Shown piece after piece: positions 1 to 64,000 of a DNA stretch of 64,000 nt. Under the pieces are notes generated by a model. That model searched no databases. It worked only from the letters and a program-made list of their open reading frames with translations, and was not told the DNA's origin. This stretch comes from Novosphingobium sp. (GTDB lineage Bacteria; Pseudomonadota; Alphaproteobacteria; Sphingomonadales; Sphingomonadaceae): positions 2,561 to 66,560 of the forward strand of contig JBEQBV010000001.1 in the NCBI GenBank assembly GCA_041639635.1. Reading direction: 5' to 3'. The position numbers and the translations under genes were made by a program. Each line of letters opens with the position of its first letter. Position 1 is the first letter of the stretch.

Positions 1-580
1 TGGCCGAACGGGTATCGGGATCGAAGCGAAGAAGGATCAGCGCAGGTGCGCTCCGCCTTGCGCCGGAAACGTGCTGTCCGGGCCGCTGGCGCCAGCGGCG
101 CAGCCAGGCCATGGCAGGGCTTGTCATGGCTATTGCATCATATCCCGGACGGGCAATGACCGCAATCGGCATCTCGCGCGCAATCTGCCGCCAGTCCTTC
201 CAACGATGGAACTGCGCCAAATTGTCAGCCCCCATCAGCCACACGAAGCGACGTTTGGGATAGCGGCGCTTGATCGCACGCAGGGCATCGATGGTAAAGC
301 GCGTGCCCAACGCGCGCTCAATCGCGGTCGCACAGATCGGAGCGCGCCGTGCCACAGCCTGCGCCGAGCGAAGGCGTGCCTTCAGCGGGGCCATACCTTC
401 AACTGGTTTGAGCACATTGCCCGGTGAGACCAGCCACCAAACCTCATCCAGCTGCAGCGCATCCAGTGCAAACAGGCTCACCCGGCGATGGCCACCGTGG
501 GCGGGATTGAAGCTGCCGCCAAACAGGCCGGTCAGAGGGCCTTTCAGGGCCTTACCTGCCCGGATCCGCGCACCAGCCAC
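1..580 (-). CDS. nadD: nicotinate-nucleotide adenylyltransferase, 3' end runs off the window
   Basis: My reverse-strand translation reads ...[40 protein letters not shown]... (GxFxPxHxGH nucleotidyltransferase signature). The frame stays open to position 1. It lies directly downstream of proA as in proA-nadD operons. It is not in the ORF track because it is truncated. The start is uncertain (in-frame GTG at 580 overlapping the proA end). Confidence 0.8.
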
Positions 581-1821
581 TTGTAAGTCGTCAACCCTTC
601 AAGCGCCACCGGCCCACGCGCGTGGAGCCGCCCGGTGGCAATGCCGATTTCCGCGCCAAGGCCAAATTCGCCGCCATCGGCGAATTGGCTGGAGGCGTTG
701 TGCATCACGATGGCGCTGTCCACTTCAGTCAGGAAGCGATCCGCCACTGCCTGATCTTCGGTCACCACAGCATCGGTATGGCCCGATGCGTGAGCGGCGA
801 CATGGGCCAGCGCCTCATCGATTCCGTCCACCACGGCAACCGAGAGGATCGCATCGAGGTATTCGGTATCCCAATCGTTGGCAGCCGCAGGCGCAATGCG
901 CGGATCGATGGCACGGGCGCGGGCATCGCCGCGCAATTCGCACCCGGCATCGAGCAGCGGCTCCACCAGCCCGTGCGGATCGGGATAAGTCGCGTCGATC
1001 AGCAAGGTTTCCATTGCCCCGCAAATGCCGGTGCGGCGCATCTTGGCGTTGAGCACAATCGCCTTGGCCATCGCCGGATCGGCAGCGGCATGAACATAAG
1101 TATGGTTGATGCCATCAAGGTGAGCCAGCACCGGCACGCGCGCATCGGCCTGAACGCGCGCAACCAGGCTCTTGCCCCCGCGCGGCACGATCATATCGAT
1201 AAGACCAGCGGCGGCCAGCATCGCGCCCACAGCGGCACGGTCTTGTGTGGGCAGCAATTGCACCGCTTCGGCAGGCACGCCGCCTTCAACCAACCCCGCC
1301 ACCAGCGCCTTGTGAATCGCGCGGTTTGAATGGACCGCTTCAGACCCGCCGCGCAGGATCGCGGCGTTGCCGGAACGCACGCATAGGGCAGCGGCATCTG
1401 CCGTCACGTTGGGGCGGCTTTCATAGATGATGCCGATGACGCCCACCGGAATGCGCAGGCGCTGCAGCACCATGCCATTGGGCCGCGCAGCTTCCGAAAT
1501 GACCTCGCCCACCGGATCAGCCAGCGAGGCAACCTGTTCCACGGCATCGGCCACGCCCGCAAGCCGTTCGGGCGTCAGCTTCAAGCGATCAAGCATCGCG
1601 CCGGTCAGCCCGTTTGCGGCGCCATTGGCCATATCCTGCGCATTGGCGGCCAGAATCTCGGCCTCAGCCCTCCGCAAGGATGCGCCGGCGAGTTTGAGCG
1701 CGCGCTCTTTTGCCGGGGCGCCCATCCGCGCCAGCACGCGCTGGGCCGCGCGGGCGGCTCGGGCAAGCCCTTCAACCAATTCGGTCACGGATTCGGCGGG
1801 GGTGGCAGGCTGTGTGGACAT
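544..1821 (-). CDS. proA: gamma-glutamyl phosphate reductase
   Basis: 425-aa ORF with full-length aldehyde-dehydrogenase-fold ProA-like sequence (…[33 protein letters not shown]…). Confidence 0.95.
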
Positions 1822-2047
1822 GGGCGCGCTCTAACATCTGGTTTCGGGGATGTCATCCATGGGCACGACTCGCCATGGGTCCCAAGTTGTCATCCGTGTC
1901 TCTGATCACACCCTAACAATCGATTCATCGGGGGAGTCACACGCCTCGGCGCGGATGGCAGGATTCCGATTCGCCAGCCCTGAGCCGTAACGCTACCGCC
2001 CGGCGCGACGGGAAAACAAATCAGAAGACGACGGGGGTCGCCAGACT

Positions 2048-3241
2048 GTGCCAACTTTAAAGCCAGTCCGCTTGCGGATACGCGATGCCGTGCTCACGGC
2101 CGTCGCTCAGGCGCGCGCGTGGTTTCCCGAGCGTGAGTTCTTCATGCGCTCGCAGGGCCAGGTCCGCTTTATCAAGGTGTCCTCGCGCCTGCAGATGGGC
2201 GTCGCTGGCGGCATCGCCGCGGCTGTTTTAATCTGGCTCGGCGCAATGGGCGTGGCCCTGATCTCGCAATTCACTGCCGCGCGCGATCACGCGGCTCTGC
2301 TGGAACGCGAAGCCGCTATCGCCAGCGCAGAAAGCCGCGTGGCCAAGTATCGCGGCGGGCTGGAAGGCGTGGCCGATGATCTCAGCCGCCGTCAGGACTT
2401 TATCGAAAAGGCCATCGAAGGCACGATTGGCGCGCTGCCTAAGGATCTGCCGAAAGGCACGGTGTCCGACAGCAGCGCCGAAGCGGCCAAGACCGTGCGC
2501 AAGATTTCGATGGAATTGCCCGAGGCCAAGCGTTTGGCCGAAGTGGAAGCGCGCCAACTGGCCTTCATTGAACGCCTCACCCGCTTTGCCGATGCCCGCG
2601 CCACGCAGGCCGAAACGGCGATTCGGCGCGTAGGGCTCAACCCTGCGTTGCTGCGCGCATCAGCGCGTGAGGCGCAGGGTGGCCCGCTGATTCGTCTGTT
2701 CACGGGCGCTGACAGTTCCACCGACCCGCGCTTTGCCCGGCTTGGTGCCAGCCTTGAACGCATGGCCGCGCTGGAAAAGGGCTTGGCCCGCATCCCCAAC
2801 ACGCTGCCCGCCAGCCTTGAATACATCTCCAGCGGCTTTGGCTATCGCTCTGATCCGTTCACCGGAGGTCCTGCCTTTCACGCAGGCCTTGATTTTCGCG
2901 GACCGATGGGCGCGCCAATCTATGCAGCGGCGGCAGGGACAGTCAGCTTTGTAGGCGTCAAGCAGGGCTATGGCCGCGTGGTGGAAATCAGCCACGGCAA
3001 CGGACTGTTGACCCGCTATGCCCACATGTCGCGCACCGGGGCGCAAGTGGGACAGAAGGTTGATGCCGGCGCCGCCATCGGCCAGATCGGCAGCAGTGGC
3101 CGCTCCACCGGCCCCCATCTCCATTTTGAAGTGCGGATCAATGACCGCCCGGTCAATCCGCGCCCCTTCCTTGAGGCAAACAGACATGTTCAGGAAATCC
3201 GCGCCGGAAACGTCGCGCAGCACGATGACCACGGGGAGTAA
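2048..3241 (+). CDS. membrane-anchored M23 family metallopeptidase (peptidoglycan DD-endopeptidase type)
   Basis: It has an N-terminal TM segment and a coiled-coil region. The C-terminal M23 motifs are HAGLDFRGPMGAPIYAAAAG…GPHLHFEVRINDRPVNP. The start (GTG 2048) is uncertain. Confidence 0.85.
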   Translation: MPTLKPVRLRIRDAVLTAVAQARAWFPEREFFMRSQGQVRFIKVSSRLQMGVAGGIAAAVLIWLGAMGVALISQFTAARDHAALLEREAAIASAESRVAKYRGGLEGVADDLSRRQDFIEKAIEGTIGALPKDLPKGTVSDSSAEAAKTVRKISMELPEAKRLAEVEARQLAFIERLTRFADARATQAETAIRRVGLNPALLRASAREAQGGPLIRLFTGADSSTDPRFARLGASLERMAALEKGLARIPNTLPASLEYISSGFGYRSDPFTGGPAFHAGLDFRGPMGAPIYAAAAGTVSFVGVKQGYGRVVEISHGNGLLTRYAHMSRTGAQVGQKVDAGAAIGQIGSSGRSTGPHLHFEVRINDRPVNPRPFLEANRHVQEIRAGNVAQHDDHGE

Positions 3242-3599
3242 CGGCGGCATGGCGGCGACATTTTCGATTCTCGGCGCTGATGTCAGCATAAAAGGCGATC
3301 TTTCCGCCACGGCAGACCTGCACATCGATGGCACGGTGGAAGGTGACATTACGTGCGCTGCGCTGGTGCAGGGCGAAAAGAGCACGGTAACCGGCGCGAT
3401 CACGGCGCAAAGCGCACGGCTTTCGGGCACGGTCAAAGGCTCTATCGAAGCGGGTGAGTTGGTGATTCTAAAGACTGCGCGCATCCATGGCGATGTAACC
3501 TATGATGCCCTGACCATCGAACAGGGCGCGCAAGTGGATGGCAAGTTTGCGCACCGGCTGCAGTTGAACGACGAAGCGCCGCTCGCGCTGGTGCGCTAG
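3186..3599 (+). CDS. bactofilin family cytoskeletal protein
   Basis: Beta-helical bactofilin repeat pattern (ILGADVSIKGDLSATADLHIDGTVEGDITCAALVQGEKSTVTGAITAQSARLSGTVKGSIEAGELVILKTARIHGDVTYDALTIEQGAQVDG). ATG 3186 gives the N-terminus MFRKSAPE, which resembles the bactofilin N-terminal membrane-targeting peptide, with GAGG 9 nt upstream. ATG 3249 is an alternative start. Confidence 0.85.
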   Translation: MFRKSAPETSRSTMTTGSNGGMAATFSILGADVSIKGDLSATADLHIDGTVEGDITCAALVQGEKSTVTGAITAQSARLSGTVKGSIEAGELVILKTARIHGDVTYDALTIEQGAQVDGKFAHRLQLNDEAPLALVR

Positions 3600-3667
3600 G
3601 ATCAGGACTGCCGTCCTCAAACAAAACCTTGCCGTTTTCGCAATCCGGGCTTACATCGGCGAGGTTC

Positions 3668-3697
3668 AAGGCCGCTCCGCAAGGGGCGGCCCTTATT
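3668..3697 (+). terminator. putative intrinsic terminator after the bactofilin gene
   Basis: GGCCGC…GCGGCC hairpin followed by a weak T-rich tail (cttattgta). Confidence 0.45.
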
Positions 3698-3756
3698 GTA
3701 TCCGCTTTTCAGGTCAGGTTCGCGATTTGCTGGACCGGCCCTTCGGGAGACTGTCC

Positions 3757-4461
3757 GTGAGCAACCAGCCCACGTATCCGCTGATGCCACATGCGACCGC
3801 ATCGTGGCTTGTCGACAACACCGCGCTGACGTTTGAGCAGATTTCGGAATTCTGCGGGCTGCACATCCTTGAAGTGCAGGCCATGGCCGATGATCTGGCA
3901 GGCCAGAAGTACACCGGGCGCGATCCGCTGCATTCGGGCGAACTGAATCAGGCCGAGATCGACAAGGGCCAGGCCAATCCGGAATACAAGCTGAAGATGC
4001 AGCGCGCGCCGATCTCGGTCAGCCGCACCAAAGGCCCGCGCTATACCCCGGTGTCCAAGCGTCAGGACAAGCCCGATGGCATCGCATGGATTCTGCGCAA
4101 CCATCCCGAAGTGTCGGACGCGCAGATTGGCAAGCTGATCGGCACGACCCGCACCACGATTGCCGCGATTCGTGATCGCAGCCACTGGAACATCGCCAAC
4201 ATCAATCCGAAGGACCCGGTCACGCTGGGCCTGTGTTCGCAGCGTGAACTCGATTCGCTGGTGGCCAAGGCCGCGAAGAAAGCCGGCATCGAAGACGATG
4301 GTTCGGCTGCTGTCCGCCTCGGCACCGATCGCGATGCGCTGATCGAGGAACTGCGTGCAGAGCGTCAGGCCTCGGTCAAGGCTGCATCGGAAGCGGCTCA
4401 AGAAGCCGAAGCCGCCGCGTGGCTCGCCGCCCGCCGCGCCGAGGGCATTTCGGACAGCTGA
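3757..4461 (+). CDS. DUF1013-family protein (TrcR-like alphaproteobacterial regulator family)
   Basis: …PLMPHATASWLVDNTALTFEQISEFCGLHILEVQAMADD… is typical of DUF1013. GTG 3757 has GGGAGA 9 nt upstream. TTG 3727 and ATG 3784 are alternative starts. Confidence 0.75.
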   Translation: MSNQPTYPLMPHATASWLVDNTALTFEQISEFCGLHILEVQAMADDLAGQKYTGRDPLHSGELNQAEIDKGQANPEYKLKMQRAPISVSRTKGPRYTPVSKRQDKPDGIAWILRNHPEVSDAQIGKLIGTTRTTIAAIRDRSHWNIANINPKDPVTLGLCSQRELDSLVAKAAKKAGIEDDGSAAVRLGTDRDALIEELRAERQASVKAASEAAQEAEAAAWLAARRAEGISDS

Positions 4462-4485
4462 GGTTGGGCGACAACCTGAATTGAA

Positions 4486-4520
4486 AGGGCCGCCCTTGCG
4501 AAGGGGCGGCCTTTTTCTTT
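4486..4520 (+). terminator. intrinsic terminator
   Basis: 8-bp GC stem (ggccgccc/gggcggcc), 8-nt loop, then TTTTT. Confidence 0.75.
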
Positions 4521-4531
4521 CGCCCAAACCC

Positions 4532-4601
4532 CCGCTCGTCCTGAGCTTGTCGAAGGACGCTGGCTCTGCGCAAGATGCTTCGACAAGCTCAGCATGAGCG
4601 G
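4532..4601. repeat. 70-bp palindromic REP-like element, family 1
   Basis: The arms are ccgctcgtcctgagcttgtcgaag and cttcgacaagctcagcatgagcgg (an imperfect inverted repeat). A second copy lies at 9624-9693. Confidence 0.7.
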
Positions 4602-4614
4602 AGGTTGGGAGCAG

Positions 4615-5616
4615 TTACCCCACCGCCAACACGATCTTCCCGATATGCGCGCCCTGCTCCATCCGCGCATGCGCAGCCGCCGCTTCGGCCAACGCAAACG
4701 TCTGGTCCATGATCGGGCGCAATTCTCCGGTGGCTACCAGTGGCCATACCGTTTCGCGAATCTCTGCGGCCAGTGCAGCCTTGAATGCCTTGGACCGCGG
4801 GCGCAGAGTCGATCCCGTAAGCGTAAGGCGGCGGCGCATGACTTCGGCCATGTTGATCTCGGCCTTCAGCCCGCCCTGCACGGCAATGGTTACGTGGCGT
4901 CCGTCATCGGCAAGGCACTTCAGATTGCGCGCCACATAATCGCCCGCGACCATGTCGAGCACCATATCCACGCCCCGGCCCCCGGTAATCCGCGCGACTT
5001 CGTCAACGAAATCGGTTGCCTTGTAATCAATCGCATGGGCCGCGCCGATTTCCAGCGCCTGCGCGCATTTGTCAGGCCCGCCGCAGGTGACGATCACGGT
5101 CACGCCAAACAGCTTGCCCAGCAGCACCGCCATCGATCCGATGCCGCTGGTGCCACCGTGGACCAAGATCGTCTCGCCAGGCGCGGTCATCCCGCGTTCA
5201 AACACGTTGTGCCACACGGTAAACAGCGTTTCGGGGATTGCCGCCGCCTCGGCCATGGAAAGCCCGGTCGGCACCTGAAGGCACTGCGCGGCCTCGGCAA
5301 TGCAATATTGCGCATAGCCTCCGCCTGCCACCAATGCGCAAACCATGGAGCCGGTGAACGGCCAGGTCACGCCTTCACCCATCGCCACCACCTGCCCCGA
5401 AACCTCCAGCCCCGGCAGAGGCGAGGCATCGGCGGGCGGTGGGTAGAAGCCCTGCCGCTGGATCACATCGGGCCGGTTCACACCGGCAAAAGCCACCTTG
5501 ATCAGGACCTGCCCCGGTCCCGGCTGCGGAACGGCCACTGATTCAGATCGCAACACATCAGGTCCGCCCGGCGCATCCCATCCGATTGCCGTCATCATTG
5601 CCGGAATGGCGGTCAT
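4615..5616 (-). CDS. NAD(P)H:quinone oxidoreductase, zeta-crystallin/PIG3 MDR family
   Basis: …GGPDVLRSESVAVPQPGPGQVLIKVAFAGVNRPDVIQRQGFYPPP… and …VHGGTSGIGS… The start is ambiguous among TTG 5619 and ATG 5616/5598/5595. Confidence 0.85.
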   Translation of the reverse strand: MTAIPAMMTAIGWDAPGGPDVLRSESVAVPQPGPGQVLIKVAFAGVNRPDVIQRQGFYPPPADASPLPGLEVSGQVVAMGEGVTWPFTGSMVCALVAGGGYAQYCIAEAAQCLQVPTGLSMAEAAAIPETLFTVWHNVFERGMTAPGETILVHGGTSGIGSMAVLLGKLFGVTVIVTCGGPDKCAQALEIGAAHAIDYKATDFVDEVARITGGRGVDMVLDMVAGDYVARNLKCLADDGRHVTIAVQGGLKAEINMAEVMRRRLTLTGSTLRPRSKAFKAALAAEIRETVWPLVATGELRPIMDQTFALAEAAAAHARMEQGAHIGKIVLAVG

Positions 5617-5713
5617 CAAGCAGCCCCTGTCGCGTTCTCAAAACCAAGAAAGCCTTGGGTTAGCCACGCAGGGCGTTGACAGCAAGGCATTGCAGCGCAC
5701 AATATCGCACGAA

Positions 5714-5932
5714 ATGGACATGGACGAGCGCCCTCGCCCGAAAGGGGATTTGGCCAGCCAGCTGGCTTCGGAGCTGCTTGACCCCTATTCGCATGATGAA
5801 TTGAACACGCGAATCAAGCTGCTTGAGCAGGAAATCGCGCGCACCGTTGCTCATCGTGACAGGGCCAGTGCTCACCGTGCGGCGGCCGAAGCCCTGTTCG
5901 GCAAGCCACCCCCTTCGGGTAACGCCGGATGA
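5714..5932 (+). CDS. DUF1192 domain-containing small coiled-coil protein
   Basis: MDMDERPRPKGDLASQLASELLDPYSHDELNTRIKLLEQEIARTVAHRDRASAHRAAAEALF matches the DUF1192 pattern. The upstream part of ORF 5498.. overlaps the qor gene antisense and is discarded. Confidence 0.65.
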   Translation: MDMDERPRPKGDLASQLASELLDPYSHDELNTRIKLLEQEIARTVAHRDRASAHRAAAEALFGKPPPSGNAG

Positions 5933-6100
5933 ATTTGGCCGCCCTTCCTTTTGCGCAAGGGCGTTCCCATATCGCACTTTATGCCGATGCCTTAGGGGCA
6001 TCTGGTTTCACACTCACACGTGGTTTAGCCTCGGTTAATAACGCGTGTGCACTCTTCCTATCAGGGAACCCATCGGCGCCAGCCAGAAAGTAGCCGCATC

Positions 6101-8464
<2,364 letters not shown>

Positions 8465-8489
8465 GCTTCTGCTCATTGCCACAGAACAA

Positions 8490-8520
8490 GGCCTGCCCTT
8501 TCGAGGGTGGGCCTTTTTCT
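8490..8520 (+). terminator. intrinsic terminator after clpA
   Basis: 10-bp stem with two G-U pairs (ggcctgccct/agggtgggcc) followed by TTTTT. Confidence 0.65.
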
Positions 8521-8592
8521 TGGGTGAAAGTTGCGCGGCGCAACTTCACGGCACGAAGGGCACTGGAACCCAAAGGCCGAACCATCCATTTC

Positions 8593-9606
8593 ATGACGAT
8601 GGCACCGCCCTTTTCCTGGCTGAAACCCGACCCCTTTGGCCTCCATGTCGTCCCCGCCGATGCGTGGATCGATCCGGCGCGGGCGGTGGATACGGCGCTC
8701 GTCACCCACGGCCACGCCGATCACGCGCGCGGTGGCCACGGCCTGACCATTGCCACGCCCGAAACGCTGGCGATCATGGCGCTGCGCTATGGCGTACTCG
8801 AAACTAGCTCTACGCCAGTGGCCTATGGTGAAACCGTAACGCTCAAAGGCGGCGTCAAGGCGACGTACGTCCCCGCAGGCCATGTCCTTGGCTCGGCCCA
8901 GATCCTGCTCGAACACGCAGGCGAGCGGGTGATCGTGACCGGCGACTACAAGCGCCGCGCCGATCCCACCTGCCCGCCATTTCAAGTCACTCCTTGCGAC
9001 GTGTTCGTGACCGAGGCGACTTTTGGCCTCCCCGTCTTCCGCCATCCGCCGATTGCCGATGAAATGGCCAAGCTCCTCGCCGCGCGCGAGAATGGGCAGG
9101 GCCGCTGCGTCCTGGTCGGCGCATACGCCTTGGGCAAGGCCCAGCGCGTCATCGCGGAACTGCGCGCTGCCGGATTTCGCGAAACCATCTGGCTCCACGG
9201 CGCGATGGAGCGGATGTGCCGCCTCTACGAAGACCACGGCGTCGATCTGGGCGATTTGCAACCCGTGGCAGGCGTACCCAAGGCGGCGCTGGCCAATGCG
9301 ATCATCATCTGCCCGCCTTCTGCGCTCAACGACCGCTGGAGCCGCCGCCTGCCCGAGCCGGTCACCGCCATGGCGTCAGGCTGGATGCGCGTGCGCCAGC
9401 GCGCCCGCCAGCGCGGGGTGGAACTGCCACTGATCATCTCAGACCATGCTGACTGGGACGAGCTGACCCAGACCATCACCCAAGTGAACCCCGCCGAAAC
9501 ATGGGTCACCCATGGCCGCGAGGAAGCCCTGCTGCGCTGGTGCGAACTCACCCAGCGCAAGGCCCGCGCGCTGGCGCTGGTAGGGTATGAGGACGAGGAT
9601 GATTGA
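8593..9606 (+). CDS. ligase-associated DNA damage response exonuclease (MBL/beta-CASP fold)
   Basis: It carries the HGHADHARGGH metallo-beta-lactamase motif. It lies immediately upstream of an ATP-dependent DNA ligase, the conserved pairing for this family. Confidence 0.8.
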   Translation: MTMAPPFSWLKPDPFGLHVVPADAWIDPARAVDTALVTHGHADHARGGHGLTIATPETLAIMALRYGVLETSSTPVAYGETVTLKGGVKATYVPAGHVLGSAQILLEHAGERVIVTGDYKRRADPTCPPFQVTPCDVFVTEATFGLPVFRHPPIADEMAKLLAARENGQGRCVLVGAYALGKAQRVIAELRAAGFRETIWLHGAMERMCRLYEDHGVDLGDLQPVAGVPKAALANAIIICPPSALNDRWSRRLPEPVTAMASGWMRVRQRARQRGVELPLIISDHADWDELTQTITQVNPAETWVTHGREEALLRWCELTQRKARALALVGYEDEDD

Positions 9607-9623
9607 TGCGTAGCGCTGGGGGC

Positions 9624-9693
9624 CTTCGACAAGCTCAGGCCGAGCGGATCCTATTGCTATCTCAGAAAACCGCTCATGCTGAGCTTGTCGAAG
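9624..9693. repeat. 70-bp palindromic REP-like element, family 1 (second copy)
   Basis: The arms are cttcgacaagctcaggccgagcgg … ccgctcatgctgagcttgtcgaag. They are the same 24-nt arms as at 4532-4601 but in the opposite relative order. Confidence 0.7.
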
Positions 9694-9718
9694 CATGTTT
9701 GCGCAATGGCACCAACCA

Positions 9719-11314
9719 ATGAACCGTTTCGCCGCCCTGCTCGACGCGCTCGTCCTCACGCCTTCGCGCAATGCCAAGCTGGCACTGCTGGCCGATTACC
9801 TGCGCGAAACGCCCGACCCCGACCGGGGCTGGGCACTCGCCGCGCTCACTGACGGGCTGGACTTCCCCGCCGTAAAAGCCAGCCTGATCCGCAGCCTGAT
9901 GGCGGAGCGGGTCGATCCGGTGCTGTGGACCTTGAGCCGCGAATACGTGGGCGATACGGCGGAAACCGCCAGCCTGCTCTGGCCCGAACCGCTAGGTCAG
10001 CGCCTTCCCGCCCCAACCGTCGCCGAAGTCGTCGCCACGCTCCACGCCACCACCCGCACCACCGCACCCGCCATTCTGACCGACTTGCTTGATCGCCTTG
10101 ACGTCAACGGTCGCTATGCATTGCTGAAGCTTGCAACCGGGGCGATGCGCATCGGCATCTCCGCGCGCCTCGCCAAAGTCGCCTTTGCGCAAGCCTTCAC
10201 CGTCAGCGTTGAGGATGTGGAGGAATACTGGCACGGCCAGTCCCCCCCCTACACCCCGCTGTTCGATTGGGCGGCGAACGGCGCACCGCCGCCCCGCACC
10301 GATCTGCTGCCGCTGTTCCGCCCCTTCATGCTCGCGCACCCGCTCGAAGCTGAAACATTGGACCTGTCCGAATACGCTGCCGAGTGGAAATGGGACGGCA
10401 TCCGCGTGCAGATCGTCCATGTAGCAGGCGAAACCCGCGTCTATTCCCGCAGCGGTGACGATATCTCCGCCACGTTCCCCGAAGTGACCACCGCGCTCAC
10501 CACTCCCTGCGTGCTCGATGGCGAACTGCTGGTGCGCGGCGCACATCAGGGTGGCGAAACCGGCGGCGCGGCCAGCTTCAACGCGCTGCAGCAGCGCTTG
10601 GGCCGCAAGACCGTGTCCAAGGCGATGCTGGCCGAATCCCCCGCCTTCGTGCGCCTTTACGATCTGCTGATCGAGGACAAGGAAGACCTGCGCGAATGGG
10701 CGTGGGAGCAGCGCCGCGCCCGATTGGAAGCACTCGTGCCGCGTCTTGACGCCACCCGTTTCGACATTTCGCAGGTCATCCCGGCCAAGAACTTCGACGA
10801 TCTGGCCGAAATTCGCAGCCGCGCACGCGATGAGGCCATAGAAGGCGTCATGCTCAAACGCCGCGATTCCCCCTATGTCGCGGGACGCCGCACCGGCTTG
10901 TGGTACAAGTGGAAACGCGATCCGCTCCTGATCGATTGCGTGCTGATGTATGCGCAGCGCGGGTCAGGCAAACGCTCGTCGTTCTATTCCGATTTCACCT
11001 TCGGCTGCTGGAACGGCGATCCCGATGCGGGGGCAGAACTGCTGCCTGTCGGCAAAGCCTATTTCGGCTTCACCGACGAGGAGCTGAAGTTCCTCGACCG
11101 CCACGTTCGCCAGCACACAGTCGGCAAATTCGGCCCGGTGCGCGAAACCGACAAGTCGCTGGTCTTCGAAGTCGCATTTGATTCGGTCCACACCAGCAAG
11201 CGCCACAAATCCGGCGTCGCGATGCGCTTCCCCCGCATCAGCCGCATCCGCACCGACAAGCCCGCGCACGAGGCGGACCGGCTCGATACGCTGAAGGCGC
11301 TGATTGCCGATTGA
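9719..11314 (+). CDS. ATP-dependent DNA ligase (ligase-associated damage response type)
   Basis: Adenylation motif I EWKWDGIRVQ, plus an OB-fold C-terminal region. The start is taken at MNRFAALLDAL; ATG 9695 abuts the right-hand end of the REP element. Confidence 0.9.
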   Translation: MNRFAALLDALVLTPSRNAKLALLADYLRETPDPDRGWALAALTDGLDFPAVKASLIRSLMAERVDPVLWTLSREYVGDTAETASLLWPEPLGQRLPAPTVAEVVATLHATTRTTAPAILTDLLDRLDVNGRYALLKLATGAMRIGISARLAKVAFAQAFTVSVEDVEEYWHGQSPPYTPLFDWAANGAPPPRTDLLPLFRPFMLAHPLEAETLDLSEYAAEWKWDGIRVQIVHVAGETRVYSRSGDDISATFPEVTTALTTPCVLDGELLVRGAHQGGETGGAASFNALQQRLGRKTVSKAMLAESPAFVRLYDLLIEDKEDLREWAWEQRRARLEALVPRLDATRFDISQVIPAKNFDDLAEIRSRARDEAIEGVMLKRRDSPYVAGRRTGLWYKWKRDPLLIDCVLMYAQRGSGKRSSFYSDFTFGCWNGDPDAGAELLPVGKAYFGFTDEELKFLDRHVRQHTVGKFGPVRETDKSLVFEVAFDSVHTSKRHKSGVAMRFPRISRIRTDKPAHEADRLDTLKALIAD

Positions 11315-11371
11315 TTTGGGAACGTCAGCGGGGTTACCTCCGTTATGGAGTGAATAACGGGGAGAGAGACG

Positions 11372-11560
11372 ATGTCCGGCATTCTACTTGCCGTGCCTGC
11401 GATCGCACTGGGCAAACTCGCTTGGGTTTCCTTGCGCACCGGCAGCGAATGGGCGCGCTATCGCCAATGGGATGCCGTGGCCACCAATCTCGCGCTTGGG
11501 GCAATGTTCGGCGGCATGGCAGCGAGCCTCGTGGCCAAGGCCTTGCCCACTGGCGATTGA
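11372..11560 (+). CDS. hypothetical small membrane protein (62 aa)
   Basis: ATG is preceded by GGGGAGAGAG. Two hydrophobic segments are present. I recognise no family. Confidence 0.35.
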   Translation: MSGILLAVPAIALGKLAWVSLRTGSEWARYRQWDAVATNLALGAMFGGMAASLVAKALPTGD

Positions 11561-11630
11561 TGCTGGTCAATGTTGCCGAGAAGATGGCGAGGCATGACGG
11601 ACGCTCCCTGATTATGCCCGGAGCAGCAGC

Positions 11631-12035
11631 TTGGCCACCAAACCTCACGATCAACCGGACCGCAGCCCTTACGACCGCATCGGTGGCAGTGATGTACTGC
11701 AGCGGATCAGCGATCGATTCTATGACCTGATGGACACGGACCCGGCCTACCGCGCGCTCAGGGCCATGCACGCTGCAGACCTTGCGCCCATGCGTCAATC
11801 GCTGCCCGGATTCCTCTCTGGCTGGAGCGGCGGCCCGCGCCAGTGGTTTGAGGCGAACCCTGGCAGGTGCATGATGTCAATGCACAAACCCTTTCCGATC
11901 ACGCGCAAGACCGCGCAGCAATGGGCCGATTGCATGACCCGCGCGATTGCCGATGCAGACTTGCAGGACCGCGAGATTGCCGGTGCTCTGACAGACATGC
12001 TGACGCGCATGGCCTTGGGAATGGCGCGAGACTGA
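11631..12035 (+). CDS. group II truncated hemoglobin
   Basis: …PYDRIGGSDVLQRISDRFYDLMDTDPAYRALRAMH… is 2-on-2 globin-like. TTG start with GGAG 8 nt upstream. Confidence 0.75.
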   Translation: MATKPHDQPDRSPYDRIGGSDVLQRISDRFYDLMDTDPAYRALRAMHAADLAPMRQSLPGFLSGWSGGPRQWFEANPGRCMMSMHKPFPITRKTAQQWADCMTRAIADADLQDREIAGALTDMLTRMALGMARD

Positions 12036-12057
12036 CATTGGCCCTATTCTGCGGCGC

Positions 12058-12711
12058 ATGATCGAATATGACCGCTCCCGCCGCTACTTTGCCATCGCGC
12101 TGGCTGCCATGGCAGGGTTCATTGATGCCGTCGGGTTCCTGTCGGCAGACGGCTATTTCGTGTCGTTCATGTCGGGCAATTCCACGCGGCTCGGCGTATC
12201 GCTTGGCACTGATCCGGTTCATGCGGCGATGCCTGCCGTTCTGATCGCGGGCTTTCTGGGCGGGGTGACCGGTGGCGCGCTCCTGTCTCACCGCGCAGGG
12301 CGGTGGCGGAAACCGGTTTTGCTGACCTTTGTCACCGCGATGCTGCTGGCTGCAGCTATTGGACGCATGCTGGGCCAGCCCGCCCTGATGCTCGGCGGTT
12401 TGGTGGTGGCGATGGGCGCGCTCAACAACACGTTCCAGCGCGGCGGGGAAGTAACGGTTGGCTTGACCTATATGACCGGTGCGCTGGTGAAATTGGGGCA
12501 AGGTCTGGCCAACGCCCTTGCAGGCCAGCCAAACAGCGGATGGAGAGCGTGGGCTAGCCTGTGGGGCGGATTGATGGCAGGCGCAGTGCTTGGCGCATTT
12601 CTGCAGGATCGGCTGCCGATGGGCTGCCTGTGGCTTGCAGCGGCTTACTGCGCCGTAATGGTGGCGGTTGCGTTCAACCTACCGTCTGACGTCAGTCTTG
12701 GGGAATCCTGA
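12058..12711 (+). CDS. YoaK/DUF1275 family membrane protein
   Basis: …AMAGFIDAVGFLSADGYFVSFMSGNSTRLG… and six hydrophobic segments. Confidence 0.8.
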   Translation: MIEYDRSRRYFAIALAAMAGFIDAVGFLSADGYFVSFMSGNSTRLGVSLGTDPVHAAMPAVLIAGFLGGVTGGALLSHRAGRWRKPVLLTFVTAMLLAAAIGRMLGQPALMLGGLVVAMGALNNTFQRGGEVTVGLTYMTGALVKLGQGLANALAGQPNSGWRAWASLWGGLMAGAVLGAFLQDRLPMGCLWLAAAYCAVMVAVAFNLPSDVSLGES

Positions 12712-12976
12712 ACAGCTTTTCGCGCGAAGTTGCGCCGCGCAACATTTCCACTTTTGACGGGGCAACATCCAGCGCCTGCGCCAGCAATTGAAGCACCGCG
12801 GCGCTGGCCTTGCCGTCCTCGGGCTTGGTGCGCACTTTCACCAGCACCCGGCCATCCGTGATCTCGATGCCTTCACTGCGCGCGCCGGGCGTTACGCGCA
12901 CCGCAAGCCGCCCTTCGGCATTTGCGAGCGCGCGCAATCCTGCGGCAGAAGGAAGTTCAGCCTTGGGCCGCGCCAA
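12692..12976 (-). CDS. DUF167 (YggU) family protein
   Basis: …GRLAVRVTPGARSEGIEITDGRVLVKVRTKPEDGKASAAVLQLLAQAL…LRGATSREKLFRI. The start is uncertain (TTG 12976, or upstream as far as 13051). Confidence 0.7.
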   Translation of the reverse strand: MARPKAELPSAAGLRALANAEGRLAVRVTPGARSEGIEITDGRVLVKVRTKPEDGKASAAVLQLLAQALDVAPSKVEMLRGATSREKLFRIPQD

Positions 12977-13523
12977 GAACAGCAGCCTTATGCGCCTGCC
13001 CGTTGTGCACGTAATGCTGCACGCCGCGCTGCATGTCAGCAATGGCCGCATCGTTCAGATCGCGCATGTAGGAAGCGGGCCTGCCACTCCACAACTGGCG
13101 CGAAAGCACGCGCTTACCCCCGGTCAGCATCGCGCCTGCGGCCAGCATGCCATCGCTTTCGATGTATGCGCCGCTCATCACGATGGCCCCCAGCCCCACA
13201 AAGCCGCGATCCTCGATCACGCAGCCGTGCACCATCGCCAGATGGCCGATCAGCACATCCTCGCCGATGATAGTGGGGAAGCCATCGGGCTTTTCAGGCC
13301 ACGCGCTGTCAACATGGATCACGCTGCCATCCTGCACATTCGTACGCGCGCCGATGCGGATGTGGTTCACGTCGCCCCGGATCACGCAGTTGTACCAGAT
13401 GGACACATCAGGCCCGATCTCCACATCGCCGATGATCCTGCATCCCGGCGCGATGAAGGCGCTTTCGTGAATGCGCGGCGTCTTGCCGTTCAGCGTGATG
13501 ATAGAAACATCAGGATAGGTCAT
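12957..13523 (-). CDS. gamma carbonic anhydrase-like hexapeptide-repeat protein
   Basis: …IHESAFIAPGCRIIGDVEIGPDVSIWYNCVIRGDVNHIRIGARTNVQDGSVIH… (left-handed beta-helix). Confidence 0.9.
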   Translation of the reverse strand: MTYPDVSIITLNGKTPRIHESAFIAPGCRIIGDVEIGPDVSIWYNCVIRGDVNHIRIGARTNVQDGSVIHVDSAWPEKPDGFPTIIGEDVLIGHLAMVHGCVIEDRGFVGLGAIVMSGAYIESDGMLAAGAMLTGGKRVLSRQLWSGRPASYMRDLNDAAIADMQRGVQHYVHNGQAHKAAVLGAAQG

Positions 13524-14552
<1,029 letters not shown>

Positions 14553-14566
14553 TCACTCGGCCTGAT

Positions 14567-16162
14567 TCATTGGGACGTGTTGGCCTTGATCGCGGTGACT
14601 TGCGCCAGCTTGGCCTTGAACGCCGCCAGCTGCGCCGGGTCGACCGTGGCGCGCTGCACAATCGACGTCATCGACAGCGGGTTCACTGTCTGCCCATTGC
14701 GATACATTTCATAGTGCAAGTGCGGCCCGGTCGAAAGGCCCGTGGAACCGACATAGCCGATCACCTGCCCACGCCGGACGGACATGCCCGGAGCCACTGC
14801 CACGCGGCTCATGTGGGCATATCCGGTGCCGATCCCACCGCCATGATCGATCCGCACGTAATTGCCGTGCCCGCCGTGCCAACCGGCAAAGTTCACGCGG
14901 CCATCGGTGGCAGCATAGATCGGCGCGCCCCAGCCTGCGCCGAAGTCCACGCCCGCATGCATCCGCACATAGCCCAGGATCGGATGACGGCGCGCGCCGA
15001 AATACGATGTGATGCGGCCATTGACCGGCGAGCCAAAGGCGCTGCTGGTTTCCTGCGATCCTTCGGCCATTCCTTGTGGCGAATAGAACGCGCCGTCCTT
15101 GCCCCAGCGCAGCAACTGCAGCACTGGCTTGTTCGCGCGGACCACGCCTGCATAGATCAGGTCGCCCGCCTGCTGTTCCCCACTGGCGGCGCGGCGGTTG
15201 GCAAAGACGAGGTCGAATTCGTCGCCGGGCGCGATTTCTTCAAACGCCATATGTTCGTCGATCGTGCGCAGATAGTCCTGCACGGCCGATGGCGGCGCTC
15301 CGGCAGCGCGAGCGGAGCGGTAGAGGCTGCCGCCCACGATGCCGCGAATGCGCATCGGTGCGGTATCAACCGCGATGGCATTTGTGGCGAGCGACAAGCC
15401 ACCGCCATTGCGTTTCACGTGAAGCGCCAGATCGAAGCGGGGGCGGAACGACAGCTCCTCCAGCGGTCGCGGCTGCGAGGGCGAGGTGCGCGCGCCAAGG
15501 CGGATGGCAAAGCGGGTGCCGGGTGGGATCGTGCCGGGCGTGATCTGTCCGCCAACCAGATCAAGCACTTGCACGATATCGCTGCTGGCAAGGCCCGCCC
15601 GCTGCAACATGCGCGGGAAGCTGTCACCACCCCCCAGCGTTGCAGTGAGATCAATGCTCGGCCGCTCTGGCGCGGCGGCGAGCGGGATGACGGCGTTGGT
15701 GGCGTTCATGCGGCGGCCATTGTCAGCCCCCAAGGCAAGCGGGCGGATGCCCTGCACCCGGAATTCATCCTGCGCCGATTCGTCGAGCGCAGAAAGCGGC
15801 GCGGCCTGAAGTGGAGCGAAGTTTGGCCATAACAAGACGGCGGCTGCGCCCAAGCCAAGCATCGTGCCAAAGCCGCGAAACCAGCGCGCGCTACCGATGT
15901 CTTCGGCAAGGTCGTGGACAAGGTCGTTTGCGGCAAACCAGCGTTCGATTGCGGCGGTCAAAGTGCGCGTAGGTGCAGCTAGGTGCATCTTGGTGCTGTT
16001 CAGAACCGCATCCGTTTCACACTCAGGTAGGGGGGCTGTGCGCTGGCCGAAACCACTACGCCCTCCCCCACCGGCACCAACACCGGCAAACGCCATCATC
16101 TGATCACGCGGTGTAAACACGTTTCGCCCTGTAGCCGCTTCATCACCGGACTGCACGGACAA
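14567..16162 (-). CDS. M23 family metallopeptidase (second copy in the window)
   Basis: HAGVDFGAGWGAPIYAATDG…GPHLHYEMYRNGQTVNP. It has an N-terminal TM segment. The start is uncertain (TTG 16162, or a later GTG/ATG). Confidence 0.85.
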   Translation of the reverse strand: MSVQSGDEAATGRNVFTPRDQMMAFAGVGAGGGGRSGFGQRTAPLPECETDAVLNSTKMHLAAPTRTLTAAIERWFAANDLVHDLAEDIGSARWFRGFGTMLGLGAAAVLLWPNFAPLQAAPLSALDESAQDEFRVQGIRPLALGADNGRRMNATNAVIPLAAAPERPSIDLTATLGGGDSFPRMLQRAGLASSDIVQVLDLVGGQITPGTIPPGTRFAIRLGARTSPSQPRPLEELSFRPRFDLALHVKRNGGGLSLATNAIAVDTAPMRIRGIVGGSLYRSARAAGAPPSAVQDYLRTIDEHMAFEEIAPGDEFDLVFANRRAASGEQQAGDLIYAGVVRANKPVLQLLRWGKDGAFYSPQGMAEGSQETSSAFGSPVNGRITSYFGARRHPILGYVRMHAGVDFGAGWGAPIYAATDGRVNFAGWHGGHGNYVRIDHGGGIGTGYAHMSRVAVAPGMSVRRGQVIGYVGSTGLSTGPHLHYEMYRNGQTVNPLSMTSIVQRATVDPAQLAAFKAKLAQVTAIKANTSQ

Positions 16163-16195
16163 GGTTAATGTTCAGTGAAATTGCGCCTTTCGCAC

Positions 16196-16229
16196 GCAAA
16201 CGAAAGGGGCGGAGGTTTCCCCCCGCCCC
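16196..16229 (-). terminator. intrinsic terminator after ftsH
   Basis: On the minus strand a ggggcgg…ccgcccc hairpin is followed by tttcgttt. Confidence 0.6.
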
Positions 16230-16250
16230 GTGTTCGCCAAGGCAATTAGA

Positions 16251-18185
16251 TCAGGCCGGTTGCGGGCTGGCCGATCCGCCGAACTTCTTGCCCGAACGGG
16301 GAACCGCCGAGCCTTGCGCCACGGTCGGGCGCACGGAGTTTCCGGGATTCTGCGGGCGATCGATCTTGCCGCTGTCGAGCAGTTCCTTGATTTCATCGCC
16401 GGTCAGCGTCTCATATTCCAGAAGCGCCTGGGCGAGGAGGTGGAGCTTGTCTTCGTTGCCCGTGAGAATTTCGGTAGCGCGCGCATGCGCACCATCCACA
16501 AGGCTGCGAATTTCGCTGTCGATCAGCTTGTTGGTTTCATCCGACGAAAACAGACGGGCCGAACCGCCCATGCCGAGATAGCCTTCCTGCTGGTCTTCAT
16601 ACTGCAGCGGACCAAGCTTTTCCGACATGCCCCACTTCGTCACCATCGAGCGCGCCAGCGAGGTGGCGTACTGGATGTCTGACGAGGCACCGGAGGAAAC
16701 CTTGTCGTGTCCGAAGATGATCTCTTCGGCCACGCGGCCACCCATGGCGACCGAGAGGTTCGCGTGCATCTTGTCACGGTGATAGGAATAGCTGTCGCGT
16801 TCCGGCAGGCGCATGACCATGCCAAGGGCGCGGCCGCGCGGGATGATCGTGGCTTTGTGGATCGGGTCAGACGCCGGTTCGAACACCGAGGCAATGGCAT
16901 GGCCAGCTTCGTGATAGGCGGTCATCTTCTTTTCATCGTCGGTCATAACCATCGAGCGGCGTTCCGCGCCCATCATGACCTTGTCCTTGGCGTCTTCGAA
17001 TTCCTGCATGGCGACAAGGCGCTTGTTGCGGCGTGCGGCCAGAAGAGCAGCTTCATTCACCAGGTTGGCAAGATCAGCGCCCGAGAAGCCCGGCGTGCCG
17101 CGCGCAATGGTGCGCGAGTTCACGTCTGGTGCCAGCGGCACCTTCTTCATGTGCACGGCGAGGATCTTCTCGCGGCCTTCGATGTCAGGGATGGGCACCA
17201 CGACCTGACGGTCAAACCGGCCCGGACGCAGCAGCGCAGGGTCCAGCACATCCGGGCGGTTGGTGGCGGCGATGATGATGATGCCTTCGTTCGCCTCAAA
17301 ACCGTCCATTTCTACCAGCAGCTGGTTCAGCGTCTGTTCGCGCTCATCGTTGGAATTGCCCATGCCGTTGCCACGGTGGCGGCCGACCGCATCGATTTCG
17401 TCAATGAAGACGATGCACGGTGCGTTCTTCTTGGCCTGTTCGAACATGTCGCGCACACGGGAAGCACCAACGCCGACGAACATTTCGACAAAGTCCGAAC
17501 CCGAAATGGTGAAGAACGGCACGCCTGCCTCACCCGCGATGGCGCGGGCCAGCAGCGTCTTGCCGGTGCCGGGGCTGCCAACCAGCAGCGCGCCCTTGGG
17601 AATCTGGCCGCCAAGTTTGGAAAAACGCGTGGGATCGCGCAGAAACTCAACGATTTCTTCGAGTTCTTCGCGCGCTTCATCGATACCGGCGACATCGTTG
17701 AACGTCACCTTGCCCGAGCGTTCGGTGAGCAGCTTGGCCTTTGATTTGCCAAAGCCCATTGCGCCCGAACCGCCCCCCTTCTGCACCTGACGTAGCGCGA
17801 AGAACGCAACGCCCAGAATCAGCAGGAACGGCAGCGAGTTGGCGATGATCCACATCAGCATGTTGGGCTGTTCAGCCGCCTTGCCCGCATACTGCACGCC
17901 ATTGTCCTGCAGCAGCTTGGGCAGATCCGAATCGCCGGGCACGGGAATGGTGGTGAACTGGCCGCCATTCTTGAGCGTGCCGATGATCCGGTCCGGCGCG
18001 ATTTCCACCGAGCGGACAACGCCTTCGGCCACTTGGCCGCGGAACGCGGAATAGGGGATCTGCGTGGAGTTTTGATCCACCCGCGATCCGAACATCGAAA
18101 CCACGAGCAAGAGGGCAAGGAAGATGCCACCCCAGACAAGGAGGCTCTTGATCCACGGGTTGGCCGGGGGCTGATCGTCGTTCAT
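16251..18185 (-). CDS. ftsH: ATP-dependent zinc metalloprotease FtsH
   Basis: Walker [12 protein letters not shown], zinc site HEAGHAI and two N-terminal TM segments. The start is taken at MNDDQPP (ATG 18185). Confidence 0.95.
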
Positions 18186-18307
18186 CGGAAATCTTTCCAC
18201 ATTCGCCAAAACAGGCGCTGTCCTGAGTCAATGTAGGGCTGACCGGTTAAAGCGCAATATAGCGCGTCCATGCTTTTTGGGCGACCTGCCCTGTAGTGGG
18301 ATGTCCC

Positions 18308-19264
18308 TTAGTGCCGTCGGTCTGGCGCGCGGTTGAAACGCCATGGCGCGCTGCGTGCATCGCCTTTGACATTGCCGAGCGTAGCCACGCCACCGGACTT
18401 CAGAGTCGCCAGCCAGCGCGCGAGCCGCGAACCGCGTGGAGGGTGGCCGCCGTGTGCTGCAAGAATGCGCTCCAAAATGCGCAAGGCCAGAACCTTTGGC
18501 AGATCGGCAGGCGGGTTCCACGTGAAACCCCAATCGTGCTGCTCCACGTCGTGCCAAAGCCGTTCCACCACCCATTCAAGCGCCTGATCCGCCTGTACCA
18601 GATGGTGCGCGCTGGCGGCAAAGCCTTGCGCATCAAAGGCATCACTTGCCGTCATGGCGGCACGCACCCGCACCCGTTCGTAGGCCATGTCCTGATTTGA
18701 GGGGTCATCGGCGGCGGCAAGTCCCGCAATCTTGACCACTTGAGCCAGATCGGATCTGCGCCAGCCGAGCAAAGGCCGCAACAGTGGAAGGGCTGGCATG
18801 CCGGGCACGGTGGCGCATGTGCGCATGGCGGCAAGGCCGCGCAAACCGGCAGCGCGGTTAAGGCGCATAATCATGGTTTCGGCCTGATCATCGGCGTGAT
18901 GTGCGGTGACCAGCGCAGCCAGCTGTTGCGCTGTGCACCAATCCGCCAGCGCAGCATAGCGGGCCGTGCGCGCGCGTTCCTGCACGGCGCTTCCCTTTTC
19001 CAGCGAGAGGGCAAGAGTCTGGTGCGCAATGCCCAACCTTGCACAAAGTGCGGCGACCATCGCCGCCTCTAGCGCCGCTTCGGGCCGAAGCCCGTGATCG
19101 ACCGTGGCGACCACGAAGTTGCGCGGCGCAACTTCGTGCATCAACAGCAACAGCGCAAGACTATCTGGCCCGCCAGAGACTGCGAGGCCTACTTTGCCGT
19201 GCGGTGCGACCGCCCCCCAATGCGCTGCAAAGCGCGCAGCCAGGTTTGTGGCAGGCGCGGTCAG
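18308..19264 (-). CDS. tilS: tRNA(Ile)-lysidine synthetase
   Basis: The PP-loop SGGPDS lies at 19160-19177, upstream of the first TTG/ATG of the tracked ORF (19150). The only in-frame candidate starts between the upstream stop (19298) and the motif are CTG 19264 and CTG 19243. Confidence 0.8.
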   Translation of the reverse strand: MTAPATNLAARFAAHWGAVAPHGKVGLAVSGGPDSLALLLLMHEVAPRNFVVATVDHGLRPEAALEAAMVAALCARLGIAHQTLALSLEKGSAVQERARTARYAALADWCTAQQLAALVTAHHADDQAETMIMRLNRAAGLRGLAAMRTCATVPGMPALPLLRPLLGWRRSDLAQVVKIAGLAAADDPSNQDMAYERVRVRAAMTASDAFDAQGFAASAHHLVQADQALEWVVERLWHDVEQHDWGFTWNPPADLPKVLALRILERILAAHGGHPPRGSRLARWLATLKSGGVATLGNVKGDARSAPWRFNRAPDRRH

Positions 19265-19297
19265 GCTATTCCCGACACCATTACACGCACTTCCCGG

Positions 19298-20254
19298 TCA
19301 TTTGCACTTCACCGAAGCGCGCGCAGCGTCATACTGGGTCTTGAGGCGACCAATGATTTCGTTCGGGTAGGTCGCAGCCAGTTCGGCAAAGGCACCACAG
19401 GCCTTTTCGGTATCCTTCAGCTTGACCATCGCATTGCCGAGATAGAGCAGACTGTCAGGCGCGCGCGCGCCCTTCTTGTCGGCCAGATAGTTCTGCAGGA
19501 AGAACTGCGCCGCGGTGCCGGGCTTGCCATCATCCAACCACGCACGGCCCAGCAGGTTGCGACCGTAGCTGATCATCTTGTGCTTGGGATAGCGGTCCAC
19601 GAAGATCTGCAACTGCTGCTGCGCTTCGGGATAGAACTTGGCCTCCCACAGGCGGAAACCGTACATGTATTCATCCTGCCCGGCATCACCGGTTGCAGGC
19701 TTTTCGATGGCCTGAACCGCAGCGACGCGCGCTGCAGCGGGCGTGGCCGGTTTGGCCACGGGTTTTGCCGCAGCCGGCGTTGCGGGCTTTGCCGCCGGGG
19801 TTGCTGCAACAGGCGTTGCCGCTGGCGCAGGTGCGGGTGTGGGCACTGGTGTTACATCGGATGGCGGAGCGGCGGCGGCTTCAAGCCGGGCGAGGCGCTC
19901 TTCCAGTTTGGCCGAGCGGTTCTGGCCTTCTTCGACCTGCGCGGTCAGGCGGGCCATCTGCGCTTCCATCGCATCGATCCGCGCCAGAATATCGGAAACC
20001 GCCGATGCTGCGGGCGTGCCGGCAATGGTGGGTGCGGGCTGCCCCGGCGTGATTTCAGGGACGAAGGTCTTGCCCGCACCTTCGGGAAAGACCTTGCGCT
20101 GGATCGCGCGGACTTCCGCCTCGATCCGGCGCAGCCGCGCTTCGGAATCGACTTGCGTGGCAGTTTGCGCGTGAACCGGCGCCGCAATCGGGGCGGCAAC
20201 ACCCAGCACGAACGCGGCGAGCGGAGTGATAGTGCGGAAATTTACAGTCATCAT
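19298..20254 (-). CDS. ybgF: Tol-Pal system protein YbgF/CpoB
   Basis: Signal peptide MMTVNFRTITPLAAFVLGVAAPIAAPVHA, a coiled coil, a Pro/Ala-rich linker and a C-terminal TPR region (…YMYGFRLWEAKFYPEAQQQLQIFVDRYPKH…). It sits in the conserved ybgF-tilS-ftsH order. Confidence 0.8.
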   Translation of the reverse strand: MMTVNFRTITPLAAFVLGVAAPIAAPVHAQTATQVDSEARLRRIEAEVRAIQRKVFPEGAGKTFVPEITPGQPAPTIAGTPAASAVSDILARIDAMEAQMARLTAQVEEGQNRSAKLEERLARLEAAAAPPSDVTPVPTPAPAPAATPVAATPAAKPATPAAAKPVAKPATPAAARVAAVQAIEKPATGDAGQDEYMYGFRLWEAKFYPEAQQQLQIFVDRYPKHKMISYGRNLLGRAWLDDGKPGTAAQFFLQNYLADKKGARAPDSLLYLGNAMVKLKDTEKACGAFAELAATYPNEIIGRLKTQYDAARASVKCK

Positions 20255-20358
20255 CGTTCCCGTTGATCGGACACGCCCGATCCCGATGCGCATCCTGAAG
20301 CCTGCAGGCCTGAACCCCAAGCGCTTATCCGATTGCCTGAATGCCCCAGTGTGGCGTT

Positions 20359-20410
20359 CAAGTCGAGATGGCAAGTCGAGATGGCAAGTCGAGATGGCAA
20401 ATCGAGACGG
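20359..20410. repeat. 13-bp tandem repeat, 4 units (caagtcgagatgg x3 plus a degenerate caaatcgagacgg)
   Basis: Read directly from the sequence. It starts 1 nt past the stop of the RodZ-like gene and lies about 105 nt upstream of the ybgF start. Confidence 0.9.
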
Positions 20411-20411
20411 C

Positions 20412-21434
20412 TCAACGCAATCCCGTGGATGCAGGCGGCGTTTCAGCCGTAGGTGCGGGAGCATTTGGCGGTGCATCCTGCGCAGCCACCTGGCTTTCAG
20501 CAGATGATGCGGGGCGACGCGATCCCGCCTGCCCAGCAACGGAGCGAGCTACGGTCCGCGACGGTCTTGCCGAAACAGCATTCTGTGCAGGTGCAGGTGC
20601 GCCTGCAGGAGCGGCCTGTGGCGCTGTGCGCGCGAGAAGCGCTGCTGCGCTCACAGGAACGTTCTTCACGATGCCCTCACGCTCGGCGATCTTCGGCACG
20701 GGCTGTCCACCGATCGTCACCGTCAAGGCATCGGGCCGCCCGGTCCAAAGCTGCGGGTTCTGCGCCGTTTCCGGCACGGTAAAGCTTTCGCCCATGGCAA
20801 GCTGCTTTTGCAGGATCTGCTGGCCTTGCCCGTCATAGAACTTGACCCAGATTGCATCCTCGGTGGCCGTGAACACAACCGGGCCGGAAGGGGCGGCACT
20901 GGGCAGCGGCACGACAGCGACCTGACCTGACGAAGCTGCAACCGGAGCCTCTTCCTCTGTTGGCAGCAGCGAGGGAAGATCTGCGGCGGGCATGTAATAG
21001 CTGCGCCAGAACACCAGACCGGTAAGTGCGATGGCAACAGTAAGGCCGAGCGCCAACCACGTGGTAAGGCGTGAAGGCGTTTTCGCAGGGTCGCCCACTT
21101 CAAACTGGTTGATCACGCGCGGCGGTGGTGGCGGAGCCTGCGTTTCCAGCTCTGCGCGGATCGCCTCTGTGATCGCCGCGTCATCAAGACCGACCGCGCG
21201 GGCATAACTCTTGGCAAAGCCCAGCGCATAGGGCCTTCCGGGCAGGGACGCATAATCGCCGGCTTCCAGCGCTTCCAGATGACGCGTGGTCACCCGCGTG
21301 CGCTGCGACAGCTGCTTAATATCAAGACCGGCCGCTTCGCGCGCCGCGCGCAAGGTTTTTCCCACCGAAAGCTTGGCCGCCGAAGGCTGGTTCGGCTCAC
21401 CCGCAGGGATGGGAGCATCGGTATCAATGCTCAT
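20412..21434 (-). CDS. RodZ-like HTH / DUF4115 membrane protein
   Basis: N-terminal HTH (…VGKTLRAAREAAGLDIKQLSQRTRVTTRHLEALEAG…), one TM segment, a Pro/Ala-rich linker and a C-terminal DUF4115-like beta domain. Confidence 0.7.
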   Translation of the reverse strand: MSIDTDAPIPAGEPNQPSAAKLSVGKTLRAAREAAGLDIKQLSQRTRVTTRHLEALEAGDYASLPGRPYALGFAKSYARAVGLDDAAITEAIRAELETQAPPPPPRVINQFEVGDPAKTPSRLTTWLALGLTVAIALTGLVFWRSYYMPAADLPSLLPTEEEAPVAASSGQVAVVPLPSAAPSGPVVFTATEDAIWVKFYDGQGQQILQKQLAMGESFTVPETAQNPQLWTGRPDALTVTIGGQPVPKIAEREGIVKNVPVSAAALLARTAPQAAPAGAPAPAQNAVSARPSRTVARSVAGQAGSRRPASSAESQVAAQDAPPNAPAPTAETPPASTGLR

Positions 21435-21603
21435 GGCGTGCAACCCGCCAGCTTCGGTCAAAACGCGACTCCCGTGTTTTTGCTTCGTATTTGGTCTTGG
21501 TATTTGGCAACCGTTTGTGAAGGGTTCGCTGCAAAGCACCAAAAGTCAACTTCGTTCGCGGAAGAATGGCGGAATTCCGCGATGAATTGCCTGGAAAGCC
21601 GCG

Positions 21604-23883
21604 TCAATCGCACTCGATTGAACGCTCCTGCGCCCAATCGACAAGAGCGGCGCGCATGTCACGCGGCGGTTCGGCCAGCCAGCGATCCATCGCGCCACGG
21701 ATTTCGGCAATGTCGATCTTGCGCACCAGCTCCTTGACCGGGCCAACCGCAGCAGGCGTGATCGACAAGCGGGTAATGCCAAGGCCAAGCAGGGCCAGCG
21801 CTTCCAACCGGCGTCCGCCCATTTCGCCGCAGACGGTTACGTCGGTGCCAAAGGGCGCAACGCTGGAAACCACACGACGCAGGAAGCGCAGGATGGCGGG
21901 CGAGAGCCAATCGTAGCGCTCCGCCAGCTTGGGATTGGCGCGATCGGCGGCGAAGAGAAACTGCGTCAGGTCATTGGTGCCGATCGACAGGAACGACAGG
22001 CGCGGCGCGAGCACATCGAGGCATTCGGCCAGTGCGGGCACTTCCAGCATCGCGCCATAACGGATCGCCTCGGGCAGCAGCTTCTTGCGCTGGCGCAGGA
22101 ACGCCAGCTGGCCTTCGAACACGGCCTTGGCTGCATCGAATTCCCACGGTTCTGTGACCATCGGAAACATGACGTTGAGTGTGCGGCCACCTGAAGCTTC
22201 GAGCAAGGCGCGCGCCTGCACCTTGAGCAGACCATCGCGTTCCAGCGCGACGCGCAACGCTCGCCAGCCCATGGCGGGGTTTTCCTCGGCTTCACCTTCG
22301 TTGTGGCGCAGATAGGGCAGGACCTTGTCTCCGCCGATATCAACCGTGCGGAACACCACCGGTTTGTCTCCGGCAGCGTCGAGCACATCGCGGTAGAGCC
22401 GGGTCTGGCGTTCGCGCGAGGGGAGCGTGGCCGAGACGAGGAACTGAAATTCGGTGCGGAACAGGCCGATCCCGTCTGCGCCGGTCAGCCCCAGCATCGG
22501 CGTATCGTCGCGCAGGCCCGCGTTCATCAACACGGTCACGCGCGTGCCATCGCGGCTGAATGGTTCCACATCGCGCATCGTGGCGTAATGCGCCTGCTTT
22601 TCACGGTTCTTGGCAAAGCGCGCTTCGAACGCCTCGATCAGCGTGGGCGCGGCGCGGACATCGACGACGCCCTGATCGCCATCGAGCAGCAGATGATCGC
22701 CTTCGCGCACTTTGCCGCGAAGCGCGCGCATGCGGCCAACCACGGGAATGCCCATGGCGCGGGCCACGATCACGACATGCGCAGTTAATGAGCCTTCTTC
22801 GAGGATCACGCCCTTCAACCGCCGCCGATCATATTCCAGCAGTTCAGCAGGACCAAGATTGCGGGCGATCAGAATGGCATCGCCCTTCAGCCCCATCGTG
22901 GCCGCGGTGCCAAGTTGGCCGGAAACAATGCGCAGCAGGCGGTTGGACAGATCTTCCAGATCGTGCATCCGGTCTGCCAGCAGCGGATCGTCAATCTGGC
23001 GCATGCGCATGCGGGTGCGCTGCTGCACGCGCTCTATCGCGGCTTCGGCGGTGAGCCCGGAATCGATGGCTTCATTGATGCGGCGCGACCAGCCTTCATC
23101 GTAGGCAAACATGCGGTAGGTTTCGAGGACCTCCTCATGCTCTCCGCCCATGCCGAATTCGGCCTGGCTGGCCATGCGATCAATCTGTTCGCGCATCTTG
23201 TCGAACGCGAGGTACACGCGCTGGCGTTCAGCCTCGGTATCTTCGGCGACGACGTGTTCGATGGTGACACGGGGCTGGTGGAACACCGCAACGCCGCTGG
23301 CGAGGCCCTTTACCAGTGTGAGGCCGGTGATCCGGTCCGGTCCGGTGAGGTGCGCGGGCACGCCCAGCACTTCTTCATCATCGATCAGTTCGGCGTTGGC
23401 GATCAGTTCCGACAAGACCATCGCCACGGTCTGCAGCGCCTCGATCTCCACCTCTTCATAGCGGCGTGGTTCGACATGCTGGACTGCGACCACGCCCACC
23501 GCACGTTCGCGCCGCACGATGGGCACACCGGCAAAGGAGTGGAACTTTTCTTCACCCGTTTCGGGGCGGAACGCGAAGTCAGGATGCGCGGCAGCTTCGG
23601 CAAGGTTCAGTGTTTCCACATTGCCTGCAATCGTGCCGACCAGACCCTCACCCACAGCCAGGCGTGTGACGTGGACGGCCGCCTGATTGAGGCCGCGTGT
23701 GGCAAACAGTTCGAGCATGCCTTCGCGCAGCAGGTAGATCGAGCAGACCTCTGAATCGAGGTTGTTGCCGATCACTTCGACAATCTGGTTCAGTTTGGCC
23801 TGAGCACCGGCGCGCGAGGCCATCACCTCGTGCAGGGAGGTCAATATCTGGCGGGCGGCGGTGACGGCACTGAGCATGGGCAT
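21604..23883 (-). CDS. ptsP: phosphoenolpyruvate-protein phosphotransferase PtsP (EI-Ntr, GAF domain)
   Basis: N-terminal GAF domain, the phospho-His region GSLTAHVVIVARAMGIPVV and a PEP-utilizer C-terminal TIM barrel. Confidence 0.92.
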   Translation of the reverse strand: MPMLSAVTAARQILTSLHEVMASRAGAQAKLNQIVEVIGNNLDSEVCSIYLLREGMLELFATRGLNQAAVHVTRLAVGEGLVGTIAGNVETLNLAEAAAHPDFAFRPETGEEKFHSFAGVPIVRRERAVGVVAVQHVEPRRYEEVEIEALQTVAMVLSELIANAELIDDEEVLGVPAHLTGPDRITGLTLVKGLASGVAVFHQPRVTIEHVVAEDTEAERQRVYLAFDKMREQIDRMASQAEFGMGGEHEEVLETYRMFAYDEGWSRRINEAIDSGLTAEAAIERVQQRTRMRMRQIDDPLLADRMHDLEDLSNRLLRIVSGQLGTAATMGLKGDAILIARNLGPAELLEYDRRRLKGVILEEGSLTAHVVIVARAMGIPVVGRMRALRGKVREGDHLLLDGDQGVVDVRAAPTLIEAFEARFAKNREKQAHYATMRDVEPFSRDGTRVTVLMNAGLRDDTPMLGLTGADGIGLFRTEFQFLVSATLPSRERQTRLYRDVLDAAGDKPVVFRTVDIGGDKVLPYLRHNEGEAEENPAMGWRALRVALERDGLLKVQARALLEASGGRTLNVMFPMVTEPWEFDAAKAVFEGQLAFLRQRKKLLPEAIRYGAMLEVPALAECLDVLAPRLSFLSIGTNDLTQFLFAADRANPKLAERYDWLSPAILRFLRRVVSSVAPFGTDVTVCGEMGGRRLEALALLGLGITRLSITPAAVGPVKELVRKIDIAEIRGAMDRWLAEPPRDMRAALVDWAQERSIECD

Positions 23884-24035
23884 AGGACTACCCTAGCGCA
23901 GGTGATTTGGGAATGTTGCCTGAAATCCGATGCGGTGGCGAAAGTGGTGTGGATAGGTATTCTTGGGGCCTGCGCCCTTCCATCGTCATTATCGCGGAGT
24001 CGGGAATGACGAAGTGTCTTTGTTGCGAGAGCTTT

Positions 24036-24066
24036 AACGCAAAAGAGCCGCCCTGCTGGGCGGCTC
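24036..24066 (-). terminator. intrinsic terminator after the DUF465 gene
   Basis: 9-bp stem gagccgccc/gggcggctc followed on the minus strand by ttttgcgtt. Confidence 0.6.
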
Positions 24067-24092
24067 CCAAAGCGAAACAAGATAAGGCGGGA

Positions 24093-24251
24093 TCAATGCA
24101 GACCGTTGATCGCTTCCTTGATCTTCAGCTTCTTTCGCTTGAGCTGGGCGACCAGCCTGTCATCGGGGAGGGGCCGGGACATTTCTGCCTGAATTTGTTT
24201 TTCAAGGCCGGCGTGCTTGTTCTGGAGAGCGCTGATATGCGTCGATTCCAT
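24093..24251 (-). CDS. DUF465 (YdcH-like) small protein
   Basis: MESTHISALQNKHAGLEKQIQAEMSRPLPDDRLVAQLKRKKLKIKEAINGL. It has a strong RBS (AAAGGAGGAAAACGC ATG). Confidence 0.75.
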   Translation of the reverse strand: MESTHISALQNKHAGLEKQIQAEMSRPLPDDRLVAQLKRKKLKIKEAINGLH

Positions 24252-24531
24252 GCGTTTTCCTCCTTTGGGGAAAGCCCCCGTCAGACATCTGCACCACGCC
24301 ATCCCGAAGTGGATGATGATGCAGCCAAGCGCCACAGCACCGTGCCGGTTTCGTCATGATTCCGACTCGTGCCGTCAGCGCGTTGTCATGCTCCCACATT
24401 ACTCGTATCTTGCAAGTGCAGCCGCGCCGGATCGTGTCGGTTTATGGGTTGATCCGTAGGTCGCCGGTAAGACACGTCCGGGCTTGGTGGAAATTTTGGC
24501 GTTGTTTGCGTGTGAGGGAGTTGGGCTGAAC

Positions 24532-24729
24532 GTGACCGAAGAGGAAATGCGCAAAAGGCTTGCAGCGTTGACCATCGAGCATCGCGATCTGGATGCTGCG
24601 ATTGACGCGCTGACCTCTGCCGGAACGCGCGATCAGTTGCAGATTGCCAGACTCAAGAAACGCAAATTGCTGCTCAAGGATCAGATCGCCATGATCGAGG
24701 ATTATCTGATCCCGGATATTATCGCGTGA
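24532..24729 (+). CDS. DUF465 (YdcH-like) small protein, second paralog
   Basis: …EEEMRKRLAALTIEHRDLDAAIDALTSAGTRDQLQIARLKKRKLLLKDQIAMIEDYLIPDIIA. The start is uncertain (GTG 24532, or ATG about 24547). Confidence 0.7.
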   Translation: MTEEEMRKRLAALTIEHRDLDAAIDALTSAGTRDQLQIARLKKRKLLLKDQIAMIEDYLIPDIIA

Positions 24730-24820
24730 TATCAACACTATGATATACGCCTGACGAGACGCGCACTTGTCCCGTTAAGAAACGTTCAGGAAATGGGACA
24801 GTCTGCGGGCCGCTGGCCAG

Positions 24821-25345
24821 TTGGCGAAACCGCAACAGGGGGCCTATGCGGATTGCATGGCGTTGTTACCCAGCCTTAACCCGCGCATCATTGAAGCGCT
24901 CTATGCCGAAGCCCTTGGCCTTGCCGAGGCCGTGCGTCAGCGGTTTGAGCGGCTGCGCGTGGAAACGGCGGCGAACGGTGGTGATGATGATGAAGACTTG
25001 CGCCGGGTGCAGGTAAGCTGCGAGGCCTTGCGCACGACGACGCGGGTGATGCACTGCCTGGCATGGCTCCTGAACCATCGCGCGCACTTTGCAGGCGAAC
25101 TTTCGGAACTCCAACTGCGTCGCCACGGACGGCTGATCGCAAACTTTCCGGCAAGCGAGGAAGCCGTGGTGGAAAGTCTGCCCGCCGATGTCCGCGATCT
25201 CGTTCATGAAAGCGAGCGACTGTATCAGCGCATTCAGCGACTTGAAGCCTCATGGCGCACGCAAACCCTGACCGGGGACAGCGCGGTGCGCCGCCTGCGC
25301 GAACGATTGGTCCGCGCAGTAAGCGATGCCCCCAGTGCAGCTTGA
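24821..25345 (+). CDS. DUF1465 family protein (RcdA-type protease adaptor family)
   Basis: …LNPRIIEALYAEALGLAEAVRQRF… and …RVQVSCEALRTTTRVMHCLAWLLNHRA… The start is TTG 24821 or ATG 24857. Confidence 0.7.
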   Translation: MAKPQQGAYADCMALLPSLNPRIIEALYAEALGLAEAVRQRFERLRVETAANGGDDDEDLRRVQVSCEALRTTTRVMHCLAWLLNHRAHFAGELSELQLRRHGRLIANFPASEEAVVESLPADVRDLVHESERLYQRIQRLEASWRTQTLTGDSAVRRLRERLVRAVSDAPSAA

Positions 25346-25366
25346 TTCAAAACGATCAATTTGACG

Positions 25367-26845
25367 TCATGACGCAGTAGGAAGCAGGCTTTCCAGCAGC
25401 GCCACTTCTTCAGCACTGAACCACAGACCCAATTTTGAGCGGCGCCACAGCACATCCTGGGCAGTCTGCGCCCATTCGCGCGTGACAAGGTGATCCAGCT
25501 CGGCCTCGGTAAAGCCCTGACCGATGGCCCGCCCCATATCACCCCGCACAAACCCCAGCGCTTCGGTGCCATAAGCGCGGGCAAGGCGGTGGACGGTGGC
25601 GCGCGACAAGTTCTGTGCCTGAGCGTGGATTTCCTGTTCCAGCGGGGCCAGGTTATCGGCCTCGTCCATGCCATCGGGTTTGAAATCGCCGCCCGGCAGC
25701 GGGGCACTGGCGGTCCACCCGGCATTGTCCATCAGGCCAAGACGTTCGAGCGCCGCTTCGGCCAAAGTGCGGTGCGTGGTGATCTTGCCGCCGAGCACCG
25801 ACAGCAGCGGCGCGCCGTGCCCATCGCTGCCCCGATCAAGTTCGAACCGATAGCCGCGCGTGGCTGCTTCGGGCTTGCCGCTGCCATCATCGGCCAGCAG
25901 GCGCACCCCGGCATAAGTCCAGACGACATCGGCGCGCGAAAGCTGACGACGAAAGTGGCGATTGGCTGCGGCGAGCAGATAGCCGATCTCTGCCTCGCTG
26001 ACCCGCGGCGGATCGGCATCGGCACCTTCTTCGCTGTCGGTCGTGCCAATCAAGGTGAAAGCATGTTGCCAGGGAATAGCAAAGCACACGCGCCCATCGG
26101 ACAATTGCAGGAACAATGCGCGCGGATCATCGTGCAGGCGTGGCACCACGATGTGCGAGCCGCGCACCTTGCGCAAAGTGCCGGGCCGTGACGCATGGGC
26201 CGCATCGAGCAACTGGCCGACTTGCGGCCCAGCGGCGTTGATCGTCATCGCGGCGTGGAAAACCTCTCCGCCAGCGTCAATGCGCCACAAGTGCCCTTCG
26301 CGGCGCAGGGCGGTGACCGCACATCGCGTCCGCACATCCGCCCCCCGGTCTGCCGCATCGCGGGCAAGCAACACGACCAGCCGCGCATCGTCCACCCAGC
26401 AATCGGAGTATTCATACCCGCGACGGATGTCGGATTGCAGGCCCATGCGCCCTTCAAGCCGCACGCGCCGCGTGGGCGGCAGCGTTCTGCGCCCGCCGAT
26501 CCGGTCATAAAGCCACAGCCCTGCGCGCAGCATCCACCACGGGCGGCCTTCGGGCACGATCGGCAGCACGAAGCGCAGCGGCCACACGATGTGCGGGGCT
26601 TGGTGCCACAGGATTTCGCGTTCGTGCAGCGCTTCGGCCACCAGCGCGAATTCGCGGTGTTCAAGATAACGCAGACCGCCATGGATCAGTTTGGTCGAAG
26701 CAGACGATGTGCCTTGCGCCAGATCGCCACGTTCCAGCAACAGCACCGACAGGCCCCGCCCCGCCGCATCGCGCGCAATCGCCGCGCCATTCACTCCGCC
26801 GCCGATTACGGCCAGATCGTACGGGGCATCCATCGGGCTTTGCAT
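25367..26845 (-). CDS. glpD: FAD-dependent glycerol-3-phosphate dehydrogenase
   Basis: Dinucleotide fold YDLAVIGGGVNGAAIARDAAGRG and …GTSSASTKLIHGGLRYLE… The start is taken at MQSPMDAPYD. Confidence 0.9.
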   Translation of the reverse strand: MQSPMDAPYDLAVIGGGVNGAAIARDAAGRGLSVLLLERGDLAQGTSSASTKLIHGGLRYLEHREFALVAEALHEREILWHQAPHIVWPLRFVLPIVPEGRPWWMLRAGLWLYDRIGGRRTLPPTRRVRLEGRMGLQSDIRRGYEYSDCWVDDARLVVLLARDAADRGADVRTRCAVTALRREGHLWRIDAGGEVFHAAMTINAAGPQVGQLLDAAHASRPGTLRKVRGSHIVVPRLHDDPRALFLQLSDGRVCFAIPWQHAFTLIGTTDSEEGADADPPRVSEAEIGYLLAAANRHFRRQLSRADVVWTYAGVRLLADDGSGKPEAATRGYRFELDRGSDGHGAPLLSVLGGKITTHRTLAEAALERLGLMDNAGWTASAPLPGGDFKPDGMDEADNLAPLEQEIHAQAQNLSRATVHRLARAYGTEALGFVRGDMGRAIGQGFTEAELDHLVTREWAQTAQDVLWRRSKLGLWFSAEEVALLESLLPTAS

Positions 26846-26927
26846 CCGCCCACCCTGATACCTAGCGTCACGTTGTGCAAGGTTGCATGGCAGCAGGACT
26901 ATGCCCATAGCGGTTCCATGGCCCAAA

Positions 26928-27835
26928 TGCCCCCTATCCCCGATCGCAGCGAATGGCCTGTTGGCCGCGCCGAAGTGCTTGAGCCGCTGGTCCGGCGCGT
27001 GTTGGCGCCGAACCCTTCACCTTATACATTCACCGGCACGCAGACCTATATCGTGGGCGCAGGGGCGGATGTGGCGGTGATCGATCCCGGCCCCTACGGA
27101 TCAGGCGATGCCGTGGGCATGGAAAGCGAAGGGCATGTCGAAGCAATCCTTGCCGCCGTGGGCGATGCCCGGATTGCTGCCATCGTCTGCACGCACACGC
27201 ACCGCGATCACAGCCCTGCGACGCGCCCGCTAAAGGCAGCCACTGGCGCGCCGATCATCGGCTGTGCGCCATTGACGCTGGACGACGATGGCCCCCGCGC
27301 CGATGCGGCTTTCGATGCCGACTATGCGCCAGACCGGGTCTTAGCCGATGGGGAGCGGATTTCGGGCGATGGCTGGACACTGGAAACGGTGGCAACGCCG
27401 GGGCACACCAGCAACCACTTGTGCTATTCCGTGGTGGAAAGCGGCGCGCTGTTTACCGGCGATCATGTGATGGGCTGGTCCACATCGGTCGTATCGCCGC
27501 CCGATGGCGATATGGCCGCCTATATGGCCAGCCTGCAGAAGCTGCATGACCGCGAAGATCGCGTGCTCTATCCGGCGCATGGACCGCAAATCGACAATCC
27601 GCGCCAGTTGGTGCGCGGAATGATGGGGCATCGTCGGCAACGCGAACGCCAGATTGTGCGATTGCTGGAAGAGAGCGGACCGCACGCCATCCCTGAATTC
27701 GTGAGCGCCATGTACAAGGGCCTCGACGCGCGCCTGCATGGTGCAGCGGGGCGTTCCGTTCTCGCACATCTGATCGATCTGGAACGGCAAGGCCGCGTGG
27801 CCGTTGAAGGTGAACGATGGATGATCCGCACCTGA
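26928..27835 (+). CDS. MBL-fold metallo-hydrolase
   Basis: HTHRDH (HxHxDH) motif, with a downstream …TPGHTSNH… The first 730 nt of ORF 26195.. are antisense to glpD and are discarded. Confidence 0.85.
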
Positions 27836-28470
27836 CCACTTCACCCACCCCCACCGTGAAGCGCGACGCTTCACTGGCGCGGGTATCGTTTCTGCCATGG
27901 GCGCTGTTTCTGGTGGCGCTTTGTGCCGCAGTGTTTTTTGCGTGGAAGTGGTGGCAGCCCGAAGACATCGGTGACCCATTGGCGACGAGCCTTGTCGCTT
28001 TTGAAAAGCAGGACAAGCTGACCGTGTTCAGCGCAGAGCTTGCGCCGGTCGTCTCCAGCAACGATTCGCGCATGTTCGGCCTCGTCAATTCCAAACAAGT
28101 GGCAGTGATCCCCGCCCGGATCGATTACACCATCGATCTTGCCAAAGTGGGGCGTGAACGGCTGAGCTGGAATGCGGAAACGCAGACGCTGGCCGTAAAG
28201 CTTCCGCCACTTACCGTGAGCCGCCCCAATCTTGACGAAGCGCGCGCGCAATATCTGCGCGATGGCATCTGGATCACGCGCGAGGCGCAAGACAAGCTGA
28301 CGCGCGACAACACGCGCCTTGCCGAAGCGCAAGCGGTGAAACAGGCGGCCAATCCGGTGCTGCTGAACCTTGCCAAGCAGGCTGCCAAGGAAGCGATTAG
28401 CCAGAATGTTTCGATCCCGCTGCAAGTCGCGGGGTATCGACAGGCCAAAGTTGTGGTGACGTTCGAATGA
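27817..28470 (+). CDS. membrane-anchored DUF4230-like protein
   Basis: One N-terminal TM segment (FLPWALFLVALCAAVFFAW), then …VIPARIDYTIDLAKV…LAVKLPPLTVSRPNLD… The family call is tentative. Confidence 0.55.
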   Translation: MDDPHLTTSPTPTVKRDASLARVSFLPWALFLVALCAAVFFAWKWWQPEDIGDPLATSLVAFEKQDKLTVFSAELAPVVSSNDSRMFGLVNSKQVAVIPARIDYTIDLAKVGRERLSWNAETQTLAVKLPPLTVSRPNLDEARAQYLRDGIWITREAQDKLTRDNTRLAEAQAVKQAANPVLLNLAKQAAKEAISQNVSIPLQVAGYRQAKVVVTFE

Positions 28471-28553
28471 CCAACACTATTGCTAGAGCGCGCACTGCCC
28501 CTTAAGTCCGCGCTTCAGCCCGGCACGGTTTGGCCGGTGGAGGAAGCCTTGCG

Positions 28554-29552
28554 ATGACTGCCCAGCCGACCAACCTTTCCGGCCTTGACCTGCGCGAAGA
28601 GATCAACCGTCTGCGCAAGGAACGCAACGCAGTGATCCTGGGGCACTATTATCAGCGCCCGGAAATTCAGGACATTGCCGATTTCGTGGGCGACAGTCTG
28701 GAGCTTTCGCGCAAGGCGGCGGAGACCGATGCCGATGTGATCGCGTTTTGCGGCGTGAAGTTCATGGCCGATACCGCCAAGATCCTGTCCCCGCAAAAGA
28801 TCGTGGTTCTGCCCGATCTGAAAGCCGGTTGCAGCCTTGAGGATTCGTGCCCACCCGACAAGTTCAAGGCGTTCCGCGAAGCCCACCCCGATCATATTGC
28901 GCTGACCTATATCAACTGCTCGACCGAGGTGAAGGCGCTGTCGGACGTGATCGTCACGTCATCAAGCGCAGAGACGATCCTTGCGCAGATCCCGCCCGAA
29001 CAGAAGATCATCTTCGGCCCAGACCGCCATCTTGGCGGCTATCTGAACCGCAAGTTCGGGCGCGATATGCTGCTGTGGCCCGGCGTGTGCATCGTGCATG
29101 AGGCTTTCAGCGAAACCGAACTGCTCAAGCTGATGGCGCAGCACCCCGGCGCGCCGGTGGCAGGCCACCCGGAATGCCCGCCGCATATCCTTGATCATTG
29201 CGACTATGTCGGCTCGACCAGCGGCATCCTGCAATTCGCCAAGACCTTCACCGGCGATACCCTAATCGTGGCGACCGAGCCGCACATCATTTACCAGATG
29301 CAGCTGGCCATCCCCGACAAGACCTTCATCGGTGCACCGGGTGCAGACGGCAACTGCAACTGCAACATCTGCCCGTACATGGCGCTCAACACGATGGAAA
29401 AGCTCTATATCGCGCTGCGCGATCTGCAGCCCCGGATCGAGATTGAGGAGCCGATGCGGCTTGCCGCCAAGAAGAGCCTCGACCGCATGCTGGAAATGGC
29501 CAGCGGCACCGTGGGGATGGGCGATCTGGGCGCACGGCCATTTGGCAGTTAA
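28554..29552 (+). CDS. nadA: quinolinate synthase
   Basis: …RKERNAVILGHYYQRPEIQDIADFVGDSLELS… plus the C-terminal Cys cluster region. Confidence 0.95.
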   Translation: MTAQPTNLSGLDLREEINRLRKERNAVILGHYYQRPEIQDIADFVGDSLELSRKAAETDADVIAFCGVKFMADTAKILSPQKIVVLPDLKAGCSLEDSCPPDKFKAFREAHPDHIALTYINCSTEVKALSDVIVTSSSAETILAQIPPEQKIIFGPDRHLGGYLNRKFGRDMLLWPGVCIVHEAFSETELLKLMAQHPGAPVAGHPECPPHILDHCDYVGSTSGILQFAKTFTGDTLIVATEPHIIYQMQLAIPDKTFIGAPGADGNCNCNICPYMALNTMEKLYIALRDLQPRIEIEEPMRLAAKKSLDRMLEMASGTVGMGDLGARPFGS

Positions 29553-29555
29553 GAC

Positions 29556-30449
29556 TTAGTCCGCCTTACCCTCACCCAACCGCGCCAGCACCAGCGCCGC
29601 GCCGACCAGCGCCATGCCGATGGCGTCTGGAAGGGCAAGCGTCTCGTCAAAGGCCACCCAGCCGACCAGCACCGAGACTGCAGGCTGGGTGAGAAGAACG
29701 AGGCCGATCACCAGCGGCGGGAAATGGCGCAGGGAGTAAACCAGCAGGCCCTGCCCCACGATCTGGCTGGCCAGCATCAGGCCGATGACCGGGCGCCAGT
29801 CATTGGGCCAGACCGGTTCGCCCAAGGCCAGTGCCGTCACCAGCATCACCGGCACCCCGGCAAGGCTTGACCAGAACAGCAGGCTCCACGATCCGAAGCG
29901 CCCGCGAATGCCCTGCACCAGCAGGATGTAGACGACGTAGAACAACCCGGCGAGGATGCAGAACAGGTCTCCCGCCAGCGTACGCGCATCGATTTCCATC
30001 GATCGGCCCAGCAGCAGACCCGCCCCGCCCAGCGCCATCGCCACCGCCGCAAACTCGCGCATGTGCGGGCGGCGGTGCATCGTCACCAGCCCCCAGATCA
30101 TGAGGATCACGCTGCCCGAATTGCCGAACAGCGTTGCATTGCCCAGCTTGGTCATCTCGATCCCGACATGCCAGCTGGCAAGGTCCAGCGCGAACACCAC
30201 GCCCGCCGCCACGATGATCCACCAATCCTTGCGCGCAAAGCCCCACATCGGCTCGCGCCCGCGCAAGGCGAACAGCGCCAGCAGCGGCAATGCCAGCGCC
30301 AGCCGCCATAGCCCTGCTGATACCGGCCCGCTATCGGCCACGCGCACGAACCATGGCCCGAGCGCGAGGGCAATGTTTCCTGTCAGCAGCGCAAGGAAAT
30401 GCTTCGGGCCGGGGCGGAATGACAAGGCTGCGTCACTTGAAATCGTCAT
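29556..30449 (-). CDS. DMT superfamily (EamA-like) transporter
   Basis: Ten hydrophobic segments and a duplicated EamA-like architecture. Confidence 0.8.
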   Translation of the reverse strand: MTISSDAALSFRPGPKHFLALLTGNIALALGPWFVRVADSGPVSAGLWRLALALPLLALFALRGREPMWGFARKDWWIIVAAGVVFALDLASWHVGIEMTKLGNATLFGNSGSVILMIWGLVTMHRRPHMREFAAVAMALGGAGLLLGRSMEIDARTLAGDLFCILAGLFYVVYILLVQGIRGRFGSWSLLFWSSLAGVPVMLVTALALGEPVWPNDWRPVIGLMLASQIVGQGLLVYSLRHFPPLVIGLVLLTQPAVSVLVGWVAFDETLALPDAIGMALVGAALVLARLGEGKAD

Positions 30450-30523
30450 GGCCGCGCCTTAATCCAGTTGCAAAGCGAAACCCAGTGCGGTTCGCCGAGT
30501 GTTGAATTGAAAGGCCTCCTAGC

Positions 30524-31642
30524 ATGCATGACCCGTTGTTCCAGTCCATCCGCCTTGGCGCGATCGAAGCACCCAACCGGATCGTGATGGCCCCGCTCAC
30601 CCGTGGCCGCGCCACCGGTGACAGCGTGCCGACGCCGATCATGATCGAATACTATCGCCAGCGCGCCAGCGCCGGACTGATCATCACCGAAGCCACCGGC
30701 ATCAGCCGCGAGGGCCTTGGCTGGCCCAGCGCGCCGGGTATCTGGAGCGATGAACAGACCGACGCGTGGAAGCCGATTGTCGATGCGGTACATGCCGAAG
30801 GCGGACGCATTGTGCTGCAGCTGTGGCACATGGGGCGCGTTGTGCATTCCAGCTTCCTTGGCGGCCAGCCGCCCGTTTCGGCATCCGCCACAACGGCGCC
30901 GGGCCATGCCCACACGGCTGAAGGGACGAAGCCCTATGAACAGGCCCGCCCTTTGCGCGCTGATGAAATGCCGCGCCTGATCGCCGATTATCGGCGCGCG
31001 GCTGAGAACGCGAAGAAAGCCGGGTTCGATGGCGTGCAGCTTCATGCCGCCAATGGCTATCTGATCGACCAGTTCCTGCGAGATGGCACGAACTTGCGCG
31101 ATGACGATTACGGCGGCAGCCCGCAGAACCGCGTGCGGTTGATGCGCGAAGTGCTGGAAGAACTGATCGCGGTCTGGGGCAAGGACCGGGTTTCGATCCG
31201 CCTTTCGCCCAATGGCGATTCGCAAGGGGTGAATGACAGCAACCCCGCCGCGACGTTTGGCGAAGCAGCGCGCGTGCTGGAGGAGTTGGGCGTGAGCTTT
31301 GTCGAACTGCGCCAGCCGGGGCCGGATGGCACCTTTGGCGCAACCGAAGTGCCCAAGCAGGATGGGCTGATCCGTTCGATCTATACAGGGCCGCTGATAC
31401 TCAACAGCGACTACACGCCGGCGGAGGCAGCAACCGATGTGGCATCAGGCCGCGCCGACGCCATCAGCTTTGGCCGCCCGTTCATCTCCAACCCCGATCT
31501 GGTTGACCGCATCCACAAGGGCGCGCACCTCAATCCCAATGTCGATGTGCCACAGACGTGGTATTTCCCCGGCGAACACGGCTATACCGATTACCCGACG
31601 CTTGCGCAGGAAGCGGCTGCAGAGGAAACTGCAACCGCCTGA
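30524..31642 (+). CDS. Old Yellow Enzyme family alkene reductase (NemA-like)
   Basis: …NRIVMAPLTRGRA… and …HAANGYLIDQFLRDGTN…. Confidence 0.92.
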   Translation: MHDPLFQSIRLGAIEAPNRIVMAPLTRGRATGDSVPTPIMIEYYRQRASAGLIITEATGISREGLGWPSAPGIWSDEQTDAWKPIVDAVHAEGGRIVLQLWHMGRVVHSSFLGGQPPVSASATTAPGHAHTAEGTKPYEQARPLRADEMPRLIADYRRAAENAKKAGFDGVQLHAANGYLIDQFLRDGTNLRDDDYGGSPQNRVRLMREVLEELIAVWGKDRVSIRLSPNGDSQGVNDSNPAATFGEAARVLEELGVSFVELRQPGPDGTFGATEVPKQDGLIRSIYTGPLILNSDYTPAEAATDVASGRADAISFGRPFISNPDLVDRIHKGAHLNPNVDVPQTWYFPGEHGYTDYPTLAQEAAAEETATA

Positions 31643-31660
31643 TCTCAGGAGAATAACCGC

Positions 31661-32542
31661 ATGCCGCCACGCTCATGGCTCTTCGTTCCCGGGGACAGTG
31701 AAAAGAAGCTGGGGAAAGCCATCAGTACCGGCGCGCATGCGGTGATTGTCGATCTGGAAGATGCGGTGGCGCTGGCAGCCAAACCGCAGGCGCGCATTCT
31801 GGCGCGTGACTGGCTGGCCGCACACCGCCAAAACTTGACCGAAAGCAGGCCCGTTGCGCGCTGGGTGCGGATCAACGCTTTTGACACCGGGATGTGGCAG
31901 GACGATCTGGCCGCAGTGATGGCCGGTGCGCCTGATGGCGTGATGCTGCCCAAGTGCGAAGGCCCTGAACAGCTGCGCCAGCTTGCCGCCGAAATCTATG
32001 AACTGGAACAGCGCCACCGCATCGCCAACGGATCAACCCGCGTCCTGCCGCTGGTGAGCGAAACGGCGCGATCTGCGCTGACGATCCCGGCCTATGCCGA
32101 TGCGCCGATGCCGCGTCTGGCGGGGTTGACCTGGGGCGCCGAAGATCTTTCAGCCGTGCTGGGCGCCACCCGCAAGCGCGATGCCGATGGCGCCTGGACC
32201 GATGCGTTCCGCTTTATCCGCGCTCAATGCCTGCTGGTGGCCCACGCCTGCGATGTCTGGGCCATCGACACGCTGAACGATGATTTCCGCAACGAAGCCG
32301 CGACCAAGCGGGCTGCCGAGGCGGCGCGGGCAGACGGCTTTGCCGGAATGCTGGCGATCCACCCCTCGCAAGTTCCGGTCATAAACACAGCCTTTGCCCC
32401 TACTGAGGCGGAACTGGCCGAAGCGCAGGCGATCGTCGCCTTGTTCGCGGAAAATCCTGATGCCGGAACGCTGCAGTACAATGGCAGGATGATCGACCAG
32501 CCGCACTTGCGGATGGCACGGCAATTACTCGCTTCTGACTGA
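31661..32542 (+). CDS. HpcH/HpaI aldolase - citrate lyase beta subunit (CitE)-like lyase
   Basis: …SWLFVPGDSEKKL…AVIVDLEDAV…. Confidence 0.85.
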   Translation: MPPRSWLFVPGDSEKKLGKAISTGAHAVIVDLEDAVALAAKPQARILARDWLAAHRQNLTESRPVARWVRINAFDTGMWQDDLAAVMAGAPDGVMLPKCEGPEQLRQLAAEIYELEQRHRIANGSTRVLPLVSETARSALTIPAYADAPMPRLAGLTWGAEDLSAVLGATRKRDADGAWTDAFRFIRAQCLLVAHACDVWAIDTLNDDFRNEAATKRAAEAARADGFAGMLAIHPSQVPVINTAFAPTEAELAEAQAIVALFAENPDAGTLQYNGRMIDQPHLRMARQLLASD

Positions 32543-32809
32543 GGCCTCGGCGGGAGCTCCTGCAGCGGCAGCCGGCTCCTGCTCGGTTGCTGGCGAACTG
32601 GCATCAGGCGCAGCCTTGGCCCCCGCTTTCGGCTTGACCGGTGCGAGCGGCGGTGCGGCGGTAGACGTATCCAGATCGATCATCGCGTCCGAAATCGATC
32701 CCGGCAACACCTCGGCACTTTGGGCCGATGCGCCCTTTTCCTCCGCTTGTTGGTTGCACGCAGCCAGCAGCATGCACAGCGCAAGCGTCAAGGGGCGGTG
32801 ATGTTTCAT
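32525..32809 (-). CDS. hypothetical lipoprotein
   Basis: [18 protein letters not shown] lipobox followed by a low-complexity Ala/Pro-rich tail. Its ATG overlaps the lipB stop (ATGA). Its 3' end overlaps the convergent citE-like gene by 18 nt. Confidence 0.5.
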
Positions 32810-33480
32810 GCAGACTCCGGTGGGCAAGGCGTATCGAGCTTGGCAAGGAACTGATCGAGATGGGCAAGCAATGCCTCGTCCCAGACATCCGGTGAAACGG
32901 TGCGACCCAACGCTGCCAGGCTGGTAACGCCGAATTCATCGATCCCGCAAGGCACGATGCCGCCAAAGTGCGCAAGGTTGGGCGACAGGTTCACCGAAAA
33001 GCCATGCATCGTAACCCAGCGCCGGATGCGCACGCCGATTGCGCCAATCTTGGCCTCGCGCCCGTCCGCGCCATGGGTCCAGATGCCGACACGCCCCTCG
33101 GCCCGCCACGATTCCACGCCGAAATCTGCCAGCGTGTCGATCACCCAGCCTTCCAAAGCATGAACAAACCCGCGCACATCGCGCGCCCGCTTGCGCAGAT
33201 CGAGCAAGACATAGCCGATGCGCTGGCCGGGGCCATGATAGGTATAGCGCCCGCCGCGCCCGGCCTCGACCACTTCAAAGCGCGGATCGAGCAGTTCTTC
33301 GGGCGCAGCACTGGTTCCGGCGGTGTAGACCGGGGGGTGTTCGAGCAGCCAGATCATATCCTGCGCCGTGCCATCAGCAATCGCAGCATTGCGCTGGGCC
33401 ATGGCATCAAGCGCGGTGCGATAGGGCACTTGCGCGGATTCGCGGCGGATTTCGATGGATGGGTGACCGGACATGGTCAC
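32806..33480 (-). CDS. lipB: lipoyl(octanoyl) transferase
   Basis: …[21 protein letters not shown]… and …[21 protein letters not shown]…. Confidence 0.92.
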
Positions 33481-33592
33481 GGCATGGCGCAGACGCCGGA
33501 TTGCATCAAGAGGAAGCAGGCGGGACCGCGCATTGCAATCACGCGCAACGCGGCGTTCGACACAACCGGGTTTGCGCTGCTAGAGACGCCGC

Positions 33593-34414
33593 ATGACCCC
33601 TCGCCTTGATAGCAGCCTTGCCTGGAAGACCGCCACGCGCCTTGTCGCCGCAAACCGCGATGTGCTGATCGCGATTGCCGGGGTGTTTTTCCTGTTCCCC
33701 AGCCTTGCCTTTTCGGTCTTTGTGCCCGAACCGCATATGGCACCGGGCACCCCTCCGCGCGAAATGATGGAAATCATTGCCGATGCCTGGACTGAATCCC
33801 TGCCGCTGCTGATCATTGTCACACTGCTGCAGATGGCAGGCACGGTTTCAATGCTGATCGTGATGACCGACCGGCAATTGCCGACGGTTGGCCAGGCTAT
33901 CCGGCGCGGCTTCGTGGCGCTCGGCCCTTATGTTCTGGCCCAGGTCATCGTCGGAGCCGTGCTGGGCACAGGGTTTCTGGTGCTGGTCAGCGCAGCTGCG
34001 TTGACCGGGCAACAAGCCATTGCCGCCATCGCCATCATCGGCGCGTTCATCGCCATGATCTGGTGCAGCGTGCGTCTGGCGCTGGTCGCGCCGGTGCTGG
34101 CAATCGAGACAGAACGCAATCCCGTGCAGGCGCTGAAACGGTCTTGGGCATTGACCAGCGGCAATTCGGGACGGCTCCTGACCTTCTTCGTGCTGGCCGG
34201 GCTGCTCTTTGCCGTGATCTATGGTCTGGCGATGATGCTGATCGGCGTGGTGCTCGTGCTAACCACCGGCGGCACGGTGCAACAGGTGCTGACAGCTGCG
34301 GTTTCCAGCTCGCTCACGGCAGGAGCGCTGGTCTATTTCGTGGCGATGCTGGCGGCAGTCTATCGCCAGCTTGCCGGCGATGGCGTGGACGAAGTTATCG
34401 ATATCTTCGGTTGA
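33593..34414 (+). CDS. hypothetical multi-pass membrane protein
   Basis: Six or more hydrophobic segments. I am not confident of a family. Confidence 0.6.
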   Translation: MTPRLDSSLAWKTATRLVAANRDVLIAIAGVFFLFPSLAFSVFVPEPHMAPGTPPREMMEIIADAWTESLPLLIIVTLLQMAGTVSMLIVMTDRQLPTVGQAIRRGFVALGPYVLAQVIVGAVLGTGFLVLVSAAALTGQQAIAAIAIIGAFIAMIWCSVRLALVAPVLAIETERNPVQALKRSWALTSGNSGRLLTFFVLAGLLFAVIYGLAMMLIGVVLVLTTGGTVQQVLTAAVSSSLTAGALVYFVAMLAAVYRQLAGDGVDEVIDIFG

Positions 34415-34438
34415 ACTGCGGGGCGGCCGATGGCCGCC

Positions 34439-35065
34439 TTATTCTTTCCAGCCCCAGCTAATCACGCAAGGCGGCACGTTGACAGGTTCGAAGCCCTTGT
34501 CGATGCGGCGGAAGAACTGGCCCATCAGATCGCGTGCCCGCGCCGTGTACTGATAGACGAGGAACGCACCGCCCGGACGCAGCACGTTGTGCGTGGCTCC
34601 CATGATTGCCGGACCTACCCCTTCGGGCAGGTTCGAGAACGGCAGGCCCGAAAGCACGTAATCGGCATGTTCAAAGCCATTGGCGCGCACGATTTCCTGC
34701 ACATCGGTGGCGGAACCGTGGACCGCGATGAAGCGGCTGTCGCCAATGGTTTTCTGCAGATAATCGATGAAATCGGGATTGGTATCGATCACGATCAGCC
34801 GCCCATCACGGCGCAGCTTGTCCAGCACCGGACGGCAGAATGTGCCTACGCCGGGGCCATATTCGACAAACAGACGGCAATCTTCCCAATCCACTACCGA
34901 CAAAACCCGCTCGATCGTGCGATTTGACGACGGAACAATGGCCCCCACCATGCCAGGATGCTTGAGGAAGCCCTTGAAGAAGATACCGGCAGGGCCAAGC
35001 AAGCGTTCTGCCTTGCGTTTTGCCCGTTGAATCAAGGGCTCACGCGCAACTTGGGTTGAAGTCAT
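34439..35065 (-). CDS. class I SAM-dependent methyltransferase, Rhodobacter-type phospholipid N-methyltransferase (PmtA)-like
   Basis: …FLKHPGMVGAIVPSSNRTIERVL…VEYGPGVGTFCRPVL… (SAM motif I). Its size (208 aa) and layout fit the COG3963 family as I remember it. Confidence 0.65.
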   Translation of the reverse strand: MTSTQVAREPLIQRAKRKAERLLGPAGIFFKGFLKHPGMVGAIVPSSNRTIERVLSVVDWEDCRLFVEYGPGVGTFCRPVLDKLRRDGRLIVIDTNPDFIDYLQKTIGDSRFIAVHGSATDVQEIVRANGFEHADYVLSGLPFSNLPEGVGPAIMGATHNVLRPGGAFLVYQYTARARDLMGQFFRRIDKGFEPVNVPPCVISWGWKE

Positions 35066-35196
35066 TGCAGGAAGATATCCTCTGCCGGTCAGATCAGCTC
35101 ATGCGAGTCGCAAATTTGTTACTGCATTGCAAGCACGGAGCGCCGCGCCTAACCGTCCAGAATGATCCAGCGGCAAACAAGCAGGCAGGAATAACC

Positions 35197-36489
35197 ATGA
35201 CCGAAGGCGCGATTCGGCTGCCAAGAGAACGCATGGCGCTGCTGTTTGCGGTGATGCTGGTAACGGCAGCCGGCAATACCGCGATGCAATCGGTCATGCC
35301 ATCAATCGGCACGCGGCTTGGCATTGCCGACGTATGGGTGAGCCTTGCCTATTCGTGGTCTGCCTTGCTGTGGGTTCTGCTGGCACCATTCTGGGCGCGT
35401 CGGTCTGATCGCCGGGGACGCAAGGCGATGATGGCGCTCGGCGTGATCGGGTTCATCCTGTCCTTCACGCTGTGCGGGGCCATTCTGCATTTCGGCCTCA
35501 ATGGCTGGATGAGCGGCGTTTTGACGATGAGCCTGTTTGCACTGGCGCGTTCGTTCTACGGCCTGCTCGGCTCCGCTGCGCCGCCTGCAGTGCAGGCCTA
35601 CGTCGCCAGCCGGACGGGCCGTTCGGAACGGACGAAGGCGCTGGCGCTGGTCGCATCGAGCTTCGGCCTTGGCACCGTGCTTGGCCCTGCGCTGGCTCCA
35701 TTGATGATCCTGCCCGGCATCGGGCTGGTCGGCCCGTTTGCCGTGTTCGGCCTCATGGGCGTGATCGTGCTGATACTGTTGCGCACGCGCCTGCCCAACG
35801 ACGATCCGCGCTTTGCCGGCAAAGGCGAGGTGATGGCCGATCCATATGGCGGATCGTCCAGTGCGCAAATTCTGGCCGATGATGCACCGGACCAAGCCGA
35901 CGAGGCACCGCGGTTGCGGCTTTCCGACAAGCGATTGCGCCCATGGTTGTTGGCCGGACTGATCGGCGGACATGCGCAGGCGATGGTGCTGGGCGTGATC
36001 GGGTTCCTGCTGCTTGACCGGTTGGGACTGCGCGGCGATCCCGATGCGGGAGCTGGCCCCGTTGGTCTGGTGCTGATGGCAGGGGCGGTGGCCACCTTGC
36101 TGGCGCAATGGGGCCTGATCCCGATGCTGGCAATGGGGCCGCGCACGTCCACGCTCTGGGGCATGGGCCTTGCCGCCTTTGGCGTGCTGCCGATTGCGGC
36201 AGGCAGCGATCTGCACACCATCGCGGTGGGCTTTGCGGTCGCCTCGCTCGGCTTCGGGATGTTCCGCCCGGGCTTTACTTCCGGTGCCAGTCTGGCCGTG
36301 AGCAGGGGAGAACAGGGACAGGCAGCAGGCGTGGTCACTTCGATCAACGGCGCGGCCTACATTGCCGCCCCTGCCATCGGCGTCTGGCTCTATGGCCACT
36401 CCCCATGGCTGGTGTGGGGCGTGATCGAGGCGCTGGCGCTTACCGTGGTGGTGCTGTGCGTCTTCGCGGTGCGCAGGGATTTGGCCTAA
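35197..36489 (+). CDS. MFS transporter
   Basis: Twelve hydrophobic segments and MFS motif A (WARRSDRRGRKAMM). Confidence 0.85.
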   Translation: MTEGAIRLPRERMALLFAVMLVTAAGNTAMQSVMPSIGTRLGIADVWVSLAYSWSALLWVLLAPFWARRSDRRGRKAMMALGVIGFILSFTLCGAILHFGLNGWMSGVLTMSLFALARSFYGLLGSAAPPAVQAYVASRTGRSERTKALALVASSFGLGTVLGPALAPLMILPGIGLVGPFAVFGLMGVIVLILLRTRLPNDDPRFAGKGEVMADPYGGSSSAQILADDAPDQADEAPRLRLSDKRLRPWLLAGLIGGHAQAMVLGVIGFLLLDRLGLRGDPDAGAGPVGLVLMAGAVATLLAQWGLIPMLAMGPRTSTLWGMGLAAFGVLPIAAGSDLHTIAVGFAVASLGFGMFRPGFTSGASLAVSRGEQGQAAGVVTSINGAAYIAAPAIGVWLYGHSPWLVWGVIEALALTVVVLCVFAVRRDLA

Positions 36490-36492
36490 GCG

Positions 36493-37461
36493 TCAACTGA
36501 ACGCCGGCGAACCCGGAGGAGGTGGGCCATCCAGCCGCGAGGCCGTGGCCATGGCCGCGCGGTTGTGCAGCTGGACCGAGATGATCAGCAGCACGTTCAG
36601 CACCACGGCCTGATAGAAGAAGTACCAAACCGGGCTGCCCGCCAGCATCGCGAGGCCAAGCACGATGGCGCGTGGATTGGGGCCGAGAAACTTGAGAAAA
36701 TCAAGCAACGGCTTCTGTTCACGCGCCACTTCGGCACGAATCGCGGCCAACCGGGCATCGTCCTTTGATGCCATCGCCGCGCCCACGGCAGCATCGATCT
36801 GCCGGGCGTGAGGCGTCATCCCGGCGGCAAGGCGCAAATAGGCGCGCGCAATCGGTTCAAACAGCCGTGCAAATAGCCCGCCCGATCCGAACAAGCCCGC
36901 ACCATTGTCCTTCGCGTTGTTCAGCCAAGGCACGCCATAGGTCCAGTACTGGTAGAAGCGGCGCTGCACTTCGACATGGTTTGACTGGACGATGTGGCTC
37001 GCCCCTGCCGCCAGAGTCCAGGCCCATGCTGCGCCTGCGCCGATCTGCCGCGTCAGCACGAATGCCAGCAGCACATAGACCACGATGTGGCTGACATAAT
37101 CGCAAATGCCGTCCACCATTTCGCCAATCGGGCTGGTCTTCCCGGTAATCCGCGCCAGATCGCCATCGGCCCCGTCAACCACGTGCCAGCTCATGTGCAG
37201 GACGAGGCCCAGCAACGCCCCCCACGGCCAGCCCAGCGCCCATGTGCCGCCGGTTGAATCCATGTTGAAATACACAATGCCTGCCGCCACCACGAGCATG
37301 CCGCCAAAGACCGAAACCATGTTCGGCGTCAGCGGCGTATGTGCCAGCGCCCGCGCCAGACGCCATGCCAGCGGATGGTAAAGGTGATAGTTCAGGCCAT
37401 CCTGCAGTTCACGCGGGCGTTTTGGACGTTCGATTGTCCCGACCCGTTTTGCCACGTTCAC
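36493..37461 (-). CDS. CDP-alcohol phosphatidyltransferase family membrane protein (A)
   Basis: The signature D-x2-D-G-x2-A-R-x8-G-x3-D-x3-D is complete: VVDGADGDLARITGKTSPIGEMVDGICDY. GTG 37461 has GAGGGA about 10 nt upstream. The longer tracked ORF (to 38139) overlaps gene B and is Arg/Cys-rich junk. Confidence 0.85.
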   Translation of the reverse strand: MNVAKRVGTIERPKRPRELQDGLNYHLYHPLAWRLARALAHTPLTPNMVSVFGGMLVVAAGIVYFNMDSTGGTWALGWPWGALLGLVLHMSWHVVDGADGDLARITGKTSPIGEMVDGICDYVSHIVVYVLLAFVLTRQIGAGAAWAWTLAAGASHIVQSNHVEVQRRFYQYWTYGVPWLNNAKDNGAGLFGSGGLFARLFEPIARAYLRLAAGMTPHARQIDAAVGAAMASKDDARLAAIRAEVAREQKPLLDFLKFLGPNPRAIVLGLAMLAGSPVWYFFYQAVVLNVLLIISVQLHNRAAMATASRLDGPPPPGSPAFS

Positions 37462-37545
37462 CCTTGCAATCCCTCTTCTGGAAGCCGACTTGGCGCAACC
37501 GGTAGCCGGGTCTATAGGGTGTGGAAAGAGCCTGCGACGCACGGT

Positions 37546-38658
37546 ATGGGGCAAACGCATTTGAGCAATCCGTTTTTCGTCGCAATTCCAGCCAGTTCCT
37601 TTCTTCGTCGCCGCATCGGTGGCATTACCGGAATCGCACGCGGGATCATTCTGGCAGACCTTGTCGGCGCACAAGGCATCTTCATCATCGCAGATCGCCC
37701 GGTCGAGGAAGACTGGCGCAAGAGCTTTGCCCTGCGCGCGCGCGCCTTGCCAGCCGTCACCATCCTGCCACATGGCGCAGACCTCCCACCGGGGACAGCC
37801 CTCCTTCCGAAAGACGCGCTGCCCACCAAGGCCGCGCTGGAAGCCTTGGCCGCCACCCCTGAATTGGTGCTGACGCGCGGTGATCCGCGGCTCGTACGTA
37901 AAGATACAGAAGCAGCAACGGTGATGGCGTTGCTGCGCGCCACGCTTAAGCCGACCGAAGGACCGGTCGGCCGATGGATCAACCGCCCGGTTTCCTTCCG
38001 CATGTCGGCTCTTGCACTGAAACTGGGCATCGGCCCTGATCCGATCACATGGTTCACGCTGCTGCTGGCAGGCGTCATGGCTGTGGTCTTGGCTCAGGGC
38101 GGTTACGGTTGGCTCGCACTGGGCGGATTGCTGTTCCAAATTGTATCGATAACCGATTGCGTTGATGGCGATATCGCCCGCGTGTCATGGTCGATGAGCA
38201 GGCGCGGCGCACTGCTGGATACAGCCTGTGATATGGTGGCAAACCTTGGTTTCGTGATGGGCCTGATGATCGGCGTGGTGGACACCTATGGCTTTGGCTA
38301 CGTCTGGATCGGGCTCGCCTGCATCGTCCTGCTGATCAGCGGCATTGCGGCAATGAGCGTGCTGGTGCGCATGGGACCAAAGCGTGGCAGCTTCGATGTG
38401 CTGCGCGCTGCGCTCACCATCCGGCTTGAGGGCCGACCTGTATTGCAGAAGGTTACGCTAACGGTCGAAAGATTGTTCAAGCGCGATGTCTATGTCTTGC
38501 TTGCATGCTGTCTTTGCCTGTCCGGTCTCGCATGGTTGATCCCCGGAATGTTGCTTGGCGGTCTGTGTTTCTGGCTTGGCGCAGTGGCGTGGTGTGCGCC
38601 GCTGATTGTGGCGGACAGCGAAGGTTTGCTGCTGCCGCCCCACATGCGCCAGCTTTGA
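37546..38658 (+). CDS. CDP-alcohol phosphatidyltransferase family protein (B) with an N-terminal soluble extension of about 150 aa
   Basis: The signature is complete: ITDCVDGDIARVSWSMSRRGALLDTACDMV. The N-terminal region (…FFVAIPASSFLRRRIGGITGIARGIILADLVGAQGIFIIA…) resembles a degenerate nucleotidyltransferase fold. The start is ATG 37546, or GTG 37519. Confidence 0.8.
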   Translation: MGQTHLSNPFFVAIPASSFLRRRIGGITGIARGIILADLVGAQGIFIIADRPVEEDWRKSFALRARALPAVTILPHGADLPPGTALLPKDALPTKAALEALAATPELVLTRGDPRLVRKDTEAATVMALLRATLKPTEGPVGRWINRPVSFRMSALALKLGIGPDPITWFTLLLAGVMAVVLAQGGYGWLALGGLLFQIVSITDCVDGDIARVSWSMSRRGALLDTACDMVANLGFVMGLMIGVVDTYGFGYVWIGLACIVLLISGIAAMSVLVRMGPKRGSFDVLRAALTIRLEGRPVLQKVTLTVERLFKRDVYVLLACCLCLSGLAWLIPGMLLGGLCFWLGAVAWCAPLIVADSEGLLLPPHMRQL

Positions 38659-38788
38659 ACGAAATAGTCAGGCTGCGTTCAAGTACGGTGGCGAAAACAC
38701 TGGCAACCAACGGAGGCCCCTTGCACGATGCCGTTGGTTCCCCCAAATTGGCGCGCAACTGATCCGCAACCGGGAACCGAGAAAACGA

Positions 38789-39538
38789 ATGATTGGCGTT
38801 ATCCTGGCTGCGGGCCGCGGCAGCAGACTTGGCGTTGAGACCGACGCCCTGCCCAAGCCCCTGATCGGCGTTGCCGGAAGAACCTGTCTCGATTTTGCGA
38901 TCGATGCGCTACTGGCAGTGGTTGATCGGATTGTCGTGGTCACTGGCTATCGCGCAGAGCTTATCGAAAATCATATCGCCACTTACTGGCCAGATTCCCC
39001 GGTGCAAACCGTGCGCAACCCACAACTGGAAGCAGGCAATCTGACATCGCTAGGAGCTGCACGCCCGCTGATCGGTTCCGATCCGTTCATCCTGACGAAT
39101 GCGGACCACCTCTTTCCGATCGACATGTATACCCGCCACTTTCCTGTCGTGCCGGAGGGAATCGGCATTGCCTGCGAAAAGGAACGCCCGGTCCTGCCCG
39201 ATGAAATGAAGGTGATCGAACGCGCTGATCGCCTCGTCGCCATTTCAAAGACCCTCCCGAAATACGACGGCGCCTATATCGGCACCACTTGCGTTACGCA
39301 GAGCGCAACCCGTGATTATTGGGATGCCTTTGATCAGGTGAACGCCCACAGCGATCTGGCAATCGCTTCGGTCGAAATGGTCCTCGATGAGCTCGCCCGA
39401 AATGGCGCACAAGGTGACCAGAATGTCGTTTCGACTCAGGTATCCTGCCCAAAGATCTGCTGGTTGTCAGGGCTCGTGTGGTTCGAAGTCGATACGCCCG
39501 AAGACCTTGCCGTAGCACGCGAAAGCCTCGCTGCATGA
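38789..39538 (+). CDS. NTP transferase domain protein (sugar/alcohol-phosphate cytidylyl- or uridylyltransferase-like) (C)
   Basis: MIGVILAAGRGSRLG…LPKPLIGVAGR… (G-x-G-S-R-L loop), ending …WFEVDTPEDLAVARE. Confidence 0.85.
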   Translation: MIGVILAAGRGSRLGVETDALPKPLIGVAGRTCLDFAIDALLAVVDRIVVVTGYRAELIENHIATYWPDSPVQTVRNPQLEAGNLTSLGAARPLIGSDPFILTNADHLFPIDMYTRHFPVVPEGIGIACEKERPVLPDEMKVIERADRLVAISKTLPKYDGAYIGTTCVTQSATRDYWDAFDQVNAHSDLAIASVEMVLDELARNGAQGDQNVVSTQVSCPKICWLSGLVWFEVDTPEDLAVARESLAA

Positions 39539-40242
39539 TCGACCACAGCGCGTCGTTTCGCGCAGGGAAAGAAGCCGAAGCAGAAATCAAGGTTCTGGTG
39601 TTCGATCTGGATGGAACGCTTGTTCCAACCATGGAAGACTATGCCGACAAGGCGGCAGAACTCATGGCTCAAGCCTTCGGAACGCCCCTTGCCGATGCCC
39701 GGCGTGCCTACTTTGCCACCTCGGGCCTGCCGTTCGAAAGGCAATTAAGGCAACTCTATCCGGGTGAGCAGACAGATCCCGTGGCAGAGCGGTTTGAAGC
39801 GTGGAAGGACGGCTACCTTTCGGGAATTACGCTGTCGGCCGCCAATGCGAAGCTTCTTGCAGAATGGCGTTCGCACGGCTTTCTGATCGCAATTTCGTCA
39901 AACAATCTCGAAGTTTACGTCGATCGCCTTGCGAAGGACTGGCCGGTCGACTGCGCGCTTGGCTATCGGCCCGCTGGTCGCGATGACCCCGGCTTTGCCA
40001 AAGGCGAGGCGCATTTTCTGGCGCTGGAAAAGCGGTTTGGCATGGCGCGCAGGCATTTCCTGTTCACCGGAGATTCACCGAACGACGCGCACATCGCGGC
40101 CGCGGCCGGGGTGCGGTTCTGCGCATTGTTGACCGAAGCGTTCACGCAGGACGATTTCGAGAAAGCTGTGCCAGGCACCAAAACCTTGTCAGTCCTTGCA
40201 GAACTTGGTGATGTTTTTGCCACGGTTTCAGCAAACGGATGA
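39535..40242 (+). CDS. HAD-IA family phosphatase (D)
   Basis: HAD motif I VFDLDGTLV, motif II ISSNN and motif IV GDSPNDAHIAAAAG. Its ATG overlaps the stop of gene C (ATGA). Confidence 0.85.
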   Translation: MIDHSASFRAGKEAEAEIKVLVFDLDGTLVPTMEDYADKAAELMAQAFGTPLADARRAYFATSGLPFERQLRQLYPGEQTDPVAERFEAWKDGYLSGITLSAANAKLLAEWRSHGFLIAISSNNLEVYVDRLAKDWPVDCALGYRPAGRDDPGFAKGEAHFLALEKRFGMARRHFLFTGDSPNDAHIAAAAGVRFCALLTEAFTQDDFEKAVPGTKTLSVLAELGDVFATVSANG

Positions 40243-40415
40243 CGCCATGCGGTAGACCCTGCGGAAACGCACTATCGCAAGGGGCATTTTTCGGTTAAGG
40301 GCCGCGTCCCATCGGAAGATGCTGTCTTCTGCGCGCCTGGTCATTGGTGCAGCGCAGAAAGCAGATTGCGGATGAGGGCGCAGGATGCAGGACGTGGCCG
40401 ATAAGCCAGTTCCTT

Positions 40416-40441
40416 GATTCCTCGTGACCAACTGAGGAATC
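40416..40441. promoter_or_regulatory. perfect 8-bp inverted repeat gattcctc-N10-gaggaatc upstream of ino1
   Basis: Read directly from the sequence. Each arm contains a GANTC site, and a third GANTC lies at 40472-40476. The function is unknown. Confidence 0.2.
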
Positions 40442-40525
40442 GGCTTGCATTCGGTAGCATTTCGGTATTTTGAGTCAGTTTGATTACAGCCGCTTTAAAG
40501 CGCCTGTGTGAAGGGATCGTTATTC

Positions 40526-41626
40526 ATGAAGCCAATCAAGGTCGCCGTGATCGGCGTGGGCAACTGCGCTAGCTCGCTGGTGCAGGGTGTTGCCTATTAC
40601 CGCAACAACAACTCGTCGCAGGGCCTCATCCACGACCGTATTGGCGGATATGGCGCCGGTGACGTCGATTTCGTGCTCGGCGTCGATGTCGATGCGCGCA
40701 AGGTTGGCAAGGATATTGCCGAAGCCATCTTCGCTGCTCCGAACAATACCACCGTGTTCCAGTCGAACGTGCCGCAGACCGGCGCAAAGGTCATCATGGG
40801 CCGCGTGTCCGATGGCGTTGCCGCGCACATGACCTCGGTCGGCGAAAAGGGCTTCATCGTGGCTGATCAGCCCGAAGCCACTCAGGCTGATATCGTCAAG
40901 GCACTCAAGGATTCGGGCGCAGAAGTGCTGCTCAACTTCCTCCCCGTCGGGTCGCAGGAAGCCACTGAATTCTACATGGAATGCGCGCTTGAAGCCGGCG
41001 TTGCCGTCGTCAACTGCATGCCGGTGTTCATCGCTTCAACGCCGGAATGGGAAGCCAAGTTCCGCGAAAAGCGCATCCCGATCGTGGGCGACGATATCAA
41101 GGCGCAGGTCGGTGCAACCATCGTCCACCGCGTGCTCTCCAGCCTGTTCGCCGCCCGCGGCGTAAACGTGGAGCGTACCTACCAGCTCAACACCGGTGGC
41201 AACACCGACTTCATGAACATGCTCGATCGTCAGCGTCTGGGCAGCAAGAAGGAATCGAAGACCGAAGCCGTGCAGGCCATGCTCGCCACGCGACTTGAGG
41301 ACGAGAACATCCACGTCGGTCCTTCGGACTATGTTCCATGGCAGAAGGACAACAAGCTGTGCTTCATCCGCATGGAAGGCCAGCAGTGGGGCAACGTTCC
41401 GATGAACCTGGAACTGCGCCTTTCGGTGGAAGACAGCCCGAACTCGGCCGCTTGCGTGATGGATGCGATCCGTTGCTGCAAGGTTGCGCTGGATCGTGGT
41501 GAAGGCGGCGCGCTGATCGGCCCGTCGGCCTACTTCTGCAAGCACCCGCCGCAGCAGTTCAATGATGATGTTGCTGCGCAGATGGTGGAAGAATACGCCT
41601 CGGTTGAAAAGCTGGCCGCCGAATAA
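40526..41626 (+). CDS. ino1: myo-inositol-1-phosphate (inositol-3-phosphate) synthase
   Basis: MKPIKVAVIGVGNCASSLVQGVAYY… Rossmann N-terminus and …YQLNTGGNTDFMNMLDRQRLGSKKESKT… catalytic region. At 366 aa it matches the bacterial/archaeal short MIPS type. AAGGGA lies 9 nt upstream of the ATG. Confidence 0.92.
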   Translation: MKPIKVAVIGVGNCASSLVQGVAYYRNNNSSQGLIHDRIGGYGAGDVDFVLGVDVDARKVGKDIAEAIFAAPNNTTVFQSNVPQTGAKVIMGRVSDGVAAHMTSVGEKGFIVADQPEATQADIVKALKDSGAEVLLNFLPVGSQEATEFYMECALEAGVAVVNCMPVFIASTPEWEAKFREKRIPIVGDDIKAQVGATIVHRVLSSLFAARGVNVERTYQLNTGGNTDFMNMLDRQRLGSKKESKTEAVQAMLATRLEDENIHVGPSDYVPWQKDNKLCFIRMEGQQWGNVPMNLELRLSVEDSPNSAACVMDAIRCCKVALDRGEGGALIGPSAYFCKHPPQQFNDDVAAQMVEEYASVEKLAAE

Positions 41627-41654
41627 GCGATCACTTCTCCGCTAGAGTGGAATG

Positions 41655-41690
41655 GGCCGGCCGGACGCAAGTCTGGCCGGCCTTTTCGTT
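41655..41690 (+). terminator. strong intrinsic terminator after ino1
   Basis: 11-bp GC stem ggccggccgga/tctggccggcc followed by ttttcgtt. The string ggccttttcgtt is repeated 18 nt downstream. Confidence 0.8.
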
Positions 41691-41827
41691 AGGGGTGGCC
41701 TTTTCGTTGGAGCAATGTCTAGCGAGGGCACACGTCCCGCAGCCTGCCCTGCCTCCAATGGTTAACGTTTCACCGTTCCATCGGGCACTCTTTTCATTTC
41801 GGTCCGAAACCTCTAACCGAAGCGGTC

Positions 41828-42589
41828 ATGGATGCCCTGATCATCGCCGCCGGTTTCGGCAGTCGCCTTGCCGACCTGTCGCCGTCCAAACCGCTGACCC
41901 CGGTTGCGGGCGTGCCGTTGATCGAAATCGGCGTTCGTCAGGCCATGCTCGCAGGTGTGACCCGCGTGGTCGTGGTAACCGGCCATCATGCAGACATGCT
42001 CGAAGCTTTCCTCGCAGACCTTTCGCTGCGGGCTGGGGTTGAAATCGTGCCCGTGCGGTTGAGCAACTGGTCCACGCCCAATGGATATTCGGTTATGGCC
42101 GGGGCCACGCGATGCGATGGCAACTATTTGCTGATGATGGCCGATCACATGTTCGATGCCGATATTCTGGCCCGTCTCATGCTGGAACACCGGCCGACGC
42201 GCGGCGTGACACTGGCGGTTGACCGCCGCGTCGATAATCCGCTGGTCGATCCCGATGATGCCACATGGGTGCGGATGGATGATGAAGGCCGCATTACCGC
42301 CATCGGCAAGACCATCACGCCATATGATGCGGTCGATTGCGGTGCATTCCTCGCCACGCCCGAACTGGCGCTCGCCATTCGTGATGCCATTGCCGAAGGC
42401 AAGCCGGGCAGCCTGTCTGATGGGATGCAGCGCCTTGCCGATGCAGGCCGGGCCGCCACGATGGACATCGAAGATGCATGGTGGATGGACGTGGACGATC
42501 CGCGCGCCCACGCCCTTGCCGAAGAACTGGCACCCTGGCACCTCGCCAGAACCTTTGCCGAAATCGGCGTCCCGGCAGAGGGGCTTTAG
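41828..42589 (+). CDS. NTP transferase domain protein (second cytidylyltransferase-like gene) (F)
   Basis: MDALIIAAGFGSRLADLSPSKPLTPVAGVPLI… and …WWMDVDDPRAHALAEE. Confidence 0.85.
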   Translation: MDALIIAAGFGSRLADLSPSKPLTPVAGVPLIEIGVRQAMLAGVTRVVVVTGHHADMLEAFLADLSLRAGVEIVPVRLSNWSTPNGYSVMAGATRCDGNYLLMMADHMFDADILARLMLEHRPTRGVTLAVDRRVDNPLVDPDDATWVRMDDEGRITAIGKTITPYDAVDCGAFLATPELALAIRDAIAEGKPGSLSDGMQRLADAGRAATMDIEDAWWMDVDDPRAHALAEELAPWHLARTFAEIGVPAEGL

Positions 42590-42592
42590 TAC

Positions 42593-43099
42593 TCAGGGAT
42601 ACTTGAGGTGAACGCGGGTCGACAGACCCGTCTTCGAGATATTCAGCCGCACCGACCGGAACGAGGGAATGCTCGCGATTGTCGGCGGGTTGTTCGAAAA
42701 GCCGAAACCTTCTTCGGGCAGACCGAGCACACCGCTGCGCTTCAGGTTCGTGCTCGCGTCTTCGTCATGATAGACGGCCAGAGCATAGACTCCCGGCTTT
42801 GGCACAAACAGGCACATGCGCGTTTCGGGTGCTGTTGCATCGACCCGCCCGACATACAGCGAGCCCTTCTTGGCAAGGAACTTGCGCGGCTCGTCGGCAT
42901 AAAGCGTCACTGCCATCAGGCCATTGCCATTGCGCACGCCGTCAACCGTCACATTGATCCACGTGTCGCTCTTGGGTCCGGCGCAGTTTGGCGTGTTGGC
43001 CGCAGCTTCGGTTGCGCCAACTGTCAGCGCCGAAGCAGCAGCAGCAAAGATCAGCGCCGTAGCATGCCAATGCAATGGCCAGCGGTTCGGCTTCTTCAT
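42593..43099 (-). CDS. secreted DUF2141 domain protein
   Basis: Signal peptide MKKPNRWPLHWHATALIFAAAASALTVGA, then …GNGLMAVTLYADEPRKF…YALAVYHDEDASTNLKRSGVLGLPEEGFGFSNN…. Confidence 0.7.
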   Translation of the reverse strand: MKKPNRWPLHWHATALIFAAAASALTVGATEAAANTPNCAGPKSDTWINVTVDGVRNGNGLMAVTLYADEPRKFLAKKGSLYVGRVDATAPETRMCLFVPKPGVYALAVYHDEDASTNLKRSGVLGLPEEGFGFSNNPPTIASIPSFRSVRLNISKTGLSTRVHLKYP

Positions 43100-43302
43100 A
43101 TTCAAATTGCCCCGATCTCGATGTGTCTTTTCAGCCGGTTGACCATGAACCTGGTTCATTACATCTGTGTTCCGACCGTTTGCGTCTGCGCCATACCGGC
43201 ATATTTCTGACCCGTTAAGTAAGATTCAGGCCGTGAACCACCCCTGAACCCTGCTGCAAGCCTCCGTTCAATCAGAAAGCAAGTCCAAACCGGGACATTC
43301 CG

Positions 43303-43311
43303 TGTGGATAA
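43303..43311 (+). promoter_or_regulatory. perfect DnaA-box consensus TGTGGATAA in the DUF2141/rpe intergenic region
   Basis: 9/9 match read directly from the sequence. It is an isolated site, so function is not implied. Confidence 0.25.
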
Positions 43312-43420
43312 TCCGCCGAACGCCGCTTGTTCACCCGATTCGCCAAAGCTAAGCGCAAGAGGGTGGGGTAATTGCAAAGCGTTCATGGGTCTGCCGCCCC
43401 CTGCAGGATATTGCCGCCAG

Positions 43421-44080
43421 ATGACTCCGCTGATCTCGCCATCCATCCTTTCCGCAGATTTCGCTCGTCTGGGCGAAGAAGTGCGCGCAATTGATGCCGC
43501 AGGCGCTGACTGGATCCACGTGGATGTGATGGACGGCCACTTCGTGCCGAACATCACGATCGGCCCGATGGTGGTAAAGGCGCTGCGCCCGCACACGGCC
43601 AAACCTTTTGACGTGCACCTGATGATCTCGCCAGTGGATGCCTATCTGCAGGCATTCGCCGATGCCGGGGCCGATATCATCACCGTCCACCCCGAAGCGG
43701 GACCGCACATTCACCGCACAGTGCAAGCGATCAAGGCGCTGGGCAAGAAGGCCGGTGTCTCGCTCAATCCCGGCACGCCTGCCAAGATGCTCGATTACCT
43801 GATCGATGATGTCGATCTTGTCCTGATCATGAGCGTGAACCCCGGCTTTGGCGGGCAAAGCTTCATATCCAACCAGCTGCGCAAGATCGAAGCGGTGCGC
43901 AAGATGATCGACAAGTCGGGCCGCCCCATCCACCTTGAGGTTGATGGCGGCGTGGATACCACCACAATCCGCTCCTGCGTTGATGCCGGGGCAGACGTGC
44001 TGGTGGCCGGGACCGCAACGTTCAAAGGCGGCCCTTCGCATTATGCAGCGAATATCGCTGCGCTGAAGGCACTGGGCTGA
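43421..44080 (+). CDS. rpe: ribulose-phosphate 3-epimerase
   Basis: [21 protein letters not shown]…[15 protein letters not shown]…. Confidence 0.93.
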
Positions 44081-44081
44081 T

Positions 44082-45998
44082 ATGGCAGACAGCGGCTTCC
44101 CCCTTACTGGAAGCCGCCCGGCGGCAGATGCCCGCCGCGCCATTCCGCTTGATGCCCTGCAGGAGGAACCGCTGGCCGAGTTGAACGATAACCACTCCAG
44201 CGCTCCTGCCACAAGCAGCTCACCTTCTGCCATCCTGCCCGATACCGCCGCAGTTGAACCGGGCGTGATCGAGCCGGGCCGCGCGCTGGCCTTGGCCGAT
44301 TTTGCCCCGCCAGCGCTTGGTGCGGGCGATAGGCTCGTGCGTTTTGCCTATAGCCTCGGCCTGCCAGCGAGCACCATTCACCCCTTCCGCAAACGTGCCA
44401 AGACACGGTTGACCGCCACCGTGCAACCTCCGCTACCGGGCGATCCTGCTGCAGGAAAAGCACTGCGGGCCGGGCACTTCCTGATCCATGGCTTCAAGTC
44501 TGCCATTGCCGACACGACCTTTTCCGGACCGCGCCTGCCTCCGCCGTTAGAACGCATGATCCACGGCTTTCGCTGGTTGCGCGATCTGGAATCGGGCGGC
44601 ACCCGCGCACAGTGCGCGCAAGTTGCCGAACGTATTCTCGCAACCTGGCTGACCGCCAATCCCAAGCCCGATCCCACGCCCGCCTGGGATGTGGGCAATG
44701 TCGGGCACCGCCTGCTGAACTGGATGGTTCACGCGCCGCTGGTGCTTTCAGGCCAGGACCGCGCCTTCCGCGCCAAAGTGCTGCACACGATAGAGGACAC
44801 CGCCCGTTGGCTCGACCGGCGCGTAACAAAAGTGGACGACCGGTTGAGCGAGGTTGCAGGCTGGTGCGGGCTGGTCGCCACCGGCCTGATCATGGCCGAT
44901 GCCAAACCGCGCCGCCTCTATGCCGAAGCCGGGCTGGTGCGCGCGCTGGGTGAACTGGTCAGCGATGATGGCGGCGTGCTTTCACGCAGCCCGATCTGCC
45001 AGATCGAAGCGATCGAGCTGCTGGTCGAGCTGCGCGCCTGTTACGAAGCCGTACGCACCGATCCCCTGCCCCAGATCCAGACCATGCTGACGCTGCTGGT
45101 GCCACCACTGCTGGCGCTGCTGCACGGCGATGGCGGCCTTGGCAACTGGCAGGGCGCCGGAGCGATCTCTGCCGAACAGATCGAAACGCTGGTCAAGGCC
45201 AGCGGCGTGCGCACGCGCCCGTTGCGCGATGCACGCCAGTGGGGATACCAGCGCGCAACGGCAGGCAAATCAGTGCTGCAGTTCGATGCAGGCCCCCCGC
45301 CCGTTGCCCGCCACGCGCGCGATGGCTGCGCCTCCACGCTGGCGTTCGAATTCAGCCACGGCAAGGACCGCCTGATCGTGAACTGCGGCGGCGCAGCCTT
45401 TGCCGGCGGCATGATCCCGCTGCGGCTTGAACAGGGCCTGCGCGCCACTGCGGCCCATTCCACGCTGACAATCGATGACTTCAATTCCACCGCCGTGCTG
45501 ATCAACGGCCGTATCGGATCGGGCGTGTCCGAGGTGGAGGTAGACCGCCGCACCCTTTCGGCTGAGGCCAGCGGACCAACCGGCGCAGGTGGCGGGGCCA
45601 CCCGAATCGAGGCTAGCCACAACGGCTATGTAAGCCGCTATGGCCTTGTCCATCGGCGCATCCTGATCCTGCGCGACGATGGCACCGAATTGCGCGGCGA
45701 AGATTTGCTCGTGCCAGCCGGGCGCAAGGGCAAGCGCGGCACCATTGGAGTCGCCTTGCGCTTCCACCTCGGCCCGCATATCGAGCTTGCCGCCAGCACG
45801 GATGGAAAAGGCATCTCGCTTGCCCTGCCCGATGGCAGCCTGTGGCAGTTCCGATCGGGCCGCGATCCGGTCTCGGTCGAGGAAAGCCTCTGGGCAGACG
45901 GTCAGGGGCGGCCCATCGGCACACGCCAGTTGGTCGTCACCGCCAAGGTCCCCCGCAGCGGAGAAAGCTTCTCCTGGCTGCTGAAGAAGATGCGCTAA
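44082..45998 (+). CDS. heparinase II/III family protein
   Basis: …AHSTLTIDDFNS… and …FEFSHGKDRLIVNCGG… regions. The rpe / heparinase-like / purH order is common in alphaproteobacteria. The start is uncertain. Confidence 0.7.
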   Translation: MADSGFPLTGSRPAADARRAIPLDALQEEPLAELNDNHSSAPATSSSPSAILPDTAAVEPGVIEPGRALALADFAPPALGAGDRLVRFAYSLGLPASTIHPFRKRAKTRLTATVQPPLPGDPAAGKALRAGHFLIHGFKSAIADTTFSGPRLPPPLERMIHGFRWLRDLESGGTRAQCAQVAERILATWLTANPKPDPTPAWDVGNVGHRLLNWMVHAPLVLSGQDRAFRAKVLHTIEDTARWLDRRVTKVDDRLSEVAGWCGLVATGLIMADAKPRRLYAEAGLVRALGELVSDDGGVLSRSPICQIEAIELLVELRACYEAVRTDPLPQIQTMLTLLVPPLLALLHGDGGLGNWQGAGAISAEQIETLVKASGVRTRPLRDARQWGYQRATAGKSVLQFDAGPPPVARHARDGCASTLAFEFSHGKDRLIVNCGGAAFAGGMIPLRLEQGLRATAAHSTLTIDDFNSTAVLINGRIGSGVSEVEVDRRTLSAEASGPTGAGGGATRIEASHNGYVSRYGLVHRRILILRDDGTELRGEDLLVPAGRKGKRGTIGVALRFHLGPHIELAASTDGKGISLALPDGSLWQFRSGRDPVSVEESLWADGQGRPIGTRQLVVTAKVPRSGESFSWLLKKMR

Positions 45999-46016
45999 AC
46001 AACAGGAATTTTTCAC

Positions 46017-47606
46017 GTGAGCCAAGTTACCATCAAGCGGGCGCTGCTTTCGGTGTCCGACAAATCCGGCCTTGTCGATCTGGGCAAGGCGCTGGCTGCA
46101 CGCGGCGTGGAACTGCTGTCCACCGGCGGCACGGCCAAAGCCCTGCGCGATGCCGGCCTGACGGTGAAGGACGTGTCGGAACACACCGGCTTTCCTGAAA
46201 TGATGGATGGCCGCGTGAAGACGCTGCACCCCACGATCCACGGCGGGCTGCTCGCCGTGCGCGACAATCCTGAACATGCCGCCGCCATGGCCGAACATGC
46301 CATCGGCGCCATCGATCTGGTCGTGGTCAATCTCTACCCGTTCGAAGCCACCGTGGCCAAGGGTGCTGAGCGCGACGAGGTGATCGAGAACATCGATATC
46401 GGCGGCCCATCAATGGTGCGCTCTGCCGCCAAGAACCACGATTACGTGACGATCCTGACCGACGCTGCCGATTACGCCACCTTCCTGCAGGAACTTGACG
46501 AAACGGGCGGCGCCACCACGCTCGGCTTCCGCCGCAAGATGGCAGCCAAAGCCTATGCCGCAACCGCGGCCTATGATTCGGCGATTTCGCAGTGGTTCGC
46601 CACTGTCGATCAGGGTGAGCACTTCCCGCCGGTGCTGGCCGCCGCGCACACTCGCGTTACCACGCTGCGCTATGGCGAAAACCCGCATCAGGATGCCGCG
46701 CTTTATGTGCCCCGCAATCCTGCGGTCACCGGTCTGCCGCAGGCCACGCAGATTCAGGGCAAGGAACTGTCCTACAACAATTACAACGACGCCAATGCGG
46801 CGCTGGAACTGGTGGCCGAATTTACCGGCGCCAAGCCCACCGTGGTGATCGTCAAGCACGCCAACCCCTGCGGCGTCGCCACGGCCAATACGCTGCTGGA
46901 TGCGTGGAAAGCCGCGCTGGAATGCGATTCCGTCTCGGCGTTCGGCGGCATCGTGGCCACCAACGTGCCGTTGGATGGGCCAACCGCCAACGCCATCTGC
47001 GAAATCTTCACCGAAGTCGTCGTCGCACCCGGTGCCGATGATTCCGCCAAGGCCGCGTTCGAGCGCAAGAAGAACCTGCGCCTGCTGCTCGTCGAAGCCC
47101 TGCCCGATCCAGATCGCAAGGGCCTGATCACCGTGCCCATCGCCGGTGGCCTGCTGGTGCAGGACCGCGATTCGGGCAAAGTGGACAAGGCCGATCTCAA
47201 GGTCGTTACCAAGCGCGCGCCGACCGAACAGGAACTCGCCGATGCGCTCTTCGCCTGGACCGTGGCCAAGCACGTCAAATCCAACGCGATCGTCTATGCC
47301 AAGGATGGCGTCACCGCAGGGATCGGCGCAGGCCAGATGAACCGCCGCGATTCCTCGCGCATTGCCGCTGCCAAGGCCAAGGAAGCTGCCGACACGCACG
47401 GATTCACCACCGTACGCACCAATGGCTCTGCCGTCGCCTCCGATGCGTTCTTTCCGTTTGCCGATGGCCTGATGGCTGCTGTCGAAGCCGGAGCCACCTG
47501 CGTGATCCAGCCTGGCGGTTCGATGCGCGATGAAGAAGTGATCAAGGCGGCTGATGAAGCTGGCCTTGCCATGGTCTTCACCGGCATGCGTCACTTCCGC
47601 CACTGA
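46017..47606 (+). CDS. purH: bifunctional AICAR formyltransferase / IMP cyclohydrolase
   Basis: …[34 protein letters not shown]… with full-length PurH similarity. GTG start. Confidence 0.96.
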
Positions 47607-47625
47607 TATTGGGATTATCCAAAGA

Positions 47626-47664
47626 CGAAAAAGGCCGGCCCCACATGGGGACCGGCCTTTTTCA
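47626..47664. terminator. bidirectional intrinsic terminator between the convergent purH and sleB-like genes
   Basis: gaaaaaggccggcccc-acat-ggggaccggccttttt: a GC hairpin flanked by an A-run and a T-run. Confidence 0.8.
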
Positions 47665-47683
47665 TGTTACCTGACAGAAAGAA

Positions 47684-48301
47684 TCAGCGGTAAAAGATGT
47701 GGCCGTCCACCTTGGCCATGCGGGTCTTGCCCCAGCGTGGCGAAACATAGGCGGCGTGGAAGAACATCGCGCCTTCGACCGGACTTTTCCACTCGCCTTC
47801 ATCAGCGATGCGGGCAATGCGCACGGCAGTCTGCCAGGCACGGCTCTCACGGTTGATCGCAGGCATAGTGCCACCGCGAACGAACGAGAACTGCGAAGGC
47901 TGATAGACCACCCCGCAATAAGATGCAGGGAAGCGACCGGAATTGGCGCGCGCCACGATCACGCGGCCGACGGCAAGCTGCCCGGCCAGCGATTCGCTCT
48001 TGGCTTCAAAGAATACGGCACCGGCAAGGCATTCCAGATCTTTTGAAAGCGCGGTGGGAATGGGGGTTTCTGCAACCAGCTCGGCAAGCGATGAAGCAGG
48101 GGCTTCAGTGCTTTCTTCCGGGGTATCGCTCAGCATCGGTGCGAGCGGCTGTACCACGGGCTGGGAGATGAATGTCGCCGCTACGGCGACCGGGGAATTA
48201 ATGCTTTGCGCTGCGGCGTGGGAACCGGCTGTGCTGAAAAGCGTAGTGATAAATGTGACAGCAACGCTGAAGGCCGCTGCGTATTTAAACTTGTTGCTCA
48301 T
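47684..48301 (-). CDS. cell wall hydrolase, SleB (Hydrolase_2) family
   Basis: Signal peptide, then …CLAGAVFFEAKSESLAGQLAVGRVIVARANSGRFPASYCGVVYQPSQFSF…. Confidence 0.85.
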   Translation of the reverse strand: MSNKFKYAAAFSVAVTFITTLFSTAGSHAAAQSINSPVAVAATFISQPVVQPLAPMLSDTPEESTEAPASSLAELVAETPIPTALSKDLECLAGAVFFEAKSESLAGQLAVGRVIVARANSGRFPASYCGVVYQPSQFSFVRGGTMPAINRESRAWQTAVRIARIADEGEWKSPVEGAMFFHAAYVSPRWGKTRMAKVDGHIFYR

Positions 48302-48509
48302 TTGGTTTCGTCATTGGGCGGTGGATTTCCGGTCATGGCGCGACACGAGAGCAGCGTGCGAATATTCGCAGACTGCAACTGTGCCGAAGGGCCATGTCGG
48401 TTACCCCCCGTCTGCGTGCCAGTGTGGTTGGCTTCGTGCCTCGCATCACCGCCTGCGCAAAAATCAGTAGCGGGCCTTTATTGCGATCCCACGCAGAGTC
48501 AACCCGCGT

Positions 48510-48851
48510 TCAGGATTTGGACAGGGTATCGCGGATGAAGCGTTCGCGATCTGCGACAGTCAGTTCAACTATCCAGATATCCGGATCCTGCCTGCTGCGG
48601 CGGTCCAGATAGTCGTCAAATTCCATTTTATTATCAGATACTTGGGCCTTTGTGTGGGTCCATTTGCGGGTGCCGTCAAGCTGTGGCATCCGTTCATAAA
48701 GAACGCCAAGACCCTGATTTTCCATGACAACAAGCAGGATCGTGCCCCCGTCACGCTCGCCCTTGTGCAGGACCATCGCAAAGTCGCCCGCGGCCTGTGC
48801 CGCGCGGACCAGACCGCTCACTTCGAGGTGCGCCGGAAGCCGCGTTTCCAT
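48510..48851 (-). CDS. DUF1491 family protein
   Basis: …LPAHLEVSGLVRAAQAAGDFAMVLHKGERDGGTILLV…. Confidence 0.65.
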   Translation of the reverse strand: METRLPAHLEVSGLVRAAQAAGDFAMVLHKGERDGGTILLVVMENQGLGVLYERMPQLDGTRKWTHTKAQVSDNKMEFDDYLDRRSRQDPDIWIVELTVADRERFIRDTLSKS

Positions 48852-49333
48852 CAGGTGAGCACGGCGCGCAAGCCGGCATTGTACCCGTCCAGACCGGAAA
48901 GCGCGATGCGCGAACGCTGGAATGTGCCGGTGCCTCGGCCCACTTCCTCGCCATCTTCATCGATCAACCGCGATTCCGCCACGAGCACGCGGCGGCGTCC
49001 CGATACCCAGCGCCCTTCGGCAATCACGCGCCCTCCCTTGATCGGGCGGCTGAAAAACAGATTGAACGAAGTGGTCAGCAGGAAACGGTCGGTCACCAGC
49101 GTGTTGGCGGCATAGAACGCCGCATCATCAAGCATCTTGAAATAGATCGTCCCATGCGCGGCACCAGCAGCGTGGAAGCAATCGGGCGTCACATCAAAAT
49201 GAATACGCGAAAGGCCTTCCCCGGTGATTTCCAGCCGGGATTTGAACAGGCTGTTGATCGGCGCGGACCCGTATAGACCTTCAAGTGCGCGCCAATGCAG
49301 GCTGGCGCTGTCGCTACTCTGTTCAGGCAGCAT
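48851..49333 (-). CDS. PaaI-family hotdog-fold thioesterase
   Basis: …HGTIYFKMLDDAAFYAANTLV…GRVIAEGRWVSGRRRVLVAESRL…. Confidence 0.8.
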   Translation of the reverse strand: MLPEQSSDSASLHWRALEGLYGSAPINSLFKSRLEITGEGLSRIHFDVTPDCFHAAGAAHGTIYFKMLDDAAFYAANTLVTDRFLLTTSFNLFFSRPIKGGRVIAEGRWVSGRRRVLVAESRLIDEDGEEVGRGTGTFQRSRIALSGLDGYNAGLRAVLT

Positions 49334-49784
49334 CGCGATCGATGACGTTTACCAGCAAGCCATAGAGCGCTTCGGCATCGGTCGCGGCGACCAGTCGTTC
49401 GTGCATGCGTTCATCGCGCATCAGTCGCGAAATGGCAGCCAACGCCTGAAGGTGTGAAGCACCTGCCTGCGATGGCGAAAGCAGGCCGAACACGCAATCC
49501 ACCGGCATGCCGTCTGCTGCGGCAAATTCTACTGGTGCTGTCAGCCGGAAGAACGCCGCAACCGGACGTTCAAGCCCATCGATGCGCGCATGAGGAATGG
49601 CCACGCCGCGCCCAAAGCCGGTGCTGCCTAGCTTTTCGCGCTCTTCAATCCCGTCGATCACCGCATCGGCATCCAGCGCATAGACCGACGCAAAGCAGGC
49701 GGCCAGATCGGTCAGGATCTGCTGCTTTGAATCCGCACGAACCACGCGCACGGCCTGAGGATCAAGGTTGAAGAGTGCCGACAT
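49323..49784 (-). CDS. ptsN: PTS IIA-like nitrogen regulatory protein
   Basis: …GSTGFGRGVAIPHARIDGL… (phospho-His region). Confidence 0.88.
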   Translation of the reverse strand: MSALFNLDPQAVRVVRADSKQQILTDLAACFASVYALDADAVIDGIEEREKLGSTGFGRGVAIPHARIDGLERPVAAFFRLTAPVEFAAADGMPVDCVFGLLSPSQAGASHLQALAAISRLMRDERMHERLVAATDAEALYGLLVNVIDRDAA

Positions 49785-49972
49785 GATGCCAAGAAAGTAT
49801 CAGAAAAGTGCAAAAGCCCGGTAAATTGGGGCTCAGTGAATTGGGCCGCGCAATGCGCCCGAATGTTTGCGAAGGCAAGTGCAAACAGTTTCGTCATACT
49901 TTGTCAAAGGCTTCCCGACCCCCAAGGCCAGTGCGGCCTCCGGGATCGGGTCATTCAAATGCTGCAGCGCGA

Positions 49973-50557
49973 TCAGTGCGGTTCGACCCAGCCGATCGAT
50001 CCGTCACCGCGGCGATAGACCATGTTGTGCGTGTCGGTCGCCGCGTTCTTGAACAGCAACGCATTGGTATTGCGCAGATCGAGCATCATCACCGCGTCCG
50101 AAACGCTGGCGGTGGGCACATCCACCCGGGTTTCGGCAATGACCAGCGGCGCATCTGCCGGTTCATCCTCGCTTGATTCGTCATGGGCAAAGACGGTGTA
50201 GGCTGCTTCCTGCACCACGAAGTTCGCCTCATCAGCCTTGCGCGCATGGTCGGCGCCTTCATGCCGGTCCTTGATCCGGCGGCGATAGCGGCGCAGCTGC
50301 TTTTCGATCTTCTCGGCCGACTGGTCGAGCGCAACGTGCGCATCCTGCGCCACCGCGCTGCCCTTCAGGATCAAGCCCTGCGTCACGTGCGTCACGATAT
50401 CGCATCGGAAACCACCGTGCGGAGCCTTGCCCATGGTCACGTGAGAGGAAAGCGCTCGGGAAAAATGCTTCTCGACGATGGCGCCAAGGCGCTCTTCGGC
50501 ATGAGTCTGCAGTGCGGCACCAGTATCGACCTGGTGTCCCGAAACGCGAATATCCAT
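49973..50557 (-). CDS. hpf: ribosome hibernation-promoting factor (long HPF)
   Basis: MDIRVSGHQVDTGAALQTHAEERL… plus a C-terminal dimerisation domain. GGAGA RBS. Confidence 0.9.
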   Translation of the reverse strand: MDIRVSGHQVDTGAALQTHAEERLGAIVEKHFSRALSSHVTMGKAPHGGFRCDIVTHVTQGLILKGSAVAQDAHVALDQSAEKIEKQLRRYRRRIKDRHEGADHARKADEANFVVQEAAYTVFAHDESSEDEPADAPLVIAETRVDVPTASVSDAVMMLDLRNTNALLFKNAATDTHNMVYRRGDGSIGWVEPH

Positions 50558-50613
50558 AGTTCAGTTCTCCTGTTGCTCGGGCCAGATCGCTCTGGCCGTC
50601 CGATCTGCCGCGC

Positions 50614-51318
50614 TTATCCGCGCGACCAGATCGGCTCGCTGAAACCCGCCATGAACGCATCGTGGCGGGCAAGCTCCTCCGCGCTCGCGGCATGCGGGCG
50701 CGGGGAACGGTATGGGCGTGAAGCGCTGCCAGAAACCAGAACGGTCTCCTGCGCCAGCGCGGCATCGGCTCTTGCGGCAACCTCTGCCGCCAGTTCGAGC
50801 CCGATCTGCCTTCCGCCCAGTAACTCAACATAAAGCTGCGCCAGCAGTTCCGCATCCAGCAGTGCACCATGCTTGGTGCGGTGGCTGCGGTCTATGCCAT
50901 AGCGCGAACACAGCGCATCAAGGCTGAGCTTGGCTCCGGGATGCTTGCGCCGGGCAATGGCAACCGTATCGACCATCCGGTCCCGGCTGACCGGCTCCAG
51001 CCCACACATTTCCAACTCGTTGTTGATGAACCCGAAATCGAACCCGGCATTGTGCGCCACCAGCGGCGCGTCGGCGATGAAATCGAGGAAGTCCCCTGCC
51101 TTCTCGGCAAACTTGGGCTTGTCTGCCAGAAACGTGATCGACAGGCCGTGAACAGCCTCTGCCTCGGCCGGCATGTCACGCTCAGGGTTGAAATAACAAT
51201 GGAAAACCGCGCCAGAAGGCACCCGGTTGACCATTTCGATGCAGCCAATTTCCACCAGCCGATCCCCGCTTCTGGGGTCCAGTCCAGTCGTCTCGGTATC
51301 GAAAACGATCTCACGCAT
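50614..51318 (-). CDS. dnaQ: DNA polymerase III subunit epsilon
   Basis: Exo I motif EIVFDTETTGLD and Exo III motif …HGALLDAELLAQLY…. Confidence 0.93.
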   Translation of the reverse strand: MREIVFDTETTGLDPRSGDRLVEIGCIEMVNRVPSGAVFHCYFNPERDMPAEAEAVHGLSITFLADKPKFAEKAGDFLDFIADAPLVAHNAGFDFGFINNELEMCGLEPVSRDRMVDTVAIARRKHPGAKLSLDALCSRYGIDRSHRTKHGALLDAELLAQLYVELLGGRQIGLELAAEVAARADAALAQETVLVSGSASRPYRSPRPHAASAEELARHDAFMAGFSEPIWSRG

Positions 51319-51360
51319 CCATAGTTATGTGGACCTGCAAAGGGGGGCTGGCAAGGGGCG

Positions 51361-51972
51361 CTAGAGCTTCGCCGTCCGGTTTTTTTCGCGTATCTGTGCG
51401 ACCAGCTGCACCACCTGCGCTTTTGTTTCGGCCAGGCCCACTCCGGTGTTGATCACATGATCGGCCCGCGCCCGCTTTTCCGCATCGGGCACTTGCAGCG
51501 AAAGGATGTGCGCAAACTTTTCCGCGGTCATGCCGGGCCGCGCCAGCACACGTTCGCGCTGCACGTGGGCAGGGGCAGATACCACCATCACCGCATCCAG
51601 ATCGCTTCCATGACCCTTTTCATACAGCAGCGGAATGTCGAACACGACCAGCGACTCACCCATGTGCTCGATCATGAACGCCTCGCGCATCCGCGCCACG
51701 GCAGGGTGAACAATCGCCTCCAGTCGCGCCAGCGCCGCCGCATCGCCAAAGACTTTTGCCCCCAGCTCCTGCCGCTTCACGCCTTGCGGCCCGGTCGTGC
51801 CCGGAAACGCCGCCTCGATCGCTGGCAGCAACTCACCCTGCGGCCCCTGCAGGTGATGCACGGCGGCATCGGCATCGAACACAGGCACGCCCAGTTCACG
51901 CAGCATCATTGCCACGGCAGACTTGCCCATGCCGATCGATCCGGTCAGCCCCAGCACATAGGGCCTGCTCAA
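51361..51972 (-). CDS. coaE: dephospho-CoA kinase
   Basis: P-loop GLTGSIGMGKS. Confidence 0.92.
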   Translation of the reverse strand: MSRPYVLGLTGSIGMGKSAVAMMLRELGVPVFDADAAVHHLQGPQGELLPAIEAAFPGTTGPQGVKRQELGAKVFGDAAALARLEAIVHPAVARMREAFMIEHMGESLVVFDIPLLYEKGHGSDLDAVMVVSAPAHVQRERVLARPGMTAEKFAHILSLQVPDAEKRARADHVINTGVGLAETKAQVVQLVAQIREKNRTAKL

Positions 51973-52826
51973 CCCGCAATCCTCCGCCGCAATTCCACGT
52001 CCGCCTCACCCCGCGGCGGCACAGCCCCAAAGAACCGGCGAAACGCATGGTCCGCCTGACCGATCAGCATCGATAGCCCGTCCACCGTACGGAATCCCAA
52101 ACCTCTAGCAGACTTGAGAAACGCCGTATCCAACGGAGAAGTAACGATATCATAGAAGATCGACCCCGGCGGCGCATGGCTCAGGTCAAAGACGAGTGGC
52201 GGCTGCCCGCTCATCCCCAGCGACGAGGCATTGACCACCAGATCAAAACACCCTTCCCGGTCATCAAAGGCAAAGTCGGTCGCATCGGCAAAGTGATCCA
52301 GCGGCGCCACATGGTGCTCGCCGCCCGGGTCAAGCTCATCCAGCAGCGCGCGCGCCTTGTTGCCATTGCGCCCGGCCAGCACGATCACCATCCCCGCATC
52401 GGCCAAGGCCGTGATGATCGCCCGCGCCGCCCCGCCTGTGCCGAGAACCCGCGCCATGCGAAAATAATGCGTCTTGCCCAACTCTTCACGCAACGGCTCC
52501 AGAAACCCCGGCGCGTCGGTGTTATATCCCACCAGCCCACCATCTTCGGGCACGATGGTGTTCACCGCCCCGATCCGCGCGGCCAGCGGATCCAGCCGGT
52601 CGAGCAGCGGGATCACGGCCTGCTTGTGCGGCATCGTCACATTGCAACCGCGCCAATCCGGGTCCGCCCGCCGCGCGGCCAGATAGTCGGCCAGCCCCTC
52701 AGCCGTCACATGGGCCCGGTCATAGCGTCCTCCCAGCCCCAATTGTTCCAGCCAGAACCCATGGATGACCGGCGATTTGGATTGCGCAATCGGGTCCCCG
52801 ATCACTTCGGCATAAGGCGCGCTCAA
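51969..52826 (-). CDS. aroE: shikimate dehydrogenase
   Basis: …[18 protein letters not shown]… and …[10 protein letters not shown]… There is a 4-nt overlap with the neighbour on each side. Confidence 0.9.
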
Positions 52827-53410
52827 GATGCCAGCTCCCCCTGCGCACGCAAGGCGGCAAGCAGCGCCAGCAAGGGCATCCCCAGCACGCTGAAGTGGCT
52901 GCCGTCGATCTGCTCAAACAGCTGCACCCCCAGCGCCTCAATGCGAAACACCCCAACACAGCCCGAAACAGCGGGCCATTCGCTGTCGAGATAGCTCTGG
53001 ATAAATTGTGGAGAAAGCACCCGAACCTGCAGATTTGCGGTCTCGCAGGTTTTCCACACCACTTGTCCATCACGCATCAGCACAGCGGCGGAATGGAGGT
53101 GCATTTGCTTGCCCGAAAAGAACTCCAGATGCTCCACGGCATTTTCCCGGCTCACCGGCTTGTCGAATTGCCGCCCGGCCACTTCGACCAGCGAATCCCC
53201 GCCCAGCACCAGCCGGCCGGGCATCGCCGATGATACGCACAGCGCTTTGGCCTCGGCCAGAACGCTGGCGATCTGGCAGCCCGGCACCCCGATCAACTCG
53301 CGCTTGATCGCCCCTTCATCCACATCAGAAGCCCGCGCCTCAAACGGCACGCCTGCAGCTTCGAGCATCATCTTGCGCGATGCACTCTGGCTTGCCAGCA
53401 CCAGTGTCAT
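52823..53410 (-). CDS. maf: Maf family nucleotide pyrophosphatase
   Basis: …[21 protein letters not shown]… and …GGDSLVEV…. Confidence 0.9.
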
Positions 53411-54246
53411 ATCGGCTTCACCCCATCCCCGCTGCCACCTGCGGCCACACGTTCATTGTAAAGATTGATCACCGCTGCAGCCGTTTCTTCAATAGAGCGG
53501 CGCGAAACGTCAATCACCGCCCAGCCATTATCGGCAAACATGCGCCGGGCATACTGCACTTCGCGGGTCACTTGCTCGTTGTCGACATAGGCTGTCTCGG
53601 GTGCCTGGTTGAGCGACAGCAGCCGGTTGCGCCGCACTGCGATCAGCCGTTCCGGGCTCGTCGTCAGCCCCACCACCAATGGACGCCGCAAGGAAAAAAG
53701 CATCGGTGGCGGCGGGCTTTCCACCACGATCGGGATATTGGCCACCTTGTATCCGCGGTTGGCGAGGTAAATCGAGGTCGGCGTCTTGGAACTGCGCGAA
53801 ACCCCCGCCAGCACGATATCGGCCTCTTCCCAGTTCTCCCAGTTCACCCCATCATCATGCGCAATGGTGAACTGGATCGCATCAACCCTGCGGAAATAGG
53901 CCTCATCCATGATGTGCTGACGGCCCGGACGGCCCTTGGCCTGCACGCCCAGCTGCTGCTGCAAGGCATCGGTCACCGTATCGAGCGCCGCGACACTCGG
54001 CAGACCCAGCGCCATGCACCGCTGCTCCAGCCGTTCGCGCGTTTCGGTATTGACCAGCGTATAGAGCACCAGCCCCGGATTTGCCGCAATCTCGCCCATG
54101 ATGCGATCCAGATGCTGCATCGATCGCACCATCGGCCAGAAATGCCGTACCACATCGGCCCCATCGAATTGCGCCAGCGCCGCCTTGGCAATCATTTCCA
54201 GCGTTTCGCCGGTGGAATCCGACAGGAGATGCAGGTGCAGACGCAT
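53407..54246 (-). CDS. pyruvate, water/phosphate dikinase regulatory protein (DUF299, RP001-type)
   Basis: [17 protein letters not shown]… and P-loop [15 protein letters not shown]. Confidence 0.9.
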
Positions 54247-54579
54247 CCGTGAGGCCTTTGTGGAGGGCCCATCCCGCCAACGGGACAGACTTGTGGAAAC
54301 CCCGCCGATAAACCACGGGAGAGGATCAGGGACAAGTTCAGACCCCTATTTCACGCTCCCTTCGAGTCCTGCTCCGCTCAGTTTGTCGACAGGTGGACAG
54401 GGTTTTCCCCAGCCTGTGGAGAGTGGTGAGAACTTCAGCTTGACCCGAAACTGTCCAGAGTCGCAGACACCGAAAAGTGTGGAAGCGGACTCACAAATCG
54501 GGCAGACCACCACAAACCCCGATATCCACAGGGCCAACTAACACCATCAACCTGATTCTAAGAATCTAGTTTAAGTAGA
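54247..54579. other. candidate chromosomal replication origin (oriC)
   Basis: The hemE / DUF299 intergenic position is the one occupied by Cori in Caulobacter and Rickettsia. TGTGGA-core DnaA-box-like motifs lie at 54259, 54292, 54415 and 54478 (all same orientation), plus ATATCCACA (8/9) at 54522-54530. GANTC sites lie at 54364, 54458, 54488, 54554 and 54562. An AT-rich tract spans 54538-54585. Confidence 0.5.
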
Positions 54580-55635
54580 ATGGATCGAAGCACGATGCCT
54601 GAAACGCCCGAAGCCGGCCCCCTTCTCCGCACGCTCAGAGGGGAAAACCTTGCTTCCCGGCCGATCTGGCTAATGCGGCAGGCCGGGCGCTATCTGCCCG
54701 AATACCGCGCGCTCCGTGCCGAAAAGGGCGGCTTCCTCGCGCTGGTCTATGATACCGATGCCGCGGCCGAAGTTACCGTGCAGCCGATCCGCCGCTTTGG
54801 CTTCGATGGCGCGATCCTGTTTTCCGATATCCTGATCGTGCCTTACGCGATGGGGCAGGATCTGAAATTCCTCGTCGGCGAAGGCCCCGACCTTTCTCCC
54901 CGCCTGCTCGATGTGGCACTGGAAAGCCTCACCGCCGTGCCAGAGCGCCTTTCCCCGATCTACGAGACGGTGGCCAAGGTAAAAGCGCTGATCAGCCCTC
55001 AAACCACGCTGCTGGGCTTTGCAGGGTCTCCGTGGACGGTCGCCACCTACATGGTCGCTGGCGAAGGCAGCCGCGATCACCATGATACCCGCGCGCTCGC
55101 CTATCGCGATCCTTCGGCGTTTCAGGCGATCATCGACGCGATCTGCGATGTGACGATCGAATACCTTTCAGGTCAGGCTGATGCGGGCGCGCAGGGCCTG
55201 CAACTGTTCGATTCCTGGGCCGGCAGCCTCTCGCCCGCGCAGTTCGAACGCTGGGTCATTGCCCCCAATGCCAAGATCACCGCCGAAATGCAGCGCCGCT
55301 ATCCGCACGTGCCGATCATCGGCTTCCCCAAGGGCGCGGGCGAAAAGCTTGCCGCCTATGCCCGCGAAACCGGCGTCAATGCCGTGGGCGTGGATGAAAC
55401 CATCGACCCGCTGTGGGCCGCGCGCGAATTGCCCGCTGGTATGCCGGTGCAGGGTAATCTCGATCCGCTGCTGTTGCTTTCAGGCGGCGCAGACTTGGAA
55501 AAGCACACGATCCGCGTGCTCGAAGCCTTCGCCGACCGCCCGCATGTTTTCAACCTTGGCCACGGCATCGGCCAGCATACACCCATCGAAAACGTCGAGG
55601 CGCTGCTGAAGATCGTGCGGGGCTGGTCGCATTGA
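54580..55635 (+). CDS. hemE: uroporphyrinogen decarboxylase
   Basis: …RPIWLMRQAGRYLPEYRALR… The start is ATG 54580 or ATG 54595. Confidence 0.94.
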   Translation: MDRSTMPETPEAGPLLRTLRGENLASRPIWLMRQAGRYLPEYRALRAEKGGFLALVYDTDAAAEVTVQPIRRFGFDGAILFSDILIVPYAMGQDLKFLVGEGPDLSPRLLDVALESLTAVPERLSPIYETVAKVKALISPQTTLLGFAGSPWTVATYMVAGEGSRDHHDTRALAYRDPSAFQAIIDAICDVTIEYLSGQADAGAQGLQLFDSWAGSLSPAQFERWVIAPNAKITAEMQRRYPHVPIIGFPKGAGEKLAAYARETGVNAVGVDETIDPLWAARELPAGMPVQGNLDPLLLLSGGADLEKHTIRVLEAFADRPHVFNLGHGIGQHTPIENVEALLKIVRGWSH

Positions 55636-56144
55636 TCGTCCGGCCCGCCACACCGGCGGACCATGCTTCGATCAGTCGCATCATCCTGCCAGTGATCCGG
55701 GCGGGCGAAACCTATGCGCTCGACCGGGGCATGAGCGAGGAAGCGGCACTGGCCTATTGGTGCGGCGCAGACAGATTTACCTTTGTCGTTCAAGCCGATG
55801 ATGGCGCGATTTTGGGAACGTACTATCTTCGCCAGAACCAGCAGGGCGGCGGCGCGCATGTGGCCAATTGCGGTTACATGACGGCCCCTGATGCCACCGG
55901 CAAAGGCATCGCCCGGGCAATGTGCCTGCACTCGCTCAGCGAAGCCAGCAGGCGCGGCTTTCGCGCAATGCAGTTCAATTTCGTGGTCAGTTCCAACACA
56001 CGCGCCGTCGGCTTGTGGAAATCGCTCGGCTTTGCGGAAGTCGGTTGCTTGCCGCTTGCCTTTGATCATCCCCTGCTCGGGTTCGTCGATGCGCTGGTCA
56101 TGTTTCGCACGCTGGAAATGGAACCGGCATCGGGCACGGCATGA
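55632..56144 (+). CDS. GNAT family N-acetyltransferase
   Basis: MIVRPATPADHASISRII… and …GKGIARAMCLHSLSEA… The TTG start overlaps the hemE stop. Confidence 0.8.
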   Translation: MIVRPATPADHASISRIILPVIRAGETYALDRGMSEEAALAYWCGADRFTFVVQADDGAILGTYYLRQNQQGGGAHVANCGYMTAPDATGKGIARAMCLHSLSEASRRGFRAMQFNFVVSSNTRAVGLWKSLGFAEVGCLPLAFDHPLLGFVDALVMFRTLEMEPASGTA

Positions 56145-56220
56145 TGGACCCTTGCAAACCGCGCCTTACACGCCGAAATAGCCGCCAGAGGGGCGCAAAC
56201 GGCAGGCGAGAGCGCAACAC

Positions 56221-56664
56221 ATGCAGCAGGTATTGGCAATGCTCTATCTCTGGCTGAAAGCCGGCCATGTCATTTTCGTGATCTTCTGGATGGCGGGCCT
56301 GTTCATGCTGCCGCGCTTCTTCGTCTATCATCAGGAAGCGCCCGAAGGCTCGCCCGAAAACGCGATCTGGGTAGACCGTGAGCGCAAGCTGATGAAGATC
56401 ATCATGTGGCCCGCGCTCGTCGTCGTCTGGGTGCTGGGCCTGCTGCTCACCGTCAGCGGCGAATGGTTCACGCAGGGCTGGTTCCATGTAAAACTTCTCG
56501 CAGTTCTGGTGCTCACCGCCTACCATTTCTGGCTTGCCACCTATGCGCAAAACCTTGCCGCTGGCATTCGCAAGCTTTCGGGCAAGAAGTTGCGCCTGCT
56601 CAACGAAATCCCTGGCGTCACCGCAGCCATCATCGTCATCATGGTGATCGTAAAGCCGTTCTGA
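56221..56664 (+). CDS. hemJ: protoporphyrinogen oxidase HemJ
   Basis: …LWLKAGHVIFVIFWMAGLFMLPRFFVYH… Four TM segments, 147 aa. Confidence 0.85.
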   Translation: MQQVLAMLYLWLKAGHVIFVIFWMAGLFMLPRFFVYHQEAPEGSPENAIWVDRERKLMKIIMWPALVVVWVLGLLLTVSGEWFTQGWFHVKLLAVLVLTAYHFWLATYAQNLAAGIRKLSGKKLRLLNEIPGVTAAIIVIMVIVKPF

Positions 56665-56668
56665 CCTT

Positions 56669-56712
56669 CTCCCCTCCCGCTTGTGGGAGGGGCTGGGGGA
56701 GGGCATGTTGCA
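56669..56712 (+). repeat. 44-bp repeat, family 2 (hairpin cccctccc-gcttgt-gggagggg plus tail ctgggggagggcatgttgca)
   Basis: 42/44 identical to 63412-63455. It begins 5 nt after the hemJ stop. Confidence 0.75.
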
Positions 56713-56882
56713 GCCGGGCGGCCATCCCTGATTGACTAAACCTGCCCCACGGCATATCCCCGCGTCGTCCGGAACACAGATGCGCTGCCCCTGATGCAGC
56801 CGCCCTCTTGCTTTCTCCAAGCCCTTCAGAGGCTTCCGGCCATCGACCTACCCCTTTGCATTCCCATTGGAATCACACGAAA

Positions 56883-58139
56883 ATGCACCTGAAAGAACTC
56901 AAGAAAAAAACCCCGGCAGAGCTGGTCCAGATGGCCGAAGAGCTCGAGGTCGAAGGCGCCAGCACGCTGCGCCGCCAGGACCTGATGTTCGCCATCCTCA
57001 AGGAAATGGCTGAAGACGGCGAAGAAATCCTTGGCATCGGCACCATCGAAGTCCTGCCCGATGGCTTCGGTTTCCTGCGCAGCCCCGAAGCGAACTACCT
57101 CGCCGGGCCTGATGACATCTATGTCTCGCCCAACCAGGTCCGCAAGTGGGGCCTGCGCACTGGCGATACGGTCGAAGGCGAAGTCCGCGCGCCCAAGGAT
57201 GGCGAGCGCTATTTCGCGATCACCCGCCTGATCAAGGTCAACTTCGACGAGCCTGACGCCGTCCGCCATCGCGTCAACTTTGACAACCTGACCCCGCTCT
57301 ATCCCAACGAGCGCCTGAAGCTCGACACGCTTGATCCCACGGTCAAGGACAAGTCGGCGCGCGTGATCGATCTGATCAGCCCGCAAGGCAAGGGCCAGCG
57401 CGCGCTGATCGTCGCTCCGCCCCGTACCGGCAAGACCGTGCTCTTGCAGAACATGGCCAAGGCCATCACCGACAATCACCCGGAAGTGTTCCTGATCGTC
57501 CTGCTGGTCGATGAACGTCCCGAGGAAGTCACCGACATGCAGCGCAGCGTGAAGGGTGAGGTTATCTCCTCAACCTTTGACGAGCCTGCCACCCGCCACG
57601 TGCAGGTTGCCGAAATGGTGATCGAAAAGGCCAAGCGCCTGGTCGAACACAAGCGCGATGTCGTGATCCTGCTCGATTCGATCACCCGCCTTGGCCGTGC
57701 CTACAACACCGTCGTGCCTTCATCGGGCAAAGTGCTGACCGGCGGTGTCGATGCCAACGCCCTGCAGCGTCCGAAGCGCTTCTTCGGTGCAGCCCGCAAT
57801 ATCGAAGAAGGCGGTTCGCTCTCGATCATCGCTACCGCGCTGATCGATACCGGCAGCCGCATGGATGAAGTGATTTTCGAAGAGTTCAAGGGCACCGGCA
57901 ACTCGGAAATCGTGCTCGACCGCAAGGTTTCCGACAAGCGCATCTTCCCCGCGCTCGACGTGGGCAAGAGTGGCACCCGCAAGGAAGAACTGCTCGTGCC
58001 GAAGGATCAGCTGTCAAAGATGTGGGTCCTGCGCCGTATCCTCATGCAGATGGGCACGATCGACGCGATGGAATTCCTGCTCGACAAGATCAAGGATTCC
58101 AAGACCAACGAAGATTTTTTCGCAACGATGAACCAGTAA
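56883..58139 (+). CDS. rho: transcription termination factor Rho
   Basis: [25 protein letters not shown]…, an RNA-binding cold-shock-like domain and Walker [12 protein letters not shown]. Confidence 0.96.
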
Positions 58140-58163
58140 AATTGTGTGACAACATGACCATCG

Positions 58164-58197
58164 AGGGCGGGGATAAATTCTCCGCCCTTTCTTGTTT
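58164..58197 (+). terminator. intrinsic terminator after rho
   Basis: agggcgg-N11-ccgccct followed by ttcttgttt. Confidence 0.6.
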
Positions 58198-58206
58198 CAA
58201 CAAGCC

Positions 58207-60783
58207 ATGCCCGCCACATTCCAACTTATGGCCAACCGCACGCCTGCACAACCGCGCAAGCCCAGCCACACCGGTGTGGTCAAGGCGGTGCTTGGCCCCA
58301 CCAACACCGGCAAGACTCACCTCGCCATCGAACGTCTCTGCGCGCATTCCTCCGGTGCCATAGGCTTCCCGCTTCGTCTGCTCGCCCGCGAAGTCTATGA
58401 CCGGGTCTGCGCGATCAAAGGCACGGAAAACGTTGCGCTGATCACCGGCGAAGAACGCATCGAGCCGAAGGGCGCACGCTGGCATCTCTGCACGGTAGAG
58501 GCCATGCCCTCCCGCCCTGATCTGGCGTTCGTGGCACTCGACGAAGCCCAACTCTCTGCCGATCCCGAACGCGGCCATATCTTCACCGACCGCCTGCTCC
58601 ACACGCGCGGACGCGAAGAAACGATGCTGCTCGGCTCTTCCACGCTCGAACCAATGGTCAAGGCGCTGTTGCCCGAGGCCGAAATCGTCACACGCCCCCG
58701 TTTCTCCACGCTCAGCCATATTGGTGCCAAGAAGCTCTCGCGCATCCCGCCGCGCAGCGCCATCGTCGCTTTCAGTGCCGAACAAGTCTATGTCATGGCC
58801 GAAATGCTCCGCCGCTTCCGAGGCGGTGCGGCGGTGGTCATGGGCGCGCTTTCACCGCAGACGCGCAACGCTCAGGTCGCAATGTATCAGGCAGGCGAGG
58901 TCGATTACCTCGTCGCTACCGATGCGGTCGGCATGGGCCTCAACCTCGATGTCCACCATGTGGCCTTCGCAGGCCTCTCGAAATACGACGGACACCGCCA
59001 GCGCCGCCTGACCACTGCCGAAATGGCGCAGATTGCGGGCCGCGCCGGACGTCACCAGCGCGATGGCACCTTCGGCACGCTGGCCGGAACCGGTGGCCAC
59101 GATCCCGAATTCAGCGATGACGAAATCTATGCGATCGAAGAACACCGCTTCGCCCCCCTCACCCGCCTCTACTGGCGCGAGGCCGAACCGCGTTTCGATA
59201 CCATCGCCACGCTGATCGACGATCTCGAAAGCTTCCCGCCCCTTCCCCAGCTTGCCATGCCCCCGCAGGCGATAGATCTCGCCGTGCTCAAGCATCTGGC
59301 CGATGATGCCGAAGTCGCCGCCAGCGTGCGCGGCAAGGGATCGGTCCAGCGCTTCTGGAACGTCTGCCGCCTCCCCGATTTCCGTCAACAAGGTGCCGAA
59401 ACCCACAGCCGCTTCGTGGCCCGCCTGTGGCAAGACTTGCGTGGCGGCTACCTCGGCGCCGATTTCGTGGCCCAGGCCATCGCCCAGCTCGATAACCCCT
59501 CGGGCGATATCGACACCTTGCAGGCGCGCATCGCCGCGATCCGGTCATGGTCCTACATCGCGCAGCGCCCCGATTGGGTACTGGCGCGTGACGAGATGGC
59601 CGCCCGCGCCCGCGCCGTGGAGGCACGCCTGTCCGATGCCCTCCACGCGCGGCTCACCGAACGCTTCGTCAACCGCCGCACCACTGTGCTGATGCGCAAG
59701 GCCGGGGCCGATGCGGGCCTGCTGCCCGTGCGCTTGTCAGAGGAAGGCGCACTGCTGGTAGACGACGAACCCATCGGCCACATCGAAGGCTTCCGCTTCG
59801 TCGTCGATCCGCTGGCCCGGGCCGAGGACCGCCGTCTCCTGCTCGCCGCTGCCGAACGCCACCTGCCCGGCTTGCTCGCCAATCGCGCGGCAAAGTTGAT
59901 CGCGGCCACCGATGATCCGCATGGACTGGAATTCGAAGACACCGCGCTGATCTGGGAAAACCATGTCGTCGCCCGGCTCGAACGCGGCCGTCGCTTGCTG
60001 GAACCGCGCCTGCGCCCCGATCCGGCGCTGGATCGTCTGTCCGCGCTGGACAAGGCCCGCGTGATTGCTGCGCTGGAAACCTGGCTCGCCCGCCATCACG
60101 CCCGCAGCCTCGCCCCGCTGATCGCGCTGGATCAGGCAAGCCTCGATCCTGCCTCAGGCCCGGAATTGCGCGCACTGCTGCTCCATCTGGTCGAATCCGG
60201 CGGCGTGCTTGCGCGCGCGGATTCGGGGCTGGAGCGCCTCGATCCCGCCCAGCGCGCCCGGCTCAAGAAACTTGGCGTACGCATCGGGGCGCTCGATCTC
60301 TTCGTGCCCGCTGCGCTGCGCCCGGCCTCGCTGCAATCGTGGCATCGCCTTGCCAGACTCTCCGCGCGCCCAGCCCCGCTGCCGCCCGAAGCGTTGCAGC
60401 CGGTTGTCCACTCCAGCATTGCCCCTGCCGGTTATCGCCGCTTCGGCCGGGAATCGCTGCGCGTCGATCTCGCTGAAAAGCTGCTCCATGCCGCCCATGC
60501 CGTGCGAATGAGCACAAAGGCGCGCCGGGTCTTTCTCGATCCCGCCATCGCGCGCTCGATGAACCTGTCGACCGCAGCCTATGCCGCTTTGCTGCGCGCA
60601 GGCGGCTTTCGCGTCCACATGGGACAGCCCTTGCCGACCAACGCCTTTGGGCCGGCGCAGCCGCCCCTCTGGGACTGGCGACCGCCACGCCCCTCGTCGC
60701 GCGCCGCACCCGTGCCTGATTCCGTTCCATCCGCACCACCAACCGGCGCTTTTGCGGCCCTTGCCGCATTGGTAGCCAGATAA
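58207..60783 (+). CDS. SUV3-like ATP-dependent RNA helicase (helicase-related protein)
   Basis: Walker A GPTNTGKTH, DEAQ box (VALDEAQLS), …LVATDAVGMGLNL… and a long C-terminal extension. ATG 58207 is chosen because TTG 58192 lies inside the rho terminator. Confidence 0.85.
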   Translation: MPATFQLMANRTPAQPRKPSHTGVVKAVLGPTNTGKTHLAIERLCAHSSGAIGFPLRLLAREVYDRVCAIKGTENVALITGEERIEPKGARWHLCTVEAMPSRPDLAFVALDEAQLSADPERGHIFTDRLLHTRGREETMLLGSSTLEPMVKALLPEAEIVTRPRFSTLSHIGAKKLSRIPPRSAIVAFSAEQVYVMAEMLRRFRGGAAVVMGALSPQTRNAQVAMYQAGEVDYLVATDAVGMGLNLDVHHVAFAGLSKYDGHRQRRLTTAEMAQIAGRAGRHQRDGTFGTLAGTGGHDPEFSDDEIYAIEEHRFAPLTRLYWREAEPRFDTIATLIDDLESFPPLPQLAMPPQAIDLAVLKHLADDAEVAASVRGKGSVQRFWNVCRLPDFRQQGAETHSRFVARLWQDLRGGYLGADFVAQAIAQLDNPSGDIDTLQARIAAIRSWSYIAQRPDWVLARDEMAARARAVEARLSDALHARLTERFVNRRTTVLMRKAGADAGLLPVRLSEEGALLVDDEPIGHIEGFRFVVDPLARAEDRRLLLAAAERHLPGLLANRAAKLIAATDDPHGLEFEDTALIWENHVVARLERGRRLLEPRLRPDPALDRLSALDKARVIAALETWLARHHARSLAPLIALDQASLDPASGPELRALLLHLVESGGVLARADSGLERLDPAQRARLKKLGVRIGALDLFVPAALRPASLQSWHRLARLSARPAPLPPEALQPVVHSSIAPAGYRRFGRESLRVDLAEKLLHAAHAVRMSTKARRVFLDPAIARSMNLSTAAYAALLRAGGFRVHMGQPLPTNAFGPAQPPLWDWRPPRPSSRAAPVPDSVPSAPPTGAFAALAALVAR

Positions 60784-60803
60784 GAACAGGGGAGAGGCCA
60801 CAC

Positions 60804-61130
60804 TTGCGGATCGACAAGTTTCTGTGGTTCACTCGCTTTGCTGGCAGCCGCGGCTTAGCGCAAGACTGGGTCAGCGCCGGGCACATGCGGCTCAATGGTC
60901 GGCGCATCGAACGCTGCAGCGCGGCGGTAAAGTTGGGCGATGTTCTGGTCCTTCCCATGCGCACCCGCGTTGCCGTGATCGAGGTATTGCAGATCCCTGT
61001 TCGGCGCGGACCCGCCACCGAAGCGGCAACCTGTTACCGCCTGCTGGACTCGGCGAACTCTGGTGCAACCCACTGTGCGCTTGACGCACCGGGGGAAACG
61101 CCTCTAGCACGGCGTGAATTTGACACCTGA
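60804..61130 (+). CDS. RNA-binding S4 domain protein (Hsp15-like)
   Basis: MRIDKFLWFTRFAGSRGLAQDWVSAGHMRLNGRRIE… TTG start. Confidence 0.8.
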   Translation: MRIDKFLWFTRFAGSRGLAQDWVSAGHMRLNGRRIERCSAAVKLGDVLVLPMRTRVAVIEVLQIPVRRGPATEAATCYRLLDSANSGATHCALDAPGETPLARREFDT

Positions 61131-61145
61131 GGGATCACTTCTGCC

Positions 61146-61484
61146 ATGACCTACGTCGTCACCGACGCCTGTATCCGTTGCAAGTACATGGATTGCGTCG
61201 AGGTCTGCCCCGTGGATTGCTTCTACGAGGGTGAGAACATGCTTGTGATCAACCCCAGCGAATGCATCGATTGCGGCGTTTGTGAACCTGAATGCCCGGC
61301 CGAAGCGATTCTGCCCGATACCGAATCCGGCCTTGAACAGTGGCTCGAACTCAACACCAAATATTCCGCCGAATGGCCGAACATCACCGCCAAGCGCGAC
61401 GCTCCTGCCGACGCTGACGAGTTCAAGGGCCAGGATGGGAAGTTCGAAAAGTACTTCTCAGCCGAACCCGGCGAAGGTGACTGA
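61146..61484 (+). CDS. fdxA: 7Fe ferredoxin
   Basis: [18 protein letters not shown] and [12 protein letters not shown] cluster motifs. Confidence 0.93.
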
Positions 61485-61833
61485 TTCCAGCCAGTTATCG
61501 TGCCCGCCGCTCCGCCGGGCATGTGCTGGAAGGCCAGACTGAGCACGATCTGCCCCCGGATTGGTGGCAACAATTGCAATGCGCCCCGGACATGTGTGTT
61601 CAGGGGTGGTAATTTTGTTGCCGAACTGCTATGTAAAAGGCCAAGCGCCGGTTGGCTTATGCCTGTCCGGCGTCTTTTCACCACGAAACCGGCAGGACAA
61701 TACAGGTAATCGGATCGCAAGCCCTGCATGATCGTCCGCGCGGCGAACCCATGTCTGCTATAGTAATGGCCTTTCCCCCAAGGTCTTGCTTGCGCCCGCA
61801 TCACCGGCCCTGCCCGCGTCGAAAGGATTACCA

Positions 61834-62358
61834 ATGGCAGTCAAGGCTCTCGCCTTCGATGTTGGGGACTACGTCGTTTATCCAAAGCATGGTGTCGGCC
61901 GTGTGGTCGAACTTCAGGACGAAGAAATTGCCGGCATGAAGTTGCAGCTCTATGTGCTGCGCTTCGAAAAAGAACGCATGACGCTGCGTGTACCGGTCAA
62001 CAAGGTCGAAGCCATCGGCATGCGCAAGCTGTCGTCTGACAAGACGCTGCGTGAAGCGCTCGATACGCTCAAGGGCAAGCCCAAGGTAAAGCGCACCATG
62101 TGGTCGCGCCGCGCTCAGGAATACGAAGCAAAGATCAATTCGGGTGACCTTGTGTCGATTGCGGAAGTGACGCGCGATCTGTTCCGCGCCGATGATCAGC
62201 CAGAGCAGTCCTATTCCGAACGCCAGATCTTCGAAGCCGCCTCCTCGCGCCTCGCGCGCGAACTGGCCGCCATGGAAAAGACGGACGAACCGGCCGCGCT
62301 CAAGAAGATCCTCGAGATCCTCAACGAACACGCACCTAAGTATTACGAAACGGCCTGA
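61834..62358 (+). CDS. carD: CarD family transcriptional regulator
   Basis: …FDVGDYVVYPKHGVGRVVELQ… AAAGGA RBS upstream of ATG 61834. Confidence 0.92.
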   Translation: MAVKALAFDVGDYVVYPKHGVGRVVELQDEEIAGMKLQLYVLRFEKERMTLRVPVNKVEAIGMRKLSSDKTLREALDTLKGKPKVKRTMWSRRAQEYEAKINSGDLVSIAEVTRDLFRADDQPEQSYSERQIFEAASSRLARELAAMEKTDEPAALKKILEILNEHAPKYYETA

Positions 62359-62387
62359 TCCGTTTTCGCGCTACTGGCGCTGCAAAG

Positions 62388-62418
62388 AGGCCTCCGGGAA
62401 ACCGGGGGCCTTTTTTGT
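62388..62418 (+). terminator. intrinsic terminator after carD
   Basis: ggcctccgg-gaaa-ccgggggcc followed by TTTTTT. Confidence 0.8.
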
Positions 62419-62447
62419 CGGTCCGCCCAATGCAGGAAAGTGATTTC

Positions 62448-62505
62448 GCGCAGAGGCGCGGAGAAAAGAAGTAAAGAAGCTCAGCGCCTCTGCGCCTCTG
62501 CGCGG
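62448..62505. repeat. perfect 12-bp inverted repeat (gcgcagaggcgc-N24-gcgcctctgcgc) plus an adjacent tandem half-copy (ctctgcgcgg)
   Basis: Read directly from the sequence. It has an A-rich 24-nt loop and lies between the carD terminator and the next gene. Confidence 0.5.
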
Positions 62506-62626
62506 TCAATTTTCTCTTTCTTCGGCGCAACCCCAACCGACCAACGCCATCTCGCTTTCCATGAACGACGTGGCCTCACCGAGACCACCGTGTTATCTCA
62601 ACAACACAGTCAGGAGAGGTTTGATC

Positions 62627-63403
62627 ATGCTGCAGAATTTCGTTCGTGCCATTGCCGGCGTGGCCATGTTCGGCCTCGCCACCGCGCTTGCCGGGTGTGA
62701 TACTTCCAGCATGTCGTTCAACGGTGAAAAGGGCGTGCCGCTTGCCGATCTTGACACAACCGGCGCTGCGCCCACCGCCATCGCCCTGCTTGGCCCTGAC
62801 AACGTGCGGGTTGTGCGCGGAGACAAGCTGGCCATCACCGTCGAAGGCGAAGGGGCCGACAAGCTGCGCTTTGCCCTGTCCAAAGGCCAGTTGGGCATTG
62901 CGCGCGAAGGATGGAAGATCGGCCAGAAGATCAATTCCGCAACGGTCAACGTCACGCTGCCCATGCTCAGCGATGTCGTGCTGGCAGGCTCGGGTACGCT
63001 CGTCACTGACCAGATGGGCGGGCAGGAAGCCAAGATCGTGATTGCCGGCGCAGGCATGGTTGAGGCGCGCGCGATCGACACGGCCAAGCTGGATGTCGAT
63101 GTAGTCGGTTCGGGCAAGCTGCGCGCGGCAGGAAAGGCCAGGGATCTCAATCTGACTATCGCAGGCAGCGGCGATGCCGAAATGGACGGCCTCAATGCCG
63201 ATACGGCCAAAGTCGATGTGGCCGGATCGGGCAACGCCCGCTTCGCGTCCAACGGGCAGGTGAATGCCAACATCATGGGCTCGGGCGAAGTCCGCGTGTT
63301 TGGCCGGGCAACTTGCAAGGTCAGCGCAATGGGTTCGGGCAAGCTGGTCTGCGAAAACGGCGTGACGCCTGAAAGTGACGAAAGCGAAGCAGCCAAACAA
63401 TAA
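62627..63403 (+). CDS. DUF2807 (head GIN domain) lipoprotein
   Basis: Lipobox GLATALAGC, then repeated …GSG.L… beta-solenoid units (VLAGSGTLV, VVGSGKLRA, IAGSGDAEM, VAGSGNARF, IMGSGEVRV, AMGSGKLVC). AGGAGA RBS. Confidence 0.7.
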   Translation: MLQNFVRAIAGVAMFGLATALAGCDTSSMSFNGEKGVPLADLDTTGAAPTAIALLGPDNVRVVRGDKLAITVEGEGADKLRFALSKGQLGIAREGWKIGQKINSATVNVTLPMLSDVVLAGSGTLVTDQMGGQEAKIVIAGAGMVEARAIDTAKLDVDVVGSGKLRAAGKARDLNLTIAGSGDAEMDGLNADTAKVDVAGSGNARFASNGQVNANIMGSGEVRVFGRATCKVSAMGSGKLVCENGVTPESDESEAAKQ

Positions 63404-63411
63404 GACAAACA

Positions 63412-63455
63412 CTCCCCTCCCGCTTGCGGGAGGGGTTGGGGGAGGGCATGTTGCA
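63412..63455 (+). repeat. 44-bp repeat, family 2 (second copy)
   Basis: ctcccctcccgcttgcgggaggggttgggggagggcatgttgca. It begins 9 nt after the stop of the DUF2807 gene. Confidence 0.75.
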
Positions 63456-63509
63456 TACCTTCAGCAGAACGATTTACGCGCCAGCATTCCTAACGAACCG
63501 GATTGGCCG

Positions 63510-64000
63510 TCAAGCTGCGGCGCGGCGCAACCGGTCGTTGATTGCCGAGCCAATGCCCTCATCGGGAATCGGCGCAACTGCAATCCGTGCTTCAGGCGCA
63601 TCTGCTGCCAGATGCAGGCAGGCATAGAGCCGCGCAGCCGCCTCGGCCACGTCTCCCGATGGTGAAAGCGAAATATTCCCAACAACCGCGCCAAACCCGA
63701 TCAGGAACTCTCCGTCATGGGCAGCCGAAGCGTTCAGCCGCACCGGCTTGCCTGGAGCATAGTGGCTAGCCAGTTGTCCCGGCGCTTCGATCCGCGCGGA
63801 ATGCACCACAGTGCTGCCTTGGCCCAACACCGCTGCAATCTCCGCCTCGGCAATCGGTCCGGGCCTCAGCAGCGCCCATGTCCCGTCATCGCGCAGGCCT
63901 ACGATGGTCGATTCGATTCCGCGCTCGGTTTCGCCCCCGTCGAGAATCAGGTCCACTCTATCGCCCAGCGATGCTGCGACATGTGCGGCGCTGGTCGGAC
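63510..64000 (-). CDS. L-threonylcarbamoyladenylate synthase (Sua5/YrdC family), 5' part outside the window
   Basis: …VDLILDGGETERGIESTIVGL… (end of the YrdC domain) followed by a Sua5 C-terminal domain. The frame stays open to position 64000. Confidence 0.85.
   Translation of the reverse strand, partial: PTSAAHVAASLGDRVDLILDGGETERGIESTIVGLRDDGTWALLRPGPIAEAEIAAVLGQGSTVVHSARIEAPGQLASHYAPGKPVRLNASAAHDGEFLIGFGAVVGNISLSPSGDVAEAAARLYACLHLAADAPEARIAVAPIPDEGIGSAINDRLRRAAA

Follow-up and report, generated by a model that had tools for sequence, protein, structure and literature searches.

We describe a cluster of six adjacent genes, A to F, in a 64,000-nucleotide stretch of Novosphingobium sp. DNA (the window) and propose, with about even confidence, that it encodes a pathway of Kennedy type, through CDP-inositol, to a membrane lipid with an inositol-phosphate head group. 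The most likely products would be inositol phosphoceramide and/or phosphatidylinositol. The cluster is composite: A, E and F form a constant core, while B, a frequent add-on, and C-D, a mobile pair, are separable additions. Should the proposal be true, the cluster may explain the inositol sphingolipids of a related species. An inositol-phosphoceramide-like sphingolipid was detected in Novosphingobium acidiphilum with no candidate genes, and no Bacteroides cluster homologue was found in this species at the authors' BLAST threshold (Heaver et al. 2022, PMC9246714). In the literature we found no description of the A-F cluster in sphingomonads and, as a first, sequence-only reading had supposed, no characterised equivalent in this lineage.

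Composition and conservation of the cluster

All six open reading frames announced by the sequence-only reading are present at positions 36493-42589, the quoted motifs were found in the translations, and the Pfam check returned a matching family for each (Table 1). The nearest proteins come from Novosphingobium, in agreement with the sphingomonad-like genome that had been assumed.

Table 1. Features of the A-F cluster and its flanks, in window coordinates
Feature	Position	Strand	Description
MFS transporter	35197-36489	+	Pfam MFS_1 1.4e-35
A	36493-37455	-	320 aa; GTG start; Pfam CDP-OH_P_transf 3.5e-10
A-B divergent intergenic region	37456-37545		90 bp
B	37546-38658	+	370 aa; Pfam CDP-OH_P_transf 2.1e-9
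C	38789-39538	+	249 aa; Pfam NTP_transf_3
D	39535-40242	+	Pfam HAD families
E	40526-41626	+	366 aa; Pfam Inos-1-P_synth 3e-36
Terminator-like hairpin 3' of E	41654-41690	+	13-bp stem, then TTTCGTT
F	41828-42589	+	253 aa; Pfam NTP_transf_3
DUF2141 protein	42593-43099	-	Pfam DUF2141 4.5e-23

The A-F order is kept whole in seven loci (L001, L002, L003, L006, L082, L088 and L091), and an eighth (L083) contains A, B, C and D up to the contig end. Since the six-gene block recurs in other genomes, the arrangement is not due to chance. About 20 further Sphingomonadales loci carry reduced versions of the cluster, with D absent from the four-gene and three-gene versions. E and F stand side by side in about 20 Sphingomonadales loci, and F always accompanies E and A. 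In Novosphingobium huizhouense (L092) the locus consists of only the MFS gene and A, then E and F, which identifies A, E and F as the constant core. The block does not amount to a single indivisible pathway, as B and C-D can be separated from the core. A and B are divergent in nearly all loci that hold both, the exceptions being L022 and L026. The gap between them is presumably a shared promoter region; no sigma-70 consensus was found in it.

Formation and predicted activation of inositol phosphate

By homology, E is a myo-inositol-1-phosphate (inositol-3-phosphate) synthase (MIPS) of the short bacterial type, as first proposed: it aligns over its full length with M. tuberculosis Ino1 (PDB 1gr0; 2.2e-115) and reaches 425 bits against TIGR03450. 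This strong homology shows that it converts glucose-6-P to L-myo-inositol-1-P, the first step of the pathway. F contains the GFGSRL loop. Its top NCBIfam match is IPCT/DIPPS with 92.9 bits across the entire IPCT half, and its three best PDB matches are the solved IPCTs 2xme (8.9e-17), 4mnd and 4jd0, with which it aligns end to end. Compared with the IPCT domains of IPCT/DIPPS fusions, F keeps every IPCT-invariant residue. From this whole-length likeness and the retained residues we strongly infer that F is a stand-alone CTP:inositol-1-phosphate cytidylyltransferase (IPCT), which would form CDP-inositol from CTP and inositol-1-P in the second step. The prediction that inositol-1-P is activated in this form is therefore well supported. 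The terminator-like hairpin between E and F, in which 10 of the 13 stem pairs are G-C, suggests that F may be transcribed separately in the Novosphingobium sp. window genome.

C contains the GRGSRL loop, and a 100% identical protein is on record. As judged from its alignment, C is an IPCT paralogue, an NTP_transf_3 nucleotidyltransferase with an altered phospho-alcohol pocket. Eight conserved pocket positions of the C family differ from IPCT and F while the catalytic residues are kept: the family carries L, N, E, M, S, Y, T and E where F has G86, M104, D132, T146, G160, D170, F174 and D221, which are common to IPCT domains. These differences support the earlier idea of two activated alcohols, in which C probably activates a second, different phospho-alcohol and so likely makes a CDP-alcohol other than CDP-inositol. 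D is translationally coupled to C, and direct reading confirms the ATGA overlap noted before. It belongs to the HAD superfamily of hydrolases, has a C1 cap and retains all four catalytic motifs; identity to D homologues of distant bacteria is 55-63%, and the cap is invariant. In other bacteria the conserved C-D pair adjoins A-type transferases, and C-D is a separable two-gene module. D might remove the terminal phosphate from the transferase product, as the sequence-only reading supposed, or it might just as plausibly hydrolyse the pyrophosphate released by C.

The two CDP-alcohol phosphotransferases

The DGx2ARx8Gx3Dx3D signature is complete in A (D97..D119). An NCBI Novosphingobium protein, likewise of 320 aa, shares 98% identity with A. 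A has 1622 relatives, the A family counts 119 representatives at E<=1e-30, and A-type enzymes form their own clade in the tree. Six transmembrane (TM) helices are predicted; TM4 and TM5 are separated by about 80 aa of inserted helical sequence on the cytoplasmic side. The AF2 model (pLDDT 82.5) matches AF2299 at 3e-4 and CEPT1 at 6e-3 in Foldseek. Fusion partners of A-type enzymes include an IspD/TarI-like cytidylyltransferase (174 bits) and a PfkB sugar/polyol kinase; the locus of the PfkB fusion further encodes an MprF-type flippase domain and, at 105 bits, an IPCT-like transferase. These fusions and neighbours argue that the A family uses soluble CDP-polyol donors and not CDP-DAG. A conserved arginine of A, R262, aligns with a DIPPS arginine, and A-type genes travel together with a HAD phosphatase; both would fit a phosphorylated soluble acceptor. 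In the proposed pathway, A would deliver phospho-inositol to its acceptor on the cytoplasmic side of the inner membrane, and B would carry out a related transfer.

B likewise has the complete signature (D207..D229). Its nucleotidyltransferase-like N-domain (about residues 10-130) is followed by a juxtamembrane helix and then by six TM helices. Its best sequence matches are AF2299 (1.8e-11) and IPCT/DIPPS (3.5e-10), and Foldseek places its AF2 model (pLDDT 88) closest to 4mnd (4.5e-7) and AF2299 (5e-7). The N-domain is degenerate: hhalign brings it into register with the F family (81.5%), but the glycine-rich loop is gone. We reject B as a DIPPS orthologue because two DIPPS-invariant arginines are missing, the one after the fourth Asp and the second one of the TM5 RDxR: 'LDR' and 'RDxR' of DIPPS become 'D[MAT]' and 'RD[FV][YF]' in the B type. 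The clade with these changes has members in Sphingomonadales, Myxococcota, Bacteroidota and Acidobacteriota, and B branches outside the clade of true IPCT/DIPPS fusions. B may descend from a fusion of IPCT/DIPPS type in which the cytidylyltransferase half decayed and hydrophobic or aromatic residues took the place of the arginines that bind inositol phosphate.

Neighbouring genes and the nature of the product

MFS orthologues adjoin A in L001, L004, L082, L083, L088, L091 and L092, a link by synteny only that makes the transporter a possible accessory for export or import. The DUF2141 protein, convergent with F, has a signal-peptide-like N-terminus, and its gene neighbours the cluster genes in at least 17 loci of sphingomonads, among them B-only loci of Sphingomonas. 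It is called as 168 aa in L082, and the open reading frame itself runs to 43159. Genes for MOP/Wzx-type flippases directly flank the cluster in L001, L088 and L091 and the B-only loci L010 and L013, and lie a few genes off in L012; in L029 and L095, B-like or A-type genes have an LPG_synthase_TM domain as their immediate neighbour. The window itself contains no flippase gene. The MFS transporter, the secreted DUF2141 protein and the Wzx-like flippase of sister genomes could plausibly take part in moving or handling the product within the envelope.

The likeliest acceptors would be membrane lipids, namely ceramide and/or diacylglycerol. Lipid-acceptor enzymes such as CEPT1 have extra helices. 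The six helices predicted for both A and B count against a lipid acceptor, as this architecture is associated with soluble acceptors (Clarke et al. 2015, PMC4634129); the association is no strict rule, since NCBIfam models a CDP-alcohol-type cardiolipin synthase of 180 positions. Formally, MIPS, IPCT, a DIPPS-like transferase and a phosphatase equal the gene set of the DIP solute pathway, which speaks against the lipid reading. The product could accordingly be a soluble phosphodiester, a DIP- or glycerophosphoinositol-like compatible solute, but we consider this unlikely. F would supply CDP-inositol and C another CDP-alcohol, for instance CDP-glycerol; A and/or B would condense them with inositol-1-P, D would remove the remaining phosphate, and the MFS protein would move the solute. 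Such a route would suit the six-TM architecture, the aligned arginine of A and the pairing of A-type genes with a HAD of small-molecule type and strongly conserved cap. The same query also recovered genuine E plus IPCT/DIPPS fusions (L068, L069, L074, L075, L077 and L080), and AF2299 and DIPPS, the closest solved relatives of B, process no lipids (PMC4634129). However, B has lost the two DIPPS-invariant arginines, and MOP- and MprF-TM-type flippases and secreted DUF2141 recur by A- and B-type genes, although a solute of the cytosol has no need of such proteins. DIP is known from (hyper)thermophiles, but the hosts here are mesophiles of fresh water and soil. The nearby flippases, MFS and secreted DUF2141 favour a membrane or envelope product over a DIP-type cytosolic solute.

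A mycobacterial-type route is very improbable. Here A and/or B would be PIP-synthase-like and use CDP-diacylglycerol and inositol-1-P, D would be the PIP phosphatase, the product would be phosphatidylinositol, and the nucleotidyltransferases would serve another purpose. E would supply the inositol-1-P, a HAD phosphatase is present, and the top NCBIfam matches of A are archaetidylinositol-phosphate synthase (42.6 bits) and PIP synthase (32.7 bits), but no score comes anywhere near the 170-180 bits that the family cut-offs demand. The route leaves F, the constant companion of E and A, unexplained; D is missing from the smaller cluster versions, and the A-type fusions and neighbours speak for donors other than CDP-DAG. 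We give equally little credence to an envelope glycan or polyprenol-linked intermediate (exopolysaccharide, capsule or glycosphingolipid sugar) that is decorated with phospho-inositol or another phospho-alcohol and then flipped by a Wzx-type flippase. CDP-alcohol phosphotransferases are not known to act on glycans, and the sphingomonad clusters examined have no glycosyltransferase or polymerase genes in or adjoining them. Such a product would account for the Polysacc_synt (Wzx-like) flippases that abut the cluster in several genomes; a B-like gene of Polyangiales lies among glycosyltransferases, and inositol metabolism is tied to the Bacteroides capsule (Heaver et al. 2022, PMC9246714).

Comparison with known systems

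A shares the catalytic signature and the six-TM fold with bacterial and archaeal PIP and archaetidylinositol-phosphate synthases (M. tuberculosis PgsA1, R. salmoninarum PIPS, B. thetaiotaomicron BT_1523), from which its TM4-TM5 insertion and the fusions in its family set it apart. Archaeoglobus fulgidus AF2299 (PDB 4o6m, 4o6n, 4q7c) is the best sequence match of B and a top fold match of B and A, and combines an extramembrane N-domain with six TM helices as B does; identity is only 14-18% and its own physiological substrate is uncharacterised, so no function can be transferred. With the DIP pathway of (hyper)thermophiles (MIPS, IPCT, DIPPS and phosphatase; structures A. fulgidus IPCT-DIPPS 4mnd, IPCT 2xme and T. 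maritima IMPCT 4jd0) the cluster shares the MIPS E and the IPCT-like F. B resembles IPCT-DIPPS in overall fold, including the N-domain, and DIPPS in the juxtamembrane DG..SR..NR..S, the catalytic signature and the TM5 'RD' pair, and differs in the lost glycine-rich loop and arginines. In contrast to the DIP pathway, the sphingomonad cluster adds transferase family A, nucleotidyltransferase C and envelope-related neighbours, and its hosts are mesophilic sphingolipid producers.

An alphaproteobacterial precedent for a soluble IPCT-fold enzyme acting with a CDP-alcohol transferase is the ceramide (di)phosphoglycerate pathway of Caulobacter, in which CpgD, an IPCT-like CTP:phosphoglycerate cytidylyltransferase, and CpgA/CC_1159, with a CDP-alcohol-transferase domain, together make the head group of a sphingolipid, for which a phosphoesterase is needed as well (PMC12275187, PMC11324152). 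We set CpgD and CpgA beside C and A by description; the alcohol there is 2-phosphoglycerate, MIPS is not involved, and the genes lie inside the sphingolipid synthesis cluster. The closest described counterpart is the unconfirmed 'alternative' cluster of Bacteroides vulgatus and Prevotella, likened here by gene content. It has the same composition of MIPS, NTP transferase, CDP-alcohol phosphotransferase and HAD hydrolase, with one nucleotidyltransferase and one transferase compared to two of each in sphingomonads, and a lysyl-PG-synthase-like (flippase-domain) gene lies nearby, as in L029 and L095. For these inositol-phosphoceramide-making Bacteroidetes the same Kennedy-like logic, via CDP-inositol and without a PIP intermediate, has been proposed (Heaver et al. 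2022, PMC9246714).

Gene content and layout of the cluster

The six open reading frames that the sequence-only reading placed at 36493-42589 are present as described, and all sequence motifs quoted for them are found in the translations. Pfam profiles agree with the gene kinds it had named, with CDP-OH_P_transf in A and B, NTP_transf_3 in C and F, HAD families in D and Inos-1-P_synth in E. A spacer of 90 bp separates the divergent genes A and B, and a strong terminator-like hairpin lies 3' of E. For every protein of the cluster the closest relatives come from Novosphingobium, and GCA_002256985.1 (locus L082) carries a near-identical locus with the same synteny as the window. Neither the cluster (at E<=1) nor the window (at gathering score) has an Rfam match, no tRNA genes were found, and in the promoter scan the real sequence did not outscore shuffled sequence. 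G+C content is 0.58-0.60 over C to F and the adjoining DUF2141 gene (window 38001-44000), compared to 0.61-0.66 for most of the window, which fits horizontal acquisition of part of the cluster without proving it.

Genes and features of the cluster and its surroundings; positions refer to the window unless another locus is named
Feature	Position	Strand	Description
Membrane protein	33593-34414	+	273 aa, multi-pass
SAM-methyltransferase	34439-35065	-	208 aa, two genes upstream of A
A	36493-37455	-	CDP-alcohol phosphotransferase, 320 aa, GTG start; 98% identity to a 320-aa Novosphingobium protein
B	37546-38658	+	CDP-alcohol phosphotransferase, 370 aa; homologues 365-380 aa
C	38789-39538	+	NTP transferase, 249 aa; a database protein with 100% identity exists
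D	39535-40242	+	HAD protein; ATGA overlap with C read from sequence
E	40526-41626	+	MIPS, 366 aa
Hairpin	41654-41683		terminator-like
F	41828-42589	+	NTP transferase, 253 aa
DUF2141 protein	42593-43159	-	signal-peptide-like N-terminus
Flippase, L001	7459-8979		MOP/Wzx-type, 500 aa, between MFS and A
Flippase, L088	4135-5637		as in L001
Flippase, L091	8934-10436		as in L001

Predicted supply of CDP-inositol and of a second CDP-alcohol

By homology, E is a myo-inositol-1-phosphate synthase (MIPS/Ino1). It matches M. tuberculosis Ino1 (PDB 1gr0) at 2.2e-115 over its full length (residues 4-357) and PF01658 with 124 bits (cut-off 27). The score against the actinobacterial equivalog TIGR03450, 425 bits, stays under the cut-off of 638, as expected for a non-actinobacterial enzyme. 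F is predicted to be an orthologue of the CTP:inositol-1-P cytidylyltransferase (IPCT). Its top three PDB matches are the solved IPCTs 2xme (8.9e-17), 4mnd (5.7e-16) and 4jd0 (4.7e-13), each aligned end to end over residues 1-224/226. In NCBIfam, whose sole IPCT model is the Thermococcales fusion, F matches best to the IPCT half of that model with 92.9 bits, the fusion cut-off of 580 being beyond a stand-alone domain. We aligned 17 IPCT domains, taken from fusions or IPCT-adjacent loci, with 26 F-type and 34 C-type proteins and considered columns that are at least 80% conserved. The F family keeps the strongly conserved IPCT columns apart from a few less conserved ones, such as A39 (Leu in IPCT) and Y100 (Phe). 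Retained in F are G86, M104, D106-H107, D132, T146, G160-K161, D170, G172, F174, W219 and D221.

The C family differs from IPCT and F at 8 positions (F numbering: G86L, M104N, D132E, T146M, G160S, D170Y, F174T and D221E). The IPCT-invariant pocket residues are not retained, while the nucleotide-binding and catalytic residues are. Because the pocket is altered at these 8 positions and the catalytic residues are kept, C is probably an active nucleotidyltransferase for another phospho-alcohol. Its best PDB match is a MurU-like enzyme and not an IPCT. That the fold can activate other substrates is documented by CpgD of Caulobacter, an IPCT-fold enzyme whose product is CDP-glycerate (PMC12275187).

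D contains all of the HAD motifs I-IV (D24/D26/T28, S121-S122, K156 and G179-D180...D184), which are invariant in 7 homologues, and its scores for Pfam Hydrolase, HAD and HAD_2 all exceed the cut-offs. Homologues in distant hosts share 55-63% identity with a strongly conserved cap. This conservation of the cap across distant hosts implies that D would act on one specific small substrate. For a HAD pyrophosphatase of the BT2127 type, the PDB search returned generic HAD phosphatases only, and we keep this function as an alternative role.

Two transferase families

A represents its own family, with 1622 relatives found by word search and 119 representatives at E<=1e-30 in the exhaustive search. 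The AF2 model (pLDDT 82.5) has a CDP-alcohol transferase core with an insertion of ~80 aa between TM4 and TM5, and its fold matches are weak. Scores against the equivalogs for archaetidylinositol-phosphate and PIP synthase are 42.6 and 32.7 bits, where 180 and 170 are required. An IspD/TarI-like cytidylyltransferase (174 bits) is the fusion partner of one A-type protein, and a PfkB sugar/polyol kinase that of another, in whose locus genes for an IPCT-like transferase (105 bits) and for an MprF-type flippase domain are also found. The family fusions to cytidylyltransferase and polyol kinase argue indirectly that A-type enzymes would use soluble CDP-polyol donors, counter to a CDP-DAG-dependent PIP-synthase role for A. 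The Foldseek matches to CEPT1/CHPT1 were discarded as evidence for a lipid acceptor, with TM-scores of 0.27-0.33 and rmsd >20 A.

A 'Cytophagaceae' MAG contig (L056) carries a sphingomonad-type A (246 bits) together with a B gene of that type, and two A fragments of 76-87 aa (P0283, P0285) on contigs of 230-263 bp are filed under Acinetobacter baumannii and Vibrio parahaemolyticus. These assignments are probably binning or contamination artefacts.

B is related to the synthase of the di-myo-inositol-phosphate (DIP) pathway, DIPPS, and to AF2299, in sequence (AF2299 1.8e-11, IPCT/DIPPS 3.5e-10) as well as in fold (IPCT-DIPPS 4.5e-7, AF2299 5e-7). In a confident AF2 model (pLDDT 88), B has six TM helices, a juxtamembrane helix and an N-domain of alpha/beta type. 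With hhalign the N-domain aligns in register to F-family sequences (81.5%; residues 22-51 of B versus 24-53 of F). Its glycine-rich loop is absent, and we read it as a decayed cytidylyltransferase domain. The CDP-alcohol signature is complete, and the juxtamembrane DG..SR..NR..S motif of DIPPS is present as E138-G139, R143, N146-R147 and S150. Compared with 16 DIPPS domains, B keeps this motif and the 'RD' pair of TM5 and lacks two arginines, the DIPPS-invariant Arg after the fourth Asp ('LDR'; D229-M230 in B) and the second Arg of 'RDxR' (R313-D314-V-Y316). Across the wider sphingomonad B clade the first of these sites holds A, T or M and the second F or Y. In PIP synthases, the site of RDxR is occupied by the acceptor-specificity motif RxxR of TM5, which includes an Arg that holds the phosphate of inositol phosphate, and this RxxR aligns with an acceptor-specificity determinant of CEPT1 (PMC4634129). 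Since the phosphate-binding arginines are replaced, we infer that the acceptor of B would be not inositol-1-P but a less anionic molecule. The score of B against NCBIfam IPCT/DIPPS is 59.7 bits, with a cut-off of 580. In a rough neighbour-joining tree without support values, B lies outside the true IPCT/DIPPS fusion clade, in a clade that also holds Myxococcota, Bacteroidota, Acidobacteriota and Verrucomicrobiota. A B-like gene of Polyangiales (L081) was set aside, as glycosyltransferases and a nucleotidyltransferase-aminotransferase fusion in its locus suggest another kind of system. In L082, the public B call (8768-10891) has 707 aa and crosses the opposite-strand A gene, whereas the call in L083 has 375 aa; the longer call probably stems from a start site annotated too far upstream.

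Modular conservation of the cluster

A profile of B run on one genome per species gave at least 80 loci, and the six-frame ORFs of those 80 loci were searched with the six window proteins. The full order A/B-C-D-E-F occurs in L001 (Novosphingobium sp. ERN07), L002, L003 (N. anseongense), L006, L082, L088 and L091, and L083 has A, B, C and D before its contig runs out. N. percolationis (L004) has A/B-E-F with C-D missing. This four-gene version is widespread, in Novosphingobium, Erythrobacter, Porphyrobacter, Croceibacterium, Qipengyuania, Sphingosinicella and one Sphingomonas; its A, E and F are well conserved and its B scores just 65-100 bits against B of the window. N. huizhouense (L092) has MFS-A/E-F alone, and inspection of the 445-bp gap between A and E revealed no B remnant. 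As a pair whose genes always overlap by 4-8 bp or are separated by a short gap, C-D is found beside an A-type transferase on non-Novosphingobium metagenome or MAG contigs, and these transferases have 30-33% identity to A and the same architecture. Two such contigs (L084, L087) carry MIPS and an F-like gene a few kb off; for three others (L086, L089, L090) there is no MIPS or F-like gene within 7-8 kb. From the arrangements across these loci, including N. huizhouense and the C-D contigs, A, E and F form the constant sphingomonad core, and B and C-D are separable additions, C-D being a widely distributed, mobile nucleotidyltransferase-HAD pair. The conserved synteny rules out a chance juxtaposition of the six genes.

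Three Sphingomonas MAG loci (L010, L012, L013) combine a flippase gene with a B-like transferase; L012 and L013 also carry DUF2141, and none of the three has MIPS or IPCT within 10 kb. Their B-like proteins reach 110-116 bits against B of the window, more than B of the four-gene clusters, and the donor alcohol in these loci may differ.

Neighbouring genes

In Novosphingobium an MFS transporter gene adjoins A. The DUF2141 gene adjoins F in the window, and at least 17 sphingomonad loci (L008, L012, L013, L014, L023 and L027 among them) have DUF2141 in an adjacent position. DUF2141 genes stand beside A-/B-type transferases even in Sphingomonas loci without MIPS and IPCT. In Sphingomonadales, paralogues are reported next to crtG, which encodes a carotenoid hydroxylase (PMC5989583), and it is conceivable that DUF2141 handles hydrophobic envelope molecules. 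The flippase gene that the closest six-gene relatives L001, L088 and L091 carry between MFS and A has no counterpart in the window. There (36489-36493), as in the 98%-identical relatives L082 and L083, just 3 bp lie between the MFS stop and the A stop; the flippase gene is a lineage-specific loss or gain. In a Chitinophaga-like locus an LPG_synthase_TM gene and a nucleotidyltransferase gene come after the B-like gene, an arrangement that echoes the lysyl-PG-synthase-like gene beside both Bacteroides inositol clusters (PMC9246714). Taken together, the flippase, MFS, DUF2141 and LPG_synthase_TM neighbours point to handling of the cluster product in the membrane or envelope.

Further upstream, the SAM-methyltransferase scores 87 bits for the ornithine-lipid N-methyltransferase OlsG and 57 bits for PmtA, both under the cut-offs. 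In L082, L083, L088, L091 and L092 its gene keeps synteny with the cluster, and it may be a further membrane-lipid head-group gene near the cluster. The 273-aa membrane protein weakly matches PF10110, a membrane domain found in glycerophosphodiester phosphodiesterases, with 28 bits, just under the cut-off; in related genomes its gene is likewise syntenic with the cluster region.

Proposed pathway and its acceptor

By homology, E makes inositol-1-P, from which F would, as the conserved pocket strongly suggests, make CDP-inositol. A, and B where present, would move phospho-inositol from CDP-inositol to an acceptor, as constant co-location and the family fusions suggest. C, with its altered pocket, would supply a second CDP-alcohol, and D would dephosphorylate the transferase product or remove PPi. 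The acceptor would be a membrane lipid, ceramide and/or diacylglycerol, leading to inositol phosphoceramide and/or PI. In sphingomonads sphingolipids replace LPS in the outer membrane. These host sphingolipids, the flippase and DUF2141 context, the lost arginines of B and published lipid data for a congener are the basis for a lipid acceptor.

A competing explanation is a soluble, DIP-like solute. The gene set formally equals the DIP pathway, A keeps a conserved Arg aligned with an Arg of DIPPS, and A-type transferases pair with a HAD phosphatase. Both A and B have the six-TM architecture that Clarke et al. link to soluble acceptors (PMC4634129). Each of these points weakens the lipid route. 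The CDP-inositol head-group pathway proposed in the sequence-only reading is partly supported: MIPS as E and an IPCT-like F stand, B fails the DIPPS residue tests, and B and C-D turn out to be separable. Weighing both sides, we consider the odds of a lipid product to be even. The narrower statement that the cluster forms and uses CDP-inositol we rate much higher. More tentative, and on balance rather unlikely, is a Kennedy-type inositol phosphoceramide route of Sphingomonadales in its full form, with MIPS, a stand-alone IPCT, A-type and DIPPS-derived B-type CDP-inositol:ceramide/DAG transferases, and a C-D pair that would add a second phospho-alcohol to give a compound phospho-head group. We know of no bacterium in which such a route has been demonstrated.

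Relation to known systems

Inositol lipids are rare among bacteria. Myxobacteria make ceramide phosphoinositol, which we do not count as evidence here, and our literature search returned no paper using the term 'ceramide phosphoinositol'. The search likewise gave no paper on this sphingomonad cluster or on a bacterial CDP-inositol:lipid transferase. For N. acidiphilum, an inositol-phosphoceramide-like sphingolipid was found 'despite lacking homology' to either Bacteroides cluster (PMC9246714). Strain DSM 19966 of this species is not among the 120 A homologues listed, and it is absent from the members of ten clusters and, among the matches listed, from the at least 80 loci of the B-profile scan.

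If the lipid route is true, the cluster would supply the so far unassigned genes for the inositol-sphingolipid-like species of N. acidiphilum and would confirm the 'alternative' pathway hypothesised for gut Bacteroidetes. A phospho-inositol sphingolipid in the outer membrane could be relevant to the biology of the envelope and possibly to how hosts recognise sphingomonad lipids. The gene set is compact and directly testable in cultivable aerobic alphaproteobacteria, from the smallest version A+E+F of N. huizhouense to the full set of six genes plus flippase (N. subterraneum / ERN07 / THN1 type). In B, the decayed IPCT domain would be retained as a structural module.

We conclude that the cluster is a variant of a CDP-alcohol head-group pathway with transferases of two uncharacterised families and a mobile pair of nucleotidyltransferase and HAD genes. 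The nearest solved relatives are the enzymes of the DIP pathway and AF2299, from which B departs in two DIPPS-defining residue tests. CpgD and CpgA of Caulobacter offer an analogy of enzyme types within Alphaproteobacteria (PMC12275187, PMC11324152). The closest described system is the 'alternative' Bacteroidetes cluster of Heaver 2022 in B. vulgatus and Prevotella, whose CDP-inositol route is still unconfirmed (PMC9246714). As in that cluster, MIPS, NTP transferase, CDP-alcohol phosphotransferase and HAD genes are co-located, here within 6.1 kb, and the comparison with its genes BVU_RS13095, BVU_RS13105 and BVU_RS13115 is one of gene kinds.

Follow-up and report, generated by a model that had tools for sequence, protein, structure and literature searches.

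A predicted hemE-linked chromosomal replication origin in a Novosphingobium draft genome

We analysed a 64,000-nucleotide stretch of Novosphingobium sp. DNA, hereafter called the window. The source genome is a 3.84-Mb draft, and the contig carrying the window is 73.6 kb long. At the centre of the analysis is the gap between two divergent genes, which encode a DUF299/PpsR-type kinase-phosphorylase and uroporphyrinogen decarboxylase (hemE). Only 16 kb of the contig lie beyond this gap on the hemE side. Coordinates of all features are collected in Table 1. Briefly, the gap measures 333 bp from the DUF299 start to the first hemE ATG. Its GC content is 0.55, compared with ~0.62 in the surroundings. 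A second in-frame hemE ATG is found at 54595. Relatives align with the protein only from residue ~13; hence, this second codon may be the true hemE start. The gap would then be 348 bp long and extend to 54594, which is the end coordinate chosen in an earlier note on this DNA.

The earlier note had also proposed that DUF299 next to hemE is followed by maf-aroE-coaE-dnaQ. NCBIfam assignments bear this out and give the order dnaQ-coaE-aroE-maf-DUF299 / hemE-GNAT-rho. The leftward cluster begins with the DUF299 gene and ends with dnaQ; coaE, aroE and maf lie between the two, on the minus strand. In the rightward arm, hemE, a GNAT gene and rho are encoded by the plus strand. Our comparison set comprised 80 Sphingomonadales loci and the gaps of 79 relatives. 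For skew, the relatives with Mb-scale contigs included a Novosphingobium (G001) and an Erythrobacter (G004). The order dnaQ-coaE-aroE-maf-DUF299 / hemE-rho is also found in the 80 loci, and the gap is ~250-430 bp long in nearly all of them.

Table 1. Features of the DUF299/hemE locus, with positions numbered from the first letter of the window
Feature	Position	Strand	Basis
dnaQ	50614-51318	-	NCBIfam
DUF299/PpsR-type kinase-phosphorylase gene (RP001 / CCNA_00001 homologue)	53407-54246	-	NF003742, E = 3.7e-98
Predicted oriC, whole DUF299/hemE gap	54247-54579	.	Box cluster, conservation, nearby skew minima in relatives
Weak box-like site TGTGGAGGG, 3 mismatches from consensus	54259-54267	-	Motif scan
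DnaA box 1, TGTGGAAAC	54292-54300	-	Kept in nearly all aligned Sphingomonadales gaps
Invariant 13-mer ATAAACCACGGGA	54308-54320	+	Alignment of relatives' gaps
GANTC (GAGTC), presumed CcrM methylation site	54364-54368	.	Motif scan
Degenerate tandem boxes TTGTCGACAGGTGGACAG	54383-54400	-	Relatives: TTGTGGACATGTGGAC
Convergent box pair TTTTCCCCA (+) - GCC - TGTGGAGAG (-)	54403-54423	.	Alignment
CTTGAC, 13 nt, then GAGTC (GANTC), conserved	54439-54462	+	Conserved alignment columns
Weak box TGTGGAAGC, 3 mismatches from consensus	54478-54486	-	Alignment
Conserved block AAATCGGGCAG	54495-54505	+	Alignment
CCCCG-ATATCCACA-GGGCCAAC: hemE-proximal DnaA box (54522-54530) and GC-rich spacer	54517-54538	+	Alignment
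Five consecutive NAN triplets (AAC TAA CAC CAT CAA) after GGGCC spacer	54536-54550	+	Formal DnaA-trio/BUS pattern
AT-rich block, candidate DNA-unwinding element, 70% AT over 40 nt	54546-54585	.	Composition ranking
hemE (uroporphyrinogen decarboxylase)	54580-55635	+	TIGR01464, E = 5.4e-113
rho	56808-58139	+	NCBIfam

Four plus strand TGTGGA motifs had been reported in the gap (54259, 54292, 54415 and 54478), together with one site in the opposite orientation, ATATCCACA, matching TTATCCACA at 8 of 9 positions. All are present. The core 6-mer, TGTGGA/TCCACA, occurs at a rate of 0.385 per kb in the genome. Hence, ~0.13 cores are expected per 333 bp, against five in the gap. No other 333-bp segment of the 3.84-Mb draft contains at least five. 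When scored against the DnaA-box consensus, five sites in the 333 bp have at most two mismatches. Only ATATCCACA is within one mismatch; the TGTGGA sites are two to three mismatches off. The other candidate clusters proved to be coding sequence or artefacts of composition and were rejected. That at C16:29478 lies in a coding stretch of 46% GC and lacks core 6-mers, C74 is coding sequence, and C190 reflects the puf operon, whose LH1 genes are Trp-rich. In 841 kb of G001, at least three near-consensus boxes cluster only in the homologous gap.

Across genera, the boxes, one GANTC and the hemE-side AT-rich block keep fixed positions in the aligned Sphingomonadales gaps. The consensus of box 1 among relatives is TGTGGAYAR. 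The convergent pair reads TATCCACAGsCTGTGGATAA in relatives and is kept in both lineages of the order; TTTTCCCCA resembles the weak W-box of Caulobacter. The module CCCCG-box-GGGCCAAC is near-invariant in the Novosphingobium/Erythrobacter-type lineage, and TCCACAGGGCCAAC is single-copy in the genome. Within this module, the hemE-proximal box faces the AT-rich block. Box R1 of E. coli has the same orientation relative to its unwinding element. The remaining sites are less widespread. The 54478 site is common only to a few Novosphingobium, and other relatives have CTGTTCA there. The 54259 site is unconserved, with an alignment gap at this position in every relative. We also observed that the box-like sites at 54383-54400 and 54403-54411, which are conserved, had been overlooked in the earlier note.

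Near-consensus sites are not confined to the gap. In maf (52996-53324), four 9-mers with at most one mismatch from the consensus fall within 330 bp. This is the top cluster of such sites genome-wide, where their rate is 0.089 per kb. The functional origin of this Novosphingobium clade might be pictured as exceeding the gap, extended or bipartite in form, with auxiliary DnaA sites in maf. Consistent with such an arrangement, two of the maf sites are found at matching offsets in L001, L002, L012 and L014, the closest relatives. In addition, the experimentally mapped origin of Caulobacter, Cori, overlaps the duf299 ORF (PMC6393856). However, the maf sites are missing from ~75 other Sphingomonadales loci. 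They are also located in coding sequence, and shared ancestry plus codon constraints can explain their retention in close relatives. On balance, an origin extended into maf seems unlikely.

Conservation is stricter in ATAAACCACGGGA than in any DnaA box. The element is identical at 13 of 13 positions in 28 of the 79 gaps, from species of several genera, and it lies 7-8 nt after box 1 in nearly all cases. It is unique in the genome. Part of it, TAAACCACG, agrees with the DnaA box at 6 of 9 positions; this part and box 1 make up an inverted repeat. As a check for RNA structure, we looked for covariation between the 13-mer and box 1 pairing. There was none, the inverted repeat itself being invariant. 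Speculatively, ATAAACCACGGGA may be bound by an undescribed regulator specific to the origin, or it may be a DnaA site of an unusual, high-affinity kind. In the CtrA-site-free Novosphingobium/Erythrobacter-type origins, either one could stand in for the CtrA gating of Cori. We regard this proposal as tentative and the odds as being against it. Another conserved block, AAATCGGGCAG, is not unique because it occurs nine times in the genome. For the Sphingomonas-type gaps, we considered CTGTTGGCA as an inverted copy of GCCAACAG. This was ruled out, since the alignment shows collinear homologous blocks.

The conserved CTTGAC-N13-GAGTC arrangement may be a methylation-sensitive promoter element. A scan for sigma-70 consensus promoters and terminators found none. 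Nevertheless, a promoter role is conceivable for the invariant 13-mer as well as for the conserved TTGAC, and most of the boxes are weak. These properties would suit a gap that is only the divergent promoter and regulatory region of the DUF299 operon and hemE. The box-like sites would then control transcription and the true origin would be elsewhere. Against this, there is no other box cluster in the genome, or in the 841 kb around the G001 skew minimum, that could mark such an origin. Furthermore, promoter and origin roles are compatible. In Caulobacter, the duf299 and hemE transcripts both start inside Cori (PMC6393856). Skew data also bear on this explanation and are described below.

The AT-rich string claimed to lie beside hemE is present at 54538-54581. 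Among all 40-mers, the one listed in Table 1 ranks within the top 0.003% for the window and the top 0.09% for the genome. Similarly, the 30-mer at 54552-54581, with 73% AT, ranks within the top 0.02% for the window and the top 0.08% for the genome. Two GANTC sites (54554 and 54562) are inside the block. All aligned relatives carry an AT-rich block at the same hemE-side position. The adjoining sequence has a formal likeness to a basal unwinding system (BUS), which consists of a DnaA box, a spacer and DnaA-trios. It has a box with one mismatch, a 5-bp GC-rich spacer and five NAN triplets, followed by AT-rich DNA. By comparison, the search rule for a BUS is a box with at most two mismatches, a spacer of at most 16 bp and at least three NAN triplets (PMC8287927, PMC6669920). 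The trio pattern is present in the window and in L014. It occurs in 17 of 64 relatives but also in 27.5% of shuffles; hence, it is unsupported as a conserved feature.

Five GANTC sites had been claimed for the gap and all were found (54364, 54458, 54488, 54554 and 54562). The genome-wide ratio of observed to expected GANTC is 0.40, and only 5e-4 of 333-bp segments across the genome contain at least five. In the 79 gaps, the density is 14.2 per kb, as opposed to 2.45 per kb for the loci around them. The genome has a single PF01555 methyltransferase, which matches CcrM of Caulobacter (6PBD) with E = 5e-155. The genome thus encodes a CcrM orthologue, and the GANTC sites are its presumed methylation targets.

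A switch of GC skew at the gap had been expected in the earlier note. This expectation was not borne out, and cumulative GC skew takes no turn on the window's own 73.6-kb contig. This favours an origin located elsewhere, with the gap serving transcription only. Over the 16 kb on the hemE side, the plus strand has a skew of -0.06 to -0.12, which is the wrong sign for an origin at the gap. Hence, a skew minimum for this genome would be at least 16 kb away on that side, and could be the site of such an origin. In a pseudo-scaffold of the genome, the minimum is ~16-25 kb from the gap. The skew of the contig itself is uninformative, because only 16 kb are available to the right of the gap, the amplitude is 0.01-0.03 and the noise at 10 kb is ~±0.05. 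Given an amplitude of only 0.01-0.03 in the group, the resolution of skew is tens of kb throughout.

We also considered skew in relatives. In G001, the cumulative minimum (C2:93,122) and the gap (82,590-82,910) are ~10 kb apart, and the sign pattern of the whole chromosome fits an origin at the hemE gap. In G004, the gap (2.677 Mb) coincides with the end of the last negative skew bin and lies 47 kb from the minimum (2.724 Mb). The minus-to-plus switch of G005 is at ~1.2-1.5 Mb with hemE at 1.59 Mb, which is roughly consistent. Coarse skew is ambiguous for G003, possibly because of rearrangements. When contigs of our genome were ordered on G001, skew was positive in 18 of 24 to the right of the gap and mostly negative 0-70 kb to its left. 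The skew minima of relatives, 10-47 kb from the gap, are inside the noise, which argues against a distant origin. A role in transcription alone is, in our judgement, very unlikely. Gene orientation had been suggested as a further check and gave a mixed result. With ORFs called crudely and filtered by GC3, polarity is clean for ~7 kb leftward but mixed beyond.

Bacterial origins are most commonly linked to dnaA. By this precedent, the origin could adjoin dnaA, an arrangement seen in Bacillus and in relatives of E. coli, and the hemE gap would be a relic. However, the 1.3 kb upstream of dnaA in our genome (contig C332) contains no box at up to two mismatches and no core 6-mer. Six relatives have 0.3-1.3 Mb between dnaA and hemE. 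In G004, the sole relative followed densely in this region, skew declines steadily across dnaA and shows no inflection there. In G005, dnaA is at a terminus-like skew switch. A dnaA-adjacent origin was ruled out by the boxless upstream region, the distance from hemE and the course of skew, and its probability is close to nil.

We conclude that chromosome replication very probably starts from the DUF299/hemE gap, which would make the gap an origin of the hemE-linked alphaproteobacterial type with Caulobacter Cori as archetype. This agrees with the oriC reading of the earlier note, which gains support from synteny, the genome-unique box cluster, the order-wide architecture, GANTC sites alongside a CcrM orthologue and the hemE-side AT-rich block. 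From these features we infer where the duplex unwinds, and that the gap binds DnaA, is methylated and fires. In outline, DnaA-ATP would fill mostly weak boxes over ~240 bp (54292, 54383-54423 and 54522), while 54259 and 54478 would be lineage-specific extra DnaA sites. Together, ATATCCACA and the GC-rich spacer GGGCC would point the DnaA oligomer toward the AT-rich block (~54546-54585). The duplex would open at this block and helicase would be loaded there. Forks would depart both ways, co-oriented with the diverging DUF299-maf-aroE-coaE-dnaQ and hemE-rho arms. The CcrM orthologue would methylate the five GANTC sites, and firing would take the origin from the fully methylated to the hemimethylated state. 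Unlike in Caulobacter, a direct CtrA gate is predicted to be absent, because there are no TTAA-N7-TTAA sites.

The finding is sound but ordinary, since this type of origin is known from Caulobacter and has already been predicted for sphingomonads. A fragmented Novosphingobium draft gains a soundly annotated origin, useful for contig ordering, for estimating growth rate from read depth and for shuttle vectors. Understanding of how alphaproteobacterial origins work is unchanged by the result. The gain is comparative: hemE-linked origins of sphingomonads have one order-wide architecture, without CtrA sites and with two lineage-specific variants.

Cori of Caulobacter crescentus is in the same place, between hemE and the DUF299 gene. 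In Caulobacter, the DUF299 gene is followed by maf-aroE-coaE-dnaQ, the same order as here. Both Cori and this gap have several, mostly weak DnaA boxes, a TCCCCA W-box-like site included. Both are also AT-rich toward hemE, lie within divergent transcription units and contain five GANTC sites in a genome with CcrM. Cori was mapped by experiment, whereas the origin here is predicted. Five CtrA sites are present in Cori (PMC6393856). Conversely, we found no TTAA-N7-TTAA in our gap, which has a single TTAA, or in the gaps of 79 relatives. CtrA sites are a trait of Caulobacter-like origins and are not required for the wider hemE-linked class. Also unlike Cori, the gap lacks an IHF consensus, WATCAANNNNTTR being absent from the whole 64-kb window. 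A small RNA lies within Cori (PMC6393856), whereas an Rfam search of our gap at E up to 1 gave no match and there was no structured-RNA signal in the gap. In turn, ATAAACCACGGGA is not among the Cori elements given in a review (PMC6393856).

Further comparisons come from sphingomonads. An oriC beside hemE has been predicted for Sphingopyxis granuli TFA (PMC4741004), for Sphingobium Chr1 of UT26/TKS/MI1205/MM-1 (PMC5144681) and for Novosphingobium sp. PP1Y and N. aromaticivorans (PMC4059872). The comparison with DoriC/Ori-Finder suggested in the earlier note is thus in agreement with our placement, Novosphingobium included. All published sphingomonad origins at the hemE locus are predictions, resting on evidence of the same kind, namely skew plus DnaA boxes (Ori-Finder/DoriC). 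These Sphingomonadaceae oriCs share the locus, the neighbourhood, conserved boxes and a putative unwinding element upstream of hemE. Sphingopyxis loci L062, L066 and L072 align to the same architecture. Sphingopyxis/Sphingomonas gaps contain two or three perfect TTATCCACA/TGTGGATAA, whereas the boxes here are more degenerate, with one at no more than one mismatch. The ATAAACCACGGGA block and a box ~36-62 nt from hemE are found in the Novosphingobium/Erythrobacter-type lineage; the Sphingomonas-type lineage instead has GCTGTTGGCA...ATAAGCCCCG.

The earlier note placed a candidate replication origin between hemE and the DUF299 gene. The gene identities and order on which it relied were borne out by NCBIfam (see table), and the sequence that it quoted for 54247-54594 matches the window exactly. 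The non-coding gap, bounded by the start codon of DUF299 and the first ATG of hemE, is 333 bp long with a GC content of 0.55. If hemE instead began at the second in-frame ATG, at 54595, the gap would measure 348 bp, matching the end coordinate in the note. Homologues of hemE in relatives align only from about residue 13. Hence, either start is possible, and with it either gap length. The closest hemE relative is that of Novosphingobium huizhouense (90% identity), followed by other Novosphingobium, Erythrobacter-type and Sphingomonas-type genomes. The order dnaQ-coaE-aroE-maf-(DUF299), then hemE-rho, is kept in all 80 loci fetched. Among these, the gap is nearly always about 250-430 bp, and a few lineages have lost DUF299.

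Features of the hemE locus (window coordinates)
Feature	Position	Strand or orientation	Remarks
dnaQ	50614-51318	minus	NCBIfam
coaE, aroE	between dnaQ and maf	minus	NCBIfam
maf	52823-53410	minus	NCBIfam
DnaA-like 9-mers TCTGGATAA, TGTGGAGAA, TTTTCCACA, TCATCCACA	52996, 53007, 53050, 53316		in maf; at most one mismatch to the DnaA-box consensus
DUF299/PpsR-type regulator	53407-54246	minus	NCBIfam
TGTGGA motifs	54259, 54292, 54415, 54478	plus	found by script
GANTC sites	54364, 54458, 54488, 54554, 54562		found by script
DnaA box ATATCCACA	54522-54530	opposite to TGTGGA motifs	found by script
Element 1, box TGTGGAYAR (box 1)	54292	reverse	both alignments
13-mer ATAAACCACGGGA	54308-54320		
Element 2, central group with convergent pair	54403-54423		both alignments; relatives' consensus TATCCACAGsCTGTGGATAA
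Element 3, TTGAC then GANTC at fixed position	54439-54462		both alignments
Element 4, block CTGTTsrCA...AwTTCGGGCA	between elements 3 and 5		both alignments
Element 5, CCCCG, box, GsGCCAAC	54517-54538	forward box	both alignments; window box ATATCCACA
Element 6, AT-rich block with further GANTC	immediately before hemE		both alignments
hemE	54580-55635	plus	NCBIfam
GNAT acetyltransferase	between hemE and rho	plus	NCBIfam
rho	56808-58139	plus	NCBIfam

All of the TGTGGA motifs, the oppositely oriented DnaA box and the five GANTC sites in the note were recovered by script. The sequence TTAA-N7-TTAA was absent from the gap in a script scan, TTAA itself being present once. Frequencies were determined across the whole 3.84-Mb draft (383 contigs). 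The core 6-mer, TGTGGA/TCCACA, occurs 0.385 times per kb, and the gap is the sole 333-bp window with at least five copies. The 64-kb window contains 32 such sites, versus 24 ± 5.5 in shuffles, and five of these lie in the gap, across a span of 272 bp. At least five GANTC sites are found in 5e-4 of 333-bp windows genome-wide. The 30-mer at 54552-54581 is 73% AT, within the top 0.08% of the genome. The motif cluster in the gap thus exceeds chance.

Ties and near-ties on looser criteria, from three other contigs, were artefacts: a 46%-GC coding segment (C16), a coding region (C74) and a puf operon with Trp-rich light-harvesting genes (C190). The first (C16:29478-29840, in a 62%-GC genome) was probably acquired horizontally, and was flagged only because AT-rich sequence loosely matches DnaA boxes. 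The puf operon (C190:3738-7528) encodes LH1 beta/alpha, PufL, PufM and cytochrome PufC. Hence, aerobic anoxygenic phototrophy seems likely in this Novosphingobium-like organism. Separately, a 330-bp stretch of maf (52996-53324) holds four 9-mers that differ from TTATCCACA at no more than one position. Such 9-mers occur at 0.089 per kb genome-wide, and nowhere else are they packed so closely. Only the closest Novosphingobium loci share any of them, two sites being kept at identical maf offsets; about 75 other Sphingomonadales loci lack the sites.

We aligned the gap with those of 19 relatives from the Novosphingobium/Erythrobacter-type lineage; a second alignment comprised 19 gaps from the Sphingomonas/Sphingopyxis-type lineage. 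Both alignments follow one common plan of six elements, ordered from DUF299 to hemE. The convergent pair of element 2 is degenerate in the window, reading TTTTCCCCA-GCC-TGTGGAGAG with TTGTCGACAGGTGGACAG just before. Of the five box-like sites in the note, those at 54292, 54415 and 54522 are conserved. The remaining two are not generally so; 54478 is common only to a few Novosphingobium and 54259 is confined to this genome. Box-like sites at 54383-54411 had been missed.

The 13-mer ATAAACCACGGGA occurs once in this genome. Among 79 hemE-upstream gaps, 28 carry an identical copy; these span several genera but all belong to the Novosphingobium/Erythrobacter-type lineage. The element nearly always lies 7-8 nt after box 1. 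Using RNAalifold, the 13-mer paired only with box 1 (TGTGG/CCACG) with zero covariation, indicating a DNA inverted repeat rather than RNA. An Rfam search of the region gave no match. The 13-mer may act as a promoter element for the DUF299 operon, as a site for an unknown factor or as an atypical DnaA site; TAAACCACG within it matches 6 of 9 consensus positions.

GANTC is depleted genome-wide (observed/expected 0.40). The 79 gaps have 14.2 sites per kb, versus 2.45 per kb for the loci around them. The only PF01555 methyltransferase in the genome is a full-length match to Caulobacter CcrM (PDB 6PBD, E = 5e-155).

The GC skew switch anticipated at the gap was not seen on the 73.6-kb contig carrying the window. 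Cumulative G-C still falls through the gap, and toward hemE the remaining 16 kb have skew of the wrong sign. From 54580 to 64000 and on to the contig end, plus strand skew is strongly negative (-0.06 to -0.12) although genes are nearly all on the plus strand. This is the opposite of the expectation for a leading strand leaving an origin. The draft is too fragmented for a chromosome-wide curve. Hence, we sampled relatives with the locus on Mb-scale contigs. In a Novosphingobium genome (G001, 4.14-Mb contig) twenty 20-kb samples gave positive skew at about 0-2.07 Mb and negative skew at 2.28-3.73 Mb. The cumulative minimum over a contiguous 841 kb (C2:93,122) is 10 kb from the gap (82,590-82,910). 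In Erythrobacter sp. NAP1, the gap (2.677 Mb) marks the end of the last clearly negative 20-kb bin of a 600-kb curve, which runs level thereafter, has its minimum at 2.724 Mb and then rises. Sphingomonas daechungensis switches from minus to plus at about 1.2-1.5 Mb, with hemE at 1.59 Mb. A further relative (G003) was ambiguous.

It is very unlikely that the origin lies beside dnaA. The dnaA gene is far up the rising arm of the G001 curve (390 kb), the NAP1 curve falls steadily through it (2.295 Mb) without inflection, and in S. daechungensis (2.82 Mb) it is near the opposite, terminus-like switch. In six relatives (G001-G006; loci L014, L034, L029, L032, L050 and L016) dnaA is 0.3-1.3 Mb from the predicted hemE-linked origin. 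In the window genome, dnaA is on contig C332, where the 1.3 kb upstream of it lack both the core 6-mer and any box, even with two mismatches allowed.

With draft contigs ordered and oriented on G001, skew is positive in 18 of 24 to the right of the gap and mostly negative 0-70 kb to the left. By these signs, the genome's own minimum lies on the hemE side of the gap, roughly 16-25 kb away. Since the skew is faint (amplitude just 0.01-0.03) relative to the scatter of 10-kb bins (about ±0.05), it can locate the origin no more finely than tens of kb. The sole DnaA-box cluster in this zone, here and in G001, is the hemE gap.

The Caulobacter origin, Cori, is at hemE and overlaps duf299. Its seven DnaA boxes, all weak or moderate, are accompanied by five CtrA sites, five GANTC sites, one IHF site and an AT-rich region (PMC6393856). 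Unlike Cori, the gap has no IHF consensus. It also has no CtrA sites, and neither do 79/79 relatives' gaps. A basal unwinding system comprises a box, a spacer of at most 16 bp and at least three NAN trios (PMC8287927). Formally, the gap has this pattern, with a GGGCC spacer then AAC TAA CAC CAT CAA. The pattern occurs in 17 of 64 relatives versus 27.5% of shuffles and, being no commoner than in shuffles, is not claimed for the gap. Shared with the Caulobacter origin are the hemE location, weak boxes, AT-rich block and GANTC sites. In most Sphingomonadaceae, oriC is predicted by Ori-Finder/DoriC to adjoin hemE, together with conserved boxes and a putative unwinding element (PMC4741004). Such predictions extend to Sphingobium main chromosomes (PMC5144681) and to two Novosphingobium, sp. 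PP1Y and N. aromaticivorans (PMC4059872). We conclude that the motifs are as described and that, judged from sequence, the gap is very probably the predicted hemE-linked oriC. It would be a further case of a type already predicted in sphingomonads.
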